From assembly GCA_026392045.1 (NCBI GenBank), contig JAPLCU010000041.1, positions 84 through 64,083 of the forward strand: a DNA stretch of 64,000 nt, in the 5' to 3' direction. Each line of letters starts with the position of its first letter. Position 1 is the stretch's first letter. This DNA comes from Armatimonadota bacterium. Its GTDB lineage: Bacteria > Armatimonadota > UBA5829. The translations under genes were made by a program, and so were the position numbers. This document shows positions 1 through 64,000 of this stretch, piece by piece. The notes beneath the pieces are model-generated. The model saw nothing but the letters and a program-made list of their open reading frames with translations. It was not told where the DNA came from and searched no databases.

Positions 1-135
1 CGGGAATGGCGATTATCGACGAGGTAACAAGTTTCATCAAACGTCAATTCCCGCAGCTTGCCCTTACATGGCTGCGGGAACTCTTGAATGTGCTAAATTG
101 GGAGCTCTGATGTTTTAGCCGTTCCCGCAGCATAC
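1..135. repeat. REP-like palindromic units, family 1 (arms GCTGCGGGAA / TTCCCGCAGC around a ~35-40 nt variable loop); the first unit is cut by the window edge
   Basis: cgggaatggcg (1-11) pairs with cgtcaattcccgcagc (42-57). gctgcgggaac (71-81) pairs with gttcccgcagc (121-131). The same arms recur at 13273-13573 and 48063-48123. Confidence 0.6.
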
Positions 136-154
136 CGAAAATCCGGCACAAGCG

Positions 155-2176
155 CTACTTTGTCGGTGTCCCCTTCGGTCCGTTCTCACCCTTTGCCCAC
201 TTCAGCGAAAAGTAAGGAAAACCGTTGGGGCCATCGTTGCTGATGAGGTTGGTTTTGGAGCCGCTGTTGCCGTAAATCTCCATCGAGTATCTCCTTTTTC
301 TGAGCATGCCTTCGCGTGGGGGCTTTGTGTCATTTGGAGAAACGGCTATCGTGCTGCCGCCATACGAAAGACCGCCGCCGCCCGTTGCCTCCAATTTGAG
401 CTCTACCCAATTCTCTTTGCTCGTGATCCGCATTTTAAGCCTGGACAGCGCTTTAGGGTCGGTGGGGAGTAAGCGCTGGTTACGGAAAGTGCGATCATGA
501 TCGTACTGTGTGAATCCGTCATTGCATTTCTTACACGCCGCTACAAGCAGCGCCGACTCGAAAAAGCTCATTGGAATCCCGGACTCCGACCTCGCCATCA
601 GCTTCTCTTCCGGGCTAAGGGAGTCATATAGAGCCCACAGCGGCTTCATCGGGCCGAAACTCGCCATCGTGAGGATCGCAAGATCTCTGTTACCTGATAT
701 CCAACCATTATATTGCTCATCTGTCAGAGTGGTGAGCGGGGTCGCATCGTCGAGGTTCACGCCTCCCTTTTCCAGCTTAGACTTCATCTGCCGGATGAGG
801 CTCACTGGTACCAGACCCGCGTGCTGATCAATCCAAGATCGTGATACCGCAACCACAAGCTTGTTATCAGCGTCCGTAAGGCAGTCTACGTCCCAACGGA
901 ATAATCTAAGCACGTCTTGGATTGTCAGTTTTTCTTGTGGAAGACTGCTGATTCGACTGCTTATTCTCTGGCTGTTGAAGTCTTCGCAGACGATGGTATA
1001 CCCGCTTGCGTCCGAAAGCGCCAGTATCACATCCGCAAGGGTCGGAAGCCCGTCCAGTTTCTCCGGGGCTTTGAGCTTAACTTTTGTCGCCAAAAACTCC
1101 TGGATCGGGTCTTTCCATTCCACCGGAGTATACTTGGTCCTGATATCGCTGCCGCCGAGCGGATCAGGCAGTGAATTACTTGTCTCCGGCAGTTTGACAT
1201 ACTCCAGTGCATCCCGGATGCTCACATTGAGGCTGTCCACAACAGCATCGCCACGTTCATTGTGAGCAGGGGAATTGACGCAGATCTGCGGCCAGATACT
1301 ATCTGATTGCTCACGCGTATAAAGGATCACCTCGCTCTGCTCTATCTCCTGTTGAGTGGCTTTACTGTTTAGAGTGTATGAGCCAGGGAAGCTGAAACCT
1401 GACTCGTGTCTCTTGCGCATTACCGCCACTAGATCAAGCAGGGCCAGCCGCACGTTTTCCGGCAAGCTTTCTCCCTGGAGAATAACCTGTTCGCCAGCTT
1501 TCAGGGAGTCTCGCGCACTGTTACCCAGAGCGCTTACAAGCCTGCCAATCGCCCGAGCATTGTTGAACTTCAAGCTCTTATCATCATCACCTGTCTCTTC
1601 AGGTCGGGATGCCAGGCTCTCCGCCGCCGCCCATTCCCTATCAAACTTCTGTCGCTTTTGAATATTCTGCGCGATCTCGTGCTCGGCCAGCGCCCTCTCC
1701 ATTCTAATGGTGCGGACGAACCGGTACTTGCGCGGACTGTCGACGGTCTTGCTTGAGGTGAGGGCAACGTGGCTCACATCGGCAATGGTTGATAGCAACT
1801 TGCCGAGTTTGATATCTTTCGCGCTGATGGTGACCGGGATATCTCGGACGCGCCAGTCGCTGTTGTTCTTGCCGCTGGCGATGGCGACGCCCGTGATCCG
1901 GCTAAGCTCGCTGGCAATATCTTGAAGCCGCCCCTGTTTGACCTGGTAGGTGACTTTCTTGCTGAGACGATCGTCAGGCCCAGATTTCGTATCGACGGGC
2001 TGAGAGGATATTGCCGTGGGTGTGTTGGGGTCCACTTCAACCTTGCCATAAGCCGATGACGGGTCTGGTTTTACGAGCATAAGAAGGCAGATTGCAGCCA
2101 AAATTAGATAACGCACTTTTGCGATTCTCCTTGCTGCCAGCATCATCATTTTAGTTGTTGTTGGAGTTCTTCTCAT
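155..2176 (-). CDS. hypothetical secreted protein (673 aa) with an N-terminal signal peptide and no recognisable domain
   Basis: Long ORF with a GGGAGGAAAGG Shine-Dalgarno upstream of the ATG at 2176. The hydrophobic N-terminus (ILAAICLLMLV) is followed by Ala-x-Ala-like cleavage context. Confidence 0.6.
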   Translation of the reverse strand: MRRTPTTTKMMMLAARRIAKVRYLILAAICLLMLVKPDPSSAYGKVEVDPNTPTAISSQPVDTKSGPDDRLSKKVTYQVKQGRLQDIASELSRITGVAIASGKNNSDWRVRDIPVTISAKDIKLGKLLSTIADVSHVALTSSKTVDSPRKYRFVRTIRMERALAEHEIAQNIQKRQKFDREWAAAESLASRPEETGDDDKSLKFNNARAIGRLVSALGNSARDSLKAGEQVILQGESLPENVRLALLDLVAVMRKRHESGFSFPGSYTLNSKATQQEIEQSEVILYTREQSDSIWPQICVNSPAHNERGDAVVDSLNVSIRDALEYVKLPETSNSLPDPLGGSDIRTKYTPVEWKDPIQEFLATKVKLKAPEKLDGLPTLADVILALSDASGYTIVCEDFNSQRISSRISSLPQEKLTIQDVLRLFRWDVDCLTDADNKLVVAVSRSWIDQHAGLVPVSLIRQMKSKLEKGGVNLDDATPLTTLTDEQYNGWISGNRDLAILTMASFGPMKPLWALYDSLSPEEKLMARSESGIPMSFFESALLVAACKKCNDGFTQYDHDRTFRNQRLLPTDPKALSRLKMRITSKENWVELKLEATGGGGLSYGGSTIAVSPNDTKPPREGMLRKRRYSMEIYGNSGSKTNLISNDGPNGFPYFSLKWAKGENGPKGTPTK

Positions 2177-2262
2177 TGTCTACCTTTCCTCCCGGGTCAG
2201 TTATACCATAGAGTTTGTCCATACTGCTAACATAATATTTGAATATGTAGCAAATCATTGAA

Positions 2263-2292
2263 TTATATCACGCACTTTGGGGGGGTGTCAAG
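2263..2292 (-). promoter_or_regulatory. sigma70-type promoter on the minus strand: TTGACA, an 18-nt spacer containing a C7/G7 homopolymer, and an extended -10 TGaTATAAT
   Basis: Reverse complement of 2261-2296 is agTCTTGACAcccccccaaagtgcgTGaTATAATtc. The G run is at 2280-2286. It lies ~85 nt upstream of the ATG of the 155..2176 gene. Confidence 0.45.
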
Positions 2293-2328
2293 ACTTGTTT
2301 TGTAGTCTTGTCTATGCAAAGCGAAATT

Positions 2329-2360
2329 GGCTGGATTGCAAATCCAGCCCCAACATTAGT
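2329..2360. repeat. family-4 motif GGCTGGATTGCAAATCCAGCC + CCAACATTAGT
   Basis: Near-identical 31-bp motif at 45772-45802 and 46868-46899 (GGGC(A/T)GGATTGCAAATCCGCCC(A/G)AAC(G/T)TAGT). Confidence 0.5.
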
Positions 2361-2468
2361 CCGAGAACGGTTTTCCCGGACTATCCAGGGAGTGGGCCGC
2401 GTAAACCCATTATGTTTTTATATGTTTTGGCACGCTTTTTGTGCCGAAAAAAAGCACAATTATCAGGC

Positions 2469-2500
2469 ATGCTTCGGGACGAAAAACAGTCCCGAAGCAT
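2469..2500. repeat. family-6 hairpin ATGCTTCGGGAC-gaaaaaca-GTCCCGAAGCAT
   Basis: Its 26-bp core is the exact reverse complement of cttcgggactgtttttcgtcccgaag at 59084-59109. Confidence 0.5.
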
Positions 2501-2605
2501 ATTAAACCGTCATTTACCGCATCTAATGAGTCTTGGATGTAGGAAGAGCTAACTTTGAAAGCTGTAGTCAGAGGCAGTTTTGGCGTGATCATTGAAGTTG
2601 ATTGT

Positions 2606-2645
2606 GCGGCAGGGGGCGGAATTGCTCCCGCCCCCTGCCGCATAG
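2606..2645. other. perfect 15-bp GC-rich inverted repeat TGCGGCAGGGGGCGG-aattgct-CCGCCCCCTGCCGCA; candidate terminator for the upstream minus-strand gene
   Basis: Perfect palindrome ~90 nt downstream of the stop at 2733. No U-tract on either strand. Confidence 0.35.
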
Positions 2646-2732
2646 GTTCCGGCGTATCGTTTTCCCACGCCGGGATCGTCCCTCGAATCAGGCTGCCACA
2701 TGGACTATCGTGATCGCCTGGTCCGCGCATGA

Positions 2733-4750
2733 CTAAGGCAATGGCACGTTAATGACAGTGTTCACCATTGTAACCGAAGCATACAAGCCCAACGCTCTGC
2801 CTTCCAACGTCGTTATTCTCACTTCGCCGGAGGTAGAGATTTCGACTCCTGCAGAAGCAATAATGGTTCCCACCATGTTAGCGCCAGCGTTGATCGTCGC
2901 TGCACTGCCGACCTGCCAATAGACGTTGTTGGGATTGCCGATGCCGTCCTTGAATATAACCTCGGCAATTAATGGGTCACTTGTGTCGCCCACGGTGAGT
3001 GATGCCCCCATCTGGAAGACCCAGACTGCATTCGGGTCACCCAAAGCGTCGAGCGTTAGAGTTCCCCCTGCCTCTATATTGAACGTGTCTCCCGCGGCTT
3101 TGTAGACGCCAGGGGCGAGGACCAGCCCACTTAGCTCGCCGGAGGCACTTGGATCAGGCCCCGTTGGGGCTAATCCTGCGAGATCGTTCCACGCTTCGAG
3201 CGAGTCGTCAAAGGCCGCCTGTGCTATCGCCATTGTGGCCAAAGTTCCTCCCACAGGAGTACCACCTGGGTGCGCCGGTGGCGGTGCATCAGTGTATATC
3301 CTCCCGGTGACCTCTCCATCAGGTGCACCGTATTCGTCTCCGGTGCTATCGAAGAATGCGACCACCAAAGTAGAAGCAGCCGTGGTTCCAATATCACCAT
3401 CGATGACGGTAAGGATCCCCTCGTTGGTTATCCCGGCACCACCCCCGAAAGCGCCGAAGGAGGCGGCCGATCCAAGGTCTCCTGGTGCTGGACCCGGCGC
3501 GAAATTGGCCGTGACCGTCTTGTCCTCGTCCATCGTGATCGTGGTCGGATTCATTGTGCCGCTCAAATCGCCGCTCCAGCCGACAAAGTGGTAGCCTGCC
3601 GCCGCCGCCGCCGTCAGCCCAATCACAGTTCCATAGTTATACGTCGGCTGATTCAGCGACTTCATCACATCCCCGTTCTCCGCAATTACCGTCAGGGTGT
3701 AGTTGTTGCCAACGATGAATGTGGCGCTGGGTCCGGCGGCAAGCGCTAAATTACCTGCCGCATCGGATGCCGTGTTCGCCGCTATCGAGATTCCCAGCGT
3801 ACCATTGCCGGTGATACTGGAAATCCTTACCGTTCTGGTTGCCGTGCCACTACCGGAAACAGCTACCGTTCCGTTGGCCGTGCCTGTCTTGTTCAGTGTG
3901 ACATTACCCGCCACAAGCGTGACAGTATTAGCGCCGCCGTACGTAATCGTATAGGTTATCGGGCCACTCCTCGTCTGCAATGCCGAGGGAGCGCCGATAC
4001 TGATTGTCGGCCTGGTGTTGTCAACGGTGAACCTGGTGCTGGGTCCGGCGGCAAGCGCTAAGTTACCAGTCGTATCGGATGCCGTGCTCGGCGCTATCGA
4101 GATCCCCAGCGTACCATTGCCGGTGATACTGGAAATCCTTACCGTTCTGGTTGCCGTGCCACTACCGGATACAGCTAACGTTCCGTTGGCCGTGCCTGTC
4201 TTGTTCAGTGTGACATTACCTGCCAGAAGCGTGACAGTATTAGCGCCGCCATACGTAATCGTATAGGTTATCGGGCCATTTCTCGTCTGCAATGCCGAGG
4301 GAGCGCCGATACTGATTGTCGGCCTGGTCACATCATACGTCACCGTATTGTCGGTGGAGGTAGATGCCTTGCTGGCATTACCCATTTGACGTCGTGCGCG
4401 ACACCGGCCGCCAAGTTCGCAATCACCGTACCACTGCCCGTCATGCCGGTGACGGCCACGTTGTATGTCTTACCGGTCCCGGTGACCGTGCGAACCAGTG
4501 TGCCGGGCGCTGTACCGGTCAGGGTGACATCGCCAGCGGCGAAGTCTTTGACCGCCTTGCTGAAGACCACGGTGAAGTTGATCGGCGACGTCCTCGTCGG
4601 GTCGGCTTGGCCGACTTTCTGATTGATGGTGACGGTGGGCTTGACGACCAATTGTGCAGGCACCATTGATGCCCATCCGACTACAGAAACGACCAGAATT
4701 AATAACGTAAGCCCTAAATATGTGGTGTATATGCGCATTTTCTTGTCCAT
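2733..4750 (-). CDS. repeat-containing surface protein with a C-terminal ice-binding-like (DUF3494-type) beta-helix domain; an apparent frameshift near 4385 splits it into ORFs 4340..4750 (signal peptide + repeat 1) and 2733..4385
   Basis: The N-terminal ORF has a signal peptide and a ~100-aa unit resembling the two near-identical tandem ~100-aa repeats in the 550-aa ORF (also visible as a DNA tandem repeat, ~3700-4000 vs ~4010-4300). The C-terminal region shows LGSAASFGAFGGGAGITNEG...GDIG, typical of the ice-binding-like family. Both frames are open over 4340-4385. Confidence 0.55.
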
Positions 4751-5446
4751 TACTTACCTCCAAATTTCATTGTCAAGCCGATGAAGTATCTGGAACCATT
4801 GCCTAAACCAACCTGGCAGGTGAGATCTGGTGTAATGGGCTGGCGAATCGTGGCGCCAAACATGCTCCCGGCAGCAATATCATCAATTATGTAGTCAAAT
4901 CCGAAAGTCGTTTTCCCAGGCGCTACAAACTCTATTCCCATCATTCCGGTGAGGTTGCTGCTTGATGCGCTTTGGTTCGGCCTCTGATAGAGCAAGCCGA
5001 CAGTAGCTCTGTATCTGTCACCTATGCAACAAAGTCTATCGCTAGCGACCAGGTATAGGTCGGTCTCTGCGGTATTGCCGCTGAGGTACATCACACCAGC
5101 CGCTATGCTAGGCGACTTCTCACTCTCATGTGCGAAAATGTACTTCGCATTGATGCCTTTGACTGCAGTGTAGTCTTGGACATTGAAGTAGCTCAGGCCG
5201 ATTTCCCCATTCGCAACCCCATAACCAAGGGTCACAACGGGGAATACAACTATCCCAACGTCAGCCACCTTGGGCCTGTCATAGGCCAACATCATCTCGA
5301 AGTTCCCTTCCGTCACGACCTCTGCCGTAGGTAAGTTCAGAATTCCCGTAGGGCCGATTGAGGAGGGTGCGCTGAATGACGCCGTTGCCATCAAAGACAC
5401 TAACGTCACCAGTCCTGCCAACAACACGTTCTTTTTCATCTGCATA
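4750..5446 (-). CDS. secreted protein with a signal peptide (possible beta-barrel/outer-membrane-like); its stop overlaps the downstream adhesin-like gene start (TAATG)
   Basis: ORF with an AAGGAG RBS 8 nt before ATG (MQMKKNVLLAGLVTLVSLMATASFSA). Alternating hydrophobic pattern. Confidence 0.5.
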
Positions 5447-5791
5447 TGCATAACTCCTTCTGAGCCTGTCCCATCCATGGTTGGAAGTGGTAGCTCTACT
5501 GAATGCTACACTGCTTTTTCCTTTTTGTCAATCTTTTCGTCCAGTATTGGGGACAGAGCCTTATTTGACAGCAAACAACATAAGTGATCACCTGCTCCGG
5601 AAATCCCAGTCCCTTCCCACTCATTCCCTTCCAGACTCTCCGCTCTCTGCTCTCCACTCTCCGCTGTTCCTGTGAGAGAGTTCAGTCTTGTGGGATTGGA
5701 AAAAAAGCGAGAAATTCAACTGGTGCAAAATACCCCAAAAATATGTTCTCCAAAGGTAATGTTTTTGGAGGTGGGTGCATAAGTAGTCCAT

Positions 5792-5908
5792 GTGAGTGGA
5801 TTAGATGATCTGACAAGAGAAGAACTGATAGAGCTGGTTTTGAAGCTACACGAGATACTGCAGGCTCAGCAGCGAGAGATTGCTGAGTTTAGGTCTTTTG
5901 GGATTTGA
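5792..5908 (+). pseudogene. IS66-family transposase (TnpC-like) N-terminal fragment of ~38 codons, truncated where a family-5 hairpin element begins
   Basis: Translation VSGLDDLTREELIELVLKLHEILQAQQREIAEFRSFGI* resembles the leucine-zipper N-terminus of IS66 transposases (L-x-EELIALVL...LFGxKSEK). The stop is created inside the repeat. Confidence 0.4.
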
Positions 5909-5976
5909 GTGGAGCGTCAGCGGAACGGAAATCCCAAAACAAACTGCGGCACAACCAAGAGGAAATCGCGGCAAAC
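5895..5976. repeat. family-5 hairpin element copy 1 (stem TTTTGGGATTT / AAATCCCAAAA plus a conserved 3' tail ...CAACCAAGAGGAAATCGCGGCAAAC)
   Basis: Same element at 46921-47000 and 47298-47373, with compensatory stem changes (TTTCGGG/CCCGAAA). Confidence 0.55.
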
Positions 5977-6130
5977 GGGTCGCTTGAAGGATACGCAGCA
6001 TACCCGAATAATTATATATTTCTTAGATGCTACAGCTTCCGCCCATAAGTCGGCATACGTAACGCCAGGTATCCGCCCACACCAGGGCGGCGCTTCGCGC
6101 CTGGCGTTACTTTGCCGAATGGTCCAAAAT

Positions 6131-6175
6131 GTCAGTCATGTCAACATATATAGGTATGACATGACTGACATTGAC
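6131..6175. other. 13-bp perfect inverted repeat GTCAGTCATGTCA-N13-TGACATGACTGAC just downstream of hcp; a nested IR lies at 6086-6114
   Basis: Palindrome 22 nt beyond the hcp stop. On the minus strand it is followed by AUUUUGG. Possible terminator. Confidence 0.35.
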
Positions 6176-6196
6176 TTATTTATGGCACATTTTCTT

Positions 6197-7849
6197 TTAG
6201 CCGAGGATTTCTTTCAAATCCTGCTCGACTGTTGTAGTCGGCGCTATGTTGAACTTATCAACCAGCACATTAAGCGCGGCGGGAGTTACGAACGCCGGCA
6301 GGCTTGGGCCGAGTTTGATATTCTTGATTCCCAGGTGAAGCAGGGTGAGCAGGATAGCTACAGCCTTCTGCTCATACCAGGATAGAATCATCGAAAGCGG
6401 CAGATCATTAACCCCGATTCCGAATGCGTTTGCAAGCGCAACTGCTATCTGAATTGCTGAGTAAGCGTCGTTGCACTGGCCGATATCCAGCAGTCTCGGA
6501 ATGCCGCCGATGTCGCCGAAATCGAGTTTGTTGAACCGATATTTGCCGCATGCGAGCGTCAGGATAACGCAATCTTTCGGCACGGCCTGGGCGAAATCGG
6601 TAAAGTAGTTTCTGCCTGGCTTGGCGCCGTCGCAGCCGCCAATCAGGAAGAAATGCTTGATCGCGCCGGCTCTTACGGCATCGATAACCGGTCCCGCAAT
6701 GTTCATTACCGCGTTGTGACCGAATCCGACCATGATTGTCTTGCCGGAACCGTCTTGCGTGAATCCGGGAGCTGCAAGCGCAGCTTCTATTACAGGGGTG
6801 AAATCTTTCTTGCACCCGATGTGCGTCACGCCCGGCCAAGCAACAAGCCCGGTGGTGAAAATGCGATCACTGTATGTTTCGCGCGGCTTCTGGATGCAGT
6901 TTGTGGTCATGAGAATCGCGCCAGGGAACGCATCAAATTCTTTCGCCTGATCCTGCCATGCGCCGCCGTAATTGCCCACGAGGTGCGAGTGCTTTTTGAG
7001 CTCAGGATAGCCATGAGCCGGGAGCATTTCGCCGTGGGTGTAGATATTGATTCCCTTGCCCTCGGTCTGCTCCAGGAGCATTTTCAAATCTTTGAGATCA
7101 TGGCCGGAGACTACGATTGCCTTGCCCTTGACAGGCTCGATGCGGACCGCCGTCGGCACAGGGTCGCCGAACGCGCCGGTATTTGCCGTGTCCAGAAGCC
7201 CCATTACCGTAAGGTTCAGCTCGCCAACTTTAAGCGACCACCCAAGCAGGTCATCTATGCTAGGGCTTGGTGTCGTAAGGAAGTCCAACGCTTCATGGAA
7301 TGTGGCGTAAACTTCATCGCTCTCTTTGCCAAGGACACGAGCATGGTCAGCGTAGGCCGCTGTGCCTTTCAGGCCATAAGTGACCAGCTCGATAAGGCCG
7401 GTGATATCATCGCCAAGAGTCGATTTTCGGCTCAATACGCCTACTTCTCGGCCTTGAGCTACCAGGCCGTCGATGTCTGCCGCAGGAGCCCATGCTGCCG
7501 GGCCGCTGAGCGTTTCGGGAGTCTGGCCTTTCGCTGCTGCTGCCGCTTCATACATTGCTTTGGCTTTATTTTTGATCTCGCCTGCTTTTTTGAGGAATGA
7601 TTCAATTCGAGCTGGGTCGAAATCCACATTGGTGACCGTCGTGAAGAGCGCTTCGATCAGAAAAGCGTCTACCTCGTTATTGACTGCGCCGAGTTTTCTC
7701 GCGCGGTTGGCATACATCGAGATACCCTTCGACGCATAAACCAATAGGTCTTGAAGCGTTGCTGTGGTTTCGTCCTTACCACACACGCCGCGAACCGTGC
7801 AACCCGTTCCCATTGCAGTTTGTTCGCACTGATAGCAATACATACTCAT
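6197..7849 (-). CDS. hcp: hybrid cluster protein / hydroxylamine reductase
   Basis: N-terminal MSMYCYQCEQT cysteine motif. Full-length 550 aa typical of Hcp. GGAGG RBS. Confidence 0.9.
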   Translation of the reverse strand: MSMYCYQCEQTAMGTGCTVRGVCGKDETTATLQDLLVYASKGISMYANRARKLGAVNNEVDAFLIEALFTTVTNVDFDPARIESFLKKAGEIKNKAKAMYEAAAAAKGQTPETLSGPAAWAPAADIDGLVAQGREVGVLSRKSTLGDDITGLIELVTYGLKGTAAYADHARVLGKESDEVYATFHEALDFLTTPSPSIDDLLGWSLKVGELNLTVMGLLDTANTGAFGDPVPTAVRIEPVKGKAIVVSGHDLKDLKMLLEQTEGKGINIYTHGEMLPAHGYPELKKHSHLVGNYGGAWQDQAKEFDAFPGAILMTTNCIQKPRETYSDRIFTTGLVAWPGVTHIGCKKDFTPVIEAALAAPGFTQDGSGKTIMVGFGHNAVMNIAGPVIDAVRAGAIKHFFLIGGCDGAKPGRNYFTDFAQAVPKDCVILTLACGKYRFNKLDFGDIGGIPRLLDIGQCNDAYSAIQIAVALANAFGIGVNDLPLSMILSWYEQKAVAILLTLLHLGIKNIKLGPSLPAFVTPAALNVLVDKFNIAPTTTVEQDLKEILG

Positions 7850-8286
7850 TTTGAATCCTCCTGTTTTGTAATTTTGCTCTCTGCCAAATCGGCAAGAGAA
7901 GTCTGATAGAAATACTTCTGAAAACCGTCATTCACTTCTTTTACTAAATCGCCCATTACGCACTTTTCTCTGGAGCAATTCGTGTTGCCCAGTATGCAGC
8001 CTTGCAGATGTAAAGGGCCTTCCATCGCAATATAAATGTCCATTAGCGATATCTCAGACGGGTCAATAGCGAGCTTAAACCCGCCGCTGGGACCGCGTGT
8101 TGCATCCACCAGCCCAGCACGAGCAAGCCTCTGGAGCACCTTCTGAAGGTGGTTTTTAGAGGCGCCCATCGCTTCAGTCATTGTATCCGTCGAAATAAGA
8201 TACCCCTTGCTTTCTGCAAGTATACCCATTGCGTGAAGCGCCAGAGAAGTGGCCTCTGATATTCTAAGCATACTTGGTGAGCTCAT
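7846..8286 (-). CDS. Rrf2-family transcriptional regulator (NsrR/IscR-like), co-transcribed with hcp
   Basis: N-terminal MLRISEATSLALHAM helix-turn-helix typical of Rrf2. Three Cys in the C-terminal half. Start chosen at M31 with a GGAGAA SD. Overlaps the hcp start (ATGA). Confidence 0.75.
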   Translation of the reverse strand: MSSPSMLRISEATSLALHAMGILAESKGYLISTDTMTEAMGASKNHLQKVLQRLARAGLVDATRGPSGGFKLAIDPSEISLMDIYIAMEGPLHLQGCILGNTNCSREKCVMGDLVKEVNDGFQKYFYQTSLADLAESKITKQEDSK

Positions 8287-8548
8287 GTTCTGTGTTTCTC
8301 CGATAGTAACTGGTAATGTAATACCACAATACCGCATTATCCAAACAATGTCAACAGATTTTTTGTAATTTGCCAAATAAATATATGTTGGGTTGCTTTA
8401 AGCCTCGGAAAAAAGCAGATTCCTCGTCGTTTCTCCTCGGAATGACGGCGTATGAGGTGTTTGATCTGATTCGGGTTTCCCGAAACAACTTTCTCGCTAC
8501 TTTCTCGCAATAGCTGGGCTAATGGTGTAAAATATTGGCAGCAATACA

Positions 8549-9564
8549 ATGGGAGTATCCTCTTTGAAATCACTACTCGCACGTTTCTCTGCCTTAAACC
8601 GCGACCTCAAGATTTTGTGGTTCGCGATCTTCTGTTTGTCCTTGGGCTCCGGCATATTCGGCGCTTGCAACAATAACTTTATGACCGAAGTTTTGAAGAT
8701 TAAACCAGGCCAGCTTGGAATTGTTGAATCGATCAGAGAGACGCCCGGTTTTCTGTGCGTTGTGCTGGTGGCGATATTGATGAGCATTGCGGAGCCGCTG
8801 CTTGCATCTATCGGCATGTTTGTATTGGGAATCGGCACGGCTGCGTATGCATCGGTCTGTGGCTTGCCGAGCCTGATAATCTGGTCTTGGGTTGCGAGCC
8901 TGGGTTTTCATGTATGGCAGGCGCTGCAGTCCAGTATGGTTCTAGGATTGGCCGAGGCAGGCAAACAGGGCAAGCGAATGGGGCAGACCACGTGTGTGGC
9001 TAGTCTCGGTGTGATCTGCGGCGCGCTTTTGGTGCGTCACTTTTCCTATGGAGTGTCCTTTTCGAATTGGTTCCTGCTGAGCGGCGCCTGGATGGTGGCT
9101 GGCGCAATCTCGATGATCTTCGTTAGACGCAATATCGGTCACCCAGATAAGCCGAAGTTCGTTTGGAAGCCCAAGTATCGTTTGTATTACATCTTAACCC
9201 TGTTGGAAGGAGGGCGTAAGCAGGTTTTTATAACATTTGCCATATATGCGCTCACCTGGGAGTTTGGGGTCAAGATGGGAACAATAGCCGTGTTAGCGCT
9301 CATCTGCTTTACCTTTCTGCAACCTGCCTCTCGACCTATTTGCAGAAGATAACGGACCCCGAGGATCTCATGCCGACTCTTTCGATGGGTGTATCTTTCA
9401 ACCATACCGCTTCGGTGATCGTGCCTCTTGTCGGCGGGTTATTGTGGGCGAATTTTGGTTATGGCGCAGCGTTTTATGGAGGAGCTGTGTTGGTTGGAAT
9501 ATCAGCGCTAATAGCTACAAAAGTGCCGGTTCATAAGCCCAAAGTGGCTCAGGAGGCTGCATGA
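8549..9564 (+). CDS. MFS-type transporter; apparent frameshift around 9290-9340 (ORFs 8549..9352 and 9340..9564)
   Basis: Two adjacent ORFs of hydrophobic TM helices in shifted frames. The second has only a TTG start and no independent RBS. The end overlaps the next gene by 4 nt. Confidence 0.5.
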
Positions 9565-10835
9565 GCATTCCGAGAGTAGTTATTATCGGCGGCGGCGCAG
9601 CAGGTATGCTTGCGGCCGGCCGCGCTGCCGAGTGCGGCGTGAAAGCTGTGCTCTTGGAAAAGGGACCGATGCTCGGGCGAAAGCTGCGTATTGCCGGAAA
9701 GGGTAGGGGGAACATTACCAACACCGCTGATTTGCCGGAGTTCATCGAGGCGTTTTCTCCTAATGGCAAGTTCCTCTATGGCGTTTTCTCAAGGTTCTTT
9801 CGAGATGATCTTTTGGTGATGCTGCATGATTTGGGCGTGGAGACCAAAGAGGAGCGCGGCGGACGGGTGTTTCCTGTGTCTGACAAGGCATCGGATGTGG
9901 CGGACGCATTTGAGCGCTGGATGGAGGAGCGCGGGGTGAGTGTTAAGCTCAACGCAAGGGTGAAATCTCTGGATATCGCGGGCGCTGATGACGATCACCA
10001 GCGCCCACGCGTGGTTGGCGTTAACCTCTATGGCGGTCGGATGGACGCCGACGCCGTGATAATCGCCACAGGCGGCGTGTCTTACCCTAAGACCGGTTCG
10101 ACAGGCGATGGATACGCGATGGCTCGCGAGGCTGGGCATACGATTGCTGCTCCCAAGCCTGCCTTGTCCGCGCTTGTTACTCAAGAGGAATGGGTAAGGG
10201 GCTTGGCGGGCCTTTCGCTCAAAAATGTTGAAGTGACGCTGCTTATAGAGCCGCCCGGCGCAGATAAGCCTAAGAAAATAGTTTCTGAGTTCGGGGAGAT
10301 GCTTTTCACGCATAACGGAATCTCCGGGCCGATTATCCTCACGCTCAGCCGTAAAGCCGGAACGCTGCTGGGGCAAGGCAAGGTGATGGTCTCGATAGAT
10401 CTCAAGCCTGCGCTGACCAGCGAGCAGCTTCATGAGCGGCTAATTAGAGATTTCAAGCAGAACACATATTATAAGAATTATTTGCATGAGCTGCTGCCGC
10501 GCCTGCTATTGGAACCTTTTGCATCGCTCACGGGCATTGATCACGAGAAGCCGGTGAACTCAATCACGGCTGTCGAACGTGCGAGGGTTGTTGAGCTTCT
10601 CAAGGATTTCAGAGTAACGGTCGCGAAAATGGCTCCGATGGACGAGGCGATTGTCACCCGGGGCGGGGTAAGCATAAAAGAAATAGACCCGCGCACGATG
10701 ATGAGCAAGCTGGTCGATGGCCTTTTCTTTGCCGGTGAAGTGATAGATATCGACGCCGAAACCGGCGGCTATAACCTGCAAGCCGCGTTTTCCACTGGAT
10801 ATATCGCGGGGGAATCTGCGGCGGAGTTTTTGTAG
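9561..10835 (+). CDS. NAD(P)/FAD-dependent oxidoreductase, HI0933/BaiN-like flavoprotein
   Basis: N-terminal VVIIGGGAAGMLAAGRAAECG dinucleotide-binding motif. C-terminal GGYNLQAAFSTG typical of the family. Confidence 0.8.
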   Translation: MSIPRVVIIGGGAAGMLAAGRAAECGVKAVLLEKGPMLGRKLRIAGKGRGNITNTADLPEFIEAFSPNGKFLYGVFSRFFRDDLLVMLHDLGVETKEERGGRVFPVSDKASDVADAFERWMEERGVSVKLNARVKSLDIAGADDDHQRPRVVGVNLYGGRMDADAVIIATGGVSYPKTGSTGDGYAMAREAGHTIAAPKPALSALVTQEEWVRGLAGLSLKNVEVTLLIEPPGADKPKKIVSEFGEMLFTHNGISGPIILTLSRKAGTLLGQGKVMVSIDLKPALTSEQLHERLIRDFKQNTYYKNYLHELLPRLLLEPFASLTGIDHEKPVNSITAVERARVVELLKDFRVTVAKMAPMDEAIVTRGGVSIKEIDPRTMMSKLVDGLFFAGEVIDIDAETGGYNLQAAFSTGYIAGESAAEFL

Positions 10836-10881
10836 TATAATAGTATTGAAAAGTATCCAAACAAACCATTAGAGGTGAATT

Positions 10882-11436
10882 ATGAATACCGGAATAATTG
10901 TTGTGCTTGCGTTTGTTGCGCTGATTGTACTGTTTGTGATTGGCAAGTATAACCAGCTTGTGCAGTTGAGAAATCGTATTGAGAATGCATGGTCTCAGAT
11001 CGATGTGCAGCTTAAGCGCCGTTATGATCTGATTCCGAACCTGGTCGAGACCGTCAAAGGTTATGCTGCCCATGAAAAGGGTGTCTTTGAGCAGGTTACG
11101 CTGGCGCGGAGCGCGATGGGTAATGCGCAGGGCGTAAAAGAGCAGGGCGAGGCCCAGAATATGATCACCGGTGCGCTCAAGAGTCTGTTTGCGGTGGCTG
11201 AGGCTTATCCCGATCTCAAGGCCAACGAACAGTTTATGATGCTTCAGGAAGAACTTTCAGGCACCGAGAGCAAAATCGCCTATGCGCGGCAGTTTTATAA
11301 TGACACCGTGATGGCGTTCAACACTCTCATTCAGAGCTTCCCCACCAATATGATCGCGGGTAGCTTTGGGTTTGGTGAGAAAGAGTATTTCCCGATGGAT
11401 GAAGCTGAGCGCGGGCCTATTAAGGTGGATTTCTAA
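10882..11436 (+). CDS. lemA: LemA family protein
   Basis: N-terminal TM followed by [31 protein letters not shown], typical of LemA. Precedes htpX as is often seen. Confidence 0.85.
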
Positions 11437-11478
11437 TGATGTATGTCGCGCTATAGAGCTTAGAATCGGAATATCAAT

Positions 11479-12363
11479 ATGTATGAACAAATCTCGGGTA
11501 ATATCTGGCGTTCGCGTTTGCTGTTGGTGATGTTTCTGGCGATTTTGATCGGGATAGGTTACGTGTTTTCGCGAGCGTATAATGACCCGTTTATTATGCC
11601 GCTTGCTATTGTGATTGCGGTTGCAACCACCGTCGGCAGCTTCTATTACAGCGATAAGATCGTGATTGCCACTACCGGCGCCCGTGCGGTGGACAAGGAC
11701 GAGTTTCCGCATTATGTAAACTCGGTGGAAGGCATCGCCATCGCTGCAGGGCTGCCGTGCCCGCGGATTTTTGTTATAAATGACCTCGCGCCGAATGCAT
11801 TCGCAACCGGACGAGACCCTGAGCATGCCCTGATATGCGTGACTACGGGCTTGCTGGGCATGATGGACCGCACCGAGCTTGAAGGCGTGATCGGGCATGA
11901 GATGTCGCATATCGAGAATTACGATATTCGATTTATGATGCTGGTGGCGGTATTGGCGGGCTCGATTGCGCTTATGTCGGATTTCTTCTGGCGTATGAGA
12001 TGGTTCAGAAGCAGCAGCCGCGACAGCAACGGAGGCGGGCAGGCGCAGGCGATATTTATGATTATTGGGCTGGTTCTGGCAATACTCGCGCCGCTTTCGG
12101 CTGCATTGGTGCAAGCGTGGATATCTCGGCAGCGAGAATACTTAGCCGATGCCAACGGCGCTCTGTTGACGCGCTTCCCGGAAGGCCTCGCGAACGCTCT
12201 CGAACAGATCGCCGAAGATCCCAACAAGCTTCAATCCGCAAACAAAGCAACTGCGCATCTGTTCATCGCAAACCCTTTGAAAGACCACGGCGGCGCTATG
12301 AACAGCCTCTTCGACACTCACCCGCCAATTGTTGAGAGGGTAAGAAGATTGCGGGAGATGTGA
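11479..12363 (+). CDS. htpX: zinc metalloprotease HtpX (M48 family)
   Basis: HEMSH zinc motif (GHEMSHIENYD). TM segments. C-terminal FDTHPPIVERVRRLREM. Confidence 0.85.
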   Translation: MYEQISGNIWRSRLLLVMFLAILIGIGYVFSRAYNDPFIMPLAIVIAVATTVGSFYYSDKIVIATTGARAVDKDEFPHYVNSVEGIAIAAGLPCPRIFVINDLAPNAFATGRDPEHALICVTTGLLGMMDRTELEGVIGHEMSHIENYDIRFMMLVAVLAGSIALMSDFFWRMRWFRSSSRDSNGGGQAQAIFMIIGLVLAILAPLSAALVQAWISRQREYLADANGALLTRFPEGLANALEQIAEDPNKLQSANKATAHLFIANPLKDHGGAMNSLFDTHPPIVERVRRLREM

Positions 12364-12448
12364 TATAGCAAAAATTATATGTGGGAACGACTGCGACCAC
12401 TGCGCTTCCAGTTCTACGCATTCAAGATTTCTCGCAGCATCAAGAATC

Positions 12449-12961
12449 CTACTTCGCCGTGTCGTTGGCGACAGTATCCTCAAGTTCAATATAGACCTTG
12501 GACACTTCCGGGCAGACTTCTTCGGCTTTGTCAAAAAATCTGACTTCGATTTTGGGCTTACCTGAATCTTTAACGATCTTCGCGATCCAGTTCTTACCTG
12601 TCACGAGCGATAGCAGGTTCATTGCTTTACGCACAGATACTTCATCCGTAGGAACATCCAGTTTGCCGTAACGCAATATAACGTTACCTGTAAAATGACA
12701 CCCGCTGGCTTGCACCACTATGGGTAAGTCAGGCATTTGTTTCTTGACTCGATCAAAACCTACTATTTGACTAATTGCATCATCCGGTGATGAAGCAGAA
12801 ACACTTAGTCCTGTTAAGTCAGTCGTAAATGGATAAGGGAAAGATGGCTTGTTAGGTACGTAGCGAAGGAACTTGCCATTCTTATCCCGCAATTCGCTTG
12901 CTCCAGGTGTCTGGTACAGTCTTGGCACATAATTAAAGTACCCGGTCGATGCTCTCGTCAT
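12449..12961 (-). CDS. hypothetical protein (170 aa) inside the inserted segment; possibly a continuation of 12933..13241 via a frameshift
   Basis: ORF only. Overlaps the upstream ORF by 29 nt. Confidence 0.35.
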   Translation of the reverse strand: MTRASTGYFNYVPRLYQTPGASELRDKNGKFLRYVPNKPSFPYPFTTDLTGLSVSASSPDDAISQIVGFDRVKKQMPDLPIVVQASGCHFTGNVILRYGKLDVPTDEVSVRKAMNLLSLVTGKNWIAKIVKDSGKPKIEVRFFDKAEEVCPEVSKVYIELEDTVANDTAK

Positions 12962-13241
12962 AAGAGTGTATCGTTATCTTTGTTTCAGCTGTGCCAGCCG
13001 TTAATTCCACACCTACCGGCATACCGATTTTTTCTGCGACGGCCAGAAAAACCGCACTTGCTGGCACGTTTACAGCATAAATACTTTTAATACGTACCTT
13101 CCAGCAAGCAAATATCTTATGGCTATTTTTCTGCCCCAATTCCCCCAAACAAACCGTAGGATTGGACGACGAAAGAGACGGCGCCGCAAGTAACATTGAG
13201 CCTGCCACCATCAGCGCTAAACTCTGCAATTTATGTTTCAT
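12933..13241 (-). CDS. small secreted protein (102 aa) with a signal peptide; the ORF-track N-terminal extension to 13646 is a translation of REP repeats
   Basis: ATG at 13241 is preceded by GGGAGGAAGAAT. MKHKLQSLALMVAGSMLLAA signal peptide. Confidence 0.45.
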   Translation of the reverse strand: MKHKLQSLALMVAGSMLLAAPSLSSSNPTVCLGELGQKNSHKIFACWKVRIKSIYAVNVPASAVFLAVAEKIGMPVGVELTAGTAETKITIHSYDESIDRVL

Positions 13242-13272
13242 ATTCTTCCTCCCACAAAAAAGGTTATAGTTT

Positions 13273-13573
13273 GTATGCTGCGGGCACGGCTGCCTGCACT
13301 TTGTTGGCAGATTTGCGCGTTCAAGAGTTCCCGCAGCTATTACACAATCAGCCGGTGATAGCTGCGGGAATTGACGTTTGATGAATCTTGCTGCGTTGTC
13401 GCTCATCGCCATTCCCGCAGCATCAAAATCGGCAAACGCCGGAATTGACGAATCCTGAGCGCTTACAGTAAAGTTAGACGTGCCCGCCGTCGTTGGTGTT
13501 CCCGATATTGTATGCTGCGGGCACGGCTGCCTGCACTTTGTTGGCAGATTTGCGCGTTCAAGAGTTCCCGCAG
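13273..13573. repeat. REP-like array, family 1: two identical 64-bp units (13273-13336 and 13510-13573) plus chained GCTGCGGGAA/TTCCCGCAGC hairpins between them
   Basis: Exact 64-bp direct repeat. Inverted-arm pairs at 13329-13376 and 13367-13420. A degenerate arm is also at 12418-12449. Confidence 0.7.
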
Positions 13574-13686
13574 CATCAATTGTTGAGAGGGTAAGAAGAC
13601 TGCGGGAGATGTAGCCGATTTTGTGCTGGTATTGGATTTCCACCACAGCTGCGCCCTGGAACGGATTTCCAGGACGATCTTACATT

Positions 13687-14565
13687 CTAATACCCGTAAG
13701 CATTTGGCAGGTTCTTACCCCATGAGATGATCTCGCTGCTGCGCTCGAGGCCTTGCTTCACGTGCTCAATTATGTAGCTCATGCTGCCGGGGCTGATTTC
13801 TACCACCTTGGCGATATCGCGCAGGCTGATGTTTGCTGTGAGGTCCGGAATGCATGGCGCTGATATGCGTTTGGCGAGCATATCGGCAGCGAATACAGTC
13901 CGTGCGAGGTCTGAGTATTGCGTCGCGCATTCCGGTGTGTGATGGCAGGCGATTGCCTGGACCAGCTTTTCGGGGAAGCCCCATTGCTCCGTTACATATT
14001 GGCCAACTTCAGCGTGGTTCGAGGATAGGAAGTTGTTTTCCACTGTGATCATGTCTTCTTTGCATTTACGGCAACCCTCCACAACCGCCATGAATCTCAG
14101 CGGCAGCATGCAGGCTATCACAAGCTTGCCGATGTCGTGCAAAAGCCCGGCTATGAATACGGTCTCGTCTTTCCTGCGGTCAAAGCCGGACATATAGGAG
14201 TAAATCTCCTCTGAAGCAATAGCGCAGGTGACCGAATGCAGCCACATTGCCTGCCAATCGAAGCCGGGGAATACTCGGCGCGGAAACATTGCCTCCAATA
14301 CCGACGCCGAAGCGGCGAGATTGCGGACGTATCCGAAACCAAGAACCAAGATGGCGCTTGAGATCGTATCCACTTCCTGCATTCTATGGAAATAGGCGGA
14401 GTTTGCCAGCCGTAGCAGCCTGGATGTCAATGACTGGTCAATCATCACGGCGTTGGCCAGGTCCTGCGCGCTCGTGTCGGGATTGCGAGTGATCTGGATG
14501 ATTCGAGACAATATAAACGGCATGCTGGGCAGCTCGATGTTGACTGACGACGGACTTAACATCAT
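13687..14565 (-). CDS. HDOD-domain signalling protein
   Basis: LTSRLLRLANSAYF ... GLLHDIGKLV motifs characteristic of HDOD. Start set at MMLSPSS. Confidence 0.7.
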   Translation of the reverse strand: MMLSPSSVNIELPSMPFILSRIIQITRNPDTSAQDLANAVMIDQSLTSRLLRLANSAYFHRMQEVDTISSAILVLGFGYVRNLAASASVLEAMFPRRVFPGFDWQAMWLHSVTCAIASEEIYSYMSGFDRRKDETVFIAGLLHDIGKLVIACMLPLRFMAVVEGCRKCKEDMITVENNFLSSNHAEVGQYVTEQWGFPEKLVQAIACHHTPECATQYSDLARTVFAADMLAKRISAPCIPDLTANISLRDIAKVVEISPGSMSYIIEHVKQGLERSSEIISWGKNLPNAYGY

Positions 14566-14728
14566 AACCTCTTTTGGCGAGTTTGTACATGAGGTTCTTC
14601 CATATATCGGTGATATACAATGGCAACAGGAATACGGGGATGTTGTGTCAGGCGGCAAATAATCTAAAATACACAGCCGGAATTATGCCGGTCGACTGCA
14701 AAAAGTTTATCCGGGATTCAGTAGGCTG

Positions 14729-16432
14729 ATGTTTGGGCAATATTGCCTGCATAACTATCGCGCACTTGCGAATGCAGGCAGATTGGCTTACCATGTGGGT
14801 ATGGCAGTTGATTTATATGAGAAAGCAAAAGCCAGGCTTGCAAAAGAATCCGGCAGATTGAGCATCAATGGGGCGGCTGCGGTGCGCTTCGCGTTGGCAT
14901 TTCCCAACGTATACAGCGTGGGGATGGCATCGCTCGGTTACCAGCTTGTGTATCAGATGTTGAATTCATTGCCCAACGCTTCCTGCGAACGGGTGTTTTT
15001 GCCGGATGATGGCGACCTCGAAGAGCACGAGCGCACGCAAACGGAAGTATTCACTCTGGAAAGCCTCAGACCGCTTTCTGAGTTTCATGTGCTGGGCTTT
15101 TCGATATCGTTTGAGCTTGATTATATTAACGTCCTCAAAATAATCAAGCTTGGCAACTTGCCGGTTTTGAGCTCCGAGCGAGGCGATTACGACCCGATTG
15201 TGATTGCAGGGGGGCCATGCGCTTCGTTTAACCCCGAGCCTCTTAGCGATTTCATAGATGTGTTTGTAATCGGCGACGCTGAAGAGGCGCTGCCTGAGAT
15301 GGTGAATGCCATCGAGCGCACACTCGGTAAACCACGCCTGCAAAGGCTTGAGGCGCTGGCGGGAGTGGCGGGGGTATATATTCCCATATTAAACAATAAA
15401 GCAAGCCGCGCAATCGCACGCGATCTAGACATTTACCCCGCAGCATCTCTAATTCACGCTGACGACGCTCAGTTTGGCGACATTAGTCTGGTTGAAATCT
15501 CTCGTGGGTGCGGCAGAAAGTGTCGGTTTTGTTTGGCCGGGCACATCACACGTCCGCCAAGACCTCGATTGCTATCTGAAGCGCAAATTAGAGGAAAATC
15601 GCGGATGGGTCTTGTAGGCGCTGCTGTTTTCGATCACCCAGACTCCATAAATATATGCCGTTCGATAGTGAATTCTGGCGGGGAGTTTACTGTGTCATCA
15701 TTACGGCTGGAAACAGTCACTCCCGAACTTGCGGGTCTGATGGCGTCTGGAGGGCAGAGAACTCTTACTATTGCGCCTGAGGCTGCCACGGATCGCCTGC
15801 GCAAGGCGATAAACAAGTATTCGACTGATGAGCAGATATTTACAGCTATATCCATCGCGTATGAGTCAGGGTTCAGGCGGGTAAAGTTATACTTTATGAT
15901 TGGTTTGCCGACTGAGACCAACGACGACATCGCAGCGATTATCGATCTTACGAAGCGGGTGTCGCGTGAGTATCCATCCATGCAGTTTCAAGTTTCCGCC
16001 AGCAGTTTCGTGCCGAAACCGTGGACGCCTTTCCAGTGGCATGTGATGGAACGTGAAAACGTGCTTAAAAAGCGTTATGCGATGCTTCGCTCGGGGATAT
16101 CCTCCATCAAGAACGCTCAATTTGGAGGAGAAAGCCCGAGGCTTGCGTCGGTTCAGGGTTACCTTGCGAGGGGCGACCGCAGCTTGGGACGAGTTCTATT
16201 GACGGCATTGGAGAACGGTGGAGATTACGGCGCCGCGCTTCGCGAGACCGGTGTTGACGCCTCGCAATATCTATATCGCGAGCGATCAGTCGAGGAGATT
16301 TTGCCCTGGGACCACCTTGATATGGCTGTGGATAAGAATTACCTCTGGCGCGAGTATGAAAAATCATTGGAAGGAAAGTTATCTGAGCCTTGTAATGTCG
16401 GCGGGTGTCAGGCGTGCGGAGCGTGTAAATAA
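14729..16432 (+). CDS. B12-binding-domain radical SAM protein
   Basis: CxxxCxxC (GCGRKCRFC) radical SAM motif after an N-terminal B12-binding-like region. C-terminal Cys cluster CNVGGCQACGAC. Confidence 0.75.
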   Translation: MFGQYCLHNYRALANAGRLAYHVGMAVDLYEKAKARLAKESGRLSINGAAAVRFALAFPNVYSVGMASLGYQLVYQMLNSLPNASCERVFLPDDGDLEEHERTQTEVFTLESLRPLSEFHVLGFSISFELDYINVLKIIKLGNLPVLSSERGDYDPIVIAGGPCASFNPEPLSDFIDVFVIGDAEEALPEMVNAIERTLGKPRLQRLEALAGVAGVYIPILNNKASRAIARDLDIYPAASLIHADDAQFGDISLVEISRGCGRKCRFCLAGHITRPPRPRLLSEAQIRGKSRMGLVGAAVFDHPDSINICRSIVNSGGEFTVSSLRLETVTPELAGLMASGGQRTLTIAPEAATDRLRKAINKYSTDEQIFTAISIAYESGFRRVKLYFMIGLPTETNDDIAAIIDLTKRVSREYPSMQFQVSASSFVPKPWTPFQWHVMERENVLKKRYAMLRSGISSIKNAQFGGESPRLASVQGYLARGDRSLGRVLLTALENGGDYGAALRETGVDASQYLYRERSVEEILPWDHLDMAVDKNYLWREYEKSLEGKLSEPCNVGGCQACGACK

Positions 16433-16543
16433 AAAAAATTCTATATTATCCTAGTATTTAGAAGGAAACTTGCTAATCTATGGGTAATTAGTATATGATT
16501 AGTCGTTAATCTTTGATTGACGACCAGAAACTGATGCTTTAAC

Positions 16544-17218
16544 ATGTCAATTATTGCGGACAATTTGAGCGCCGTAAGGCAGCGCATAGACGCTGTTGCG
16601 AGGAAGTCCGGGCGAACCGGTGAGGATATTAACCTTATTGTGGTCACAAAGACCCGCAGCGTGGCGGAAATAAGAGAAGCCATTGCTTGCGGGGTGACCG
16701 ATACCGGTGAGAATTATGTCCAGGAGGCCGAGCTGAAGTTCGGGGAAATCGGCGATATTGTAAGATGGCATATGATAGGGCATCTGCAGCGCAATAAGGT
16801 GCGGCACGTTGTTGAGTTTATTAGTATGATTCACAGCGTGGATGACGAAGCTCTTGCAAGAGAAATATCGCGCAGGGCCGAAGCCATCGGGAAATGCATC
16901 GATGTGCTGATTGAAGTGAAGGTATCAGGCGAGCCGACAAAGTTCGGTATTGGGGCTGATGAAGCTCTGAGAATCGCCGAGGGGATATCGCAGTTGTCAG
17001 GAATACGGGTTTCGGGTTTGATGGGAATGGCGCCTTTTTTGGCCGATCCGCGCGAAACCAGACCTTATTTTTTACAACTCAAAGAACTATGGGACAAGCT
17101 GCCGGATGAGCAGCGGCTTTACCTCTCCATGGGGATGACCCAGGACTTCGAGATTGCTATCGAAGAGGGGTCGAATATGGTGCGAATCGGCACGGCCATA
17201 TTCGGTCAGAGAGCATAA
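16544..17218 (+). CDS. yggS: YggS-family pyridoxal phosphate homeostasis protein
   Basis: Typical length. Motifs LIVVTKTRS and HMIGHLQRNK. Confidence 0.85.
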   Translation: MSIIADNLSAVRQRIDAVARKSGRTGEDINLIVVTKTRSVAEIREAIACGVTDTGENYVQEAELKFGEIGDIVRWHMIGHLQRNKVRHVVEFISMIHSVDDEALAREISRRAEAIGKCIDVLIEVKVSGEPTKFGIGADEALRIAEGISQLSGIRVSGLMGMAPFLADPRETRPYFLQLKELWDKLPDEQRLYLSMGMTQDFEIAIEEGSNMVRIGTAIFGQRA

Positions 17219-17366
17219 AGCAGCCCTGACGCACATTATCAAATATAATAAAGACCAAAGGCGCAGGCAAGATGCCCGGCGCCGGGTGCGCTCAGTTACG
17301 GATCGGAAGTGACGCCCAACACCCAACCATGACTGGCACCATTAACTTATGGGAGGGTTTACTAAC

Positions 17367-17819
17367 ATGAGAGCAGCACCGCAAGAAGAATATGATGATC
17401 TGCAGAGGACTGTGTGGGAGAAATTCAAAGATAAAATCGGCTTGGGCGATTATGAAGAAGATGAAGTAGATTTCATCGATGAGCCCAGCGGAAGAAGAAG
17501 AACCACTACAGTTCGAGTGCATTCATCCAGACCGACTTTTGTCTCGGTATGGCTGACGATTCAGTCGTTCGAGAACGCCCAGCAGGCGGCTGACGGCCTT
17601 AAATCAGGTCATCAGCAGATTGTTAACCTGGAAAAGGCAACACCTGAGGTATGCGTGAAGGTAATCGACTTCCTCAGCGGAGTCATTTACGCCCTGGATG
17701 GATATATCGAGAAGGTTGGGGACAAGGTTTACTTGTTCACTCCAGCTAATTATGTGATCGAAGTGGAAAATGGCGGGAATGGAAACCGTAAGGTCAACGC
17801 CGGGTTCCACGACAACTAG
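17367..17819 (+). CDS. sepF: cell division protein SepF
   Basis: C-terminal SepF domain. GGGAGGG SD 9 nt before the ATG at 17367 (the ORF-track start 17349 lacks an SD). Confidence 0.8.
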   Translation: MRAAPQEEYDDLQRTVWEKFKDKIGLGDYEEDEVDFIDEPSGRRRTTTVRVHSSRPTFVSVWLTIQSFENAQQAADGLKSGHQQIVNLEKATPEVCVKVIDFLSGVIYALDGYIEKVGDKVYLFTPANYVIEVENGGNGNRKVNAGFHDN

Positions 17820-17944
17820 TTTAACCGGGGCCCAGCGCTTTTGTGCTGGGTCTTTGTGTTCATGCCTGTTGCCGCAGGGGCTTTTTGCCGAAGTTTACAT
17901 AGTAAACTTGCACAACATAGGCAGAAATAATCGACTGAGGATAT

Positions 17945-18763
17945 ATGATGACAACCAAAAATATGGGCAAACTTGCAGTAATCGGCGCGGGAGCTATCGG
18001 CACGGCGCTTGCCAGGGGGTGGATATCGGCTGGGCTATTTGAGCCGGGCGATGTCACGATGGCAGATATCGATAAGAAACTGCTTGAAACGCGTTCAGCG
18101 CAGATGGGCGTTAAAGTGACGACAGACAATGGCGAGGCCGTAAGAGCGGCTGATGTTATTTTGCTTGCGGTGAAGCCCAACATCACGGCGCTGGCGTTAT
18201 CGCAGATTTGCGGAGCCTTGAAGGGTGGGCAGTTGGTTGTCTCTATCGCGGCGGGGGTGAAACTGCATGTGATTGAGTCCCGCCTACCTGAGGGGACGGC
18301 CGTTATCAGAGCTATGCCTAACACGCCGTGTATGGTGGGCGCCGGAGCTACTGCTTTTTGCAGAGGCAAGCACGTCACTGATGCACACGTTGTCATAGGC
18401 AAAAAGCTCTTTGATGCGGTCGGGATTGCGTTGGAAGTCCAGGAGAAGATGCTGGACGCTGTGACTGGTTTGAGCGGCAGCGGGCCTGCTTATGTATATA
18501 TAATGATCGAGGCGCTTTCGGATGCTGGCGTGCGAGTCGGCCTTGCGAGGGATGTTGCAATGCAGCTTTCGGCGCAGACGGTTATGGGCGCGGCGCGGAT
18601 GGTGTTGGAATCTAATGAACATCCGGGCCAGCTAAAGGACCGCGTAACCAGCCCTGGAGGCACGGCTATTGCAGGCATAGATGCCTTGGAAAAAGCCGGT
18701 TTCAGGTCTGCGATCATCCAGGCTGTCAAAGCTGCGACGAAGCGCGCAGAAGAATTAGGATAG
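17945..18763 (+). CDS. proC: pyrroline-5-carboxylate reductase
   Basis: N-terminal AVIGAGAIGTALARG Rossmann motif. C-terminal SPGGTAIAGI, typical of ProC. Confidence 0.85.
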   Translation: MMTTKNMGKLAVIGAGAIGTALARGWISAGLFEPGDVTMADIDKKLLETRSAQMGVKVTTDNGEAVRAADVILLAVKPNITALALSQICGALKGGQLVVSIAAGVKLHVIESRLPEGTAVIRAMPNTPCMVGAGATAFCRGKHVTDAHVVIGKKLFDAVGIALEVQEKMLDAVTGLSGSGPAYVYIMIEALSDAGVRVGLARDVAMQLSAQTVMGAARMVLESNEHPGQLKDRVTSPGGTAIAGIDALEKAGFRSAIIQAVKAATKRAEELG

Positions 18764-18780
18764 TGATATCTCACTCTTGG

Positions 18781-18870
18781 TGCGAATTACATGTCACCCT
18801 GAACTTGTTTCAGGGTCTGCACTTCGATAAATAGATGCTGAATCAAGTTCAGCATGACAGTTTACGCACT
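18781..18870. repeat. family-2 structured palindromic element, copy A: terminal IR AATTACATGTCA/TGACA.. enclosing two hairpins (CCCTGAA-cttgtt-TCAGGG and ATGCTGAA-tcaag-TTCAGCAT)
   Basis: Homologous copy at 33690-33775, with compensatory base changes in both hairpins. Confidence 0.6.
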
Positions 18871-18916
18871 ATTTGGGAGCGCTTACATATAATGTTGATC
18901 TATAAAGGAAACTAAC

Positions 18917-19390
18917 ATGGCATTAACACCTATTGATATACTCCATACTGAGTTCAAAAGTTCATTCAAAGGCTACAACAAAAGCCAGGTTGATGATTTT
19001 GTGAGTGCCGCGAGCGATGCTCTCGAGAGCGTCTTGCGGGAGAAATGCGAATTGATGCACAAAGTAGACCAGTTACAGGCAGAGGTTGACAGAGTGCGCA
19101 AAATCGAATCGGCTATGTCTGATGCCCTCACGCTTGCTCAGAAGAGCGCGGATGAGGTCAGAGCGAGTGCCCACAAGCAGGCCGAACTGACCCTTAAAGA
19201 AGCAGAAAATGCGCGCGTGCAAATGACCATAGATAACCAGAGAGAGATCGAACGTCAAAGGGCCGATATCGCACTTCTGCAGGAGACTAAGGGGCGTTTT
19301 GAGTCCGAGTTCAGGCTTACGCTGCAAATGTATAAGGATTGGCTGGAAAAGAGCATGCCGGAAAATCTGATTCGGAGCGAGGTCGCCTGA
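18917..19390 (+). CDS. divIVA: DivIVA-domain protein
   Basis: N-terminal MALTPIDILHTEFKSSFKGYNKSQVDDFV is the canonical DivIVA N-terminus. Coiled coil. Confidence 0.8.
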   Translation: MALTPIDILHTEFKSSFKGYNKSQVDDFVSAASDALESVLREKCELMHKVDQLQAEVDRVRKIESAMSDALTLAQKSADEVRASAHKQAELTLKEAENARVQMTIDNQREIERQRADIALLQETKGRFESEFRLTLQMYKDWLEKSMPENLIRSEVA

Positions 19391-19391
19391 T

Positions 19392-20822
19392 TTGGAGATA
19401 GAAACTCCTCATTCGCCGAACCAGAACAAGTCTTGGCTTATCTATATGCTGGTGATCGGGCTTTTGGTCGTCGGCATTGTTACGCTGAACATAACCGGTC
19501 TCCGGATGCGCCCAGCTAATTCTCAAGCTGGGGTTGGTTCTGAGAATGATTATATCGTTGGCGATACTTATGTCAGGCAAGCCATATCGGCAATTCCTGT
19601 CTTTGAGGCCGCAGACAGCGCTCAGAAGGCCATCGAGGCTTATGAGCAAATTGGCTCGGAGCCAGCAGCCATTCGGCGGATTGGGGTTGTAAAACAGCTT
19701 TTGCTGCATAAATCGGGCAAGCATGAGTTTGAATTGCTCGGTGAACCTAAGCAGTTTCGAGATGTTACCAAAGCCGAATCAGCTAAACTTGCCTCAGAAT
19801 CGCAGATGTGGATAAGCATATTTGAAGCAAAGAGCTTGGACCCTGATCGAGCTCAAAAATATGCCAAACAAATCAAAGCCCTCGACCTTGGCCCTATCAA
19901 AGACAGGGCAATCGCTGAGGTTTACGATAGGGCAGGCGAGAAGTTGAAGGCATTGGCTCTGAGAAATGCTGCCAGCGAGAACGCCGCTGTCTGGATAGTG
20001 ACGCTCTGCATTGTATTTATGTTTGCCAGCGCCGCTGGACTCGCGGGGATTGTCTTTTGCATTATCTTTCTTGTTAGATTCTCGGACGATCTTAAGCATG
20101 CTGCTGCTCCAAAAATCCAGCCGGAAATCCTTCTTATCAGCTTTCTCTTGTATTTTGTGGGTTTTTCTTTCATTGAGCTTTTGAGTGGTGTATTTGCAGA
20201 TACCGCGGGAATTGGCGAAAACGATTCTGTGGGGATCGCAATCCGACTTTGTCTCCAGCTCTTGTCTATGATACTGGCATTTTCATTGGGCGTGGCTGCG
20301 TTCAAGAATATGACTACGCTCTCGGGCGAAGATGCTGGAGAAATCGGCCTAAAGTTCAAGCCTATATTTGGCAAAATATTATGGGGAGTGGCTGCGTATT
20401 TTGCCGCCCTGCCTTTGTTGGGCGTTGCCGCTGTGATATCAAGTGAGCTTTCGAAGACTGTTTTCAAGGATGTGCAAACGCCGGAGCATCCGATAGTCGA
20501 GATGGTCATAAAGGGTGGGGCGCCGATTCTGATTGTGTTTGTGCTTGCTGTTATCGCAGCGCCAATTGTTGAGGAGGTGTTCTTCAGAGGAATGCTGTAC
20601 ACGGCGCTGCGCACAAAAATGGGAGTTTGGGCCGCAGTTTTGCTCTCTGGGACGATATTTGCCGCTCTTCACCCGACATTTCCCGGGCAGTTTCTTCCGC
20701 TTTTGGCGTTGGCGATGGTGTTGGCGTTGGTGCGCGAAAAGACAGGTTCGCTGCTGCCTGGCATTGTTTGTCATGCGATAAATAACACTATCGCATTGAT
20801 GCTGGTATTTTTGGCTTTTTAG
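19392..20822 (+). CDS. CPBP-family intramembrane metalloprotease (CAAX protease-like) with a long N-terminal extension
   Basis: EEVFFRG, FAALH and HAINN motifs in the C-terminal TM region. Confidence 0.7.
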   Translation: MEIETPHSPNQNKSWLIYMLVIGLLVVGIVTLNITGLRMRPANSQAGVGSENDYIVGDTYVRQAISAIPVFEAADSAQKAIEAYEQIGSEPAAIRRIGVVKQLLLHKSGKHEFELLGEPKQFRDVTKAESAKLASESQMWISIFEAKSLDPDRAQKYAKQIKALDLGPIKDRAIAEVYDRAGEKLKALALRNAASENAAVWIVTLCIVFMFASAAGLAGIVFCIIFLVRFSDDLKHAAAPKIQPEILLISFLLYFVGFSFIELLSGVFADTAGIGENDSVGIAIRLCLQLLSMILAFSLGVAAFKNMTTLSGEDAGEIGLKFKPIFGKILWGVAAYFAALPLLGVAAVISSELSKTVFKDVQTPEHPIVEMVIKGGAPILIVFVLAVIAAPIVEEVFFRGMLYTALRTKMGVWAAVLLSGTIFAALHPTFPGQFLPLLALAMVLALVREKTGSLLPGIVCHAINNTIALMLVFLAF

Positions 20823-20968
20823 GAATTTTCAGGAGAACTTGCATTATGGAGAATATTTATGGAACTAGCTCCGCGCTGTTTTCGTAATTCTACTGGTAAT
20901 TATTTTGCCTGTTTTATGCAGTTTTGATCGAATGGAGGTGGTATTTCAAAGAATGGTAGCGTAGGTGG

Positions 20969-20997
20969 TTGACTCACCCGTGGATTTATAGTAATAT
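20969..20997 (+). promoter_or_regulatory. sigma70-type promoter TTGACT-17 nt-TAATAT upstream of the PpiC gene
   Basis: Near-consensus hexamers with 17-nt spacing, 36 nt upstream of the ATG. Confidence 0.5.
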
Positions 20998-21032
20998 ATC
21001 AAACAGTACATTATCGAAAGGAGCATTTATTA

Positions 21033-22157
21033 ATGCGAAGAAAGAAACTGGTATTGATGATGGCAGCGCCAGCTTGTATGGCGCTATGTTCTATGGTGTA
21101 TGCAGCGCCAACAGCCGCACCGAAGGCTGTAGTTGCAAAGACGTTCAATCAAAAGGCAGAAATGGATAAGTTCTGGAATGGCCCAGACAGCGCCGTAGTT
21201 GGTAAGATATCCGGCGTAAATGTGACCAAAGGCGAGCTTATCAAGGCTCTTTGGGACAGAACCGCTCCAAACATGCTTGCTGAGTTGCTTGATCTGAAGA
21301 TGCTCGAGCAGGCGGCTAAGAAGCAGAAGTTACAGGTTGGCAATGCTGATATTAACAAAGAGATAAAAGAAGTCCTCAAGCAGACGCAACTTCCTAGCAA
21401 AGAAGCTCTTATGGAAAAATTCAAAGTAACATACGGGTTCTTCTATGGAAAGCTGAAATTTCAGGCAATCTTGAAAAAACTGGCCGTTGCGAAAACCAAA
21501 GTTGATCCGGCTGAGTATGCTCAGTATATGAAAGCCAGCCATATTTTGATCAGATTCGACCCGTCTATAGCCGATAAGACTCAGCAGGATGCCGCTGCCA
21601 AGACAAAGATCGATGAGATTGCCGCCAGACTCAAGGCAGGCGAAGATTTTGCCAAGGTTGCTAAAGAAGTATCCGAAGATCCGATCAGCAAAGAGAAGGG
21701 CGGTTCTCTCGGTTGGTTCTCCAAGGGGGGTGGGATGGTGGCGGAATTCGAGCAGGCTGCATTTGCTCTGAAAGCAGGTCAGATCAGCGAGCCTACCAAG
21801 ACCACCTACGGTTATCACATTATCAAGGCTGAGGCTATTGGTAAGGATGCCACTGGAGCTGAAAAAGCAGAGCTCAAGCAGATGATCACTGACACAAAGG
21901 TTCCCATGCAAATGCAAATGATCGTTAATGACCTCAAGATCGAAAGCGCCAAGTCGAGAGTAGATAATATTTCTCTTCCGGTTGATCCTAATGCTATGCC
22001 CACAATGGGAGCCCCTGGAGGTCCCAGGCCGGGATCTGGTGGACCTGGTGGCCCCAGGCCGACGATTAGACCGACACCTCCGCCTCCGCCTACACCAAGC
22101 GACAGGCCGGCAACGCCGCCAACTCCGCCGACGCCGCCAACTCCTCCCACTGAGTAG
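21033..22157 (+). CDS. PpiC-type peptidyl-prolyl cis-trans isomerase (PrsA/SurA-like) with a C-terminal Pro/Thr-rich tail
   Basis: Signal peptide. Parvulin motif (ASHILIRF...GGSLGWFSKGGMV). Tail PTPPTPPTPPTE. Confidence 0.8.
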   Translation: MRRKKLVLMMAAPACMALCSMVYAAPTAAPKAVVAKTFNQKAEMDKFWNGPDSAVVGKISGVNVTKGELIKALWDRTAPNMLAELLDLKMLEQAAKKQKLQVGNADINKEIKEVLKQTQLPSKEALMEKFKVTYGFFYGKLKFQAILKKLAVAKTKVDPAEYAQYMKASHILIRFDPSIADKTQQDAAAKTKIDEIAARLKAGEDFAKVAKEVSEDPISKEKGGSLGWFSKGGGMVAEFEQAAFALKAGQISEPTKTTYGYHIIKAEAIGKDATGAEKAELKQMITDTKVPMQMQMIVNDLKIESAKSRVDNISLPVDPNAMPTMGAPGGPRPGSGGPGGPRPTIRPTPPPPPTPSDRPATPPTPPTPPTPPTE

Positions 22158-22182
22158 TTGTTAGATAAGACAAATGAATAAT

Positions 22183-22217
22183 AGGCCGCAGGAATATTAT
22201 CCTGCGGCCTATTTTTT
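22183..22217 (+). terminator. rho-independent terminator after the PpiC gene
   Basis: AGGCCGCAGGA-atattat-CCTGCGGCCT followed by TTTTTT. Confidence 0.8.
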
Positions 22218-22232
22218 CGTATAGCGCAATGC

Positions 22233-22258
22233 GGCTCAGGGGGACCTTCGCCCTCCCC
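22233..22258. repeat. family-3 unit GGCTCAGGGGGACCTTCGCCCTCCCC (reverse orientation relative to 41287-41312)
   Basis: Exact reverse complement of the 26-mer at 41287-41312. Confidence 0.55.
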
Positions 22259-22304
22259 GCGTACAGTTACTTCGGTATCCTGATGCCGAAGCCTACCGTA
22301 CAAG

Positions 22305-23315
22305 CTATCCTTGGTTCTGAAACGCTTCCACAAGCGCCACGATATTCTCCGGTGGGACATCGAACGGGACGTCGTGAGTGGGAGCGGCGATGTAACCGCC
22401 GCCTGCGCTCATTATGGCTATGGTTTCATGGGTGATTTTCTTAACTTCATCAGGCGTTACAAATGGCAGCGCCCGCTGGGTACTAATGCCTCCCCAGAAT
22501 GTCAGATCTTTGCCGAACTCGCGTTTTACCGATTTGAGGTCATAAATCTCGGGTTGGAATGTTTGATACATATTCAGGCCAATCTCGATAAGATCAGGAA
22601 ACAGGTCTTGAATGTCGCCGCATGAGTGCTGAGATACAAAGCGCCCGGCGCTGCTGATACGTTCATACATCTTCGCCATTCTCGGCTTGATGAACCGCTG
22701 CCAGTGCTTGGGTCCCATAATTGTGCCCTTTTGCTGGCCCCAGTCGTCCCCGAAATGGAAACCATCGAACGGGTATTCCATAGCGATATTCACGATTTTG
22801 AGATTGTGTTCGCAGATTCCATCAAGAAGCTCGTGCACGAATTCGGGATCGATTATCATGTCCATGAGCAGATTTTCCATACCCCGCAAGGTCCAGGCGC
22901 GCTCGAACATCGAGAAACCGATTGCGGCTATGCGGCAGCGGTCGCCGGCATTTGCGATAACTTCCTCATACTCGCGTCGCAGTTTCTGCTCATCTAATTC
23001 AGGAAATGAATAGCCCTTCATTGACGGCTCGGTAAGTACGAACCCTTCTATGACGCCGATGTCCTTATCTGCGCCGTTTCTATTCCAATTCACCCCAAAA
23101 TGATCAAGCCAATAGCCGGAGCCGGGTTCGGTTTCCTGCAGATAGCCGTCGTAATATGCTTTGGTGATATGGTTTCCGATTTGGTCGATATAATCCGGAT
23201 CGCCTACATATTGTGTAAGCCGTTCATGAGCCTGGTGGGTGAGCTCGATATTATAAGGTGCAAAATCGGTGTCTTTGTGATTTATCGCATCCAAAACTCT
23301 TTCGCGTCGAGTCAT
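22305..23315 (-). CDS. uroporphyrinogen decarboxylase (URO-D) family protein (methyltransferase-like)
   Basis: Length and C-terminal motifs of the URO-D/MtaA-like fold. Confidence 0.65.
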   Translation of the reverse strand: MTRRERVLDAINHKDTDFAPYNIELTHQAHERLTQYVGDPDYIDQIGNHITKAYYDGYLQETEPGSGYWLDHFGVNWNRNGADKDIGVIEGFVLTEPSMKGYSFPELDEQKLRREYEEVIANAGDRCRIAAIGFSMFERAWTLRGMENLLMDMIIDPEFVHELLDGICEHNLKIVNIAMEYPFDGFHFGDDWGQQKGTIMGPKHWQRFIKPRMAKMYERISSAGRFVSQHSCGDIQDLFPDLIEIGLNMYQTFQPEIYDLKSVKREFGKDLTFWGGISTQRALPFVTPDEVKKITHETIAIMSAGGGYIAAPTHDVPFDVPPENIVALVEAFQNQG

Positions 23316-23559
23316 TATTGCGCTGGACCTCCCTGCAATGCATTTCTACGGGCTTATGGTACCACGCCTGAATTAACTCGTCAATGGCTACTTTTCATCG
23401 TTGCACCATTCTGTGATTCGGGATATAGTTGCCATAAGCGGAATATCCCTGTTTGGAGTGTGGCGAAACGCAGGGACGATGCTTGTTGGGACACGAACAA
23501 ATGGGCGGTGATTCAGAAATCACCGCCCAGAACTATCTCTTGGATGTTGAGGTTCGAGA

Positions 23560-24456
23560 TTACTTAGCGGCAGGTTTCTTAGCCGGTGTTTTGGACGGCT
23601 TCTTAACCGGTGGCTTAACGACCGGTTTGATGGCTGGTTTAACAGCGGTTTTAGCGGGAGCCTCCACGGCTTTTTCGGGCGAAGCGGTCTTTGCTTGCGC
23701 AGCCGCGTTTTGAATGGTTGCGCAGGGCAGAATAACCGGGAGCATTTTGTCATAAATAGAAGAACCTGAGCTATCATCGCGCCCTGCACTCGTGCGCAGC
23801 AATGTGATACCAACAATTTTGCCGTCAGTGGTGAAAGAAGGACATCCAAGACTGTTAATATTGGAAACCACGTAGCACAGCCTGGGCTTAGTGACAATGG
23901 CTGAGACACGGTTCAGAGATATTGAAATTGATCTGTTCGCTATCTGACCAAGCCTGGAGAAAGTCAATGTTTGATCCATCAACAGTGGAGCGGCGGACTG
24001 AGAAAGGTCGATATATTTGAATGGCTGATCGGCTGCCTTTTTCGGGCGAAGGAAAACCATGTCAAGGTCGCGGTCACGCAGAACTATATCAACCGGAACT
24101 TCGGTGTTATCAGATAATCTGATTTTGGCATCGATGACTTTTGATGTCATCTGCATTGAGCTATCGCCGCCCATCAACCGCTCGGACATATCTCCGGGGT
24201 TGGATTCAGCAAGCGATGTTATAACCAAACCCGAAGGGTCGATTATCACGCCGGTAGAATTGGACTTGGTTTCGCGCTTGTCGCTATCCATGCTCATTTC
24301 AATTACCATCTCGACGGTAACAATGGCGTCTTTGTTGGCTTCATATATTTTGCGGCTGCTTTCAGCCACTTCATCGGCGCGGCTGATTGCGCAGCAACCT
24401 GCGGCCAAAACAGCCGCCATCAGCGCTATGATATAACTCTTGCGATTCTTCGACAT
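23560..24456 (-). CDS. secreted HtrA-like trypsin-fold pseudoprotease with a Lys/Pro-rich C-terminal tail
   Basis: Signal peptide. Aligns to the protease domain of the neighbouring HtrA, but catalytic His (TNHHV -> TSLAE) and Ser (GNSGGP -> LGCPSF) are replaced. Asp is retained. The tail is AKTAVKPAIKPVVKPPVKKPSKTPAKKPAAK. Confidence 0.55.
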   Translation of the reverse strand: MSKNRKSYIIALMAAVLAAGCCAISRADEVAESSRKIYEANKDAIVTVEMVIEMSMDSDKRETKSNSTGVIIDPSGLVITSLAESNPGDMSERLMGGDSSMQMTSKVIDAKIRLSDNTEVPVDIVLRDRDLDMVFLRPKKAADQPFKYIDLSQSAAPLLMDQTLTFSRLGQIANRSISISLNRVSAIVTKPRLCYVVSNINSLGCPSFTTDGKIVGITLLRTSAGRDDSSGSSIYDKMLPVILPCATIQNAAAQAKTASPEKAVEAPAKTAVKPAIKPVVKPPVKKPSKTPAKKPAAK

Positions 24457-24490
24457 TGAACATTCTCCTTTTATTTGTCTGTTTAATGGG

Positions 24491-26536
24491 TTATTCGTTC
24501 CAACTTGGCTTGATTTCGAGGAATCGTGTGCGGATTCCTCTTTTGACTTCGAATACAACTACTTCCGGTTTTTTTTGAGCAATGTTTTCCATTGCTTTCT
24601 TGAGTTCATCCAGCTTCTTGATGGGCGCGCCGTCGATCATAGTGATAACATCGCCTGCTGAGAGCCTCCCCAGCGCTGCTGAACTGCCATCAGCAACAGA
24701 TTCAACATAAGCGCCGGTCTGGCCCTGATTCACCTGGCCATTGGCCTTGTCTGAGAAAGTGATGTCTCGGGCAGTGAATTCAAGATTTGCATCTTCGTAT
24801 CTAGGGTAATCGCGCGAAGGTTTTGGGGCGGCGTCCAGCTTGACTTTTACTATAGACGCCTTGCCCCCTCGAACAACGGATAAATCAACCTCTGCGCCGA
24901 TGTCATACTGCCTTATCAAGCTTGAGAGCACCTCTTCATCGCCTATCTGATCAGCCGGTATTTCCTCACCGTCCAGTTTGATGATCAAGTCGCCCACCTT
25001 CATGCCAGCCTTGGAAGCGTTGCAGTTGGGGAAGACCTGAGTGATGCGAACTCCCATCTTGCCTGCAACACCGAGCGCCTTGGATAGCTCACTGGTCAAT
25101 ACTTGGGAGTCGATTCCAAGCCATGCTTTGGCGATTTCGGCGCCAGGCTCCGACATTTCTTCCTTGCCGATCTTAACGACCGTCATATATTCTTTTTCAT
25201 TGCGCTTGAAGACAATTAAGGTGGGCACCGGGTCTTTTTTGCCATCGGTGAGCGTTTGCGTAATTGTCTTGAGCTGGTTGATGTCTTTAATAGCGTCCGG
25301 GCCGATCTTTAAGATTATGTCTCCTTCGTTCAGCGCAGGCTTAGCGGAACCTGCAGGGCCGCTGGGGAGAATCCCGCTCACCATAACTCCGTCTTTGGTT
25401 GGCAATTGCATTTCTTTTTGCATAGTCTGCGTTATGTTTGTGGCGCATATCCCCCAGCTTTTGATCTCGTGCTCTTTATCGAGAGCTTTTTGCCTTTCCA
25501 CTGTGGTGACTGCAAAGCTGAGTTCGGTGGTGTTGCGCAGAACTTTCATCTGGGTGGTTTTACCGACGGGTATATTGGTGACGAACTGATTGAACTGCGG
25601 AACCTGTTCTTTGAACTGAGCGTTGCATTCGGCGCCATCTATGCTAAGTAAAATGTCACCGGCCTTAAGACCGGCCTTTGCAGCAGGCGAGCCTTCCATG
25701 ACACTGCTGACAAGTATGCCCTTGTTTGTTTTGGAGGACCTAAGCAGCGGCTGCACTTCGGCTCCTACCCAGCTCCGCTTCACCGTACCGGTTTTAATCA
25801 ACTGCTCAGCGATGTCTTTTGCCAAATTACTCGGAATTGCGCCAGCTAAGCCGAAGCTGATTTCGTTGATTCCAATGATTTGACCGTCTCTGTTGATTAA
25901 CGGTCCACCGGAGTTTCCGGGTTCGATCAGCGCATCATGGCCAATCCATTTGACTATAGAACCCACATCTTCGCCATCAAGTGTTAATTCAGAGTCAGAA
26001 AACTCTTCAGGCATCATCATTTCAGTATTGCTGATAATGCCCATTGTAACCGACTGCGATATCGCAAATGGGCAGCCCATTGCAAACACTCGGTCGCCTA
26101 CTTCTAACGCGGATGAATCCCCAAACGAGGCTGCCGGGAAAGGCTTTCCGTCGGGTGAAATCAGTTTTATCACACAGATGTCCGCGAGAGGGTCTGAGCC
26201 AACTAATTTAGCTTCGACTTCGCGTCTGTCGGATAGGGTGCAGACGATATGCTCGGCATTCATCGCCACGTGATGATTGGTAACAGCATAGCCCTCGGGG
26301 GAGATTATGACTCCGCTTCCGGCAGATTCCGTCTTTACCTGACGGCCCTGCCGGTAATCGGCGGATGCGACCAATATGCGCACCAGGGCGGGACGAACGG
26401 CTGCAACGGCAGCAGTCATTTCCTGCTTGACATCATCCGCCGCCATTAGCGGTTGAGCTGCCAAAGTAAGCGAGATGAGCAGGAGTAAAGTAATAAAACG
26501 ATTCCGAGAAAGCTTATTGATGAGTTCGAAGTGCAT
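24491..26536 (-). CDS. HtrA/DegP-family serine endoprotease with four PDZ domains
   Basis: Catalytic triad present (TNHHV, DPLADICVIKL, GNSGGP). ~380 aa after the protease domain contain four GLGV/GD-type PDZ-like modules. Start at M131 (MHFELINK, signal peptide) with a GGAGG RBS. Confidence 0.8.
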   Translation of the reverse strand: MHFELINKLSRNRFITLLLLISLTLAAQPLMAADDVKQEMTAAVAAVRPALVRILVASADYRQGRQVKTESAGSGVIISPEGYAVTNHHVAMNAEHIVCTLSDRREVEAKLVGSDPLADICVIKLISPDGKPFPAASFGDSSALEVGDRVFAMGCPFAISQSVTMGIISNTEMMMPEEFSDSELTLDGEDVGSIVKWIGHDALIEPGNSGGPLINRDGQIIGINEISFGLAGAIPSNLAKDIAEQLIKTGTVKRSWVGAEVQPLLRSSKTNKGILVSSVMEGSPAAKAGLKAGDILLSIDGAECNAQFKEQVPQFNQFVTNIPVGKTTQMKVLRNTTELSFAVTTVERQKALDKEHEIKSWGICATNITQTMQKEMQLPTKDGVMVSGILPSGPAGSAKPALNEGDIILKIGPDAIKDINQLKTITQTLTDGKKDPVPTLIVFKRNEKEYMTVVKIGKEEMSEPGAEIAKAWLGIDSQVLTSELSKALGVAGKMGVRITQVFPNCNASKAGMKVGDLIIKLDGEEIPADQIGDEEVLSSLIRQYDIGAEVDLSVVRGGKASIVKVKLDAAPKPSRDYPRYEDANLEFTARDITFSDKANGQVNQGQTGAYVESVADGSSAALGRLSAGDVITMIDGAPIKKLDELKKAMENIAQKKPEVVVFEVKRGIRTRFLEIKPSWNE

Positions 26537-26768
26537 TTTTCCTCCCAAGGGCGAGTCGGTGAGTTGTATGCGATAGCATACTCGATATTCTACAATAATT
26601 ATATACCTATCTCTGCTATATTGGAAGATAAACTTATCCGCGCATTGCATCAAATCGACAAAAATGGTATCCTCTGTGGTAGATAATAGGCTCTTCATTA
26701 TATAGATTCGTGTGGGTTCGCTCCCACGATTGATGATTATCTGACAGGGCGGAGTTACAGAGGTAAAT

Positions 26769-27914
26769 ATGGCAGTGCAGGAAGCAGGATCGATAGGAAT
26801 AGTTGAAATCCGGTATTTCACATTTGCAGCGCCTCCTAATGAGCTGCAGTTGGAATGCGGACGAACATTGGGGCCGATCACGATCGCGTATGAAATGTAT
26901 GGCGAAATGAACGCTGACAAGAGCAATTGTATTCTTGTGTGCCATGCTCTTTCTGGCGATTCCCACGCTGCGGGAAGATATCATCTTGATGATCCCAAGC
27001 CTGGTTGGTGGGACAGCATGATCGGGCCGGGTAAGGCATTCGACACTGATAAGTATTGCGTTATTTGCTCGAATGTCATTGGCGGGTGCAAAGGAAGCGC
27101 CGGGCCTGGTTCAATTGATCCGGCAACAGGTGAGGTCTATGCGTTAAACTTTCCGATGGTTACCATAAGCGATATGGTGCAGGCGCAGAAAGCGCTGGTC
27201 GACTATTTGGGGATTAGGCAGCTTTTGTGCGTGGTCGGCGGCAGCGCGGGCGGAATGCAGGTGTTGCAGTGGGCGGTTTCTTACCCGGATATGGTGCGGC
27301 TGATTATTCCTATTTGCTCAACAGCAAGGCTTAGCGCTCAGGCGATTGGTTTTGATGCGGTGGGCAGGCAGGCGATTATGGGCGACCCCAATTGGATGGA
27401 TGGCAACTATTATGGCAAGTCGATTCCCAGCATTGGCCTTGGGATTGCAAGGATGGTTGGGCATATAACTTACCTGTCCGAAAAATCAATGCATACAAAG
27501 TTCGGCCGTGATTTGCAGGATAAGCCCAACTTTGATTATGACTTCTTGACTGAGTTTAAGGTTGAGAGTTATTTAAGCTATCGCGGGGATGAGTTTGTTA
27601 AGAGATTTGATGCAAACTCATATTTGTATATAACCAAAGCAATGGACTATTTCGACCTCGCGCAGCCGACTGGCGATTTGAGACGGTCATTATCGGTAGC
27701 GAAGTCAGCGTTTTTGGTGATATCGGTGTCTTCGGATTGGCTATTTCCTCCGTATATGTCCAAGGAGATTGTTTCAGCGCTTAGGAGGAATAATATCGAT
27801 GTGAGCTATGCCGAATTGCAGTCAGATTACGGCCATGACGCATTCTTATTGGAAGTGGATGTTATGACGCGCCTGATAACGAGCTTCCTTGAATATGGAC
27901 AGCCCGCGGAATAG
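26769..27914 (+). CDS. metX: homoserine O-acetyltransferase
   Basis: Alpha/beta-hydrolase MetX signature. Followed by metW. Confidence 0.9.
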
Positions 27915-27958
27915 CGCGGCGATTGATTTTATTATTGAGTTAGGATGAAGCTTCAAAT

Positions 27959-28564
27959 ATGCCAGATAAGATTAGACCGGAATTTAGATGTATAGTGGAT
28001 ATGGTGGAGCCGGGCAGCAGTGTGCTGGACATGGGCTGCGGCGAAGGACATCTTATGAGGGCGCTGCAGGTCAGCAAACGCGCTCGGGTGCAAGGCATAG
28101 AGCTTTCGGACACTGCCGTTCAAGAATGCGTGGCGAATGGGTTGTTTGTATATCATGGCGACCTTGACGAGGGCTTGGCGGATTTCAACGACCAGAGTGT
28201 GGATTATGTGATTCTTACCAGCACTCTGCAAGTGTTGCATAGGCCGGATTTTCTGATAATGGAAGCCGCCAGAGTCGGGAAACGTTGTATAATATCTATA
28301 CCAAACTTCGGTTATTGGCGAGTGCGTTTTCAATTAATGTGTTTCGGTGAGATGCCGCGCACAAAAAACTTGCCTTATGAATGGTACAATTCTCCGAATA
28401 TTCACCTTACCACTTTGCGCGACTTTCGGCGATTCTGCAAAGAGCGTGGATTAAGGATTTTACGAGAGACTGATCTTGTTTTAGGCGAGGACATGTATAA
28501 AGTTGTGCCTGCATTGCCGAACTTTTTTGCCGATTACGGAATCTTTTTGCTTGAGCATGAGTAA
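27959..28564 (+). CDS. metW: methionine biosynthesis protein MetW
   Basis: SAM-dependent methyltransferase-like MetW N-terminus (VLDMGCGEGHLM). Confidence 0.85.
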   Translation: MPDKIRPEFRCIVDMVEPGSSVLDMGCGEGHLMRALQVSKRARVQGIELSDTAVQECVANGLFVYHGDLDEGLADFNDQSVDYVILTSTLQVLHRPDFLIMEAARVGKRCIISIPNFGYWRVRFQLMCFGEMPRTKNLPYEWYNSPNIHLTTLRDFRRFCKERGLRILRETDLVLGEDMYKVVPALPNFFADYGIFLLEHE

Positions 28565-28652
28565 ATTGCATGCAAATAAGTTGATCAATAATATAGCTTT
28601 ATACGAAGGAATAAGCTATACTACTGACTAAGAATGACTTTGGAGGAATGAT

Positions 28653-29615
28653 ATGAAACTATTTTCTAAAAGTGCTCTTCTCTTGGCGACACTGTGTGTC
28701 GCTATCCCTGTTATGCAGGGTTGTTCAAAGAATGTAAGCTCTGGGCAGCTTGTAGTTGGCTTCTCTCAGATCGGTTCTGAGAGCGACTGGCGCAGAGCTC
28801 ACACCAAGAATATTCAGGACGAAGCCCGAAAGCGCGGCATTAAACTGATGTTCTCGGATGCTCAGCAGAAGCAAGAAAACCAGATCAAGGCCATAAAGAA
28901 CTTCATCGCTCAGAAAGTGGACGTAATCATCTTGGCTCCGGTTATTACGAGTGGTTGGGAACCCGTGTTGCGCGAGGCTAAGGCCGCTAAGATTCCTGTG
29001 ATTCTTTCGGACCGTACTGTTGATGTTTCGGATGACAGCCTTTGGGTTACTCATGTTGGACCTAATCTTACCGAAGAAGGCCGAATGGCTGGCGAGTGGT
29101 TGGCTAAGAAAATGAATGGCAAAGCCAATATCGTTGAGCTTACCGGTACCGCCAGTTCCGCTCCCGCTCGTGATCGCAAAATTGGTTTCCAGAATGCTAT
29201 CAAAAATTTCCCTGGTATGAAGATCATCAAGAGCCAGACCGGTGACTTCAAGCGCGTTACCGGCCAGCAGGTTATGGAAGCATTCATCGCATCCGAAGGC
29301 AAGAATATCCAGGCTGTTTATGCGCATAATGATGATATGGCTCTCGGCGCTATCCAGGCTTTGGAAGCTGCCGGTATCAAGCCGGGCAAGGATGTTATAA
29401 TTGTCTCCATCGATGGCGTCAAAGCTGCATTTGAGGCTATGATCGCTGGCAAGCTCAATTGCAGCGTCGAGTGCAACCCACTGATGGGCCCAGCTCTATT
29501 TGATGCTTGCGAAAAGGCAGTCAAAGGCATTGCACAACCGAAGGAAATGCCATCTAAGGAACAATGCTTCGATCAGAGCGTTGCTGCAAAGCTTATCGGT
29601 TCCAGAAAGTATTAA
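28653..29615 (+). CDS. ytfQ: sugar ABC transporter periplasmic binding protein, YtfQ-like (galactofuranose-type)
   Basis: High similarity over the whole length to E. coli YtfQ (VGFSQ.GSES.WR.., IKA...F.AQ.VD.I..APV...GWEPVL.EAK.A.IPV.L.DR). Confidence 0.85.
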   Translation: MKLFSKSALLLATLCVAIPVMQGCSKNVSSGQLVVGFSQIGSESDWRRAHTKNIQDEARKRGIKLMFSDAQQKQENQIKAIKNFIAQKVDVIILAPVITSGWEPVLREAKAAKIPVILSDRTVDVSDDSLWVTHVGPNLTEEGRMAGEWLAKKMNGKANIVELTGTASSAPARDRKIGFQNAIKNFPGMKIIKSQTGDFKRVTGQQVMEAFIASEGKNIQAVYAHNDDMALGAIQALEAAGIKPGKDVIIVSIDGVKAAFEAMIAGKLNCSVECNPLMGPALFDACEKAVKGIAQPKEMPSKEQCFDQSVAAKLIGSRKY

Positions 29616-29718
29616 TTCGGCGTCTTGCCTCTGGCAAGCGATGAATTGACCACAAAATCAAAGAGAAAGATAAGGGAGTGCGACTTAATTCAGCCGCACT
29701 CCCGATCTTAGTACAATT

Positions 29719-31257
29719 ATGACAGAACAAACCAACTTAATCCTCGATATGAAGTCAATAAGCAAGACTTTCCCCGGCGTTAGGGCCCTATCCAATGTGG
29801 ATTTCTGCGTGAAACCTGGTGAGGTGCATTCTGTGATGGGCGAAAACGGCGCAGGCAAGTCTACGTTGCTCAAAATACTTACCGGAGTATATTCCCTGGA
29901 AACCGGCAAAATTGTCTTGGACGGAAAGCCTTTCAAGCCGACATCGCCTGTTGACGCACAAGCCAAAGGCATCAGCGCTATCCATCAGGAAGTTAGCCTG
30001 CTGCCGTATCAGAGTGTTGCTGAAAACATCATGATCGGTCGTCAGCCAAAGAACTTCTTCGGCGCGATACGCTGGGGTGAGCTCAATAGATTAGCCAATA
30101 TTGCTATGCAGCGTCTTGGTTTGAATATAGACGTCACCCGCTCAATCTCAGATTACCCCGTTGCTATAAGACAAATGGTGAGCATCGCGCGCGCTGTCGA
30201 TATGAAATGCAAGATTCTGGTCATGGACGAACCGACCTCAAGCCTTGATGAAGGCGAAGTCAAGGAGCTCTTTGCCGTGGTAAGGAATCTCCGAGATGAG
30301 GGTGTTGGAATTGTATTTGTTACACATTTTCTTGACCAGGTCTACCAGATCACGGACCGGATAACGGTTTTGAGAAACGGAGAGCTTGTGGGCATGTTTG
30401 AGGCCGCTCAACTGCCGAAACTGGGTCTGGTTGGTCATATGCTCGGAAAGAACCCGGATGAGGTCCAAGCGCTGTTCGTTCAAAAGGCCGAATCTGCGCA
30501 CGTGGAAGGCAGCAAACCATTTGTTGAAGCTAGAGGCTTGGGAAGAGTTGGCGCTGTTAAGCCTTTCGATTTGGAGATAAGAAGCGGAGAGGTTTTGGGT
30601 TTAGCCGGACTTCTCGGCTCAGGGCGCACAGAAGCGGCGCGGCTATTCTTCGGCGCGGATAAGCCGACCTCAGGCACGATCGCTGTTGATGGTAAGAACC
30701 TCGGCAGGCTTTCTCCGAAAGTCGCTATAGATAACGGTATTGGCTTTTCACCCGAAGACCGGCGAACCGAGGGCATTATCCCTGACCTCAGCGTTCGAGA
30801 AAACATCTGCCTTGCTATCCACAAGAAAATTTCCCCCGGCGGCTTCATATCGCTCAAAAAGCAGGTCGAAATCGCTGAAAAATACGTAAAAGCGCTCAAT
30901 ATTTCCACGCCGAGCATAGAACAGCCGGTTAAGAACCTGAGCGGCGGAAACCAGCAGAAGGTTATCTTAGCGCGGTGGTTGGCTTCGCAGCCCAAACTGC
31001 TTATTCTTGATGAACCGACAAGAGGAATCGATGTCGGCGCGAAATCTGAAGTAGAGACAGCTATGAAGGATCTTTCGAAAGATGGCATGGCGATACTTTT
31101 TATCTCATCTGAGCTTGAGGAAGTTGTCCGCTCCAGCCATCGGGTGGCTGTTATGAAGGATCGGGCAAAGATAGCCGAGCTGAGCGGAGACCAAATAGAC
31201 GAGCAGGTAATCATGAGTGTGATTGCAGGGGGAGGGCAGCATGCGCAAACAAACTAA
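29719..31257 (+). CDS. ytfR: sugar ABC transporter ATP-binding protein with two NBDs, YtfR-like
   Basis: Duplicated Walker A / ABC signature (GENGAGKST ... LSGGNQQK). Confidence 0.85.
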   Translation: MTEQTNLILDMKSISKTFPGVRALSNVDFCVKPGEVHSVMGENGAGKSTLLKILTGVYSLETGKIVLDGKPFKPTSPVDAQAKGISAIHQEVSLLPYQSVAENIMIGRQPKNFFGAIRWGELNRLANIAMQRLGLNIDVTRSISDYPVAIRQMVSIARAVDMKCKILVMDEPTSSLDEGEVKELFAVVRNLRDEGVGIVFVTHFLDQVYQITDRITVLRNGELVGMFEAAQLPKLGLVGHMLGKNPDEVQALFVQKAESAHVEGSKPFVEARGLGRVGAVKPFDLEIRSGEVLGLAGLLGSGRTEAARLFFGADKPTSGTIAVDGKNLGRLSPKVAIDNGIGFSPEDRRTEGIIPDLSVRENICLAIHKKISPGGFISLKKQVEIAEKYVKALNISTPSIEQPVKNLSGGNQQKVILARWLASQPKLLILDEPTRGIDVGAKSEVETAMKDLSKDGMAILFISSELEEVVRSSHRVAVMKDRAKIAELSGDQIDEQVIMSVIAGGGQHAQTN

Positions 31258-32344
31258 GCCGACTGCAGCGCCCCGTTTATTTTTACACAAAGAAGGACTT
31301 TATAAGGCGTTATTACCATTTGTGGCATTGCTTGTAGTAATACTAATTTGCGCATTTTCCATGCACTTCATAGTTATTAATTCTAAAGGGATTAGTGTTA
31401 AATGGGCAGCTCTACTTGATACGCTGCTTGTCATCGGAAGGCAGGCGACTCCCGTAATATTGATGGCGATGGCTATGACATTAGTTATTGCTACGAAAGG
31501 TATCGACCTTTCGGTCGGCGCTGTTGCTGCGATTTCAGGAGTAACATCGGCGGTGTTATTATTGGCGCCGAAGCCTTTACCGTTGCCCGCGATTATCATG
31601 TTTTGTCTCGGTATAGGTGTGTTGGCAGGCATTTGGAATGGTATTCTAGTAGCCTATTTGAGGATTCAGCCATTTATTGCAACCTTAATTCTTATGGTTG
31701 CGGGACGCGGAATTGCACAACTTCTGCCAACATGCAAACCTGGTGAAACAGAGGGCGCAATTCTTACTTTGCCTCTCAATAATCCGCATTCTAACCCGAT
31801 ATTTGGGCAATTCTGTGAGTTGGGCAATGGGGCGTTCTTAGGATTGCCAAACAGATTCTATCTTGTGGCATTGGTGTGTGCTGTTACGTGGTTTATTGCG
31901 CGAAAAACTGTCTGGGGCACGTATATCGAGGCTGTCGGAAGCAACGAAACCGCATCCAAGTATTGCGGTGTGAACTCATCAATGGTGAAAGTGTTTGTCT
32001 ATGCGTTCTCTGGGGTTTGTGCTGCGCTGGCGGGTTTGTTGCTAACGGCACAAGTTGCTTCTGCTGATGCGAACACGATGGCTCTCAGAGACCACAATGA
32101 GCTCGATGTTATACTCGGGGTTATTGTTGGTGGTACGGCGTTTAGCGGCGGAAAGTTTAGTCTTTTTGGCTCTCTTATGGGTGCGCTCATTATGAGGACG
32201 TTGATTTTCACAGTTCAGGCCGCTGGTTTGAACTGGGGATATGCTTTGGCGATGAGAGCGATTACCGTTGTGATTGTGTGTTTGATTCAGTCGCCGGCAT
32301 TTAGAGCGTCAGTGGCGAATATTTTTACACGTAGGAGCGCGTAG
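31241..32344 (+). CDS. ytfT: sugar ABC transporter permease, YtfT-like
   Basis: Polytopic permease. Start at 31241 is preceded by GGGGAGGG. Overlaps the ytfR end. Confidence 0.8.
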   Translation: MRKQTKPTAAPRLFLHKEGLYKALLPFVALLVVILICAFSMHFIVINSKGISVKWAALLDTLLVIGRQATPVILMAMAMTLVIATKGIDLSVGAVAAISGVTSAVLLLAPKPLPLPAIIMFCLGIGVLAGIWNGILVAYLRIQPFIATLILMVAGRGIAQLLPTCKPGETEGAILTLPLNNPHSNPIFGQFCELGNGAFLGLPNRFYLVALVCAVTWFIARKTVWGTYIEAVGSNETASKYCGVNSSMVKVFVYAFSGVCAALAGLLLTAQVASADANTMALRDHNELDVILGVIVGGTAFSGGKFSLFGSLMGALIMRTLIFTVQAAGLNWGYALAMRAITVVIVCLIQSPAFRASVANIFTRRSA

Positions 32345-32348
32345 GATT

Positions 32349-33635
32349 ATGTCGACAGTTGTTTCAAATAATACTCAAAAAATATCTGGGTTGGCGAATA
32401 AAATTTTCAACGTGCGAACCATTCCAATGCTTGCAACCATTTTTGTCTGCCTGGCGCTTTATATTGTCGCCAGAGCCACAAGCCCTAGCTTTGGCTCAGC
32501 CTATGTGTTCATAAATCTATTTGTTGATAATGCGGCGCTGGGCATTGTCGCTGTTGGAATGACAATGGTCATCGTTTCAGGCGGGATAGACCTTTCGGTG
32601 GCGGGTGTGGTCGCTCTTTGTGCATGCGTAATTGCCAAACTTATGGGCGCTTACCACCTGCATCCGGTGATTTGCTGGGTGATTGCCCTTTGTATCGGCA
32701 CGGGAATGGGTTTTCTGACGGGATGTGTGGTGCGTTATTTTAAGATAGAGCCGTTCATCGCGACATTGGCTGGGCTATTCCTCGCGCGCGGAATCGCGTA
32801 TATGATAAGCAATGAGACTGCTATTCCGATAGAGCACCCATTCATGACCAGGATGACCGAGATCGGCTTGCCGATTAAATTTGGGTTTTCAGCGGTAACT
32901 CATTTTTGCGGTTTTCGCTGGGACCCGTTATGGATAGGTTTCCCTGCGTTGGCGGTACTTGCTGTTGTAGCAATCGGCCTGTATATTACGTTATTCACAT
33001 CGCATTTTATGGGATTGCCTGTTGGGCGAACAAAAATCAGGGTTTATGCTCTCAGAGGTTTCTTAGCTGCATTAGCTGCGACAGTGTTCACTGTCTGTCT
33101 TCTCCAATTGGTTTTTCCAATTGGGTCATATTGGATTGGTTTTCGTTGGGATCCTATATGGATCGGGCTGCCCGCATTGGTTTTGCTTGCAGTTGTTGCT
33201 GTTGGGCTGTATATTACTTTCTTTACTTCGTTTGGGCGCAATCTATTCGCTGTTGGCGGCAATGAGGATGCCGCGCACTTGATGGGGCTGCCTGTTGGGC
33301 GGACCAAAGTGATGGTTTACATGCTCAGCGGATTCCTTGCCGCATTGGCTGCGATAGTGTTTACGATTTACCTGCCCTCCGGCGACCCGACCGGCGCTGA
33401 TGGCTGGGAGCTCAATGCAATTGCCGCATCAGTTATCGGAGGCACTCTGATGACCGGTGGAGCGGGTAATGTGTTTGGAACTCTTATCGGCGTTATGATT
33501 CTGGGAATTATTATGTCCAGCATGGACTTCCATAACGTGAGCTCGTATTACGCAAAAATCGTTATCGGCGTGTTGCTGTTGGTTTTTGTAGTTTTGCAGA
33601 GATTCTTGAGCGGCAGCTCGTTGCGCAAGAATTAG
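32349..33635 (+). CDS. yjfF: sugar ABC transporter permease, YjfF-like, carrying an internal diverged tandem duplication (~32911-33138 vs ~33139-33400)
   Basis: Permease motif FGRNLFAVGGNEDAAHLMG is present only in copy 2. The duplicated ~76-aa segment begins GFRWDP(L/I)WIG(F/L)PAL in both copies. Confidence 0.75.
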   Translation: MSTVVSNNTQKISGLANKIFNVRTIPMLATIFVCLALYIVARATSPSFGSAYVFINLFVDNAALGIVAVGMTMVIVSGGIDLSVAGVVALCACVIAKLMGAYHLHPVICWVIALCIGTGMGFLTGCVVRYFKIEPFIATLAGLFLARGIAYMISNETAIPIEHPFMTRMTEIGLPIKFGFSAVTHFCGFRWDPLWIGFPALAVLAVVAIGLYITLFTSHFMGLPVGRTKIRVYALRGFLAALAATVFTVCLLQLVFPIGSYWIGFRWDPIWIGLPALVLLAVVAVGLYITFFTSFGRNLFAVGGNEDAAHLMGLPVGRTKVMVYMLSGFLAALAAIVFTIYLPSGDPTGADGWELNAIAASVIGGTLMTGGAGNVFGTLIGVMILGIIMSSMDFHNVSSYYAKIVIGVLLLVFVVLQRFLSGSSLRKN

Positions 33636-33689
33636 GAAATAGGGAATAGGGAACAGACGGGATTGATGAGTAAGAGTTCAGTCTTAGTG

Positions 33690-33775
33690 TATTTGTCATT
33701 CCGAACTTGATTCGGAATCTAAGCCTTAAGCGTAACATATCCTGAATCGAGTTCAGGATGACATGTAATTCCCGC
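33690..33775. repeat. family-2 structured palindromic element, copy B (hairpins TTCCGAA-cttgat-TTCGGAA and ATCCTGAA-tcgag-TTCAGGAT; end GACATGTAATT)
   Basis: Homologue of 18781-18870. Stems are conserved through paired substitutions. Confidence 0.6.
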
Positions 33776-33892
33776 AAGACTGAACTCTCTCATTGATGAT
33801 GGGCTTGAGCTCCTGAACCACTGAATAGTGTAAAATAGGTTATTCTAGAGTTGCCATTCATAAGGACGTTTGATGCTTTTAGAGAGGTATAT

Positions 33893-36610
33893 ATGGAGTT
33901 GGAGTTGGAAAACAATACTTGTTTGAATAGCGCTGAGTTTGATCTGAAGCTGGATAATGGCGCGGTTGTTGGTCTCAGGCGGGTGGAAGACTCATTCGAT
34001 ACGCAATATATCCTGCCTGGTAAGAGGCTGGGGGATGTTATCTTGCGCTATCGGCAAGGAGCTGGCGAGTGGGTGCAGACCGATACGGGTGTACTGGCAG
34101 GAAGCGGGCAATTGACCCCGATAACGTCTTGCTGCGGTTCGCAATATGGCGCTAAATATAATATTGATGATCGCTTAAATCTGGTAAGCCGATTCGACCT
34201 GCAGGGCGGCTATCTCAATTGGATAATTGCGATCAGCAACAATTCAGACCAGCCTATTGAGATCGGCGATCTGGCGCTGCCGTTTGAGATGAATACCGTG
34301 TTTGCCTGGAATAAGCCTGCGACTGAAAGCGTGTTCAAACATAGCTTTATATCCGGTTATTGCTCGTATATGTTTTGGATGAGGCCCAATAGTGTGGGGC
34401 CTTACCTTGCGATGACGACTTTCGATAATACGAAACTTGAGTTTTATGATGCGTTCAGGAGCAATACCGGCGAAGGCAGCTTCAAGGCTTATGTTCATTC
34501 CGCGGCAGAGGGCGCTATTGCCAAGGAAAAGGGCTGCAACTGGCGACAGCCCAACACCAGCCTTATTCTCGCTCCTAAGGGCTCTAATGGCGATGCTGCG
34601 ACCTATGGCTTCAAGTTCCAGTGGGCTGCGGATTATGATGCTGTGCGGCAGGTCTATGTGGATGAGGGCAAGATTGATATTCAAGTCGTCCCCGGAATGA
34701 CCATTCCCAGCAATCTCTTTGCCAAATTCTCCCTGCGGACAAAGCAGAAGATCAATTCTCTTGAGCTGGAGTTTCCTGAAGATTCTGAGATTGAATATCT
34801 GGGAACCGCAGACGAGCTTACCCAGCTTTTTCAGGTGAAATTCAAGAAGCTTGGCGAGAATCTGATTACAGTCAATTACGGCGATGGCTGTTATATGTTC
34901 CTTGAGTTCTTTGTAACGGAGCCCATTGAGACTCTTATTAAGAAGCGGGGCGCGTTTATCAAGAAATGCCGGCACAAGGACCCCAGCAAATGGTATAACG
35001 GTCTGATTTCTGAATGGAATATGGAAACTCAGGTTTTGCTTGGGCCTGATAACTACGATAAGATCAAGGGATGGCGTATTTACGAAGTTACCTGCGATGA
35101 CCCCGGGCTGTGTAAGCCGTCGTTCTTAGCTGCGAAAAATGCTGAGTATCCTGTTCAGGATGAAGTGGATGCTCTTGATTATTACATCGAGAACTTCGTC
35201 TGGGGCGGCCTTCAGCGCACTACTGAGGAAGAATACTCGTATGGCATCTACGGCATTCCTGATTGGAAAACGCTCAGGGACAGCGCAGACCCCGGTGCAA
35301 AAGGGCAGACGCATATCTGGCGGATCTATGATTATCCGCACATCGCTCTGATGTATTTCGGGATGTATAGAGTGGCCGCGCAATTCCCGAACATTAAGAC
35401 CAAACTCGACAAGATCGAGTATCTAAAGCGCGCGTATGGCACTGCAGTCGCTATGTTCACCATTCCCACAGAGACTAGAGATTGGAGCGCATATAAGACC
35501 GGCCTTTACAACGAGCTTGTGTATCTGGACATCATCGATGCGCTTGAAGCCGAGGGCATGAGCGTGCAGGCGTATCGGCTGCGCAAGCATTGGGAGAAGA
35601 AAGTCAGATACTTCGTTAATGATAACCCGAGCATGTTCGGTTCGGAGTATCCGTTTGATTCTACGGGTTTCGAGAGCACTCACGCGTTTGCCAAGTATGC
35701 AAAAGCTCATGCAGTTGTGCCGGATACTGAAGAAGGCAACAAGAAGGACATCATATTGCCTGAAGCGGCTGATAAGTTCATGGAGATGCAGACAGCGTGC
35801 AACATCTTCTGCCGCGGTTGGCTGGAGCCTTCGTATTTTCTGCTTGGGAGCGATTATCGAGGCTGCGGCAACACTGCTTACCTTTTGAGTTACATGGCGC
35901 AGATGGGCGGGTGGTCACTATTGGATTACGCTTTGTATCACACTGCTGACCCGTTCCCATATCTGCGGCTGGCTTATGCTTCATATCTCAGCTCCTGGGC
36001 TTTGATGAATTCGGGAACTCCCGAATCTAACTATGGTTACTGGTACCCCGGCGCTGAAAACGATGGCGGGGCAGGGGGCGGCTTTGAGCCTGCGCCTTAT
36101 TGCCATACATGGCTCGAGCAGCCATGTTCACGCGGTTCATGGTACTATTCGTGCGAGATCGATCTTGGTTTCAGCGGCGCATTAAGGGCTGCTGCGACCG
36201 TGCTTGCGGATGACCCGCTCTTTGGCATGTTCTGTTATGGCGGAGACTTTGAAAAGATAATTGGCGGCATCAATATCCATCCTAAAGATGGCTTGCGGAG
36301 ACGTTTCCACGCTGTGATGGCAAATCAACGTCTTCATATAGAATTGGCGAGCGATCACTTTGATTCTGAAGCTCCGATCTATCTAGCCGATAATTTCTCT
36401 GAGATCAGGTTTTGCATTGAGAACGAAGGCGGCCATTCACATGAAACAAAATTGCGGCTTTCGGGTATGAAAGCAGGGAAATACGTTGTCTGTGTGGAAG
36501 AAAGTACTAAGGAATGTTATAATGTAACAGATCAAGGCGATCTGCAAATCTCTTTGCCATTAGCAAGCAAAAAACAAGTCGCTTGCGTTGCAATCAAAAG
36601 GGCTATCTAA
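33893..36610 (+). CDS. large hypothetical cytoplasmic protein (905 aa) with no signal peptide and no recognised domain
   Basis: GAGAGG SD 5 nt before the ATG at 33893. Long uninterrupted ORF with normal codon usage. Lower GC than the flanks. Confidence 0.65.
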   Translation: MELELENNTCLNSAEFDLKLDNGAVVGLRRVEDSFDTQYILPGKRLGDVILRYRQGAGEWVQTDTGVLAGSGQLTPITSCCGSQYGAKYNIDDRLNLVSRFDLQGGYLNWIIAISNNSDQPIEIGDLALPFEMNTVFAWNKPATESVFKHSFISGYCSYMFWMRPNSVGPYLAMTTFDNTKLEFYDAFRSNTGEGSFKAYVHSAAEGAIAKEKGCNWRQPNTSLILAPKGSNGDAATYGFKFQWAADYDAVRQVYVDEGKIDIQVVPGMTIPSNLFAKFSLRTKQKINSLELEFPEDSEIEYLGTADELTQLFQVKFKKLGENLITVNYGDGCYMFLEFFVTEPIETLIKKRGAFIKKCRHKDPSKWYNGLISEWNMETQVLLGPDNYDKIKGWRIYEVTCDDPGLCKPSFLAAKNAEYPVQDEVDALDYYIENFVWGGLQRTTEEEYSYGIYGIPDWKTLRDSADPGAKGQTHIWRIYDYPHIALMYFGMYRVAAQFPNIKTKLDKIEYLKRAYGTAVAMFTIPTETRDWSAYKTGLYNELVYLDIIDALEAEGMSVQAYRLRKHWEKKVRYFVNDNPSMFGSEYPFDSTGFESTHAFAKYAKAHAVVPDTEEGNKKDIILPEAADKFMEMQTACNIFCRGWLEPSYFLLGSDYRGCGNTAYLLSYMAQMGGWSLLDYALYHTADPFPYLRLAYASYLSSWALMNSGTPESNYGYWYPGAENDGGAGGGFEPAPYCHTWLEQPCSRGSWYYSCEIDLGFSGALRAAATVLADDPLFGMFCYGGDFEKIIGGINIHPKDGLRRRFHAVMANQRLHIELASDHFDSEAPIYLADNFSEIRFCIENEGGHSHETKLRLSGMKAGKYVVCVEESTKECYNVTDQGDLQISLPLASKKQVACVAIKRAI

Positions 36611-36722
36611 TTCAGTAGCTTAAGTTTTGATTCAGTATATTTTTCAGTAAGTAATTCATACTGGCTGTGGGCAGGCAGAAATGTATTATGGTTATTGCTT
36701 CAAAAGCCAGGAGGTATAAACT

Positions 36723-37400
36723 ATGTCGAAAGTAAAAATGAAACGTGGATTTTCTTTGATTGAGCTGTTGGTGGTCATTGGAATTATAGCCATTTTGGCT
36801 GCGATACTTTTTCCAATGCTCACCAAAACTCGTGAGAAAAGCAAGCAAGTCAAGTGCATGAATAATGCGGCTCAGATGGGCAAGGGCTTCAAGATGTACG
36901 GCCAAGATTGGGACAACAAGTTTCCCATCAGCGCAGAGGTCAATAACGGTAAGGGCCAGTGCTTGCTCTACGATGACCTGAAAAAATACATATCCAACAA
37001 TTACAACCTGTTTATATGTCCAGCTGATACAGGCGATGCTTTGATCGGTTTGAGTAGTGCGCCCTACTGGAAGGGATATTTTGGATCAAGTTGGGCGTGG
37101 CCTAATGCTTATTCAGGTGGAAAATGGGTTTGTGGTTTCTCTCAGGATAATCCGCGGCCGTCATCCGGAACTTACAACTGGGCTCAACTTATGCCTTTAA
37201 CTAGACGCCCTGTAGTATTCGATCATCGCCCGTGGCATTGGGGTGTGAAAGGGCAGACCGTAGGTGATTGGGGTAACATCTCAGGAAAATGTAGTGTTCT
37301 CTGGTGCGATGGGCATGTGGGTATGTGTGGATACAAAACGATGTTAGCAATTATGGAGGCGGGAGGCAGCACCACTATGCCAACTGGACTTGAGTGGTAG
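36723..37400 (+). CDS. prepilin-type N-terminal cleavage/methylation domain protein of the DUF1559/H-X9-DG class
   Basis: N-terminal KRGFSLIELLVVIGIIAILAAILFP. C-terminal ...SVLWCDGHVG. AGGAGG RBS. Confidence 0.8.
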   Translation: MSKVKMKRGFSLIELLVVIGIIAILAAILFPMLTKTREKSKQVKCMNNAAQMGKGFKMYGQDWDNKFPISAEVNNGKGQCLLYDDLKKYISNNYNLFICPADTGDALIGLSSAPYWKGYFGSSWAWPNAYSGGKWVCGFSQDNPRPSSGTYNWAQLMPLTRRPVVFDHRPWHWGVKGQTVGDWGNISGKCSVLWCDGHVGMCGYKTMLAIMEAGGSTTMPTGLEW

Positions 37401-37431
37401 TTGTTGATAGTGTAAGCTGAATAGGTAATAA

Positions 37432-37478
37432 AAAGCTGCACCATGGTTTAGTGATTCTTGGTGCAGCTTATTTATTTC
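37432..37478. terminator. bidirectional rho-independent terminator between convergent genes
   Basis: AAAGCTGCACCA-15 nt-TGGTGCAGCTT flanked by A-rich and T-rich runs. Confidence 0.65.
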
Positions 37479-37496
37479 AATACAATCGAATATTCA

Positions 37497-38417
37497 TTAC
37501 GCGCTGGCTGATATCGGCGATGGTGTCTCATCGTCAGATTCAGGCATGGTCGGTTTGCCAGGCTTACCAGAGCCCAAACGCCAAATGATAAGATAGATCA
37601 GGCTGCCTATTCCAATTAGGCCAAGTCCGACCCATCCGCTTTGCCAGTTCCACAAGAACGGGATTTTTGCTGGCCACCATTTTTCCTTCAGAAACTCGAT
37701 GTTTTGCAGCAGAATCGACATGCGGGTCATAATCGTATTGCCGAAAAATCCACCGAATAGGATCATCAATAACCATCGGCCAACTTCAGCAGTTCTCTTC
37801 ACCACAGGATTTGAGTGGTCGAATGAGAACAAGAAATACACCATTACCGTTATTACACCAACAAGAAAAATGATGTTGCTAATGGATTGCCAAAAGTCGA
37901 ATGGCACACCGCCACCCAGAAATGGCTGCCCATTAGGCCAGATTGCAGAATGCGCCCCAGAGATGAGCGGTCTGGCTGAGTCTATGATTTGAGGCACATT
38001 TGGCAGCAATTGCTGCTTGAAAATGATGCCTCCATTGGCGCCGACGGTGATGCCAATAACGATTCTTGAAAGCCACATATACTTTCTGCTGGTTTGGAAA
38101 TACCAGAGAGATCCCAAAAGCCCCAAAGACAAGAACAGGATAAACGTTCCAGGGTTATCCACGACGCACCGTATAAAAGAACCAATCCAACTGCTGCTTT
38201 TGTAGTTTGGAATTAGTCCGCAGAACTTATCCCACCACAGCGGCCCCAGAACCTGTTTCCACGTTACGATAAGAGTATATCCCGTTCCAATGCCGATGCA
38301 GGTATTGAGCACAATTCTATAGATCTTGTTGTCATTATACAGGAACGAATATATCGATAGAACAATAACTACGCTTATCCATGCCTGAAGGAGTAGTTTC
38401 ATCGATTCATCAATCAT
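37497..38417 (-). CDS. polytopic integral membrane protein (unknown function)
   Basis: Multiple TM helices. Start ATG (MIDESMK) overlaps the upstream stop (ATGATTGA). ~40% GC. Confidence 0.6.
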   Translation of the reverse strand: MIDESMKLLLQAWISVVIVLSIYSFLYNDNKIYRIVLNTCIGIGTGYTLIVTWKQVLGPLWWDKFCGLIPNYKSSSWIGSFIRCVVDNPGTFILFLSLGLLGSLWYFQTSRKYMWLSRIVIGITVGANGGIIFKQQLLPNVPQIIDSARPLISGAHSAIWPNGQPFLGGGVPFDFWQSISNIIFLVGVITVMVYFLFSFDHSNPVVKRTAEVGRWLLMILFGGFFGNTIMTRMSILLQNIEFLKEKWWPAKIPFLWNWQSGWVGLGLIGIGSLIYLIIWRLGSGKPGKPTMPESDDETPSPISASA

Positions 38418-39276
38418 TGTTGGCCTTCTTTCGTTTAGCGGCAAAATAACCAATATTGCCGAGCACAATAGCAAAAATAATGACTAAGTGCCCGTATGCC
38501 AAAGGTAGGATAAGTTTGGAACCATAGTTTTTGCGGTCTGTAATACTATTCGGGTGCAGCAATTTATCATACTCTGCCCCACCGCGAGCTCCGACCAAGA
38601 ACCCTGCAACCTGCCCGGACGGCATATATCTGTATATCGTAGTTGAGCTGATTCCGCCGCCGCCAAACACCAATTTGGTGCCATAGACCTCATGTATAAA
38701 TCCAATGTAGTCTTCAGATGGCCAGTAGTTTGTGCTGGTTAAGAGCCCAACATCATTAATGTTATTAAGATTCTTCGTGATGGGAATATCTGTGGTATAA
38801 TGTCCTTTTACGTCTTTTTCGAACTGTTTCTTAAAGTCTTTGGCAAATAGTTGCATAGCGAACGCGCCACCCTTGGTGATGCCCAGATTGACCCAGTCAA
38901 CACCATACTCTATATCTTTGAACTCTGGATGGCTCGCAATTAACTTTTTAATAATATCGTCAGTGTAGCTGGGAGCCAACGCATCGCCATCCAGAGCAAA
39001 AACCACGAACTTCTGCCTGTTTCGCAGAAGATGCTCGAAAAGGGCTTCTGTTTGTCCTTTGTTTTCACCCACAGAGCCAGGTCCCCAAGGACTGTCAACA
39101 AGCACAATCTTGTCTTTCGGAACGCTTTGCACGGCGTCATAGTAAGCCTGCGTTTCAGGCGAAACATAGACGTCAATGTCAACAGGCCGAATGAACGGTA
39201 TTGTACAGGCAATGGCGACGAAGAGATAAATCCATCTTCTGTCCATTGTCTGGAGTCTTGCGAGAAAATCTAACAT
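38410..39276 (-). CDS. bitopic membrane protein: N-terminal TM, ~220-aa soluble domain, C-terminal TM
   Basis: Hydropathy pattern only. No recognisable motif. Confidence 0.55.
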   Translation of the reverse strand: MLDFLARLQTMDRRWIYLFVAIACTIPFIRPVDIDVYVSPETQAYYDAVQSVPKDKIVLVDSPWGPGSVGENKGQTEALFEHLLRNRQKFVVFALDGDALAPSYTDDIIKKLIASHPEFKDIEYGVDWVNLGITKGGAFAMQLFAKDFKKQFEKDVKGHYTTDIPITKNLNNINDVGLLTSTNYWPSEDYIGFIHEVYGTKLVFGGGGISSTTIYRYMPSGQVAGFLVGARGGAEYDKLLHPNSITDRKNYGSKLILPLAYGHLVIIFAIVLGNIGYFAAKRKKANND

Positions 39277-39278
39277 AG

Positions 39279-40385
39279 TTATAACTCCCTATCAAAGAAT
39301 GCGCCACGCTCAAGCGAGAGCCAGTAGCGCAGACCAATTGCCATAGATGCCAACATAATTCCAAACCACATGCCGCGTTGTGAAGCTGTGTTCAAAACAA
39401 GCTGAAGCCATCTGCTTATAGCAGGCACCAAACCTGTTTGTCCAGGAATCCAACTTGTCAAATATACTCCAAATGGAATCTGTCCAAGCATAACAATCAG
39501 CGCCGAGACCATCATCAACACCGCTTCGCGAGATTTCGCTTTGAATGAGCGATATGCCGCAGAGGCCAGATAAAATGACAGAAGCGAGAATGTGGCGGAA
39601 TAGAATGCAAACTGAATATATTGGGCAACTGTATCATTCAGCAGAAGAAGAATCTTGTGGTAGTTGGTGTCAGGTTCGGCTCCATACCCAATGCCGGCAA
39701 ATATTCCAAATACAAGCCCTGCAAAGAAAAGCACACTCATATACCATTCTTTGGTTTTCTTGCGAATGGCGGATGAGTGCATTATCCAAAGACTGAACAA
39801 TGCAAAACCCCAAGCCATCGTCGCCAACACGATTAGACCGTTACTAACATCAGTCAATATGCTGGAAACGTAGGTTGTCGGCCCAATCTGAGATACAAGA
39901 TCGCCGACTAGTAAACTGCCCGGATCATCAATCTGGCTTTCCCCACCGGAGTTCTCCATCCTGAATGAAACAGTTTTCGATTTACCATTTTCCACTTTGG
40001 CGTTGATGGTCTTTGTTCCGCCGAGAATCCCAATGGTCAGCTCAGCTTTGTTTTTTCTGCAGATAATGCCTCTCTCAGAATTGTCCATTGCAATAATGCT
40101 TGTAGTTGAAAGCTCAATATCTGATGTGGCGATTCTCTTTGTTTGATCGCCTTTGATCCAATCAACCATCAGTTTGTCTGTGACAGGCATTTTGACAGTG
40201 CGTTTGAATGTTGTAAGTTCTAGCATAACATCACTGGCCATGGTATCCATATCAGTAATAGAGACAACTGACGTGACGATACCGGACGTGCCCTGTCCAG
40301 GCATAATTGGAGGCACTGCAAACTCCAAGAAGTAGTAGAGCCCAGCCACAAACGTAACTATTAAAATGAGTTTCTTTTTCCACAT
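39279..40385 (-). CDS. membrane protein with one N-terminal TM, a ~190-aa extracytoplasmic domain and five C-terminal TMs (ABC-2-permease-like topology)
   Basis: Topology inferred from hydrophobic segments. 2-nt gap to the downstream gene. Confidence 0.55.
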   Translation of the reverse strand: MWKKKLILIVTFVAGLYYFLEFAVPPIMPGQGTSGIVTSVVSITDMDTMASDVMLELTTFKRTVKMPVTDKLMVDWIKGDQTKRIATSDIELSTTSIIAMDNSERGIICRKNKAELTIGILGGTKTINAKVENGKSKTVSFRMENSGGESQIDDPGSLLVGDLVSQIGPTTYVSSILTDVSNGLIVLATMAWGFALFSLWIMHSSAIRKKTKEWYMSVLFFAGLVFGIFAGIGYGAEPDTNYHKILLLLNDTVAQYIQFAFYSATFSLLSFYLASAAYRSFKAKSREAVLMMVSALIVMLGQIPFGVYLTSWIPGQTGLVPAISRWLQLVLNTASQRGMWFGIMLASMAIGLRYWLSLERGAFFDREL

Positions 40386-40390
40386 GGTTG

Positions 40391-41167
40391 CTACTTCCCA
40401 AATATATTGTAGAGTATGGCCAGACCGGATGTCGAACCAAACGTCACAAGTAATGTTCCAGCTATGATGACCAGAAGAATAGCTATCTTGCAGTAGTCTT
40501 GGCCCACAATGCTGCCAAGCATCGTAGGTTCTCGCGTCAGGTAAGCGCCTGCGGCGTATAATTCTTCACCAATAACGGTATAATCGCAGGTTGCGATGAA
40601 GAATGGTATCTGATTCGGTTCTGCGCATCCCGCTATTTGAACAGCGCCTACATGTTGTCCTGGTTCGGTATAAAGCAGCGCCGTAAAGTCGTAGGAGCCG
40701 AAATAGAAGTGGGAAGCCGTTTTTTCGTCTTTCATTATCTGGGCAGAAGCCAGAGCAGTTTGGTCGCCTTGAGCCGCGAGAAATCGAATGTCCTTTGCAT
40801 CAAACAGCTCAGGACGCCCCTCAGCAGCGTATGCTCCTTTTACAACGTCCTCTGCAACAGGTATAACGACAGGAACACATGTGAATACAATAACACGGGC
40901 TCCCATCTTTGCGGCGGTTTGAGCTACATGGCCTAGAACTCCGATAGCCGCAAGGGTCGGCGCCGCAGTAAAGTCAGCATTGCCCGTGTTGAATAGCATC
41001 GGGCGCCCCATTTCGGTTGCTCGACCTACAGCCTCGTCAATCTCCTTCAGACCGGCAATTCGGCGGATATATATCTCCTTGCCGGATCGTGCTGAAAAGA
41101 TTTTGTAGAGGATGATGGCCGCGATCGCCATGATAATTATGAAGATTTGTGAGTTTGCGTGTTGCAT
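40391..41167 (-). CDS. membrane-anchored protein (N- and C-terminal TM, central soluble domain)
   Basis: ORF with hydrophobic termini. 5-nt gap to the next gene. Confidence 0.55.
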   Translation of the reverse strand: MQHANSQIFIIIMAIAAIILYKIFSARSGKEIYIRRIAGLKEIDEAVGRATEMGRPMLFNTGNADFTAAPTLAAIGVLGHVAQTAAKMGARVIVFTCVPVVIPVAEDVVKGAYAAEGRPELFDAKDIRFLAAQGDQTALASAQIMKDEKTASHFYFGSYDFTALLYTEPGQHVGAVQIAGCAEPNQIPFFIATCDYTVIGEELYAAGAYLTREPTMLGSIVGQDYCKIAILLVIIAGTLLVTFGSTSGLAILYNIFGK

Positions 41168-41286
41168 ATAATCTCCAGTCCCCTCAAGTTAATATTTTGG
41201 AACTATGCGCCAGATACAACTCATCAATAATAACGCAGATTTTCCCTTAGCGCAAATATATATTCAAATTCACTCTCGGTGAGTGA

Positions 41287-41358
41287 GGGGAGGGCGAAGG
41301 TCCCCCTGAGCCGTTTTCCTTCGCAGCTACAAGGCTCGGCGGGAGCCTCGCCCTCCCC
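41287..41358. repeat. family-3 inverted pair (GGGGAGGGCGAAGGTCCCCCTGAGCC ... GGCTCGGCGGGAGCCTCGCCCTCCCC) forming a long hairpin in the 192-bp gap inside a co-directional gene string
   Basis: Two inverted copies of the 26-mer separated by 20 nt. A third copy is at 22233-22258. Confidence 0.6.
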
Positions 41359-41359
41359 G

Positions 41360-42481
41360 TTATTGTGCAATGATCTCCACGTTTGCGCGTGGAACGATGA
41401 CATCCTGTCCGTCAGCCAGTTTAGCTTCAAGAACCCTGACAGTTGAACCCGACGGCACCACAACCGGCTCAGGAGGCAGACCTGTCACAGTGCCGAGTTG
41501 ACCAAAATAAGGCTCGCGTATGCATCGAATGTTTGCGCCGATATCAAGATATTGCACAGGGTCAGCAACTTCATCATCCGACACGGCAATATCCAACGGC
41601 ACAATAATCTCTGGTCGAATAACACCTGCTCTGATCTGAGTTGCGCCGTTGATTGAAGCGCGCTTTCCCTCAAGACTCTTGAGCAGATTGAATGTCCTAT
41701 CGGCCATTCTGATAGACCCGAATCCCTCAGTAATAATAAGGGAAGTGCAAATATCTTCCTGACCGGTAATCGCTACGCCGATGTCATATCCGAGGAAGTC
41801 GATAAGCTCGCGGTCGATGATAGCGCCTGCCACAACACCCGCCGCCTTGACTGAAATAGCCTTTTTGAGCGCTGCGCCGGATACGTTTGAGCCGCCGACA
41901 ATGACTTTTCCTTCCATAGAAGCATCGATCATAGAATCGGTAAGCGGCTGATCCGGTCCAGAGACCAGAATTGCGATTTCGCCGATCTGTTCTCCGCCTA
42001 CTCCAAAGATTCCCTGGATCATTGCAGCCTCAGTCTCAACAACTACGCCTTCGTCAGGTATAACCTCAGAGACTTTGCCGCGCACATATCCTTTAACCTC
42101 GATAGGTGTCGAGGGAAGACGTATGCCGATATTGCCCGTCGTGTCTGAAATGAGCTCGATTGTGCCGTTGATCGGTGATTTGACCTCGTTGCGCATGAGC
42201 CCAAAGAATGACTTTGTCTCGGCAATTATCTGACTGGCAGTAACAACATCACCCACACCGACTCTAAGCGCATTATGAAGACCAGCGGAGTCAACACCCA
42301 AAATCTGGGCCGCTCTTACGGTTTGCATAACTCCCGGAATCTGTGTGTGTGCAACAACGGTATCCGGCTCCACCATATCACCGCTATTAACGAGCACTTG
42401 CCCCTTGAGCGGCAATCGTCTGAACTTTCTAACGAGTGTTCTGGGGCTGACTTTGAGCCCTGGTGTATAAGCAGTTCCCAT
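41360..42481 (-). CDS. hypothetical soluble protein (373 aa), translationally coupled to the upstream MutL-like ATPase
   Basis: ATG is 2 nt after the upstream TAA, with GGTGGGAGG inside the upstream gene end. No family recognised by eye. Confidence 0.65.
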   Translation of the reverse strand: MGTAYTPGLKVSPRTLVRKFRRLPLKGQVLVNSGDMVEPDTVVAHTQIPGVMQTVRAAQILGVDSAGLHNALRVGVGDVVTASQIIAETKSFFGLMRNEVKSPINGTIELISDTTGNIGIRLPSTPIEVKGYVRGKVSEVIPDEGVVVETEAAMIQGIFGVGGEQIGEIAILVSGPDQPLTDSMIDASMEGKVIVGGSNVSGAALKKAISVKAAGVVAGAIIDRELIDFLGYDIGVAITGQEDICTSLIITEGFGSIRMADRTFNLLKSLEGKRASINGATQIRAGVIRPEIIVPLDIAVSDDEVADPVQYLDIGANIRCIREPYFGQLGTVTGLPPEPVVVPSGSTVRVLEAKLADGQDVIVPRANVEIIAQ

Positions 42482-42483
42482 AA

Positions 42484-44268
42484 TTAGCCTCCCACCTCTA
42501 GTCCAAGCGAGCTATGCCACTCCTGGAGTTTTGAAATTCTGAGTTTCTTATCAGTTGGAAGTTGCATCGGCCTTCCGCGTGTGTCAATCATCAGACCGAC
42601 CGTGCCGCCCTCAACTTTGGCAGTAACCGGCTTGCCTTTGCCCGCGCCCATATCAAAGTTTCTTCCCGGCCTGATAGTGACCTCTTTGGTCTCGCCAAGA
42701 CCCAGCGGAATCACAGTCAGCGTGCCGCATTTGAATGCCTGATCGCTGCCGTCGATTGTGATTGTGCAGGCAGCGTCTCCAGCCTTGCCATTTCCAACAG
42801 GCGCGATAACATGCCCAAACTTGATCAAGCAGTCTCGTTCAAAGACTTGCGCGGCGGCTTCAGGGTGAACAACCGATAGCACGCCGAGCTGAGGCATCAT
42901 GAAGATAGAGTCCTTAGCCAGCATCGTGATGCCCTCAGGCTGATACGCATCCATCATCATATACGCTGTCTCTGCGGCTCTCGGAGCGTGAGATAATACA
43001 CCGCCGCTTCCGATAATCATGTCCAGGTTCATCATCTTAACCAGAGTCTGGCCGGTTTCGGACTGATCCATAATCTCGCCGATGGTTCTTACTTGTTGAA
43101 CGCCCTTTAACGATCTTGCAAGTGACTTATGATGATCGAAAGCAAGCCTCAAAGCCTCGCGAGAGACAGCCTGCTCAATTCGTAGATCATCCAGCGTATG
43201 CGGGATCGTAGTTGGGCGGATCATCTTGTTCCTGAGCCTGTTTCTGAGGTCTGTTTCGTCTGAATCGAATGGCACCCATCGCTGAATATTGGCAATACCC
43301 GCTTCGGTGAGCACGTTGCAGATCGAGTAGCTCATACCGAGATTTGCGCTGACCGTTCTTGTGAAAGTGCCGTCAAAGACTGAGAAAACGTCGGTCGTTG
43401 CGCCGCCGATATCAACTGCCAGCACATTCATACTGAACTGTGCGGCAATCGTCTCGATGATTCTGCCGACCGCATTTGGGGTAGACATAATCCCCGAATC
43501 GGTCCATGAAGAAAGCTTTCCGTAACCCGGAGCCTGCTGCATGACGTGTTGGAGGAAAAGCTCATGGATCGCCGCTCTTGCCGGGCCGAGGTTTTCGGCC
43601 TCAAGGGAAGGCCGAAGGTTATCGACAACTTTCAGGTCGACCTTCTCCTTGAGAATATCCATGAACGGCTTGCGCGCTTCCTTGTTGCCTGCGAAGATGA
43701 CGGGTAATTTCATACCCAGGCCGAGCCTCGGTTTCGGGTCTGCCGCCAAAAGCATTTCGGCAATTTCAGCAAGATGCTTGACGGTGCCGCCATCCGTGCC
43801 GCCTGATGTCAGGATCATATCCGGGCGCAGTTCTCGGATTCGGCGGACTTTCTCATAATCTTTACGTCCATCATCAACGGCAATAACGTCAATAATGATA
43901 GCTCCAGCGCCTAGAGCGGCCCTTTGCGCACTTTCGGCGCTCATTGATTTTACAACGCCAGCCACCGTCATCTGCAATCCGCCGCCGGCGCTTGAAGTCG
44001 ACAGATATAGATCAACACCTGTCTTTTCTCCGCTCGCTGGACGCATGATCAAACCGCCATCGTCAATAATCTTTCTTCCGGACAGTTCCTCGATTTCTCT
44101 AACGGCATTCAAGACGCCCACGGTAACATCATCGAATGGAGCTTCAACAGTAGTTGGAGCTTCACCGCGTACAGATAAGCGATATTCGCCGTCGATTTTT
44201 TCTATGAGGATAGCCTTGGTGGTAGTACTTCCGCAATCGGTTGCAAGTATAATATTTATCTCTGCCAA
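42484..44268 (-). CDS. glutamate mutase subunit L (MutL/GlmL)-like ASKHA-fold ATPase with a ~130-aa C-terminal extension
   Basis: N-terminal ILATDCGSTTTKAIL phosphate-1 motif characteristic of GlmL-like actin-fold ATPases. No adjacent mutS/mutE. Confidence 0.7.
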   Translation of the reverse strand: MAEINIILATDCGSTTTKAILIEKIDGEYRLSVRGEAPTTVEAPFDDVTVGVLNAVREIEELSGRKIIDDGGLIMRPASGEKTGVDLYLSTSSAGGGLQMTVAGVVKSMSAESAQRAALGAGAIIIDVIAVDDGRKDYEKVRRIRELRPDMILTSGGTDGGTVKHLAEIAEMLLAADPKPRLGLGMKLPVIFAGNKEARKPFMDILKEKVDLKVVDNLRPSLEAENLGPARAAIHELFLQHVMQQAPGYGKLSSWTDSGIMSTPNAVGRIIETIAAQFSMNVLAVDIGGATTDVFSVFDGTFTRTVSANLGMSYSICNVLTEAGIANIQRWVPFDSDETDLRNRLRNKMIRPTTIPHTLDDLRIEQAVSREALRLAFDHHKSLARSLKGVQQVRTIGEIMDQSETGQTLVKMMNLDMIIGSGGVLSHAPRAAETAYMMMDAYQPEGITMLAKDSIFMMPQLGVLSVVHPEAAAQVFERDCLIKFGHVIAPVGNGKAGDAACTITIDGSDQAFKCGTLTVIPLGLGETKEVTIRPGRNFDMGAGKGKPVTAKVEGGTVGLMIDTRGRPMQLPTDKKLRISKLQEWHSSLGLEVGG

Positions 44269-44655
44269 TCCACATCACCATTTTTGTGGAGCCATAATCA
44301 GCCCCACCACTATGTAAAGATATTAGCTCAAAAAGAGCTGTGTCAGATATGTAATTATGTTCAGCCTATATTCTACATCATAGAAGCGCTTTGATGCTAG
44401 ACATTTTTTTGCGAAGTTTCAATCTGAGCTCAGAAAATGTATGGTTCAAGAAGCAGATTTGACAGCCGCAATTTACTTATTAGGTTTTTGCAGGGCCAAT
44501 TCCTCTTTTTGGAAAGAGTAAAGTTATTTTGATGCGAGATTCGGCAAATCCAGTCACTCACCGAAAGTGTCCTCTTACCTCTTACATCCTCCCTTCCAAC
44601 TCCACCCTTGGATATGATACAATGCAATGTCAAATTGAGAGCATAGGTGATATAA

Positions 44656-45747
44656 ATGAAAGTTGGAATTGTGGGGCTGCAGGGCTGCGGCAAGACCACT
44701 TTATTCAGAGCCCTCACCAGGGGCAAAGTTAAAACAGAAGATAGCTACGGCGCATCGAGCGGCAAGCCGAATATTGGCGTTGTCAGCGTACCTGATCGTC
44801 GTGTTGACTATTTCGCGCGCCAGTATAATCCCAAAAAAGCAACTTATGCAAGCATCGAATTTATCGATGGCGCTGCGCAGGTTGCCAAAGACGACGGCAA
44901 GAATAAGTTCGGCTCGGATTTCTTCTCAGATGTCCGGCAAGTGGACATGCTCGTTCATGTTGTTCGCGCCTTCACTTCAAAAACTGGTGACGAACCATCC
45001 CCTATGAATAATATTCAGGCTCTTAATGATGAGTTGGCGCTCTCTGACCTGCAAGTGATCGAAAACCGTATCATGCGCGTGGAAAAGCAGCTTCATGGTG
45101 TCAAAAAGGGCGTAACAACACCCGCAACGCAGGAAATGGATGTATTGGAGCGCCTAAAGACCGCCCTTGAAGAGGGGAAGCCTATGAGCGGCGTTCAGTT
45201 GACTCCAGAGGAAAAGAAGGCAATAAGCAGCTACGATTTCCTTACGCTTAAGGCTATGGTAATCGTGCTTAATATCCCCGAAAGCGAGATTGCTTCTCCT
45301 GGTGAAACTACGCTGAAGTTCAGAGAGTTTTGCGCTGAGGCCGGTTTGCCTGAGAGCGAGCTTTGCGCTGAGGTGGAGATGGAAGTCTCCGAGCTTGATG
45401 ACGAAGAGGAAGCTGAGTTCCTCGAGTCTGTTGGCATAAAAGAGCCGGCTCGCAATGTCTTGATCCGCGAATGCTATAAAGAGCTTGGCCTGATTTCGTT
45501 TATTACAGCAGGCGAGCCGGAAGTGAGAGCGTGGACGCTCAGAGCAGGTTCAAAAGCAGTTGAAGCCGCCGGAACTATTCACTCAGACCTCGCGCGAGGC
45601 TTTATACGCGCTGAAGTTGCAAACTTCAAAGAGATCGAAGCCGTCGGAAGCTGGGAGGCTGCGAAGCAGCAGAATGTAGTGCAGCTAGTCGGCAAAGATC
45701 ATATAATTCAAGATGGCGACGTGATGTATATTCGGTTTAAGGTCTAG
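44656..45747 (+). CDS. ychF: redox-regulated ATPase YchF / OLA1-family GTP-binding protein
   Basis: P-loop GLQGCGKTT. C-terminal TGS-like DGDVMYIRFKV, comparable to the YchF C-terminus. Confidence 0.8.
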   Translation: MKVGIVGLQGCGKTTLFRALTRGKVKTEDSYGASSGKPNIGVVSVPDRRVDYFARQYNPKKATYASIEFIDGAAQVAKDDGKNKFGSDFFSDVRQVDMLVHVVRAFTSKTGDEPSPMNNIQALNDELALSDLQVIENRIMRVEKQLHGVKKGVTTPATQEMDVLERLKTALEEGKPMSGVQLTPEEKKAISSYDFLTLKAMVIVLNIPESEIASPGETTLKFREFCAEAGLPESELCAEVEMEVSELDDEEEAEFLESVGIKEPARNVLIRECYKELGLISFITAGEPEVRAWTLRAGSKAVEAAGTIHSDLARGFIRAEVANFKEIEAVGSWEAAKQQNVVQLVGKDHIIQDGDVMYIRFKV

Positions 45748-45771
45748 AGCCAGGTAACATCTGACCAATGC

Positions 45772-45802
45772 GGGCAGGATTGCAAATCCGCCCAAACGTA
45801 GT
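45772..45802. repeat. family-4 motif GGGCAGGATTGCAAATCCGCCCAAACGTAGT
   Basis: Matches 2329-2360 and 46868-46899. Confidence 0.5.
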
Positions 45803-45890
45803 ATTGCGTGCCGGATCAGAGATTCCGGCCGAACATAGTTCTGCTAGCACGATTCCTGAATTTGACACATCTAGCATGGGGACGTAGAAT

Positions 45891-46859
45891 GTGCTGGAAA
45901 TATTCAATTGCCAGGAGAAGTTATTGATAGTCACGCTAACCCCGAATACTGCGATTGATATCACTTATACGGTTGAGGGCTTCGGCCTTGATCGTGTGCA
46001 TAGGCCCAGTGAGGTGCGCACAGTTGCGGGCGGCAAGGGGATAAATGTCGCACGGGTTCTAAAGACTCTGGGCAACGATGCTATCGCCACCGGGTTTGTG
46101 GGCGGAAAAACGGGTGATTCTATTCTTGAGAAAATTTCCGCTGAGGGATTGTCACACGATTTCGTGCGTGTAAAAGGCGATTCAAGGCTGTGTATTGCCA
46201 TTGTCGATCCGAAAACCGGCACTCAGACAGAAATTAATGAGAATGGCCCAGAGATTTTGGGCGATGAGCTTGCGTCTATGCTGGAGAAGGTCAAAACGCT
46301 CATTGAGGGCCGAAAGTATGTTGTTTTGTGCGGAAGTTGCCCGCCGGGTGTGCCAACCTCGTTTTATGGGGATATCATATCGTTAGCCAAGAAGGCAGGC
46401 GCTGTAACGATATTGGACGCCAGCGGCGCGCACCTGAGTGAAGCTCTAAAATCCGGCCCATATATGGTTAAACCAAATCTCACCGAGCTTGCACAGCTCG
46501 CGGGCAGAGAGATGGTAACTCTTGAGGAAATCGTAGCGAGCGCTAAGAGCCTGAAGCAGTTTGGAGTGAAGATTATGGTGGTCACTATGGGAAAAAGTGG
46601 AGCCGTCGTAACGGACGGCGTTCAAGCGTGGATGGCTGTATCTCCAGAGATTAAGTTCGCCAGCGCTGTAGGCTCCGGCGATTCATTTATGGCTGCGTTT
46701 ATTCACTCGATGGCTGCGGGGCAGACAATGCCGGATGCGCTTACAATGGCGACAGCAGCAGGCGCCGCAAATGCCGCAACCTATGGCGCCGGTTTTTGCT
46801 CGAAGGAAAGCATAATGGATCTTTGCGCTAGTGTTTCGATACAAAAACTGGACTTATGA
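45891..46859 (+). CDS. PfkB-family sugar kinase (1-phosphofructokinase / tagatose-6-phosphate kinase-like)
   Basis: LTPNTAIDITY N-terminus. C-terminal GSGDSFMAAF...ATAAGAANA ribokinase-family motif. Confidence 0.75.
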   Translation: MLEIFNCQEKLLIVTLTPNTAIDITYTVEGFGLDRVHRPSEVRTVAGGKGINVARVLKTLGNDAIATGFVGGKTGDSILEKISAEGLSHDFVRVKGDSRLCIAIVDPKTGTQTEINENGPEILGDELASMLEKVKTLIEGRKYVVLCGSCPPGVPTSFYGDIISLAKKAGAVTILDASGAHLSEALKSGPYMVKPNLTELAQLAGREMVTLEEIVASAKSLKQFGVKIMVVTMGKSGAVVTDGVQAWMAVSPEIKFASAVGSGDSFMAAFIHSMAAGQTMPDALTMATAAGAANAATYGAGFCSKESIMDLCASVSIQKLDL

Positions 46860-46867
46860 GAAACTTT

Positions 46868-47000
46868 CGGGCTGGATTGCAAATCCGCCCGAACTTAGTT
46901 ATTTCGGGAAACCCTCGGTGTTTCGGGATTTGAGTGGAGCGTTAGCGGAACGGAAATCCCGAAATAAACCACGTAACAATCAAGAGGAAATCGCAGCAAA
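46868..47000. repeat. composite repeat: family-4 motif (46868-46899) followed by family-5 hairpin copy 2 (46921-47000)
   Basis: Sequence identity to the copies at 2329/45772 and at 5895/47298. Confidence 0.6.
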
Positions 47001-47018
47001 TACGTCTAATGCATAAGA

Positions 47019-47282
47019 GTGAAATGGAAAAACATTATTGAATCACTGAATGTTATGGCCGAGCATGCTAATGGCGGATGCCGATATGCCGCTTGGAAAG
47101 AGCAAGTGAGAGCTCTGGCAATATGGAACGCGCCAAAGCTCTATGAAAAGATTAGTTATATTCACGCAAATCCGGTTAGGCGAGGGCTGGTCAAACATCC
47201 AGGTGATTGGCTGCATTCGAGCTATAGGTTCTATGAACACGAAGAGCAGGTGTGCTTACCTGTTGTTCCTATAGATTGTTAG
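47019..47282 (+). pseudogene. REP-associated tyrosine transposase (RAYT / IS200-like) C-terminal remnant, flanked by two direct family-5 hairpin elements
   Basis: ...YIHANPVRRGLVKHPGDWLHSSYRFY matches the conserved RAYT C-terminus (YI..NPVK.GLV....DWP.SS). The N-terminal HuH catalytic region is absent. Confidence 0.55.
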
Positions 47283-47297
47283 ATAGTGCGTCCGGAG

Positions 47298-47373
47298 GTT
47301 TCGGGATTTCCATTCCGCCTGCGGCTCCATTCAAATCCCGAAACACCGAACAGCGTAACAACCAACAGGACAC
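47298..47373. repeat. family-5 hairpin element copy 3 (stem GTTTCGGGATTT / AAATCCCGAAAC with a different loop)
   Basis: Same stem and 3' tail (..GTAACAACCAACAGGACACCG) as copies 1 and 2. Confidence 0.55.
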
Positions 47374-47550
47374 CGGTGCAGTCAGGCTCGCTGCCGAAGC
47401 TGCCGGGCCGCGTGACCTGTCGGGCTGTAGGGATACTATGAGCAGATGGCATAACTAACAACGAACTCCGCAGTTGGGCTCTGATCTTGAACAGATACAC
47501 CGTCCACTTATGCCATTACCAACACTCGTGCAATAAAAAGGACTACCACA

Positions 47551-48048
47551 ATGAAAAGAAAAAAATTAGCTATTGGAGCCATTCTGGTTAGTTGTGTTCT
47601 TGTAGCAGCGACAGTCAAAGTCTACTTCAAGACGATCTCCTGTCCACCAAGATCTGACTATGGATTATGTAGAAATAATATTACGGAGGCTGAGTTTAGC
47701 ATTCTTTGTTTTTTAGAAAAGAATGGACGGTTGCCTATCGTTAAAGGAAATGTGGACGACGAAGTATACTCAGCGATCGTGTTTAAACAAATCGCACGTT
47801 GGGACAAGAAATGGGGTTTTAGATATTTTATGAAATGTCCGAAAGACAAGACAGATACAATGACAAGCTATCGCATAAATTCCCAGTTAATGGGTAAATC
47901 GCTCAAAGATATTCCGGAAGATAAGCTTTCTCAGGTAGTTCTGGTATACGAAACAGAGCATGATGGGACCCATAATTTTGTGGGTCACGCTGACGGACAC
48001 ATCCGTAGCGGTCATTGGGATGCAAAAAAACACGCCGTCTCCAAATGA
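47551..48048 (+). CDS. hypothetical membrane-anchored protein (165 aa) with a His-rich C-terminus, AT-rich, in a REP-bounded pocket
   Basis: N-terminal TM (LAIGAILVSCVLVAATV). ...HDGTHNFVGHADGHIRSGHWD. Local GC is clearly below the flanks. Confidence 0.5.
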   Translation: MKRKKLAIGAILVSCVLVAATVKVYFKTISCPPRSDYGLCRNNITEAEFSILCFLEKNGRLPIVKGNVDDEVYSAIVFKQIARWDKKWGFRYFMKCPKDKTDTMTSYRINSQLMGKSLKDIPEDKLSQVVLVYETEHDGTHNFVGHADGHIRSGHWDAKKHAVSK

Positions 48049-48062
48049 ACAGTGTTGAAGAT

Positions 48063-48123
48063 GCTGCGGGAATGGCGGCAAATGATGCTCCTGTAAGATT
48101 AAACAAAGGTCAATTCCCGCAGC
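48063..48123. repeat. family-1 REP unit GCTGCGGGAATGGCG-N32-TCAATTCCCGCAGC
   Basis: Arms identical to the unit at 1-57. Only the loop differs. Confidence 0.6.
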
Positions 48124-48190
48124 TATCAATTCTCTGACGCGCCTCAACTTACTTCCCACTTTGTGCTCTGCGCTGGTATAATATTGTGTT

Positions 48191-50548
48191 ATGGAACAAC
48201 ATACGCTCAAGGTTCTTGAGTTCGACAAAATAATATCGAAGCTTAAAGCTCAGGCTGCTTGCTCTTTGGGGCGGGAAGTTGCTGCGCTTACGTTTCCGAC
48301 CACGGATATTGAAGTTGCGCGGCGTATGCAGAAAGAGACCAGCGAGGCGCGGGCTATTCTTGATTATGAGGGCAATATTCCTCTTGGCGGGCTTACTGAT
48401 ATTCGCAAGTTTGTCGAGCGCTCGTCTGTAGGCTCACTGCTGCAGCCCGAAGAGCTGCTTTCGGTGCAGAGCACGCTTCGCGCCTCTAAGAGATTGGGGC
48501 AGTTTCTTGTAAAGCTTAGAGATAAATATCCGCTGCTTGGCGATCTTGCTAGCGAAATTGATCATTTCGATCACATTGATTCTGCCATTGCCGGCGCTAT
48601 CTCATCAAATGCCGAGGTTATGGATTCAGCCAGCCAGGCGCTTGCTCGCGCCCGTACCGAGCTGCGCAGCGCTCAGTCTCGCATCACTGAGAAGATGAAC
48701 TCTTACCTTCAGGGCAGCTACCGCACGATCATTCAAGACCCCGTCATAACAATTCGCAGCGACCGCTATTGCATTCCCATAAAGGCCGAGCACAGAGGGC
48801 AGTTTCCAGGCATAGTTCACGATGCCAGCACATCCGGCGCAACGTTATTTATCGAACCCGCCGCGGTAGTCGAACTTGGCAACAAGCGCAGGCAGTTGAT
48901 CGTTAAAGAGCGCGAGGAGGTCGAAAAAGTCCTTGCCAGGCTTACCGGCATGATAGGCGAATGTGTTGACCGAATCATGGCGATGCTCAATGTTGTCGGC
49001 ATGATAGATTGCATTGCCGCGCGAGCAAAGCTTGGCATTGCATTTAAGGGCACCGAAGCGTTCCTGAATGACAACGGCCAGATAGAGATTATTTCTGGTC
49101 GGCATCCGCTGCTTACCGGTGAAGTTGTTCCCATAGATATTACTCTCGGAAAAACATTCAACGCGCTACTAATCACCGGCCCTAATACCGGCGGAAAAAC
49201 CGTAAGCCTGAAAACGCTGGGGCTATTTTGTCTTATGGCGGCGAGCGGTCTGCAGATTCCCGCGTCACCTGGCACCGAGCTTGCAATTTATGATAATATC
49301 TACGCTGATATCGGCGACGAGCAGAGCATCGAGCAATCGCTGTCAACCTTTTCTTCTCACCTGAATAATATTGTGCGCATCACGCGCGGCGCTGGCAGCA
49401 ATTCGCTTGTTTTGATGGACGAAGTCGGGGCAGGCACGGATCCCGCCGAGGGCGCAGCGCTCGCGAAGGCTATTCTCGATTTTCTTCTTGCGAAGGGCGC
49501 CAAGATAGTTGCAACCACCCATTACGGCGAGCTTAAAGAATTTGCGTATATGCGCGAGGGTGTTGAAAACGCGTCTGTTGAGTTTGACCCCATTAGCCTG
49601 CGCCCAACATATCGCCTGATGATAGGCGTGCCCGGCAGCAGCAACGCATTTGCCATCGCGGCGCGCCTGGGGCTTGATTCAGCAATTACCGATGCCGCAA
49701 AAACCAATCTTTCAACTCATACCGAATCCAGCGATGAGCTTATCAGGCAGATAGAGGAAAGTCATAGGGTTGTATCAGAGCAGCGAAAAATTGCCGAGCA
49801 GAAATCCGCAGAGGCTGAAGAACTCAGAAATCGCTATCAAAAGCAATTGGGCGGCTTAGACAGCGCCCGGGAGCGAGCTGAAAGGCAGGCAAAATCGCGC
49901 GCTGAATCTGTTGTGGAATCATATTCACAGCGGCTTGATGAGACCCTCGAAGCGCTCGCAGCCCAGAAACCTGATACAAAACGCGCTCAAGACCTCAAGA
50001 AAAAGGTCGAGAAGCTCGTTGAAAAGATGGAAGAGAATGTCGTGAAGCCTATGACCAAGGAGAACCGCGACGAGGCGTTTCCTAAAGGTACGGCATTTTC
50101 GGTGGGTGCGCGTGTAGGAATAGCAAATGTTAATCATGATGGTGAAATCGCCGAATCGCCCCAGGGTGGGAAGGTGGTTGTGATGGTTGGCAATATGCGC
50201 GTTACTGTGCCCGTTTCAGCTCTTAGGAAGCCCCAGGGCGCTTCGGCGCGCGAGCTAAGATCGCAGCCAAACGAATCTCGCATCAGTTTCGAAAAGGCCA
50301 AAGATTTCAAACAAGAAATCCATCTTAGAGGTATGCGGGTTGAGGCGGCGTTGGAAGTTTTGGACAAGTATATGGACGATGCCATGGCTGCGGGCGCAGA
50401 ATCGATGCGAATAGTTCATGGCAAAGGCACCGGTCAGCTTCGGCTGGCGGTTTGGGAGTTCCTCAAGCATCACCTGGGAGTGCTTTCGTATAAAATCGGA
50501 GAACAAGACGAAGGCGGTTTTGGCGTTACTATCGTTCAGATGAAATAA
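48191..50548 (+). CDS. mutS2: endonuclease MutS2 (with C-terminal Smr domain)
   Basis: MutS domain V Walker motifs. C-terminal Smr (IHLRGMRVEAALEVLDKYMDDAMAAG..IVHGKGTG). Confidence 0.9.
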   Translation: MEQHTLKVLEFDKIISKLKAQAACSLGREVAALTFPTTDIEVARRMQKETSEARAILDYEGNIPLGGLTDIRKFVERSSVGSLLQPEELLSVQSTLRASKRLGQFLVKLRDKYPLLGDLASEIDHFDHIDSAIAGAISSNAEVMDSASQALARARTELRSAQSRITEKMNSYLQGSYRTIIQDPVITIRSDRYCIPIKAEHRGQFPGIVHDASTSGATLFIEPAAVVELGNKRRQLIVKEREEVEKVLARLTGMIGECVDRIMAMLNVVGMIDCIAARAKLGIAFKGTEAFLNDNGQIEIISGRHPLLTGEVVPIDITLGKTFNALLITGPNTGGKTVSLKTLGLFCLMAASGLQIPASPGTELAIYDNIYADIGDEQSIEQSLSTFSSHLNNIVRITRGAGSNSLVLMDEVGAGTDPAEGAALAKAILDFLLAKGAKIVATTHYGELKEFAYMREGVENASVEFDPISLRPTYRLMIGVPGSSNAFAIAARLGLDSAITDAAKTNLSTHTESSDELIRQIEESHRVVSEQRKIAEQKSAEAEELRNRYQKQLGGLDSARERAERQAKSRAESVVESYSQRLDETLEALAAQKPDTKRAQDLKKKVEKLVEKMEENVVKPMTKENRDEAFPKGTAFSVGARVGIANVNHDGEIAESPQGGKVVVMVGNMRVTVPVSALRKPQGASARELRSQPNESRISFEKAKDFKQEIHLRGMRVEAALEVLDKYMDDAMAAGAESMRIVHGKGTGQLRLAVWEFLKHHLGVLSYKIGEQDEGGFGVTIVQMK

Positions 50549-50556
50549 TAGGAGGG

Positions 50557-50967
50557 TTGATTATGTCTGTTGAAAAAGCTCAGATTTTCGCGATGATTGC
50601 TATGGCGATTGATGCAAGAGAGAAGGCGTACGCGCCCTATTCTAACTTCAAAGCAGGCGCGGCTGTGCTTACCCAGTCAAAGGTGTTTTCTGGATGCAAC
50701 GTCGAAAACGCCTCGTACGGCCTCACGATGTGCGCTGAGCGAGTCGCTATTCAAAAGGCCGTTGCTGAGGGTGAAACTAAGATTTTGGCTGTGGTGATTG
50801 CTGCGGGAGATGACCAAATCGTTCGTCCGTGCGGAGCGTGCTTGCAGGTGATCGCTGAGTTTGCCGCGTCTGGCAGCATTCCTATAGTTACCGCGACCGT
50901 TAATGGAGAATATGACATTCATTCGCTTGACGAATACATGCCGATGCGTTTTGAGCTTAAGGAGTAG
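50557..50967 (+). CDS. cdd: cytidine deaminase
   Basis: CAERVAIQKA and PCGACLQVIAEF zinc-binding motifs. Confidence 0.85.
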   Translation: MIMSVEKAQIFAMIAMAIDAREKAYAPYSNFKAGAAVLTQSKVFSGCNVENASYGLTMCAERVAIQKAVAEGETKILAVVIAAGDDQIVRPCGACLQVIAEFAASGSIPIVTATVNGEYDIHSLDEYMPMRFELKE

Positions 50968-50970
50968 GAT

Positions 50971-52008
50971 ATGTCCAATATGCTTAAAGAGATTCACCAG
51001 CAGCCCGATGTTATCAAAAAACTTGTCGGGCAGGAGCTTCATGCCGCCGAGAAACTTGCGGCTGAGATCAGGCAGCGGGATATACGCCTGGTGACAATAG
51101 CAGCGCGCGGCACGTCGGATCACGCTGCCATTTATGGTAAGTATTTGCTCGAAATACAAAATGCTATTCCTGTTGCTCTCGCGGATTGCTCTGTTTTTAC
51201 GCTCTATCATGCCGCTATGCGCCTCGAAAACACGCTGGTTATCGGAATATCGCAATCTGGCGAGGCGACTGATGTGGCCGAGTATCTTGAATGCTCAAAA
51301 ACCCTCGGCGCAGTTACGCTTGCTATTACAAACGAACCCGATTCGCGTCTTTCGCGTATCGCTGATCATACGATTTTGTGCCACGCAGGCCATGAGCTTG
51401 GCGTGGCGGCAACAAAAACCTACACATCCACTCTGGCAGCAATTTATCTGCTAAGCGCCTGTCTGTCCGGTGATGCTGCTGGAATCCAGAAGCTGCTTTC
51501 ATGCGCCGATGCGATGCGCGATGTGCTGAAGATGCAGGACCAAATCTTTGACAAAGTTGAGCGTTACAGATACATGACGTCCGGCTATGTGCTTTCGCGA
51601 GGGTTCAACTATTGCACTGCCCTTGAAGCCGCCCTGAAGCTCGCGGAGACAAGTTATCTGGGTATGCTGGGGTATTCCGCCGCAGATTTTCTCCACGGCC
51701 CCATTGCCGCAGTGCACGAAGATCAGGCGTGTTTCCTGATAGCGCCGCCGGGGAGGACGTTTGATGGTATGATGGATATGGCCGCACGTCTCAAAGAGCG
51801 AAAGGCAGAAACTATTATATTGAGCAGCGAAGATCAAATACTGGCGCTCGCGACCACGCCTTTCAAAATAGACGTCGAGCTGGATGAGGATTTAAGCCCG
51901 CTAATTTACATAATTCCAGGCCAACTTTTCGCCTGCAAATTGGCGCAAGTAAAAGGCTATGACCCAGACCGCCCGCGTGGTCTTACCAAAGTTACACTCA
52001 CAAGGTAA
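50971..52008 (+). CDS. SIS-domain sugar-phosphate isomerase/deaminase-like protein (two SIS domains)
   Basis: Tandem SIS motifs (VTIAARGTSDHAA ; GISQSGEATD). Confidence 0.7.
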   Translation: MSNMLKEIHQQPDVIKKLVGQELHAAEKLAAEIRQRDIRLVTIAARGTSDHAAIYGKYLLEIQNAIPVALADCSVFTLYHAAMRLENTLVIGISQSGEATDVAEYLECSKTLGAVTLAITNEPDSRLSRIADHTILCHAGHELGVAATKTYTSTLAAIYLLSACLSGDAAGIQKLLSCADAMRDVLKMQDQIFDKVERYRYMTSGYVLSRGFNYCTALEAALKLAETSYLGMLGYSAADFLHGPIAAVHEDQACFLIAPPGRTFDGMMDMAARLKERKAETIILSSEDQILALATTPFKIDVELDEDLSPLIYIIPGQLFACKLAQVKGYDPDRPRGLTKVTLTR

Positions 52009-52012
52009 AAAT

Positions 52013-53134
52013 ATGATCAACAAATTACGCATACAGAAGACTTTTATAGAATTGCTTCAAATAAACAGCCCGTCAAAGCACGAGCGGGGCATGGCTGATT
52101 ACCTCAAACCGAGGCTCGAAGAACTCGGTTTTTCCGTCGAAGAAGATGACACCGGCTCGCGCATCGATGGCGACACCGGTAACATAATCGCATTCAAACC
52201 GGGCACGATCCCAGGGGCGAAAAGCGTTTTTCTTGGCGCTCATCTGGATACAGTCGAACCAACTGATAAGCTCAAAGTAGTCATTGATGGCGAAAAGATA
52301 AGCTCAGACGGCACAACCATTCTTGGCGCAGATGACAAAGCAGGAATAGCAGCCATCATCGAGGGGCTGCAGTCGATTATAGATGACTCAAAACCGCACG
52401 GCGACATTCAGGTTATCTTTAACGTCAGCGAAGAGATCGGCCTGCTTGGCGCGCGATTTATGGATCATTCCAAGATTAAATCTGATTATGGTTTTGTTTT
52501 CGACACCCAAAAGCCTGTTTGCTGCATAACCTGGAGCGCGCCATCGCACGTAAATTTACTCGTTGAAATCACCGGCAAGGCATCGCACGCGGGCATGGCC
52601 CCTGAGAATGGTGTGAGCGCAATCCTGGCATCTTCTAATGCCATTTCAAAGATGCGGTTAGGCCAAATAGACCACGAGACCACAGCCAATGTCGGCGTAA
52701 TCGAGGGCGGAAAGGCGCGAAACATCGTTCCCGACCGAGTCACCATCAAAGCTGAAGCGCGAAGCCGAGATGAAGCCAAACTTGCTGCCCAGGTCGAGCA
52801 TATGAAAGCGACCTTTGAGGAAGAAGCCTCAAAAATCGGCGCAACGGCTGATGTGCATACGGAAAATGAATATTCGGCTTACCGCTGGACCGAAACCGAC
52901 GACATCGTCAAGCTCGCCGCAGCGGCAAGCAGGCGAATCGGGCTGGAGCCTGTATTTGTGGATGGTGGGGGCGGCAGCGATGCGAATGTGTACAACATGG
53001 CCGGCATTCCAGTCTTAAACATAGGCGTGGGCTACGGCGGCGCCCACAGCTCTTCTGAGAGCGTCACCGTAACTGACATGGCCAAGTGCGCCGAGTATGT
53101 GGTAGGCCTTATCGAAACTGCGGCGGAGGGCTAG
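52013..53134 (+). CDS. M20-family metallopeptidase (tripeptidase-like)
   Basis: HLDTV, GADDKAG and E-E (SEEIGLLGA) metal-binding motifs. The start at 52013 has better RBS spacing than 51959. Confidence 0.75.
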   Translation: MINKLRIQKTFIELLQINSPSKHERGMADYLKPRLEELGFSVEEDDTGSRIDGDTGNIIAFKPGTIPGAKSVFLGAHLDTVEPTDKLKVVIDGEKISSDGTTILGADDKAGIAAIIEGLQSIIDDSKPHGDIQVIFNVSEEIGLLGARFMDHSKIKSDYGFVFDTQKPVCCITWSAPSHVNLLVEITGKASHAGMAPENGVSAILASSNAISKMRLGQIDHETTANVGVIEGGKARNIVPDRVTIKAEARSRDEAKLAAQVEHMKATFEEEASKIGATADVHTENEYSAYRWTETDDIVKLAAAASRRIGLEPVFVDGGGGSDANVYNMAGIPVLNIGVGYGGAHSSSESVTVTDMAKCAEYVVGLIETAAEG

Positions 53135-53137
53135 AGA

Positions 53138-54226
53138 TTGCTTACACGCGCACGGGGCAAGGTAGTGTCCATAATCGCTTATCGCAACGAAACCCTTGAG
53201 ATAGCAGTCGATATTGACGGCGCTCCGGGCAAGGCGATCGCATATACTAATCTAACGGGCGAGCTGCAGGTGGGCGATGAAGTTTTGCTCAACACCACGG
53301 CAGTCGCCAAAGGCCTCGGCACTGGCGGATATCACTTTGTAATGGCCAATCTCACAACGCCCGAGAGCACAAACGAAACAGACTTGGGGCACGTCGTGAA
53401 AGCGCGTTATACGCCCGTCCAGCATACCGTGCTCTCAGTTGAAGAGAATGATTCACCGTTCCGCAAGGCTTTCGAAAAGTTCGAGACGCTCAACGCCATG
53501 CCCATAGTAATCGGCCAGCTTCACAGTCAGCTTGCTCCCGCTGCAGGCGCTATCAAACGCTTGTCACATGGCCGCGCAAAGGTTGCCTATATCATGACGG
53601 ATTCTGCTGCGCTGCCGCTTTCGTTCAGTCGGCTCGCGCACGAGTTGCGCTCAAAAGACCTGATCGATGCGACAATTACGGTCGGACAGGCTTTTGGGGG
53701 TGAATACGAGGCTGTAAACATTTTCACGGGGCTAATTGCGGCAAAGGAAATAGTGAAAGGTGATGTTGCCATAGTCTGCCCGGGGCCTGGAAATGTCGGC
53801 ACCGGCACTACTTACGGTTTTTCTTCCATTGAGCAGGGAGACATAGTTAACGCAGTAAATATTCTTGGAGGTTCGGCTATCGCAATCGCAAGAATCAGCT
53901 TTGCCGACCCGCGCCCGCGCCACCAGGGTCTTAGTCATCATACTCTGACCTCTTTAGGCAACGTGGCGCTCACAAAATGCACTCTCGCGCTTCCTATGAT
54001 GGATCAGATGCGGCTCCTTGCGGTTGAAGAGCAAATAAACCACTCAGCTATCGCCTATAAGCATAGATTGAGAATTATGGATGGATTGCCGGGCATAATT
54101 GAGTTGCAGGAAAAAGGCATAAAAATGTATAGCATGGGCAGAGGTTTCGAAGAAGATCAAGAATATTTCTTAAGCGCGGCTGCTGCAGGCGCGGTTGCTG
54201 CCGAAATGTTGAGATCTCCAGGCTAG
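53138..54226 (+). CDS. DUF3866-family protein
   Basis: LNTTAV.KGLGTGGYHFV block, recalled as typical of DUF3866. TTG start immediately after the M20 stop. Confidence 0.55.
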   Translation: MLTRARGKVVSIIAYRNETLEIAVDIDGAPGKAIAYTNLTGELQVGDEVLLNTTAVAKGLGTGGYHFVMANLTTPESTNETDLGHVVKARYTPVQHTVLSVEENDSPFRKAFEKFETLNAMPIVIGQLHSQLAPAAGAIKRLSHGRAKVAYIMTDSAALPLSFSRLAHELRSKDLIDATITVGQAFGGEYEAVNIFTGLIAAKEIVKGDVAIVCPGPGNVGTGTTYGFSSIEQGDIVNAVNILGGSAIAIARISFADPRPRHQGLSHHTLTSLGNVALTKCTLALPMMDQMRLLAVEEQINHSAIAYKHRLRIMDGLPGIIELQEKGIKMYSMGRGFEEDQEYFLSAAAAGAVAAEMLRSPG

Positions 54227-54440
54227 ACCCTGCAATATTACCATAATCTATTGTTCTGCCTATTAAACTCTCCATAAGTGTGAGGTAATCTGTTATAATA
54301 GATATATACTGCCGGTCTGCAAAAAGCTCATGGTCATGGGTAAATATCCCGATGTGATTTCCTGAAACTAATTGTAGTCCTCGCGGCGTATGAACTATTG
54401 TGGTATTCAATCGCATCCTGTAAGCTGACGCTTTGTAACA

Positions 54441-54600
54441 GCTCACTCTTTGTGAGAATACACGTACAAACTAGCATCCTGAGCTCCGTCGAAGGGTGCG
54501 GATAAGTCTAATCAAATGTAATTTCCCTGCCGCGTGCTTCGTCCTTCGACGCTGCTCAGGATTGCTCAGCATGCTCACATTGTACTCATCAAGAGTGAGC
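54441..54600. repeat. 160-bp imperfect inverted repeat (MITE-like or structured RNA): ~56-bp arms around a 47-nt loop, followed by a T-run
   Basis: Left arm gctcactctt..catcctgagc..cgtcgaagg. The reverse complement of the right arm is gctcactctt..aatcctgagc..cgtcgaagg. Confidence 0.5.
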
Positions 54601-54616
54601 TTTTACGACGCTTTTG

Positions 54617-54646
54617 TTGACACCGCAAGTTGGTTGTAGATATAAT
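54617..54646 (+). promoter_or_regulatory. consensus sigma70 promoter TTGACA-18 nt-TATAAT upstream of secDF
   Basis: Exact consensus hexamers ~90 nt upstream of the GTG start. Confidence 0.55.
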
Positions 54647-54734
54647 ATAATCTGTTAAGTAATTGTTTCGGCTTCGGGCTGGGCGTGCGCAATTCGCATG
54701 TGCTGGCTTAAAAGTATCTTGGGAGGATTCATTA

Positions 54735-57230
54735 GTGTCCAATTATCAAAAGCACTTTCTAATTACGATCGCTCTGGTCATTGCTGCAGTGGCAATATTT
54801 TTTTCTAAGGATTTGCCATTCCGCAAGGGACTGGACATTGACGGCGGCATGCGGGTTGTTTTCCAGGCTGACCCGACGGACCGCGCTGCATGGGGTAAAT
54901 TTACCTCTGACGAGAAGAAGAAAAAGATGGAGTCAGTCCGCAACATCATCGAAAAGAGGGTGGGTGGATTCTCTGGCGTTTCTGAACCAATAGTTTATAT
55001 TCAGAATTTCGACAGGCTTGTAGTTGAGATGCCTGGTGTAAAGGATCCTGAAAAAGCTCTAAAAGAAATCTCGTCCACAGCAGCGCTTGAATTTTATTAT
55101 CTAAGAAATATTCGCAATGCCAATAACCCTATGGGGCAGTGGCAAATGTCCTCTGAGGGCGGCGAAAACAGAAGTTACATGTTTATTGGTCCGAACAACG
55201 AGAGAATAGACAGCATAAAGAATGCTCCTGAAGTGCTCTCGAAGGTTGTTGACACAAAAGCAAACAAACCGGAGCTTACCGGTAAGGATATTCTGCCTAA
55301 TGCAAAAGCAGGTATCAATGGCAGGCAGCAGATCAACATCAGCATCGAGTTCAACAGAGAAGGAGCCATAACATTCGGTGACTTTACTCGCAAACACGTT
55401 AATGATGCTCTCGCTATTTTCTTTAACGGCGAATTGCTGACTGCTCCGAACATTAATGAACCGATTATGGACGGCAATGCCGAAATCACCGGCTTCAGAA
55501 GCCTGCCTGAGGCAAGACAGATCGCCGGATTGCTTAATGCTGGCGCTTTGCCTATTCCTCTTAAGATTCTGGCAAAGGATGTCGTTGAGCCGACACTCGG
55601 AAAAGAGACAATCAGCAAGGTTGTTGTGGCTGGTATAATGGGCCTCGCGCTGGTTATTGCGTTTATGTTTGCTTATTACAAACTTCCGGGCGCCATTTCG
55701 GTTGTTGCGCTGATTCTGTATACACTGTTCACTTGTGCTGTATTTAAGCTGTTTAAGGTTACCATGTCGCTGGCTGGCGTTTCGGCTTTGATCATATCCA
55801 TTGGTATGGCTGTAGACGCCAACATTCTAATCTTTGAGCGGCTAAAAGAAGAACTGCGCTCGGGTAAGACTCTGCGCGCTGCAATTGATGCCGGTTTTGG
55901 CCGTGCGTTCACGGCGATCTTTGACTCCAATATGTGTACTGCCATCACCTGCGCCATTTTGATGTCATTTGGTAGTCCATCGGTAAAGAGTTTTGCTATG
56001 ACTCTGATCATTGGTGTTGCGATCAGTATGTTCACGGCAATCACGGTGACCAGAACAATTCTTCACTTGCTTGTGACCTGGGAATGGGCTCAAAAGCCGT
56101 CGCTTTACGGTCTTAACACTGGCTGGCTGCACAATATGAGCTGGAATGTTGTTGGCAAGCGCAACTGGTTCTTTGCATTTAGTGCTTTGCTTATCGTTCC
56201 GGGTGTGATATTCCTGTTTGTTAACCATGCGAAATACGATGAATACCTCAAGAGAGGCATTGAGTTCCAGTCGGGAACTTCGATTCAGGCTACATTTGAG
56301 AAGCCTGTTGTGCATGCTGCATTAAAGGCTGCTGTGGAATCGATTTCTAAGCCTGCCGAAGTCCAGCTGAGCAAAGTTGATGGTATGGAAAAACGCGCAT
56401 TCATCAAGACATTGCCTTTGGGCCAGGGCAAAGAAATTCAACTACGCACACTTCTTAATGATCAATTTGGTCTTCTAAAGAGTGCCGGACATCCGGTATT
56501 CGATTCTGTGAGCAGCGTTGACCCTACTGTTAGTAGGGAGTTGACTAGCAAAGCTTTCTTGTCGGTATTGATTGCTTCTTTGTTGATTATTCTATATCTC
56601 ACCGGGCGCTTCGCTATCGGTGGTCTTGCTGAAGGCTTCAAGTATGGAGTATGCGCTGTTATTGCGCTGATTCATGATGCTCTGTTTATCCTTGGTCTGT
56701 TTGCAATCCTTGGATACTTCTTAAACTGGGAAATTGACAGTTTGTTTGTGACCGCTGTTCTGACCATTATCGGTTTCAGCGTTCACGACACCATCGTTGT
56801 ATTCGACAGGATTCGTGAAAATCTAAGGCATAGAGAGCGCGGCGAGAGTTTTGAGGCGCTTGCAAACAAGAGCATCATGCAGACATTGACAAGATCTATC
56901 AACACAACGCTGACGGTTGTATTGACATTGTCTATGTTGATCGCATTCGGCGGCCCGCTGCTGAGGCACTTTTATATAACTATGCTTGTTGGTATCATCA
57001 TCGGAACTTACTCGTCGATCTTCAACGCGACGCCGTTGGTTATCGTTTGGGATAAGCTTGCAAGCAAGACTGTTGCCGAACCTAAGAAGAAGGTGTTCGA
57101 GGATAAGGCGCTTGTTGAGAAGCCGAAGGCTGCCTCAAAGGCTGCTGTGGACTCTATCGAAACCGATGAATCCACCGCTGCCAAGAGCGATCGCATCAAG
57201 CGCAAGACAACCAAGAAACGCAGATTCTGA
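54735..57230 (+). CDS. secDF: protein translocase subunit SecDF (fused SecD-SecF)
   Basis: SecD periplasmic domain plus 12 TM and a SecF half. GTG start preceded by GGGAGGA. Lys-rich C-terminal tail. Confidence 0.85.
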   Translation: MSNYQKHFLITIALVIAAVAIFFSKDLPFRKGLDIDGGMRVVFQADPTDRAAWGKFTSDEKKKKMESVRNIIEKRVGGFSGVSEPIVYIQNFDRLVVEMPGVKDPEKALKEISSTAALEFYYLRNIRNANNPMGQWQMSSEGGENRSYMFIGPNNERIDSIKNAPEVLSKVVDTKANKPELTGKDILPNAKAGINGRQQINISIEFNREGAITFGDFTRKHVNDALAIFFNGELLTAPNINEPIMDGNAEITGFRSLPEARQIAGLLNAGALPIPLKILAKDVVEPTLGKETISKVVVAGIMGLALVIAFMFAYYKLPGAISVVALILYTLFTCAVFKLFKVTMSLAGVSALIISIGMAVDANILIFERLKEELRSGKTLRAAIDAGFGRAFTAIFDSNMCTAITCAILMSFGSPSVKSFAMTLIIGVAISMFTAITVTRTILHLLVTWEWAQKPSLYGLNTGWLHNMSWNVVGKRNWFFAFSALLIVPGVIFLFVNHAKYDEYLKRGIEFQSGTSIQATFEKPVVHAALKAAVESISKPAEVQLSKVDGMEKRAFIKTLPLGQGKEIQLRTLLNDQFGLLKSAGHPVFDSVSSVDPTVSRELTSKAFLSVLIASLLIILYLTGRFAIGGLAEGFKYGVCAVIALIHDALFILGLFAILGYFLNWEIDSLFVTAVLTIIGFSVHDTIVVFDRIRENLRHRERGESFEALANKSIMQTLTRSINTTLTVVLTLSMLIAFGGPLLRHFYITMLVGIIIGTYSSIFNATPLVIVWDKLASKTVAEPKKKVFEDKALVEKPKAASKAAVDSIETDESTAAKSDRIKRKTTKKRRF

Positions 57231-57280
57231 GACCCCGCTCTTGCGGGGTTCCAGGTGATCCGCTATACGGAGCCCGCGTT

Positions 57281-57316
57281 ATCCAAGCGATGACGCGGGC
57301 TTTTTTAACAAGTAAA
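57281..57316 (+). terminator. rho-independent terminator after secDF
   Basis: AGCCCGCG-15 nt-CGCGGGCT followed by TTTTTT. Preceded by a second small hairpin at 57242-57259. Confidence 0.75.
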
Positions 57317-57332
57317 TGAAGAGCAATTTAGC

Positions 57333-59054
57333 ATGAGCAATGATGGATACAACGAGATACGCTGGGAAGTTATTTCTTGTGATGAGGCCTTAGTCCATCG
57401 CCTTGCAAGCGAGGCAGTGATTGATGTTGTCATTGCTCGCCTGCTTGCTAATAGAGGAGTTAAGACTTCGCAAGAAGTGGACGCTTTTTTGAAGCCCTCC
57501 CTTTCTCAGCTTCATGACCCATCATTGCTGCCGGATATGGACGTTGGTGTAGAACGAATCGCCTTGGCGCTTAAGCTCGGCGAGAAGATCTGTGTGCATG
57601 GTGATTACGATGTTGATGGAGTCACAAGCGCTGCTCTCCTGGTGCGCACACTCACCGCTCTTGGCGGCAGCGTCGATTATCTCCTTCCGCATCGCCAGAG
57701 AGATGGGTATGGCATAAAACCTGCCGCTGTGGACGCAATAAAGGCCAGAGGGTGCGATTTGATAGTCACCTGCGATTGCGGCATCACTGCTTGCAATACG
57801 GCGCTTCGAGCTAATGAGCTTGGTATGGACATGATCGTGACGGACCATCACGAGCCTGGCGCCCAACTGCCTGAGGCCATTGCCGTGATTAACCCAAAGC
57901 GTTGTGATTCGACTTATCCATTTCCTGAGCTTGCTGGGGTAGGGGTTGCATTTAAGTTTGCCCAGGGTATTGTGCGCCATCTTGGTCACGATACGGATGC
58001 TTTCGCTCAGAGGTTTGTCGATTTGGCCGCACTCGGGACTGTTGCGGATGTGGTTCCGTTGATTGGTGAGAATCGCGCCATAGTAAAGTTTGGTTTGGAT
58101 GCTATCCTGAACAGCAAAAAGATTGGTTTTGGCGCTGTATTACGGTCTGCGAATTTCACGGGGAGCGTGTTGACCGCTTACCACCTTGCGTTCATATTGG
58201 CGCCTCGGATAAACGCGGTTGGCAGAATGGACGATGCTCACAGCGCCCTCAAGCTATTTCTTACCAAAGACCATGACGAGGCCCGCAGGCTGGCTTTGGA
58301 GATGGAGCGGCATAATTCCAATAGAAAAATCGAGCAGAAAAGAATATTGGAAGAGGCTCTTGCGCAGGTTAAGCTAAAGGATTTATCTACAACACGCGTG
58401 CTTGTGCTATCCGGTGAAGGCTGGAACGGCGGCGTTGTCGGCATAGTCGCTGGAAGGCTGTGCGAGACGTTCAATAGACCTGTGATTATGCTTCGACGCA
58501 ATCCCGAAACCGGCATAGCCAGCGGATCGGCGCGCAGTCGCTTCCCATTTAACCTCATAGAGGGACTGAGCGAGTGCGCTGATATTCTTTGCGGTTATGG
58601 CGGGCATGCGCTGGCTGCGGGCTTGAGTGTAATATTCGAGAACATAGAAGCATTTGAAGAACGCATTAACACGATTGCGGCTGATATTATTAAAGATGAA
58701 GATTTGCTTCCGAAAATTGAGGCTGAAGTCGAACTGGAGCCTGGTAAGATAACACGCCAACTTGCAGATAGCATCGCCAATCTTGAGCCGTTTGGCGCGG
58801 GTAATCCTGAGCCTGTGTTTATGACGCGTGGGTTTATTGTAAAGCAGCGGCAGCGCGTGGGAGATGGTTCGCACATGAAGCTGACTGTCCAGGGCGAAAA
58901 CTGCGCGCCAATCAATTGCATAGCGTTCCGTATGGGCGAATATGTAGACCGCCTTGAGCTTGGCGATACTGTGGATATGTGTTACAATATTAGACTCAAC
59001 TCATTCAATGGAACTGAATCTGTGCAGCTTACGGTAAACGCAATTAGCTGCTAG
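57333..59054 (+). CDS. recJ: single-stranded-DNA-specific exonuclease RecJ
   Basis: DHH motifs (HGDYDVDGVTS ; VTDHHEP) and the DHHA1 region. Confidence 0.9.
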   Translation: MSNDGYNEIRWEVISCDEALVHRLASEAVIDVVIARLLANRGVKTSQEVDAFLKPSLSQLHDPSLLPDMDVGVERIALALKLGEKICVHGDYDVDGVTSAALLVRTLTALGGSVDYLLPHRQRDGYGIKPAAVDAIKARGCDLIVTCDCGITACNTALRANELGMDMIVTDHHEPGAQLPEAIAVINPKRCDSTYPFPELAGVGVAFKFAQGIVRHLGHDTDAFAQRFVDLAALGTVADVVPLIGENRAIVKFGLDAILNSKKIGFGAVLRSANFTGSVLTAYHLAFILAPRINAVGRMDDAHSALKLFLTKDHDEARRLALEMERHNSNRKIEQKRILEEALAQVKLKDLSTTRVLVLSGEGWNGGVVGIVAGRLCETFNRPVIMLRRNPETGIASGSARSRFPFNLIEGLSECADILCGYGGHALAAGLSVIFENIEAFEERINTIAADIIKDEDLLPKIEAEVELEPGKITRQLADSIANLEPFGAGNPEPVFMTRGFIVKQRQRVGDGSHMKLTVQGENCAPINCIAFRMGEYVDRLELGDTVDMCYNIRLNSFNGTESVQLTVNAISC

Positions 59055-59062
59055 CAGGGCAC

Positions 59063-59184
59063 GGATAAAGTGAGAATGATATACTTCGGGACTGTTTTTC
59101 GTCCCGAAGGGTGAGGTTCTCAAGCGTGCTTCGGGGCGAAGGGAGCCCGCGAAGCATAGTTCGCCTGATTAGCAGACTTTATCC
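59063..59184. repeat. structured palindromic element: outer stem GGATAAAGT/ACTTTATCC enclosing two hairpins (CTTCGGGAC-tgtttttc-GTCCCGAAG ; TGCTTCGGGG-cgaaggga-GCCCGCGAAGCA)
   Basis: First hairpin is identical (inverted) to 2472-2497. Architecture parallels family 2. Confidence 0.45.
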
Positions 59185-59196
59185 GGAGGCTGCTAG

Positions 59197-59259
59197 ATGA
59201 GCGTGCCGTTGATCTATTTGGTGCGTGAACTGGAATTATGGCCGATATTGAAAGTTTGA
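59197..59259 (+). CDS. possible 20-codon leader uORF ([20 protein letters not shown]) overlapping the rel start
   Basis: GGAGG 7 nt upstream of ATG. Ends 20 nt inside rel in another frame. The rel ATG itself lacks an SD. Confidence 0.2.
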   Translation: MSVPLIYLVRELELWPILKV

Positions 59260-61457
59260 TTCAAAAAGTCCAGTCATATAATCCGGAGGCTGATGTTGAT
59301 CTCATTCGCCGTGCCTTTGACTACGCCTATGAGGCTCATAAAGATCAAATACGCATTTCCGGTGAACCATACATAACTCATCCGCTTGCCACTGCTGAGA
59401 TTTTAGCCGACCTCGAAATGGACAATGTAAGCATTGCTGCGGCATTGCTGCATGATGTGGTCGAAGATCAGGATTTCTCAATAGATGATATCCGTAAGAA
59501 TTTTGGTGATGAGATTGCCGGGTTGGTGGATGGCGTTACAAAACTCGCGCTTGCTGACTTTGATGTTGGCGAGGAAAACCTGGAAGAGCCTGAGGATGCT
59601 CCGAAAAAGAAGAAGACGGCAGAGTTCAGGCGCAGCGCGGAAAATCTGCGAAAGATATTCCTGGCGATGGCGCGAGACCTGCGGGTTATGGTAATTAAGC
59701 TTGCCGACAGACTTCATAACATGTCCACGCTGGATAATGTCTCGCGCGAGCAGCAGATCAAGGTTTCGCGAGAGACCAAGCAGATATACTGCCCGCTTGC
59801 GCACCGGTTGGGTATTTGGAAGATCAAATGGGAACTCGAAGACTATGCATTCAAATATCTCGAACCCGAAGCCTACGCGGACATCAGTGATAAGGTCAAC
59901 CGTCACCGCAATGACCGCGAAGAAGAACTCGCCGAAGCTGTTGATATGATGCAGCGCCACCTCGCCAAAGACGGTATCGAAGCTCATATTCAGGCGAGAC
60001 AGAAGCACCTGTGGAGCATTTATCAGAAAATTAAGCGTGAAGAGGTCGAGTTTTCTGAAATATACGATCTTTCAGCGATCCGCGTGATTGTCAACCGTGT
60101 AGGTGACTGTTACCACGCACTCGGGTTGGTGCATGACCTCTGGATGCCTATTCCTGAGCGATTTTCAGACTACATTGCGAAGCCCAAGTCTAATATGTAC
60201 CAATCGCTGCACACCAAAGTGATTGGACCGCGCGGAGAGCCGCTGGAAGTGCAAATACGCACTTGGGATATGCACCGAGTTGCGGATTTCGGTGTGGCCG
60301 CGCATTGGCAATACAAGGAGCGTGTACACGGTGGTGATGAGTTTGAGCGTAAGCTATCATGGCTTCGGCAGCAGCTTTTTGACTGGCAATCAGACAGCAT
60401 TGACGCCGGTGAGTTTCTGCACAGCGTCATAAACGATTTGTTTACCGATCAGGTCTTTGTTTTTACACCCAGGGGCGACGTTATTGACCTGCCGGCCGGT
60501 TCAACTCCCGTAGATTTCGCCTATAGGATTCACAGCGATGTTGGCAACAAATGCGTTGGCGCGAAAGTAAATGGCCGTATTGTTCAACTTACATATAAGT
60601 TTAACAACGGCGATATTGTGGAAATCATCTCACGGTCGAACAGCCAACCGAGCAGAGACTGGCTAAGCTTCGTAAAAACTTCTCACGCCAAAAATCGCAT
60701 TAAGAGCTATTATCGAAAGTTGTATTTTGGCGACAGCGTGATCAAAGGCCGAGATATGCTGGAACGCGAACTCGAACGGATCGGTCAGGATGCTCACCAC
60801 CTTAAAACCGCTGATTTGAACTCCGTCGCAAAGCAATTGAATCTTCACAATGAAGAAGACCTGCTTGCCGCAGTGGGCTACGGCCATGTCACGCCGCTTA
60901 CCGTCATCAATAAGCTAAAGCTCCCTACGTTCCCTAAGGCCGAGGCGATTGTTATAGAAGCCCCTAAGTCCACTACGGGTAAAAAGGGCCTGGCGGTCAC
61001 TCTGGACGGCGTCAAGAACTTAATGATTTCTCGAGCAAAATGCTGCGCGCCTCTGCCTGGTGAAGATGTGGTCGGCTATATCTCCCGCGGAAAAGGTGTT
61101 GTTCTGCATTCGGCTGCTTGTCCGAACGCGGCTGTATTCAAACTGCATGAGCCTGAGCGATTGATCGAGATCAACTGGGTCGAAGCCGCTGGTGATAGCT
61201 ACTCGACGGATATCAAGATCAAAGCTATGGACCGTCTCGGGCTTCTTAACGATATTACGGCGGTTTTTTCTGAGTCGAAAATCAACATAACCGGCGCGAA
61301 AATAAAGTCATTAACTGATAAAACTGCAAACATTGATCTGACGGTCGATGTGACTGATATCCGAGCTCTTAATGATGTAATTACTAAACTAAACAGCATT
61401 TCAGATGTGCTGGTCATAGACCGTGTCTCCGGGCACATGTCATCAAAGGTCAGGTAA
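59238..61457 (+). CDS. rel: bifunctional (p)ppGpp synthetase/hydrolase Rel (HD, synthetase, TGS, ACT)
   Basis: HD motif (LLHDVVED). RelA/SpoT synthetase region. C-terminal TGS and ACT. Confidence 0.9.
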
Positions 61458-61459
61458 CC

Positions 61460-61763
61460 ATGAAAGCTGTGGCGCAAAGAGTCCGGTCGGCAAGCGTGGC
61501 GCTTGATGGGGTGGAAATATCCCGCATTGGAAAGGGACTCGCCATTCTTCTGGGTGTTGCGAAAGATGACGCCAGCAAAGATGTAAATTATCTCGCGGAG
61601 AAAATTGCCAACCTCAGAATCTTCGAAGATGAAGCTGGCAAGATGAACCTCTCCAGCGTTAAGCGCTTGCGGCGTTGCGGTGCAAACCGGTCAGTTTCAA
61701 GCGCACATGCTCTTTGCAATAGAGAACGATGGACCGGTAACAATACTTTTGGATACAGCGTAA
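61460..61763 (+). pseudogene. dtd: D-aminoacyl-tRNA deacylase (dtd) remnant with an internal ~55-codon deletion and +1 frame change
   Basis: N-terminal [15 protein letters not shown]...[13 protein letters not shown] in frame 2. The C-terminus ...[30 protein letters not shown] is in frame 0 and ends at the TAA at 61761-63. The central VSQFTL/GxRPSF region is missing. Confidence 0.6.
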
Positions 61764-62623
61764 TGACTATGCCTTGGGAAGACGGGCCGTTAGAGGTTCA
61801 GTTAGATACATTTGAAGATCGGATGCGTCATGGCGCTCCTGTGACTGCACCGGTTTCCGAGTCTGCGTATGAGTGCCAGGAAATCGGCGATACTCTCTGC
61901 AATGAGGGCCGAGTGCGCGATGCTATCGTGCATTATCGCAAGGCTGTTGAGCTTGAGAAAAACAACCCCAGCTACCATACTCGCCTTGGGGATGCTTATG
62001 CGTATTCAGAAATGTCGGTGCAGGCGGTAGCTCAATACCGCAAAGCCATAAAGATCAGCCCACGGCGAGCCGAACCTCACTTTTGCCTCGCTGAGATATA
62101 CAGACATTACGGTAAATGGACGGCCGCAGTCGTCGAATACCGCAGGGCCACTGCGTTTAACGCGATGAACCCTTTTTATCACTACAAGCTTGGTGATGCA
62201 CTCTGGCACGTCGGTCTTCATGACGAAGCGATATGCCAGCTTGAGATATCTGTGCAGATAGCGCCGATTGATGGTTTTTATCATTTTCGCTTGGGCGACA
62301 TGTATGGCCGTGTCGGGCGATTGGGCAATACCATTATCGAGATGCAGCAGGCGACCATATTCAGCCCATTAGATTCATATTACAGCTTTCGTTTGGCGCT
62401 CTCCTATTTACGCGGCGGGTTCCCGGAAGATGCCGTTCAGGCGCTCAGGCGCGCGATCAAACTCAAGAAAGATGAACCAGCTTACCATGCGGTATTAGCG
62501 GAGGCATACAAAGCCAGCGGTGACGTGGAACGTGCTGAGATTCACCAAAGATACGCGAAGGAGATGGATTACTACGATGTTGTGTGCCTGGCTATCGTTA
62601 GAAATGAAGAGAGAAGCAATTGA
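61763..62623 (+). CDS. TPR-repeat protein (the ORF track fuses it to dtd)
   Basis: ATG overlaps the dtd-remnant stop (TAATG). Repeated Y-x-A-x-L 34-aa units. Confidence 0.65.
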
Positions 62624-63249
62624 GCTTAGAGTTTAGAAATATTGCAGTGGGTGAGCTACAATCGAATTGTTATATTATTTGGGATGATGACACGCGAAAA
62701 GCTGCGATAATCGATCCTGGTGACGAAAAAGAGAATATTATAGCGTCTGTAGACACACTGAACCTGGAAGTCGAATACGTGTTACTTACACATGGCCACT
62801 TCGATCACATATTCGTTGCAGGTGATATCGCGGAGCGTTATGGAGCTCCGATATGCATGAATGCTCAAGACTTATCTATTGTAAATCAGAGCCTGGTCTT
62901 AGCAGACCCGTTCTATGATGTTGCCTCATTCAAATCGTTTATTCCCTCGCAACTATTGAACGATGGCGATATCATAACTCTTGGTTCCTCAAAGGTCAAA
63001 GCGCTCCATACTCCGGGACATTCCCAGGGCGGTTTGTGTTTTGCAACTGATGCGGGCGTCTTCTGTGGGGATACCATATTTGCGGGTTCGGTTGGCCGCA
63101 CTGATTTACTCGGCGGTTCCCATGAACAGTTGATCGAGTCGATCAGAGCGAAGATACTGACTATGGATGACTCGACCCCTCTATACCCTGGGCACGGCCC
63201 CTACACTACCGTTGGCGAAGAGCGTGAGTTTAACTTCTATCTAAGGTAG
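62620..63249 (+). CDS. MBL-fold metallo-hydrolase (GloB-like)
   Basis: THGHFDH motif, HTPGHS, and a downstream Asp/His. Confidence 0.8.
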
Positions 63250-63315
63250 AACAACCAACAACCGTCAACTATGCTATAATTGTGCGGTTAAGCAAGCATA
63301 AAGGAGATAATCGGC

Positions 63316-63606
63316 GTGAGGCTGACCAGGCAAGACATAGAAGGCGTTGCTCATCTCTCCCGGCTGGAGCTGTCTGAAGAAGAAATGGAAAAGCTCACCG
63401 GACATATAAATCGGCTTCTGGAGAATTTTGAGGAGCTGCAGGAACTCGATACGGATGATATCGAGCCCACCTCGCATGTGATCCCCGTTTACAATGTATT
63501 CCGCGAAGATAAATCCAGGCCATCGCTGCCGCCGGAGGAAGTGGTCGCTAATGGCCCGCAGGTGGACGGCGCGTGCTTCGTGGTGCCGAGGGTGGTGGAG
63601 ACGTAA
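63316..63606 (+). CDS. gatC: Asp/Glu-tRNA amidotransferase subunit C
   Basis: GTG start with an AAGGAG RBS. GatC-like sequence ([14 protein letters not shown]...). Confidence 0.85.
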
Positions 63607-63607
63607 T

Positions 63608-64000
63608 AATGGCCGATAGACTTTTTGAACTAACCACACACGAGCTTCATGACCTACTCAAGACCAGGCAGGTCAGCGCTGTGGAGGTCGCCCAGAGCTT
63701 CAACGAACGTATAGACGCCGTCGATGGCAAGGTGCGTTCTTTCGTGACCACAACCCCCGAGCTTGCGCTTGAGCAGGCGAAGATGGTTGACGAGGCTATC
63801 GCAAAAGGCGAGAAACTTGGTCCGCTCGCCGGAATTCCCGGCGCAATTAAAGACAATATGAACACGCGCGGCATTTTGACCACGTGTTCGTCTAAGATAC
63901 TATATAACTACAAGCCGGTCTATGATGCAACGGTTGTTAAGAAACTTGCTGGTGCGGGCGTGGTGACTGTTGGCAAGACCAACTTGGACGAGTTCGCGAT
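63608..64000 (+). CDS. gatA: Asp/Glu-tRNA amidotransferase subunit A (N-terminal part; continues beyond the window)
   Basis: ATG overlaps the gatC stop. [27 protein letters not shown]...GIPGAIKDN amidase signature. Not in the ORF track because no stop lies within the window. Confidence 0.85.

Follow-up and report, generated by a model that had tools for sequence, protein, structure and literature searches.

Cytoplasmic proteins of the ASKHA (actin) fold that bind to membrane assemblies include PilM with PilN/O, GspL, and FtsA, and the ATPase described below, a soluble protein encoded together with bitopic and polytopic membrane partners, may be similar to them in the way it works. ECF transporters, the PTS, and TonB-ExbBD combine a shared energising module with several specific membrane modules. 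Characterised relatives of our ATPase are regarded as accessory proteins of enzymes and not as motors in a membrane. For DUF6754, the family of one of the membrane proteins encoded next to it, we found a catalogue entry only, with no function, structure, or paper, and a search of the literature on DUF6754, PF13941, GlmL, and ASKHA found no paper on this system. We analysed the genes in a 64-kb window (the whole stretch of DNA under study) from an Armatimonadota metagenome-assembled genome, and conclude that the set of four membrane-protein genes is probably part of an ATP-linked membrane machine, and not a foreign insert or an ABC exporter.

Structure of the Operon

Six minus-strand genes, which we name M, H, A, B, C, and D in 5′ to 3′ operon order, form a run with a divergent promoter region at one end and a terminator at the other; they constitute one operon, with a likely start upstream of M and a likely end at the terminator past D. 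The product of M (42484..44268) is an ASKHA ATPase of the GlmL/MutL family, 594 aa long, whose C-terminus is extended by ~115 aa, and H (41360..42481) encodes its soluble partner of 373 aa. The four genes that follow at 37497-41167 encode a DUF6754 protein of 258 aa (A, 40391-41167), a polytopic protein of 368 aa with 1 + 5 transmembrane segments (TMs; B, 39279-40385), a protein of 288 aa with one TM at each end (C, 38410-39276), and a polytopic protein of 306 aa when read from an ATG (D, 37497-38417). This ATG is taken as the start of D because orthologue alignments begin there, and the listed TTG start at 38474 is unlikely.

The genes are closely packed: M and H are separated by 2 nt, A and B by 5 nt, and B and C by 2 nt, while C and D overlap by 8 nt, the ATG of D lying within the stop region of C (ATGATTGA). 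The preliminary description had proposed four codirectional, tightly coupled ORFs here, which agrees with our finding of 2-5 nt gaps plus one 8-nt overlap and a common minus strand, and the four topologies that it assigned agree with the hydropathy of A, B, C, and D. The annotated genes flanking the operon encode a DUF5695 protein, an N-methyl protein, YchF, and PfkB. Scans of all six proteins against Pfam, NCBIfam, and PADLOC gave matches for M and A only, with no PADLOC defence-system model matching at E ≤ 0.1, and Rfam had no match in the window or in seven full-cluster loci. The earlier view of a membrane module of unknown function is sustained. B, C, and D belong to no family of any library.

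The operon promoter probably lies in the divergent intergenic region 5′ of M (44269..44655, minus strand), on whose other side YchF is read oppositely; the two pairs of sigma-70-like hexamers there (minus strand, 44422-44394 and 44346-44317) are known by their match to the consensus only. The gap between H and A gave no sigma-70-like promoter. This 192-bp gap (41168-41359) had been described as filled by a palindromic pair, and it does contain an inverted repeat with 26-nt arms (41287-41312 and 41333-41358, 85% complementary), which begins 1 nt past the H stop and folds on the minus strand into a very stable REP-like hairpin (41287..41358; −50.3 kcal/mol, z = −5.5) without a U tract after it. 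One arm is found again at 22245, and in a close relative (locus L168) this position carries a different hairpin. A stable hairpin 3′ of H would probably give the soluble and membrane halves of the operon different levels. An intrinsic-terminator-like hairpin with a U tract lies ~28 nt past the D stop (37428..37469, minus strand), with an 11-bp stem followed by UUUUUAUU; the 76-nt stretch that contains it has a folding energy of −21.3 kcal/mol (z = −4.6).

The ATPase Pair M and H

M matches the Pfam MutL family (PF13941) end to end (E = 2e-124). Its scores against the NCBIfam models, those for GlmL being NF040745 / TIGR01319 (methylaspartate mutase accessory protein), are all below the respective cut-offs (GlmL, 224.6 of 475; Or-4, 205.3 of 600; GlmL family, 168.7 of 204.05), and by these profiles M is a member at the broader Pfam MutL level only. 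The protein looks catalytically active, because the ASKHA phosphate and adenosine motifs are invariant, with DCGSTTTK, DIGGATTD, and GSGG unchanged. M has no PDB relative, and its C-terminal tail is also without a credible match.

H, likewise without a PDB relative by sequence, has only subthreshold matches in Pfam, namely to RnfC_N (score 18.7, cut-off 25.6), NqrA_N (14.7, cut-off 25), and biotin-lipoyl domains. Its AF2 model (pLDDT 86) combines barrel-sandwich-like domains at the N-terminus with an alpha/beta domain and, at the C-terminus, a KOW/SH3-like barrel; a Foldseek search with the model returned single-domain matches only (KOW, sandwich-barrel hybrid, and biotin-carrier-like). H is not expected to carry biotin or lipoyl groups, as the hairpin position shows no conserved lysine. 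Hydropathy profiles show no hydrophobic segments in M and no TMs in M or H.

In 33 of 51 related loci, the gene immediately 5′ of H is M. No mutase gene is found beside M in the window, where its neighbours are H, A-D, YchF, and PfkB, and no mutase family recurs beside it when the neighbours in ~160 loci are clustered. The recurrent neighbours in these loci are H, A-D, and two small proteins with hydrophobic segments, s1 and s2, together with a two-component system in one lineage only.

The Membrane Proteins A to D

The match of A to DUF6754 (PF20539) spans model positions 10-252 of 257, with 276.4 bits against a cut-off of 27 (E = 2e-82), and 42 positions are invariant in the alignment of A. 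Two TMs (8-24 and 228-244) enclose a soluble domain by hydropathy. We place this Rossmann-like alpha/beta domain in the cytoplasm and both termini outside, because of the charge distribution, a PKD tail in the orthologue of locus L082, and signal-anchored N-terminal extensions in other orthologues. The AF2 model of A (pLDDT 70.5) retrieved only generic Rossmann folds with Foldseek (TM-score ~0.3). A link to B12 was considered and rejected: A has no invariant histidine and can therefore have no conserved DxHxxG B12-binding motif, and mutase genes do not recur nearby.

B has 1 + 5 TMs by hydropathy with a loop of ~150 aa. When 28 orthologues are aligned, a core of ~210-230 aa emerges with conserved AAYRAFRxR and LxxER motifs. 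The periplasmic loop (about aa 30-170) is missing in most of them and represents an insertion specific to this lineage. C has TMs at 16-32 and 255-271 around an extracytoplasmic domain of ~220 aa, both termini being predicted from the charge distribution to lie inside the cell, and its orthologues conserve GQLxGLLGGxKGAAEYE. D has six to seven hydrophobic segments and a core of ~6 TMs; aa 248-306 add a further TM and a tail at the C-terminus that are specific to this lineage, and YFFFSxEHKG and FGYTVMAR are conserved in the alignment of 27 orthologues.

Searches of the B, C, and D orthologues (27-28 each) against Pfam gave no recurrent family, and profile searches of M, H, A, B, C, and D against the PDB sequence set gave nothing below E = 0.09. 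The remote homology search that had been suggested for the four proteins thus matched only A to a family. No internal homology was found between B and D, and a profile comparison of A with C (probability 14%) is suggestive at most. An apparent fusion of C and D in locus L001 (497 aa) was set aside as a probable assembly frameshift, since its middle resembles sequence read out of frame and the related locus L007 has separate genes.

Conservation and Linkage across Phyla

Order and strand of A-B-C-D are kept in 61 of the 66 loci with room for four genes. Loci with ABCD come from at least ten phyla, among them Armatimonadota, WOR-3, Eisenbacteria, Zixibacteria, Poribacteria, Planctomycetota, Ignavibacteria, Stahlbacteria, BRC1, and Cloacimonadota, and this conservation, together with the short gaps and the overlap in the window, marks ABCD as one unit. 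The only families recurrent around A are s1, s2, M, H, A, B, C, and D. A family scan of s1 and s2 gave no credible match; both genes are absent from the whole 64-kb window, including the region upstream of M, whereas the other six families of the set are present.

The preliminary description had considered that an ASKHA ATPase might drive the membrane module and had proposed to look for GlmL-like ATPases beside the four genes elsewhere. M and H are present in the same locus in 8 of the 43 A-centred loci with at least 8 kb on both sides, against a random expectation of ~0.2 for M-H beside A (our own estimate, for a genome of ~4 Mb). The link holds up in that M-H and A-B-C-D recur together in several arrangements, in loci labelled Planctomycetota, Zixibacteria, Ignavibacteria, Eisenbacteria, BRC1, and Armatimonadota: the order s1-s2-M-H-ABCD is found in L031, L066, L077, L079, L080, L120, L157, and L166, ABCD followed by M-H in L021, L034, and L140, and a divergent arrangement in L071 and L073, and the close relative L168 keeps M-H-A-B-C-D as in the window. 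The pair s1-s2 lies directly upstream of A, with M-H elsewhere, in 28 of 72 loci, and directly upstream of M in the full clusters and also in loci without ABCD (L128, L136, and L159), and in this way s1 and s2 bridge the two halves. ABCD moreover behaves as a repeatable module: a single M-H pair precedes three tandem ABCD sets in L032, L035, and L060, and two such sets in L047, L154, and L166.

Gene structure, family membership, topology, conservation, and this recurrent linkage are what our analysis establishes. We give about an even chance to the reading that A-B-C-D is the membrane core of a widespread, undescribed system made up of s1, s2, M, H, A, B, C, and D, in which the M-H ATPase serves an inner-membrane complex. 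Several observations count against the link. Most Armatimonadota loci have s1-s2-ABCD and M-H at separate places, only 5 of 42 H-centred loci have A in the 2.5 kb that lie 3′ of H, and H also occurs by itself, M being absent, in some cases. ABCD could accordingly be a self-sufficient membrane complex, such as a PMF-driven secondary transporter or a set of envelope proteins, and M-H an unrelated cytoplasmic enzyme or chaperone pair that is a frequent neighbour; the Poribacteria loci, in which none of s1, s2, M, and H is found within 10 kb of ABCD, are consistent with this. The H family also appears larger than the A family (at least 8000 homologues vs. 6121), and M-H may for this reason also work without ABCD. 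The linkage in several arrangements under at least five phylum labels, far above random, the attachment of s1-s2 to either half, and the two or three ABCD sets behind one M-H pair nevertheless argue against independence of the halves, and make a self-sufficient ABCD unlikely in our view.

A Model for a Possible Membrane Machine

For the system of eight families, we infer a physical assembly, a contact between M-H and A, a coupling to ATP, and a process that is driven by it. A, B, C, and D would assemble into one inner-membrane complex, with B and D as its polytopic core, C contributing an alpha/beta domain on the periplasmic side, and A a Rossmann-like domain of high conservation on the cytoplasmic side. 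The pair M-H may dock on the cytoplasmic face of this complex, a geometry that fits the absence of TMs in M and H and the predicted cytoplasmic position of the conserved domain of A. ATP binding or hydrolysis by M would then drive or gate translocation or an envelope-directed process, and the ABCD sets may be exchangeable, perhaps substrate-specific modules for one M-H pair. It is a tentative and still doubtful proposal that, in Armatimonadota, the FCB group, Planctomycetota, and several candidate phyla, M-H with s1, s2, and ABCD represents a new class of ATP-driven membrane machine, in which a GlmL-type actin-fold ATPase, in place of an ABC, P-type, AAA+, or PMF motor, would power interchangeable four-subunit modules that serve transport or an envelope-directed process.

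M could alternatively be the core of a cytoskeleton-like or scaffolding system, anchored to the envelope by ABCD, s1, and s2, with a role in morphogenesis and not in transport. M has the actin fold, and the identity across phyla of 56-76% for M and 43-52% for H suggests many constrained surfaces; lineage-specific periplasmic additions (the PKD tail and N-terminal extensions of A, the loop of B, and the insertion of D) are also as in envelope-spanning machines. A review of the actin superfamily, however, lists glutamate mutase among the members that do not form polymers (PMC5597319), and the tandem paralogous ABCD sets better fit interchangeable functional modules, so that we consider a scaffold distinctly improbable.

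Composition of the Locus and the ABC-2 Question

The preliminary description had given a GC content of ~38-40% for the four genes and of ~55-58% for the M-H part, and had suggested an acquired membrane module. The computed values are 46.2% for 37497-41167 and 51.6% for 41360-44268 (A 49.7, B 44.6, C 45.0, D 45.9, H 50.8, and M 52.1%), with a mean of 49.7% (SD 3.1) for the genes of the window; the drop of 5.4 points is thus real, placing the four genes in the lowest 4% of equal-sized windows, but it is modest and far from the size first given. Most of the gap lies in GC1 (0.44-0.58 in A-D vs. 0.58-0.62), that is, in amino-acid composition. GC3 of A-D (0.47-0.53) is within ~1.3 SD of the window value (0.535, SD 0.053), and the RSCU distances of the four genes rank 19, 25, 33, and 39 of 41, so that codon usage is unremarkable as well. 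A horizontal acquisition downstream of M-H would be in keeping with the low GC and with the REP-like palindrome at the junction. The window holds no tRNA gene, the four annotated operon-flanking genes include no mobility gene, A and H have no homologue in 72,556 plasmids, and the same M-H-ABCD order is kept in the close relative and in other phyla; together with the unremarkable GC3 and codon usage, this largely refutes the acquisition, which we regard as very improbable.

No ABC ATPase is encoded in the operon, as had been stated, and none recurs near ABCD in 80 loci; the nearest (29719-31257, plus strand), ~6 kb away, is part of a complete sugar importer with a binding protein and two permeases. 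B had been called ABC-2-permease-like, a reading that is not supported: the B of the window has no ABC-2 Pfam match, and the single match among 28 orthologues (E = 0.033) is noise. ABC-2 exporters likewise have a small, polytopic component of 1 + 5 TMs, and on the question of a six-TM permease the hydropathy of B gives 1 + 5 segments with a large first loop; B differs from them in having neither a family match nor a nucleotide-binding partner, and in a loop that is not conserved. A standard ABC-2 type exporter with its ATPase gene elsewhere, for which the layout of B and the ABC ATPase gene nearby might speak, is hardly credible and, as far as sequence tools tell, refuted by the lack of family matches, the absence of the loop from most orthologues, and the assignment of the nearby ATPase, on the other strand, to sugar import.

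Significance and Comparison with Known Systems

Five of the six operon proteins have no usable annotation and none has a relative of solved structure, and thousands of genomes, mostly of uncultivated phyla, carry the gene set (Armatimonadota, Zixibacteria, Eisenbacteria, Poribacteria, WOR-3, Planctomycetota, and BRC1). If an actin-fold ATPase energises a membrane module, this would be a new energy-coupling principle for membrane processes and, if true, would add a second, non-enzymatic role for the poorly understood GlmL family. The hypothesis is directly testable because the system occurs in the cultured Fervidibacter sacchari PD1, whose complete genome encodes s2-ABCD (locus L048). Should the function prove ordinary, a definition of the eight families would still provide annotation for a large block of genes now listed as conserved hypotheticals.

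Among described families, DUF6754 (PF20539) has A as a clear member; the other three membrane proteins are outside Pfam. GlmL/MutL, the accessory protein of B12-dependent glutamate mutase, and Or-4 of ornithine degradation share PF13941 and the ASKHA motifs with M, but M differs from them in falling below three NCBIfam cut-offs, in its additional ~115 aa at the C-terminus, and in having no mutase beside it. The N-terminus of H shows weak matches to NqrA/RnfC (E 0.002-0.04) and a beta barrel-sandwich-like fold in the predicted model; these matches are below the cut-offs, and no Rnf/Nqr membrane subunits are found among A-D. The likeness to PilM, GspL, and FtsA would be one in a possible way of working and not in membership, M belonging to the GlmL/hydantoinase-like ASKHA branch and its membrane partners having no credible Pfam match. 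With ECF transporters, the PTS, and TonB-ExbBD, no sequence or fold relation was detected; the resemblance, by analogy, would lie in the arrangement of several loci in which a single M-H pair precedes two or three ABCD sets that are paralogous to each other.

Operon Structure and Composition

The region comprises six consecutive genes, all read from the minus strand: M (42484-44268, 594 aa) encodes a GlmL/MutL-family ASKHA ATPase and H (41360-42481, 373 aa) its soluble partner, followed by the membrane protein genes A (40391-41167, 258 aa), B (39279-40385, 368 aa), C (38410-39276, 288 aa), and D (37497-38417, 306 aa, counted from ATG). M and H are separated by 2 nt and H and A by 192 nt; the tight coupling of the four membrane protein genes noted in a preliminary description was confirmed, with gaps of 5 nt (A/B) and 2 nt (B/C) and an overlap of 8 nt (C/D). 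A divergent intergenic region of 387 bp, with YchF on its far side, lies 5' of M and contains sigma-70-like hexamers, and 3' of D stands a hairpin with an 11-bp stem (-21.3 kcal/mol, z = -4.6), after which comes a U tract. The H/A gap carries an inverted repeat with 26-nt arms (fold of -50.3 kcal/mol, z = -5.5) and no U tract, and a scan of this gap found no promoter-like sites. The simplest reading is that M-H-A-B-C-D form a single operon whose internal hairpin has a stabilising or attenuating role.

The GC-rich palindromic element 3' of H (41287-41358, arm GGGGAGGGCGAAGG) seems to represent a family of REP-like repeats in this genome, with 4 matches against 0.36 expected; one arm is found again at 22245-22258, ~19 kb away. 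Convergent on the D end are a 919-aa DUF5695 protein (33851-36610, plus strand) and a 225-aa protein (36723-37400, plus strand) with a prepilin-type N-terminal methylation motif; N-methyl proteins of a similar kind also flank ABCD in one related locus (L169).

The GC content of the membrane protein genes had been put at ~38-40%, a drop from ~55-58%, and taken to suggest an acquired module. These figures were wrong, as we measured 46.2% for 37497-41167 and 51.6% for 41360-44268 (M 52.1, H 50.8, A 49.7, B 44.6, C 45.0, and D 45.9%; mean of the genes in the window 49.7%, SD 3.1). The dip at 37497-41167 is nevertheless real, falling in the lowest 4% among equal-sized windows, and derives mostly from first codon positions. 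We see no case for recent acquisition, given that the GC3 of A-D (0.47-0.53; window value 0.535, SD 0.053) and their synonymous-codon distances (ranks 19, 25, 33, and 39 among 41 genes) are unremarkable, that the window holds no tRNA genes, and that no homologues of A or H were found among 72,556 plasmids.

Distribution and Linkage of ABCD with M-H

An NCBI entry from an Armatimonadetes metagenome-assembled genome (locus tag NT018_05680, contig of 64,221 bp) has a sequence 100% identical to that of protein A. A is assigned to DUF6754 (E = 2e-82), a family with no known function on which literature searches found no paper. A scan with the DUF6754 alignment, using one genome per species, returned at least 551 loci; the best 80 of these fall into the Armatimonadota (among them the cultured Fervidibacter sacchari PD1), WOR-3, Eisenbacteria, Zixibacteria, Poribacteria, Planctomycetota, Ignavibacteria, Stahlbacteria, Edwardsbacteria, BRC1, and Cloacimonadota. 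When the protein families were mapped onto the loci by tblastn, the order A-B-C-D on a single strand was found in 61 of the 66 loci with room for it. Clustering of all neighboring ORFs yielded only eight recurrent families, namely A, B, C, D, M, H, and the small proteins s1 (~150 aa, with a TM hairpin) and s2 (~105 aa). The s2 gene lies immediately next to A in 28 of 72 loci, and the codons of the two frequently overlap; in other loci s1-s2 adjoin M, with ABCD nearby or not (L128, L136, and L159). Neither s1 nor s2 was found in the 64-kb window, and both may be encoded elsewhere in this genome.

M and H recur near ABCD, supporting the link to the ASKHA ATPase proposed in the preliminary description: Both are present in 8 of the 43 A-centered loci that extend for at least 8 kb to either side, for an expectation under random placement of ~0.2 (our own estimate, for a genome of ~4 Mb). 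The arrangements include full s1-s2-M-H-A-B-C-D clusters (L031, L066 [Eisenbacteria], L077 [BRC1], L079, L080 [Planctomycetota], L120, L157, and L166), ABCD followed by M-H (L021, L034, and L140), a divergent M (L071 and L073), and three ABCD sets in tandem behind a single M-H pair (L032, L035, and L060). In a close relative (L168, A 91% identical), M-H-A-B-C-D is kept, with a different hairpin at the same site 3' of H. The entire A-B-C-D set is also duplicated or triplicated in tandem in L047, L058, L154, and L166; several of the loci with repeated sets have a single M-H pair in front. Two tandem M-H pairs occur in the order s1-M-H'-s2-M-H in L110, L114, L126, and L144, where the first H copy was detected as two pieces.

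Several findings count against obligate coupling. Most Armatimonadota encode s1-s2-ABCD and M-H at separate places, A lies just downstream of H in only 5 of 42 H-centered metagenome loci, and at least 8000 homologues were found for H compared with 6121 for A. Some H genes lack a neighboring M, and the genes directly after them instead encode an OmpR-type response regulator and a histidine kinase (16 loci, e.g., L095, L105, L116, and L125).

Features of the Membrane Proteins

The topologies originally assigned were upheld by hydropathy, with six to seven hydrophobic segments in D, a TM at each end of C, a 1+5 arrangement in B, and a TM at each end of A; M and H have no hydrophobic TM segments. 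The operon is indeed without an ABC ATPase, the nearest being encoded at 29719-31257 on the other strand. This gene belongs to a complete sugar-type importer (28653-33635, plus strand) whose binding protein is of the Peripla_BP_4 family, whose ABC ATPase is duplicated and 512 aa long, and whose two permeases are of the BPD_transp_2 family; the importer is self-contained and unrelated to A-D. The description of B as ABC-2-permease-like was not supported: Its large loop (roughly aa 30-170) is missing from most orthologues, indicating a lineage-specific feature, and no Pfam family was matched by B, C, or D across the 27-28 orthologues of each. The reading as an ABC-2 exporter failed in a defining feature that we tested, as did those as an Rnf/Nqr complex and as a defence system. 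The C-terminal tail of D (aa 248-306) is likewise missing from most orthologues. Profiles of all six proteins found no sequence relatives in the PDB.

The model of A (pLDDT 70.5) has a Rossmann-like alpha/beta domain flanked by two TM helices, with only generic fold matches in a structure search. Close to the membrane, A has the invariant motifs RRIxGLxxIDEAVGRATEMGRP and CDY...GQDxxK. Positive charges after TM1 place this domain in the cytoplasm, an orientation independently supported by an orthologue with a PKD-domain extension beyond the C-terminal TM (L082:10016-12571, 851 aa) and by signal-anchored N-terminal extensions of 90-150 aa on FCB-group orthologues (L056, L060, and L075). A motif D-x-P-N-D-x-G...W is common to the A orthologues of L020, L056, and L060. 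A and C share a TM, alpha/beta domain, TM layout in opposite orientation, and may be very distant paralogues; their profiles match weakly and in register directly behind the first TM (hhalign probability 14%, E = 0.002). D orthologues of 362-415 aa (L048:12422-13669 of Fervidibacter sacchari PD1, L028, and L043) carry an insertion of ~150-170 aa splitting the conserved halves, and that of L048 had no match in Pfam. A seeming C-D fusion of 497 aa on a 5.4-Mb contig (L001:11804-13297) is probably an assembly frameshift, because its middle segment looks out-of-frame and the related L007 has separate genes.

M and H, and a Proposed Role

M is a full-length match to Pfam MutL (PF13941; E = 2e-124) and is 56-76% identical to 13 orthologues from several phyla, all of which share its C-terminal extension of ~115 aa and the invariant nucleotide-binding motifs DCGSTTTK, DIGGATTD, and GSGG. 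Although the glutamate-mutase accessory protein GlmL belongs to the same Pfam family, M reaches the curated cut-off of none of the three NCBIfam GlmL models and mutase genes do not recur in its vicinity, so that this assignment was rejected. According to a review of the actin superfamily (PMC5597319), glutamate mutase is one of the members that form no polymers. H gave only barrel-sandwich matches, all sub-threshold; its AF2 model (pLDDT 86) runs from beta barrel-sandwich-like domains at the N-terminus through an alpha/beta domain to a KOW/SH3-like barrel at the C-terminus, and Foldseek matched it at the domain level only.

A-D probably make up the membrane core of a hitherto undescribed system. 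We infer that they assemble into one inner-membrane complex, in which B and D would form the polytopic core, C would supply a periplasmic domain, and A the conserved domain on the cytoplasmic side. M, a soluble and highly conserved ATPase, would then make contact on the cytoplasmic face together with its partner H and couple ATP to the process driven. Because a single M-H pair can stand in front of several ABCD sets, and because the periplasmic faces differ by lineage while the cytoplasmic motifs are fixed, we suggest that the membrane modules are interchangeable and draw on a shared cytoplasmic engine. Candidate outputs would be solute transport, movement of macromolecules or lipids, or an envelope-directed mechanical task. 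The nearest functional parallels, which are no more than analogies, are with actin-fold proteins docking on membrane assemblies and with systems that have a shared energiser, such as ECF transporters or the PTS.

Follow-up and report, generated by a model that had tools for sequence, protein, structure and literature searches.

Layout of the locus

Two neighbouring minus-strand genes were analysed in the window, by which is meant the whole stretch of 64,000 nt of DNA under study. The first gene (42484..44268, TTG start) encodes a 594-aa protein, here called the ATPase, and was identified as an open reading frame and by its match to Pfam MutL (PF13941). The second (41360..42481, ATG start) encodes a soluble protein of 373 aa, here called the partner, which belongs to no Pfam or NCBIfam family. 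An earlier sequence-only reading had placed both reading frames at these positions, and they were confirmed by the list of open reading frames and by the NCBI annotation, which holds the same two products as MCX6344552.1 ("glutamate mutase L", the ATPase) and MCX6344551.1 ("hypothetical protein", the partner). Searches with the partner family returned >8000 matches at 90% clustering and 2453 clusters at 50% identity, a size from which both frames were taken to be real genes and not chance.

The junction between the two genes (42479..42492, minus strand) was read directly from the sequence as GGAGG (42492-42488), the ATPase stop codon TAA (42486-42484), a 2-nt spacer TT and the partner ATG (42481-42479), in agreement with the earlier placement of this ATG 2 nt past the stop. 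The GGAGG lies 6 nt 5' of the ATG. Junctions in many relatives are also short or overlapping. The arrangement fits translational coupling but is not proof of it. Upstream, a 387-nt intergenic region (44269..44655) separates the ATPase gene from a divergent gene beyond 44655, which from inspection by eye we take to encode a YchF-type GTPase. This intergenic region presumably holds the promoter; the only promoter matches in it, at 44422-44394 and 44346-44317 of the minus strand, are at consensus level, and promoter and terminator scans were at background level. An Rfam search over 36.5-45 kb gave nothing above noise.

Four membrane-protein genes follow 3' of the partner gene on the same strand, spaced by 5 nt, 2 nt and then an overlap, and hydrophobic segments were seen in all four products. 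The 192-nt gap before them (41168-41359), earlier described as repeat-filled, instead holds one long imperfect inverted repeat, a GC-rich hairpin (41287..41358, minus strand) lying directly 3' of the partner stop codon. Folding of the 195-nt stretch 41168-41362 gave -77.9 kcal/mol (z = -4.8). The closest relative (locus L089) has a different GC-rich hairpin in the same place, and only the Shine-Dalgarno/start region is conserved in sequence. No T-run follows the hairpin and no Rfam family matches it; it is possibly an intra-operon attenuator or RNA-stability element, and may set the relative expression of the two gene blocks that it separates.

The first membrane gene (40391..41167, minus strand) encodes a 258-aa protein with an N-terminal transmembrane segment, a highly conserved domain of ~190 aa and a C-terminal transmembrane segment. 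It was assigned to DUF6754 (PF20539; 276.4 bits against a cut-off of 27, model positions 10-252 of 257) and its conserved domain, which includes invariant residues, reads GRATEMGRP ... IQIAGT...QIPFF.A.CDY..IGEE. Its conserved domain is predicted to be cytoplasmic, since some homologues bear a signal peptide and an FN3-like N-terminus. In the PDB nothing significant was found for it, the only similarity being 31 residues resembling MtnA (E 0.19). The second gene (39279..40385, minus strand) encodes mem368, a polytopic protein of 368 aa with hydrophobic segments, whose conserved core is the C-terminal ~200 aa; its N-terminal ~170 aa are an insertion missing from most homologues. The third (38410..39276, minus strand) encodes mem288, a bitopic protein of 288 aa with a transmembrane segment at each end and a domain of ~215 aa between them, predicted by the positive-inside rule to be extracytoplasmic. 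The fourth (37497..38474, minus strand) encodes mem325, a polytopic protein of 325 aa when taken as the longest open reading frame; the likelier start is an ATG at 38417, which overlaps the upstream stop by 8 nt. In locus L088 the mem325 and mem288 families are called as a single gene. PDB searches with mem368, mem288 and mem325 returned no match, and Pfam member scans gave no consistent family.

The ATPase and its partner protein

The ATPase matched all 450 positions of the Pfam MutL model with 416.1 bits (E 2e-124; gathering cut-off 27 bits), residues 7-480 forming the ASKHA/MutL core (42829..44250, minus strand). Its N-terminus, ATDCGSTTTKA, fits the phosphate-binding pattern DxGSTxTK that had been read there. 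This and two further ASKHA motifs, VDIGGATTDV and IIGSGGVLSH, are each at least 95% conserved among 41 homologues, so that the phosphate-1 (DxGxT), phosphate-2 (DxGG.T.D) and adenosine (GSGG) motifs are all present. The 594-aa protein is thus a predicted ASKHA-fold ATPase of the MutL/GlmL family, as the sequence-only reading had it; a PDB sequence/profile search returned no solved relative.

GlmL/MutL, the accessory protein of the B12-dependent glutamate/methylaspartate mutase, shares with the ATPase the Pfam family, the ASKHA fold and the DxGSTxTK phosphate-1 motif, and the full GlmL model can be aligned to ATPase residues 8-478. The score against the GlmL equivalog model NF040745 was nevertheless 224.6 bits (cut-off 475), that against the glmL_fam subfamily model TIGR01319 168.7 bits (cut-off 204.05), and that against Or-4, a GlmL-related protein of ornithine degradation (NF040744), 205.3 bits (cut-off 600). 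The ATPase further differs from GlmL in its additional C-terminal domain and in not being flanked by glmS/glmE; it also has a 373-aa partner of its own and recurs with a membrane module, both foreign to the GlmL context. The earlier remark that no B12 mutase lies nearby was borne out: glmS and glmE are absent around the pair in the window, no B12-binding or mutase family recurred among the neighbours of 165 related loci (85 + 80), and no mutase was found in Pfam-annotated related gene contexts. Identity with GlmL was rejected on these scores and neighbourhoods, by which the public name "glutamate mutase L" is judged an over-annotation. Thousands of database proteins of this MutL subfamily are named "glutamate mutase L" or "methylaspartate mutase", and glutamate fermentation inferred from them is likely wrong, because they fail the GlmL tests and are not found with a mutase.

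Beyond the core lies a subfamily-specific extension (42487..42828, minus strand; residues 481-594) which is outside all MutL/GlmL models, the NCBIfam GlmL and Or-4 alignments likewise stopping at residue 478. The sequence-only reading had recognised this extension and put its length at ~130 aa; it is 114 aa, since the Pfam MutL match ends at residue 480. The extension has a conserved core, GG.VG..D.RGRP..LP, is kept in homologues of all phyla sampled and is found wherever a partner gene adjoins the ATPase gene. It had no Pfam match, a Pfam member scan gave no consistent family, and a PDB sequence/profile search gave nothing significant. When its profile was run against a set of 5.8 billion proteins, the matches were mostly short fragments; those with a precomputed Pfam domain all carry PF13941, and the many without one are all <180 aa.

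The structure of the partner was taken from an alignment-based model (pLDDT 90; single-sequence AlphaFold2 gave pLDDT 33). The model shows three domains, all on the minus strand: an N-terminal beta region with a barrel-sandwich hybrid of the lipoyl/biotinyl-like, NqrA/RnfC N-terminal type (41969..42451, ~residues 11-171), a central swivelling beta/beta/alpha domain (41594..41944, ~residues 180-296; boundaries approximate for both) and a C-terminal KOW/SH3-like barrel (41363..41536, ~residues 316-373). The central domain contains the invariant motifs TEGFG and ATQ.RAG..RPE, and an invariant PRAN.E forms the very end of the protein. The sequence-only reading could place the protein in no family, and this stands: Pfam gave only sub-threshold barrel-sandwich-hybrid matches (RnfC_N 18.7 bits, cut-off 25.6), the PDB gave no whole-chain match and nothing significant in a sequence/profile search, and no well-characterised enzyme family was matched. 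The position aligned to the carrier lysine (K90 of AETKSF) is K, R, V, Q, H or S in 37 homologues. With no conserved lysine, a lipoyl/biotinyl carrier role was rejected; with no conserved histidine, so was a phosphohistidine relay as in the swivelling domain of PEP-utilising enzymes. An NqrA/RnfC-like subunit was also rejected. In the membrane redox pumps, NqrA and RnfC are subunits attached peripherally on the cytoplasmic side, and they have a similar N-terminal barrel-sandwich hybrid, but only ~100 partner residues, those of that domain, match them; the Rossmann-like, FMN or Fe-S parts are missing, the membrane proteins at this locus lack Rnf/Nqr similarity, and the system was not placed with Nqr/Rnf.

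The swivelling domain recalls the diol and glycerol dehydratase reactivases (DdrAB/GdrAB). The pair could be a GlmL/DdrAB-like reactivase or chaperone for a distantly encoded B12-dependent or other radical enzyme, in which the swivelling domain, present in cis in DdrA, would come in trans from the partner. In DdrA this domain is inserted in the ATPase chain, whereas here it is on a separate protein (C-terminal in fusions), flanked by the barrel-sandwich hybrid and KOW-like domains, and the swivelling-domain match was no better than those to Enzyme I, pyruvate kinase or RraA. The neighbourhoods examined contained no DdrB-like subunit, dehydratase or B12 enzyme, and the pair was not assigned to that group. 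The partner, which had been suggested as the client of such a reactivase, is not recognisable as an enzyme, its three domains being of the adaptor or swinging type. Given also the scores below all three GlmL-type cut-offs, the lack of a recurrent mutase and the fact that the sole recurrent neighbours are membrane proteins, we regard a reactivase as improbable.

The ATPase subunits of hydantoinase A, 5-oxoprolinase and the acetone and acetophenone carboxylases (PF01968, PF05378) form a related ASKHA branch, and PMC5214803 describes these systems as multi-subunit ATP-dependent enzymes. Sub-threshold Hydantoinase_A and Hydant_A_N matches were present in the ATPase and in the fusion proteins described below, that of the ATPase to Hydantoinase_A (PF01968) scoring 20.6 bits over one short stretch (cut-off 22.9). 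The pair could accordingly be a soluble enzyme of this type, with the ASKHA protein using ATP to activate a small substrate, the partner providing catalysis or a carrier, and the membrane module either importing the substrate (metabolic trapping) or being unrelated. The partner has 21 invariant residues, many of them polar (R21, Q156, E252, T281, Q282, R284, R289, E291, R365, N367, E369), and a Gly-rich QGIFGVGGE loop, and the sequences are conserved at the level of an enzyme, all of which would suit this reading. Against it, the homologue alignment contains no invariant His, Cys or Lys, profile searches gave no Hydantoinase_B match, and the fold of the partner, in which no catalytic domain is recognisable, is unrelated to the Hydantoinase_B-type catalytic subunit of those systems.

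Recurrence of the pair and the membrane module

The pair is conserved across many bacterial phyla and in genomes labelled archaeal. Among 68 partner-anchored loci with enough upstream sequence, 31 had a same-strand MutL gene immediately upstream and 10 more had one elsewhere within the locus; the remaining 27 had no MutL within 8 kb. Two fusion proteins of 995 and 1003 aa, on unrelated contigs, carry MutL and partner in one frame. The survey of gene neighbourhoods thus found the two genes conserved as neighbours in related genomes, and the proposal of an obligate two-component module is upheld: conserved adjacency, two independent gene fusions and a shared operon context identify the ATPase and partner, at the level of sequence, as one functional unit.

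At loci in archaeal-labelled MAGs the ATPase is 54-56% and the partner 51% identical to the window proteins, and with ~50-55% identity between Armatimonadota and such MAGs the pair ranks with the more tightly constrained of the functionally uncharacterised proteins. Very high conservation together with many invariant polar partner residues would equally fit a soluble enzyme. The conservation is also comparable to that of MreB-like proteins and, with the ASKHA fold and the association with membrane proteins, would be in keeping with a cytomotive actin-like filament formed by the ATPase, with the partner as its adaptor to the membrane. Soluble ASKHA proteins do work with bitopic or polytopic membrane partners in PilM-PilN, FtsA and MreB-RodZ. 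Those systems polymerise or scaffold, and none has a partner of the barrel-sandwich-hybrid, swivel and KOW kind; the ATPase belongs to a different ASKHA clade, and no sequence relation to them was detected. Occurrence of the pair as a fusion suggests a 1:1 stoichiometry, a better fit to an enzyme complex, and PMC5597319 groups the MutL/hydantoinase clade with the enzymes of the superfamily that do not polymerise. A filament is therefore considered very improbable.

The sequence-only reading had the gene string run on into four membrane proteins. The genes are there, and they proved to be more than a mere continuation, being the main clue to function. Of 84 loci anchored on the partner, 17 have at least one of them next to the pair, and 11 have the complete set of four. 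The linked loci belong to Armatimonadota, Eisenbacteria, Zixibacteria, Fermentibacteria/Aegiribacteria, Clostridia and MAGs labelled Bathyarchaeia and Korarchaeota. In seven or more phylum-level groups the pair recurs with DUF6754, mem368, mem288, mem325 and a further two small proteins, named c2 and c8. The module may be upstream of the pair, downstream or on the opposite strand; in locus L086 the order is c2-[fusion]-DUF6754-mem368-mem288. Two loci (L071 and L049) have one pair followed by two tandem membrane modules, as expected of a shared energising unit.

The survey was also anchored in reverse, on DUF6754, in 80 metagenome loci. All 16 of these that had at least 5 kb on both sides contained the four membrane genes together, and the only other recurrent families were c2 (21 loci), c8 (11), partner (12) and MutL (9), with no NTPase besides MutL. 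Across phyla and in both anchor directions, the pair has no recurrent neighbours other than the four membrane families, c2 and c8. The four membrane genes are thus a unit, and the sequence survey shows the units of pair and module recurring together across phyla. Proteins c2 and c8 are small membrane-associated proteins, without a Pfam family, which often join the module and are absent from this window: tblastn with c2 and c8 gave nothing significant there, a small-ORF search was also empty, and 44269..44655 contains no c2/c8-like small ORF.

The linkage is partial, as the figure of 12 partner-containing loci among 80 indicates. One complete Armatimonadetes chromosome of 5.37 Mb, the sole genome checked genome-wide, carries the pair at position 0.59 Mb and, at 4.42 Mb, the cluster c8-c2-DUF6754x2-mem368-mem288-mem325; genomes in which the two are unlinked can therefore hold both. 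The frequent separation of the pair from membrane genes would also suit the hydantoinase-like enzyme, as would the glycine-cleavage genes found directly upstream of the pair in 7-8 loci. These genes are restricted to related FCB-group lineages, however, and no metabolic gene recurs across phyla; with the composition of the partner, this leads us to consider such an enzyme unlikely.

Proposed role of the pair

With about even confidence, we infer that the pair acts in the cytoplasm as the soluble, energy-supplying component of a larger membrane system, conserved and so far undescribed. In this proposal, the ASKHA protein of the MutL/GlmL-hydantoinase clade would bind and hydrolyse ATP in its cleft, and the ATP cycle would drive domain movements of its dedicated barrel-sandwich-hybrid, swivel and KOW partner. 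These movements would be passed to the conserved cytoplasmic domain of DUF6754, and the module would thereby power transport or processing of some substrate at the membrane. DUF6754, the polytopic mem368 and mem325, and the bitopic mem288 with its outward-facing domain would make up the membrane part, in many cases together with c2 and c8. The mechanism would be without precedent, as to our knowledge no ASKHA ATPase energises a transporter. By analogy only, the arrangement resembles that of ECF/ABC-type transporters, in which a single soluble ATPase unit works with one or more membrane modules, whether or not these are linked to it in the genome; the present system has duplicate modules in tandem behind one pair, and a bitopic protein whose domain faces outward. 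It has no P-loop NTPase, and no component has detectable homology to theirs.

Two further functions were considered for the locus. An anti-phage defence system was rejected, as PADLOC returned no match for any of the six proteins. A function specific to the cell wall is unlikely given that monoderm as well as diderm bacteria have the system, as do MAGs labelled archaeal. No paper on this system emerged from literature searches on DUF6754/PF20539, PF13941 and "glutamate mutase L".

More tentatively, and rather less likely than not, the pair, the DUF6754 module, c2 and c8 may together represent an unrecognised class of membrane machine, such as a transporter or processing complex, powered by an ASKHA ATPase of the GlmL/hydantoinase clade, and not by a P-loop NTPase, through a barrel-sandwich-hybrid, swivel and KOW transducer, and distributed across many uncultivated bacterial phyla and archaea. 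The pair is the only NTPase recurrently linked to the four-protein module, and Pfam has no entry for three of the four families in that module. Should the link prove functional, ATP would be coupled to a membrane process in a new way, and a function could be given to DUF6754 as well as to five or more unnamed families, which are widespread in candidate phyla, namely WOR-3, Zixibacteria, Eisenbacteria, Fermentibacteria and Poribacteria and in MAGs labelled Bathyarchaeia.

The ATPase-partner gene pair

The ATPase gene (42484..44268, minus strand, 594 aa, TTG start) and the partner gene (41360..42481, minus strand, 373 aa, ATG start) were found at the coordinates and lengths given in the sequence-only reading. 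The claimed 2-nt spacing was likewise confirmed, the ATPase stop codon TAA being followed by two bases and the partner ATG, and GGAGG was read from the sequence 6 nt 5' of that ATG. NCBI annotation of the source contig (64.2 kb, Armatimonadetes MAG) calls the same two products, naming the ATPase "glutamate mutase L" and the partner "hypothetical protein". Beyond a 192-nt gap after the partner lie four more genes on the same strand, their successive junctions being gaps of 5 nt and 2 nt and then an overlap. Hydrophobic segments were detected in all four of their products and, by the same check, in neither the ATPase nor the partner. Read as its longest ORF, the last membrane gene overlaps the preceding gene by 65 nt (38410-38474); an internal ATG at 38417 would cut the overlap to 8 nt, so the TTG annotated as its start probably lies too far 5'. 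On the opposite strand past the membrane block, the gene at 36723-37400 (+) has a prepilin-type N-terminus, GFSLIELLVVIGIIAILAAILFP, as read from its translation.

Among 185,579 species genomes scanned there were at least 555 carriers, including Armatimonadota, Bacillota, WOR-3, Zixibacteria, Eisenbacteria, Fermentibacteria/Aegiribacteria, Ignavibacteria, Poribacteria and MAGs labelled Bathyarchaeia and Korarchaeota; fragments labelled Thermococci and Thermoplasmata were also found. The window's ATPase is 54-56% and its partner 51% identical to those of loci labelled archaeal, which points to strong constraint. Adjacency was counted in 68 loci having at least 2 kb 5' of the partner. The extended MutL, i.e. 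the ATPase with its C-terminal extension, was immediately upstream on the same strand in 31 of the 68, elsewhere in the locus with a gene inserted between in 10, and absent within 8 kb in 27 (mostly Fimbriimonadia, Chthonomonadales and WOR-3). In two unrelated contigs MutL and partner are fused in frame, giving one protein of 995 or 1003 aa. The two genes are conserved as neighbours and, in line with the obligate two-component module suggested in the sequence-only reading, ATPase and partner almost certainly form one functional unit. At some loci (L058 5204-7999, L072 5140-7998, L017 5130-8000; WOR-3 and some Armatimonadia) MutL is absent from the 8 kb 5' of the partner, and the genes directly preceding the partner are glycan-related: either one for a TPR-repeat-containing, TMEM260-like O-mannosyltransferase, or one for a Wzy_C O-antigen-ligase-like protein and then a methyltransferase gene. 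NAGPA-domain genes were seen 3' of the pair in several Armatimonadota.

Family and domain assignments of the pair

By sequence, the ATPase clearly belongs to Pfam MutL (PF13941; 416 bits, full model, residues 7-480), in agreement with its original assignment, and the ASKHA nucleotide motifs ATDCGSTTTKA, VDIGGATTDV and IIGSGGVLSH are intact and at least 95% conserved among 41 homologues. GlmL identity was ruled out by NCBI curated models, all three scoring below cut-off: the GlmL equivalog (224.6 bits, cut-off 475), ornithine-pathway Or-4 (205, cut-off 600) and the GlmL subfamily (168.7, cut-off 204). Alignments to the GlmL-type models all end at residue 478. The last 114 residues form a conserved extension (motif GG.VG..D.RGRP..LP) with no relative in Pfam or PDB; in an extension profile search, PF13941 was present in every match having a precomputed Pfam domain, many other matches being short fragments without a domain call. 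Sequence search found no solved structure for the ATPase family. In practical terms, proteins of the extended-MutL subfamily are widely named "glutamate mutase L" or "methylaspartate mutase", and these names are over-annotations.

The partner had been described as having no assignable family, and this stood: matches to barrel-sandwich-hybrid (BSH) domains were all sub-threshold. Its own family is sizeable and homogeneous: there are more than 8000 matches, almost all of 370-375 aa, and 2453 clusters at 50% identity. In the predicted structure (pLDDT 90), the N-terminal domain is a BSH (NqrA 8.5, RnfC 7.9, biotin carrier 8.1), the central domain a swivelling beta/beta/alpha domain (Enzyme I, pyruvate kinase C-terminal domain and PEP-synthase-type phosphotransferase at 8.7; lower, RraA 8.5, aconitase X small subunit 7.8 and diol dehydratase reactivase alpha 7.3) and the C-terminal domain a KOW/SH3-like barrel (Spt5 and NusG, ~8.5). 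There are 21 invariant residues, with motifs QGIFGVGGE, TEGFG, ATQ.RAG..RPE and a terminal PRAN.E; these include no His, Cys or Lys, and both a biotin/lipoate carrier role and a phosphohistidine relay role are therefore excluded. A ~450-aa variant (P0200, P0214, P0216, P0229, P0246, P0267) has an additional N-terminal BSH domain, and this extra copy scores above threshold for Pfam NQRA_N, RnfC_N and Biotin_lipoyl.

The pair was rated a GlmL-clade ASKHA two-component ATPase. GlmL/MutL is the closest family to the ATPase, its role as glutamate mutase chaperone being only sketched in the literature (PMC4682846); in mechanism, the DdrAB reactivase comes nearest, being an ASKHA ATPase that has a swivelling domain. 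The BSH-swivel-KOW partner and the membrane module occur in neither, and membership tests for GlmL and DdrAB both failed. A GlmL/DdrAB-type reactivase with its client encoded at a distance would suit the ATPase family and the swivelling domain, but is improbable given the failed GlmL thresholds and the lack of a recurrent B12 enzyme across 165 neighbourhoods, which extends the earlier remark that no B12 mutase is nearby. An actin-like filament with the partner as adaptor is highly improbable, as the MutL/hydantoinase clade of ASKHA proteins is regarded as non-polymerising (PMC5597319). The enzyme-like conservation and the invariant polar residues of the partner could instead point to a soluble hydantoinase-like ATP-dependent enzyme, the membrane module being an importer or unrelated; this is unlikely, since the partner folds are adaptor-type and there is no catalytic domain.

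The membrane module and its linkage to the pair

Neighbourhoods were analyzed by all-against-all ORF clustering of 85 partner-anchored loci. Recurrent with the pair were the window's four membrane families, DUF6754 (PF20539), mem368, mem288 and mem325, and two small protein families absent from the window, c2 and c8. The c2 proteins are ~130 aa long and have a charged tail along with a single hydrophobic stretch, their gene usually lying immediately 5' of MutL; c8 proteins (~150 aa) combine a soluble domain with two TM segments. The pair is beside all four membrane genes in 11 loci and beside at least one in 17, in at least 7 phylum-level groups, with the module upstream, downstream or on the opposite strand. 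One fusion gene lies in the order c2-[fusion]-DUF6754-mem368-mem288 (L086). With DUF6754 in metagenome contigs as the reverse anchor (80 loci), the four membrane proteins proved to be a single unit, their genes occurring together in all 16 of the loci that had 5 kb or more on both flanks. Apart from them, recurrence was limited to c2 (21/80), partner (12/80), c8 (11/80) and MutL (9/80); no other NTPase and no B12 enzyme recurred in these 80 loci. Pair and module are linked far above chance, since linkage was seen in 15-20% of loci, in both directions and with gene order conserved, and a 20-kb window is ~0.5% of a 4-Mb genome. Two loci (L071 9525-16311, L049 9340-15896) have a single MutL-partner pair followed by two tandem DUF6754-mem368-mem288-mem325 modules. 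In the one genome checked for this, a complete 5.37-Mb Armatimonadetes chromosome, the pair (0.59 Mb) is far from c8-c2-DUF6754x2-mem368-mem288-mem325 (4.42 Mb), so genomes in which the two are unlinked can still carry both. The pair probably works with the membrane module.

In Fermentibacteria/Aegiribacteria, Eisenbacteria and other MAGs, gcvT-gcvH-gcvPA-gcvPB lies directly 5' of c8-c2-MutL-partner (L032, L049, L054, L067; about 700-5400), and parts of this glycine cleavage cluster are similarly placed in L044, L053, L061 and L078; the placement could hint at function or be a matter of lineage synteny. In a complete Armatimonadetes chromosome, the mem288 and mem325 families are called as one 497-aa gene (L088 9804-11297), a fusion inside the module if not a gene-calling artefact.

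No Pfam family was found for mem368, mem288, mem325, c2 or c8, and no PDB relative for the first three; literature searches found no paper on DUF6754 or on the pair/membrane-module system. DUF6754 has a highly conserved domain of ~190 aa (GRATEMGRP ... IQIAGT...PFF..CDY..IGEE). Many homologues have a signal peptide and FN3-like domain ahead of the first TM, which would put the conserved domain on the cytoplasmic side, within possible reach of the pair. Many DUF6754 proteins outside the window's lineage are ~400-450 aa (L044, L049, L054, L061, L067, L071, L082 and others); the window's 258-aa protein is without the signal peptide and FN3-like extracellular domain. Its residues ~167-197 (~40577-40669) have local similarity to a segment (NKVGTYQLA...PFYVAAP) of methylthioribose-1-phosphate isomerase/eIF2B-like proteins (E 0.19, not significant), a hint that the cytoplasmic domain may be Rossmann-like. 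The window's mem368 (39279-40385, minus) has an N-terminal TM and a ~150-aa beta-rich insertion (residues ~1-170), missing from most homologues (~208 aa).

In the proposed mechanism, the ASKHA protein, with motifs intact, would hydrolyse ATP, and the three mobile-type partner domains would relay its nucleotide state to the membrane complex, with c2 and the cytoplasmic domain of DUF6754 as the probable route. The ATP cycle would then power transport or processing of some substrate; a bitopic 288-aa protein with an outward-facing domain plus two polytopic proteins would be a transporter-like layout. That the pair is the soluble ATPase unit of a membrane system is the best explanation overall, at about even chances. 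The whole assembly is put forward only tentatively as a categorically new membrane machine, and a transport-type mechanism is possible but doubtful.

The spacer hairpin

The 192-nt spacer contains a long GC-rich hairpin immediately 3' of the partner stop (41287-41358), and the 195-nt stretch around it has a folding z of -4.8. The closest relative locus, L089, has a different GC-rich hairpin in the same place, with conservation between the two spacers limited to the SD/start region of the DUF6754 gene. No T-run was found downstream and no Rfam family matched. The hairpin could plausibly act as an intra-operon attenuator or stabiliser that sets how much soluble product is made relative to membrane product. 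One hairpin arm is a 27-nt string, GGGGAGGGCGAAGGTCCCCCTGAGCCG, found identically at 41287-41313 (+) and, 19 kb away, at 22232-22258 (-) just 3' of another ORF; the string may represent a small, dispersed REP-like palindrome.

Follow-up and report, generated by a model that had tools for sequence, protein, structure and literature searches.

Within the contig of an Armatimonadota bacterium, a short open reading frame (ORF) bracketed by hairpin repeats raises the question of whether a REP-associated tyrosine transposase (RAYT) once stood there together with its cognate REP sequences. In the window, i.e., the whole 64-kb stretch of DNA that was analyzed, a first-pass annotation had proposed a degraded RAYT in a REPtron-like arrangement, and this proposal is supported because the ORF matches a RAYT profile HMM, about 20 full-length relatives are flanked by the same hairpin, and related genomes carry the hairpin in many scattered copies. 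The locus is very probably a decayed REPtron, that is, a RAYT gene of ~530 nt between two inverted cognate REP hairpins of an Armatimonadota-like family. As a representative of an already known type of element, it is genuine though rather ordinary. The features of the locus, and of the solo hairpin copy found elsewhere in the window, are as follows.

5890-5979, plus strand: copy C, a solo hairpin with a leader of ~40 nt (covariance model, 71.1 bits)
5896-5906 and 5929-5939: doubly substituted arms of copy C, TTTTGGGATTT/AAATCCCAAAA, with a compensated C-G to T-A pair
46901-46914, plus strand: ATTTCGGGAAACCC, directly adjoining the foot of hairpin A and corresponding to the 5' half of TTTCGGGAAACCCTTTTCCCGAAA, a short REP type that belongs to the family
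46915-46965, plus strand: left REP hairpin A (repeat finder; covariance model, 79.5 bits)
46915-46920, plus strand: foot of hairpin A, TCGGTG, read from the sequence
46921-46931 and 46954-46964, plus strand: 5' arm TTTCGGGATTT and 3' arm AAATCCCGAAA of hairpin A
46932-46953, plus strand: conserved structured apical part of hairpin A, GAGTGGAGCGTTAGCGGAACGG
46966-47018, plus strand: native RAYT leader, which includes AAGAGGAAA and GTCTAAT and aligns collinearly with that of the full-length L110 RAYT
47019-47282, plus strand: internally deleted RAYT gene, 87 aa, GTG start (ORF list, HMM, alignments to relatives)
47034-47039, plus strand: deletion junction between codons 6 and 7 (ATT/ATT), from comparison with the P0013/P0001 and L110, L003, and L093 proteins
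47157-47159, plus strand: Tyr47 codon (TAT) within SYIHANPV, placed by a profile match to PDB 4ER8
47259-47297, minus strand: inverted leader-like tail (CTAACAATCTATAGGAACAACAGG on the minus strand), overlapping the last codons and the stop of the ORF
47298-47350, minus strand: right REP hairpin B, in the opposite orientation to A (covariance model scores: minus strand 69.7 bits, plus strand 28.7)
47299-47309 and 47333-47343: arms of hairpin B, TTTCGGGATTT/AAATCCCGAAA
47344-47350: perfect foot complement CACCGAA of hairpin B, with an imperfect foot, CCGGAG, on the other side ('double foot')
47351-47385, plus strand: second, direct leader-like tail after hairpin B (CAGCGTAACAACCAACAGGACACCGGTGCAGTC; alignment)

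The kinship of ORF 47019-47282 with the RAYT/Y1 transposases, as first annotated, was confirmed by the HMM test that the annotation had itself proposed as a way to refute it, using the NCBIfam profile NF047646 (REP_Tyr_transpos; E = 2.2e-9, 37.4 bits), of which only the last third was matched, residues 15-67 of the product falling on profile positions 94-146 of 146. This score lies below the curated cut-off of 80 bits because positions 94-146 alone are present; a Pfam search of the 87-aa product gave no match, and the relationship was seen by NCBIfam only. Full-length relatives (177 aa) scored 81.3, 87.0, and 90.6 bits against the same profile, and the 5'-shortened relative L003b scored 79.2 bits, slightly under the cut-off. 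Since full-length relatives of the window lineage exceed the cut-off, the lineage is a RAYT member and the window ORF is a fragment of one. The same relatives reached 17-20 bits against the IS200 model (NCBIfam NF033573, cut-off 55), and their best match among solved structures was E. coli TnpA-REP (4ER8, E = 1.4e-8), with the HuH and tyrosine regions aligned. The catalytic tyrosine motif YIxxNP is kept in the window as SYIHANPV (ORF residues 46-53), the tyrosine column (Y137) being invariant in the alignment of the relatives, and Tyr47 aligns with the tyrosine of DYIYINPV in E. coli TnpA-REP (query 114-158 vs chain 93-137), the catalytic Y115. The HuH motif, which reads MPDHLHL, MPDHVHLL, or MPTHVHLL in relatives, is absent from the ORF and lies in the deleted segment. 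In genome annotation, the ORF is best labeled a pseudogene, and the hairpins are best entered as a repeat family.

The first-pass annotation had described this ORF as a C-terminal block lacking the HuH N-terminus; the HuH motif is indeed missing, but the native leader and six codons are kept and the loss is internal. The native GTG start and six codons (V/M-KWKNI) run in frame into residues ~97-177 of a protein that is 177 aa long when complete, with ~90 codons missing at the junction, corresponding to D7..D96 of the full-length relative composed of P0013 (MKWKNIDIGAAYYY...MPDHLHLIV...GDIESLNVMAEHANGG) plus P0001. At this point, the window reads MKWKNI followed by IESLNVMAEHANGG, and the retained 81 residues differ from P0001 at only two positions. 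Pairwise alignment of the leader and start codon with L110 gave a score of 39 (shuffles: mean 6.0, sd 3.1, maximum 17), and the leaders of L108, L109, L001, L113, and L112 were too diverged for alignment to that of the window. Because the first six codons and the 54-nt leader constitute the native 5' end of the gene, the event was an internal in-frame deletion. A derivation of the tail after hairpin A from mid-gene coding sequence, prompted by a tblastn match extended upstream to 46983 across a stop codon, was rejected, as this tail is collinear with the leader and start of L110 and the mid-gene region gave a score of 0.

Three hairpin copies had been noted, including one near 5895-5976, and an unfiltered covariance-model search of all 64 kb agreed, recovering exactly three (A, C, and B) with the next best hit at 18.9 bits. 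A stem-arm search allowing at most one mismatch returned 8 matches against 1.7 expected, a number reached in 0 of 100 shuffles. The description of A and B as direct copies had to be corrected, since they are inverted: 46915-46940 pairs with 47324-47349 as an inverted repeat that is 96% complementary (repeat finder), and B is recognized by the covariance model on the minus strand. Direct in A, B, and C is only the ~40-nt tail beyond each hairpin (CGTAACAAYCAA.AGGA...). The loops, described as unrelated, proved to be versions of one sequence, as those of A and C differ at 1 of 22 positions and that of B is the same conserved sequence reverse-complemented, with few substitutions and a 1-nt length difference; the apical part of B reads as the family consensus reverse-complemented and contains a 3-bp mini-stem. 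Copy C is a solo left end, with a direct match of 87% over 84 nt (repeat finder), a degenerate foot (TAGGTC), and no RAYT coding sequence downstream. All three copies are intergenic, with hairpin A located 56 nt downstream of the pfkB stop codon; the RAYT locus occupies the pfkB-mutS2 interval, and that of L001 the ribF-rpsO interval. They do not form REPINs, as A and B are ~330 nt apart with a gene between them and C is a singlet. An inverted copy of the tail also lies beside B, where it overlaps the 3' end of the ORF, and this lengthens the unit's terminal inverted repeat to ~90 nt. In the DNA fold, 47259-47372 is a long imperfect palindrome (z = -3.1), and B plus its two tails can be described as one hairpin with two feet.

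The hairpin of this family has a stem of 12 bp plus a structured apical part and is a REP in its general build: a short, imperfect, extragenic palindrome whose stem shows compensatory change. The foot consensus (C/T)CG(G/T)TG was found immediately 5' of GTTTCGGGA in 69 oriented copies, and also upstream of RAYT genes. The canonical REP foot is a GT[AG]G tetranucleotide (PMC6006769, PMC3733652), in place of which this family has CGGTG. The foot and the 9-bp basal stem GTTTCGGGA are conserved across proteins that are only 53-71% identical, and the apical part varies among hairpins from a 4-nt loop to ~70 nt. The paired stem substitutions previously cited are real in the arms of copy C, but they amount to a single pair in one copy. 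In the pair tables, stem position 2 is T-A in 331 cases, A-T in 46, and broken in 2, C-G pairs occur at positions 1 and 7 (6 cases), and the apical mini-stem pair is G-C in 17, A-U in 15, G-U in 2, and unpaired in 0. Overall, 94.3% of cells were paired vs 30-65% with the partner slid, and the covariation score of 0.097 was reached by 1 of 500 shuffles. Most copies were collected by an exact-stem pattern, and the invariance of the stem is therefore partly by construction; in addition, compensatory changes were inherited by subfamilies, which leaves few independent events. Read with these limits, the compensatory changes in the aligned copies support the earlier suggestion that the hairpin is under selection on structure.

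The arrangement seen in the window recurs around ~20 related full-length metagenome RAYT genes, with cGGTG-GTTTCGGGA... upstream and ...TCCCGAAAC-CACC downstream. A family hairpin was present within ~150 nt upstream in 19 of 21 full-length metagenome relatives and within about 40-150 nt downstream in 16 of the 21, GGTG preceding the upstream copy and CACC following the downstream one; L001, L003, and L093 show the same arrangement. The flanking hairpins of the relatives are mostly inverted, with the exception of L115 and L116, where the orientation is direct. An exact-stem scan covering 185,579 species genomes matched at least 104 blocks, and almost all of these listed blocks came from a few Armatimonadota or unclassified MAGs; megablast showed that the window itself is not among the 104 hairpin blocks. 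At least 268 hairpins were counted in 280 kb of blocks of MAG CAWGNL01 and at least 79 in 313 kb of blocks of MAG JAUSEB01. Searching by tblastn with the window-lineage RAYT detected two full-length RAYT genes in the CAWGNL01 blocks and none in those of JAUSEB01. Solo hairpins outnumber genes by ~100:1 in the examined blocks, and the window holds 3 copies per 64 kb, 2 of them at the RAYT gene. True REP doublets occur in JAUSEB01 (e.g., L032, L034, and L068), and L015 contains a tandem hairpin array of 12 x 178 nt.

By analogy with E. coli TnpA-REP and the TnpA of IS200/IS605, the intact enzyme would bind the hairpin on single-stranded DNA, recognize it through two features, the basal stem GTTTCGGGA/TCCCGAAAC and the (C/T)CGGTG foot, which is conserved, and cut and rejoin the DNA next to that foot. 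Catalysis would rely on the metal site of HuH and on the tyrosine of YIHANPV. From the same analogy, we infer enzymatic mobility for the hairpin family, the expected result being solo hairpins spread through intergenic DNA and, in some genomes, apparently the spread of the whole unit. Since the window gene has lost ~90 codons including HuH, its product would be unable to cut DNA, and A, B, and C would be non-autonomous. It is reasonable to conclude that they could be moved only by an intact RAYT elsewhere in the genome.

Several known systems resemble this element in part. With the E. coli REPtron (TnpA-REP, 4ER8; REP/BIME), it shares the protein family, a gene between inverted cognate hairpins, and a hairpin with a short unpaired 5' foot that occurs in many dispersed intergenic copies, clusters, and tandem arrays. 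However, the foot of the present family is (C/T)CGGTG and not GT[AG]G, the basal stem is fixed while the apical part is variable, the protein is divergent, scoring slightly above the family cut-off and reading WKEQVRAL where E. coli has WQPRFWEH, the window enzyme is truncated, and the unit is multicopy in at least one related genome. IS200 (IS200/IS605, TnpA only) is likewise small, carries one Y1-HuH gene with subterminal hairpins, and decays through internal deletions, but the full-length relatives score far from the IS200 model (17-20 bits, cut-off 55), their ends are inverted copies of one hairpin rather than distinct same-strand subterminal hairpins without terminal inverted repeats, and their solo hairpins are massively amplified. 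TIRtrons, in which a RAYT-like (TIRYT) gene lies between longer terminal inverted repeats (Di Nocera et al. 2013, PMC3733652), likewise have repeats with self-complementary tracts that may overlap the 3' end of the gene and moderately abundant solo copies (PMC3733652), and the inverted repeat observed here, composed of foot, hairpin, and ~40-nt tail, is ~90 nt long. In this comparison of repeat architecture, the repeat core here differs from that of TIRtrons in being a classical REP-like hairpin with hundreds of copies in related genomes, and the GGGGWSAS motif is absent. Class 3 TnpA-Y1 proteins, which resemble both IS and REPtrons (Quentin et al. 2018, PMC6006769), are comparable in their atypical hairpins, non-GTAG foot, high hairpin copy number, and several close gene copies per genome. 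However, class 3 has the motifs NHVH and YV..EQ and the foot CnGA (PMC6006769), whereas this family has (D/T)H(L/V/I)H and YIHANP, closer by motif to subclasses 2.2 and 2.5.

The behavior of the unit in related genomes also recalls a transposon. At least three units of MAG CAWGNL01 are 96-99% identical and end exactly at the hairpin feet (TTCGGTG on the left, CACCGAA on the right) between unrelated flanks, one RAYT unit is nested inside another decayed copy, and each of the two closest relatives (P0013 and P0001) breaks off at a contig end, a pattern that a multicopy gene would produce. These observations, and a size close to that of IS200, would fit an ordinary IS200-type insertion sequence, in which the transposon comprises the whole ~660-nt hairpin-gene-hairpin unit and the window holds a MITE precursor derived from it by internal deletion; such a reading denies a domesticated single-copy RAYT that merely mobilizes REPs. 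It is nevertheless unlikely, as the protein lies above the RAYT model cut-off and below that of IS200, both ends are one hairpin in inverted orientation whereas IS200/IS605 elements have two different ends lying on one strand (PMC6006769), the excess of solo hairpins over genes is REP behavior, and sharp boundaries at hairpins could also come from recombination between REPs. Moreover, this rival overlaps with the decayed REPtron more than it excludes it. RAYTs are typically single-copy per genome (PMC5581495); the near-identical multicopy units of CAWGNL01 are atypical for RAYTs and blur the line with insertion sequences. Tentatively, and with some doubt, the RAYT of this Armatimonadota lineage may be undomesticated: its unit would be an active insertion sequence with hairpin terminal inverted repeats, copying itself and at the same time seeding solo REPs by the hundreds, their apical modules being interchangeable. 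In that case, the unit would be a still-living link between IS200/IS605 elements and REPtrons, and the window copy would be its in-frame deletion derivative with intact ends, a nascent non-autonomous element.

Two other readings concern the fate of the parts. The 87-aa product could be retained rather than dead, e.g., to bind the hairpins as a regulator or to inhibit an intact RAYT in a dominant-negative manner, given that the deletion preserves the reading frame as well as the native start and leader, the 81 remaining residues are nearly identical to P0001, and another relative, P0003, carries an in-frame internal deletion that also removes the HuH motif. However, a deletion is in frame by chance in 1 of 3 cases, the near-identity to P0001 is more simply explained by a recent deletion, and the same deletion was present on no second contig. 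Decay has taken many forms among the relatives (L033 and L039 hold N-terminal stubs, L003b is frameshifted, and C-terminal stubs also occur), and the query itself biased the search to C-terminal fragments. Retention is very improbable. The position of hairpin A, 56 nt past the pfkB stop codon, and the known effects of REPs on mRNA stability and termination (PMC6006769) might also point to host terminators or mRNA stabilizers with a transposase as coincidental neighbor, but this is scarcely credible when the same hairpin stands on both sides of ~20 independent RAYT genes, a T-run terminator tail is lacking after both A and B (the single site listed, a weak one of 6 pairs, lies inside B), and Rfam gave no match at E<=1 over 45500-48500. 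The hairpins may have a secondary host role, yet this would leave their association with RAYTs unexplained.

REP/RAYT systems have been studied almost only in Proteobacteria, and our literature search found no description of them in Armatimonadota. As the foot and the 9-bp basal stem are conserved and the apical part is freely exchanged, this family is a natural dataset for the question of what a RAYT reads in its hairpin, and its multicopy units bear on whether RAYTs are domesticated genes or still transposons. The window locus, being a decayed copy, adds little beyond an entry point to the family.

Among other candidates in the window, the short ORF 5792-5902, which ends in hairpin C, was considered as an IS66 leucine-zipper remnant and found no Pfam support, and a regular-expression match at 2425-2449 is a hairpin unrelated to the family. 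Integron attC sites were also rejected, as the GTTRRRY/RYYYAAC core is missing and the surroundings show neither cassettes nor an integrase. Further traces of the family adjoin the decayed REPtron on both sides. The direct tail at 47351-47385 is probably what is left of either a second unit next to this one or an inverted REP dimer that became fused, and ATTTCGGGAAACCC at 46901-46914 is probably the remnant of an older REP of the short type TTTCGGGAAACCCTTTTCCCGAAA, which is intact in locus L052 and represented by 21 copies among the loop classes.

The open reading frame (ORF) at 47019-47282 lies between two copies, A and B, of a hairpin that recurs as a solo copy, C, at 5890-5979, and hairpin A stands 54 nt ahead of its start codon and hairpin B 16 nt past its stop codon. 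Judged from the sequence, the locus fits the REPtron arrangement, in which the gene for a REP-associated tyrosine transposase (RAYT) stands between cognate REP hairpins.

Features of the RAYT locus and of the solo hairpin
5896-5906/5929-5939: 11-nt arms of hairpin C, TTTTGGGATTT/AAATCCCAAAA, doubly substituted
Stop codon at 46859: pfkB-family kinase gene upstream of the ORF (Pfam PfkB, E=1e-56)
46921-46931/46954-46964: 11-nt arms of hairpin A, TTTCGGGATTT/AAATCCCGAAA
47019-47282: internally deleted RAYT ORF, 87 codons, GTG start
47299-47309/47333-47343: 11-nt arms of hairpin B, TTTCGGGATTT/AAATCCCGAAA
Between the RAYT ORF and the 785-aa ORF: 165-aa ORF
48191-50548: 785-aa ORF, mutS2-like by eye, which we take to be mutS2 on sequence inspection only

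Pfam gave no match in the 87 residues of the ORF; the NCBIfam model REP_Tyr_transpos aligned residues 15-67 with profile positions 94-146 of 146 (E=2.2e-9, 37.4 bits), in agreement with the relationship to Y1 transposases proposed in the first-pass annotation. A large protein search with the ORF returned 13 relatives, every one short or partial, and the closest homologues were named Armatimonadetes. Two relatives from one Armatimonadetes MAG, P0013 (MKWKNIDIGAAYYY...MPDHLHLIV...KKQGDIESLNVMAEHANGGCQYAAWKE) and P0001 (...GDIESLNVMAEHANGG...PVVPIDC, identical to the window at 79 of the 81 retained residues), together reconstruct the full protein. In the window ORF (MKWKNI|IESLNVMAEHANGG) the first six codons are native, and an in-frame gap of about 90 codons, which takes out the HuH motif, follows them; the earlier description of a C-terminal block is thus correct as to the missing HuH motif, but not as to the N-terminal codons, which are present ahead of an in-frame internal deletion. 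The 54-nt leader and GTG start are collinear with the 5' end of the full-length gene at metagenome locus L110 (score 39, vs 6.0 +/- 3.1 and a maximum of 17 for shuffles), and the same segment scores 0 against the mid-gene region, which excludes the reading of the tail after hairpin A as mid-gene coding sequence obtained by tblastn extension. With the HuH site lost and the Tyr motif retained (Tyr47, codon 47157-47159), we infer that the product is probably catalytically dead; tblastn found no other RAYT-like sequence in the window. Three independent decayed copies lack the HuH segment (P0003; L003 9306-9362 plus 9992-10219; window 47034-47039), all with 3' breakpoints near protein residue 95-100. 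This clustering may mark a hot spot in the stretch that separates the HuH motif from the Tyr motif, or it may come from the bias that a C-terminal query introduces.

The curated RAYT model (cut-off 80) scored the full-length relatives (locus L001, RAYT copy L003a and the P0013+P0001 composite) at 81-91 bits, and the 5'-shortened copy L003b just below the cut-off at 79.2 bits, while all of these remained at 17-20 bits on the IS200 model, against a cut-off of 55. The best match of the family profile was E. coli TnpA-REP (4ER8, E=1.4e-8), in an alignment covering the HuH region and YIHANPV against DYIYINPV. Both HMM and arrangement place the protein lineage in the RAYT family; the window ORF itself, because it is a fragment, lacks both the RAYT score and the HuH motif. 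The hairpin of the window family is REP-like but does not have the GT[AG]G foot of canonical REPs, and no paper on REP/RAYT systems in Armatimonadota came up within the literature collection searched.

The hairpin coordinates of the first-pass annotation were reproduced, and copy C does show the paired substitution, C-G to T-A. Arm matches at <=1 mismatch numbered 8 against 1.7 expected (0 of 100 shuffles reached 8), and a covariance model made from the hairpin family, with which the whole 64 kb was scanned with filters off, recovered exactly three copies in the window (79.5, 71.1 and 69.7 bits), the next match scoring 18.9 bits. The description of A and B as direct copies with unrelated loops has to be revised. 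Positions 46915-46940 pair with 47324-47349 as an inverted repeat, 96% complementary (repeat-finder pair TCGGTGTTTCGGGATTTGAGTGGAGC / GCTCCATTCAAATCCCGAAACACCGA), and the covariance model gives B 69.7 bits on the minus strand vs 28.7 on the plus strand; the loops of A and C differ at 1 of 22 positions, and the loop of B matches this conserved sequence when reverse-complemented. This apical part (21-23 nt) is itself structured, as an internal loop, a 2-bp helix, a second internal loop and a 2-3-bp helix. The element is asymmetric, with a foot, (C/T)CGGTG, directly 5' of the stem and, 3' of it, an imperfect foot complement (CA-AR-CCG) followed by a tail of about 40 nt (CGTAACAAYCAA.AGGA...), the only part that is direct among A, B and C. 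Hairpin B has an inverted tail copy on its other side too, overlapping the last ORF codons, and the stretch 47259-47372 consequently folds into a single long, imperfect palindrome (z=-3.1) with the foot on both sides of the hairpin. Adjoining the foot of hairpin A is ATTTCGGGAAACCC (46901-46914), the 5' half of a short REP type that is intact in the MAG CAWGNL01, which suggests insertion of the RAYT unit into an older REP, or recombination between the two. A short ORF at 5792-5902 (VSGLDDLTREELIELVLKLHEILQAQQREIAEFRSFGI) runs into hairpin C and resembles a coiled-coil transposase N-terminus, with no significant Pfam match.

A protein-guided scan of metagenome contigs yielded 58 related loci, 30 of them at >=51% identity. 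Among the 21 loci with a full-length gene, 19 had a perfect family palindrome of >=8 bp within about 150 nt upstream, usually preceded by GGTG, and 16 had a family palindrome about 30-150 nt downstream, usually followed by CACC; loci without a flanking palindrome were mostly cut by contig ends or had a mutated arm. This layout matches the published REPtron arrangement of RAYTs (PMC6006769, PMC3733652). Wherever loop or feet show orientation, the upstream and downstream copies are inverted, as in L122 (ggtGTTTCGGGAACTTGTTCCCGAAAC upstream, GTTTCGGGAACAAGTTCCCGAAACacc downstream), with the exception of L115 and L116, whose hairpins, each about 100 nt from the RAYT gene, are direct and have the foot TGATG. 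Foot and basal stem (GTTTCGGGA/TCCCGAAAC) are conserved although the proteins are only 53-71% identical, and the apical part varies between a 4-nt loop and about 70 nt. A basal stem held constant over such divergent proteins suggests recognition of its sequence in addition to its shape.

The exact pattern TTTCGGGATTT-N20-50-AAATCCCGAAA, for which about one chance match was estimated, was run against 185,579 species, each represented by a single genome, and hit at least 104 8-kb blocks; the matches listed lie almost entirely in a few MAGs, Armatimonadota or unclassified, and a small number, in Niastella and others, are likely due to chance. In these blocks of relatives, which do not include the window, at least 268 family hairpins were counted for CAWGNL01 (280 kb fetched) and at least 79 for JAUSEB01 (313 kb). 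Exact look-ups of window proteins gave no match, and the genome-wide hairpin count proposed in the first-pass annotation was made in relatives. When the fetched MAG blocks, a set separate from metagenome loci L108-L165, were searched by tblastn with the RAYT of the window lineage, the only full-length genes were two in CAWGNL01; a few stubs were also recovered. Tandem arrays resembling BIME clusters occur at L015 2796-4936 (12 x 178 nt, the unit comprising two different hairpin types) and L080 6807-7824 (5 copies, 254/212-nt spacing), and many JAUSEB01 copies form REPIN-like inverted doublets with a second, shorter hairpin. Given this copy number, the arrays and the doublets, the hairpin therefore behaves as a REP family.

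Selection on structure, as proposed earlier, is supported by this larger set. Within the loop family of the window the stem is nearly invariant, in part because most copies were gathered with an exact-stem pattern. Three observations that are less affected by this bias favour structure. Position tables for all hairpins in the fetched blocks showed that double changes far exceed single ones: position 2 was T-A in 331 cases, A-T in 46 and broken in 2, positions 1 and 7 had 6 C-G each, and position 4 had T-G in 3 and T-A, the pair of window copy C, in 1. The apical 2-bp helix, which no search pattern included as a pair, was G-C in 17 distinct sequences, A-U in 15, G-U in 2 and unpaired in 0; in the window, the pair is G-C in A and C and A-T in B. 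Cells paired on the named structure amounted to 94.3%, vs 30-65% with partners slid, and the covariation score of 0.097 was reached by 1 of 500 shuffles. Because whole subfamilies inherit the compensatory changes, the number of underlying events is small rather than in the dozens.

Three RAYT units in CAWGNL01, two sharing one contig and the third on another, show 96-99% identity over the stretch from TTCGGTG-hairpin to hairpin-CACCGAA, beyond which their sequences are unrelated.

RAYT units of CAWGNL01
L003 3183-3843: RAYT unit
L003 9357-9980: RAYT unit
L093 about 1390-2050, minus strand: RAYT unit

The L003b unit has a frameshift and is flanked by stubs of another copy, N-terminal on one side and C-terminal on the other; two further loci retain the leader plus stubs, about 19 codons long, from a second subfamily. 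A RAYT is usually present once per genome, and duplicates at >=95% are few (PMC5581495); set against this, the multicopy, near-identical units give the family a closer resemblance to the IS/REPtron intermediates considered under class 3 TnpA-Y1 (PMC6006769) or, alternatively, the TIRtrons of Di Nocera et al. (PMC3733652). We infer unit-level transposition in CAWGNL01, with reserve because recombination between REPs could give the same sharp homology boundaries at the hairpins.

By analogy with E. coli TnpA-REP and IS200/IS605 TnpA (PMC6006769), an intact RAYT would be expected to bind the single-stranded form of the hairpin, recognising its foot and basal stem; cleavage and rejoining beside the foot would depend on the HuH site and the Tyr. 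With the HuH site missing here, A, B and C would be passive relics unless the genome encodes an intact copy elsewhere. As a decayed copy, the window locus is unremarkable; the wider family offers a useful natural dataset on RAYT-hairpin recognition and also bears on the IS-versus-domesticated question.

Other repeats were observed in the window, and two families besides the REP hairpin are common to it and these MAGs. The probable placement of the window in Armatimonadota is based on these shared families and on the Armatimonadetes names of the closest homologues. A second dispersed hairpin family, CGGGCWGGATTGCAAATCCGCCCRAAC (45771-45802, 46868-46899 and 2333-2349; DNA fold -13 kcal/mol, z=-5.3; 3 matches vs 0.2 expected), has copies directly following the stop codons of pfkB and of the ORF ending at 45747, presumably ychF-like as judged by eye; its exact 17-mer also occurs in 8 CAWGNL01 blocks, and the copy at 46868-46899 falls within the studied region yet does not belong to the RAYT element. 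An inverted pair (18771-18859 / 33694-33771) of a composite repeat, roughly 80 nt long (GAATTACATGTCACCCTGAACTTGTTTCAGGGTC...), matches three JAUSEB01 blocks at 86-91%. The hairpin CTTCGGGACGAAAAACAGTCCCGAAG has two inverted copies (2472-2502 / 59079-59109, 97% complementary), and its arm TTCGGGA resembles the REP basal stem (E about 0.009 at 18.9 bits in the covariance model), a similarity that may reflect distant relatedness or coincidence. The G-rich repeat GGGGAGGGCGAAGGTCCCCCTGAGCC (22232-22258, 41287-41313, 41333-41358) forms a 100% complementary distant pair and a local palindrome. A family ending ...GTCAATTCCCGCAGCT / GTTCAAGAGTTCCCGCAGC has direct and inverted copies at 1-96, 12326-12438, 13271-13612 and 48095-48128, one of them just upstream of the 785-aa ORF at 48191, near the RAYT locus, and 3704-4315 is a 300-nt tandem duplication, 94% identical, with 312-nt spacing.
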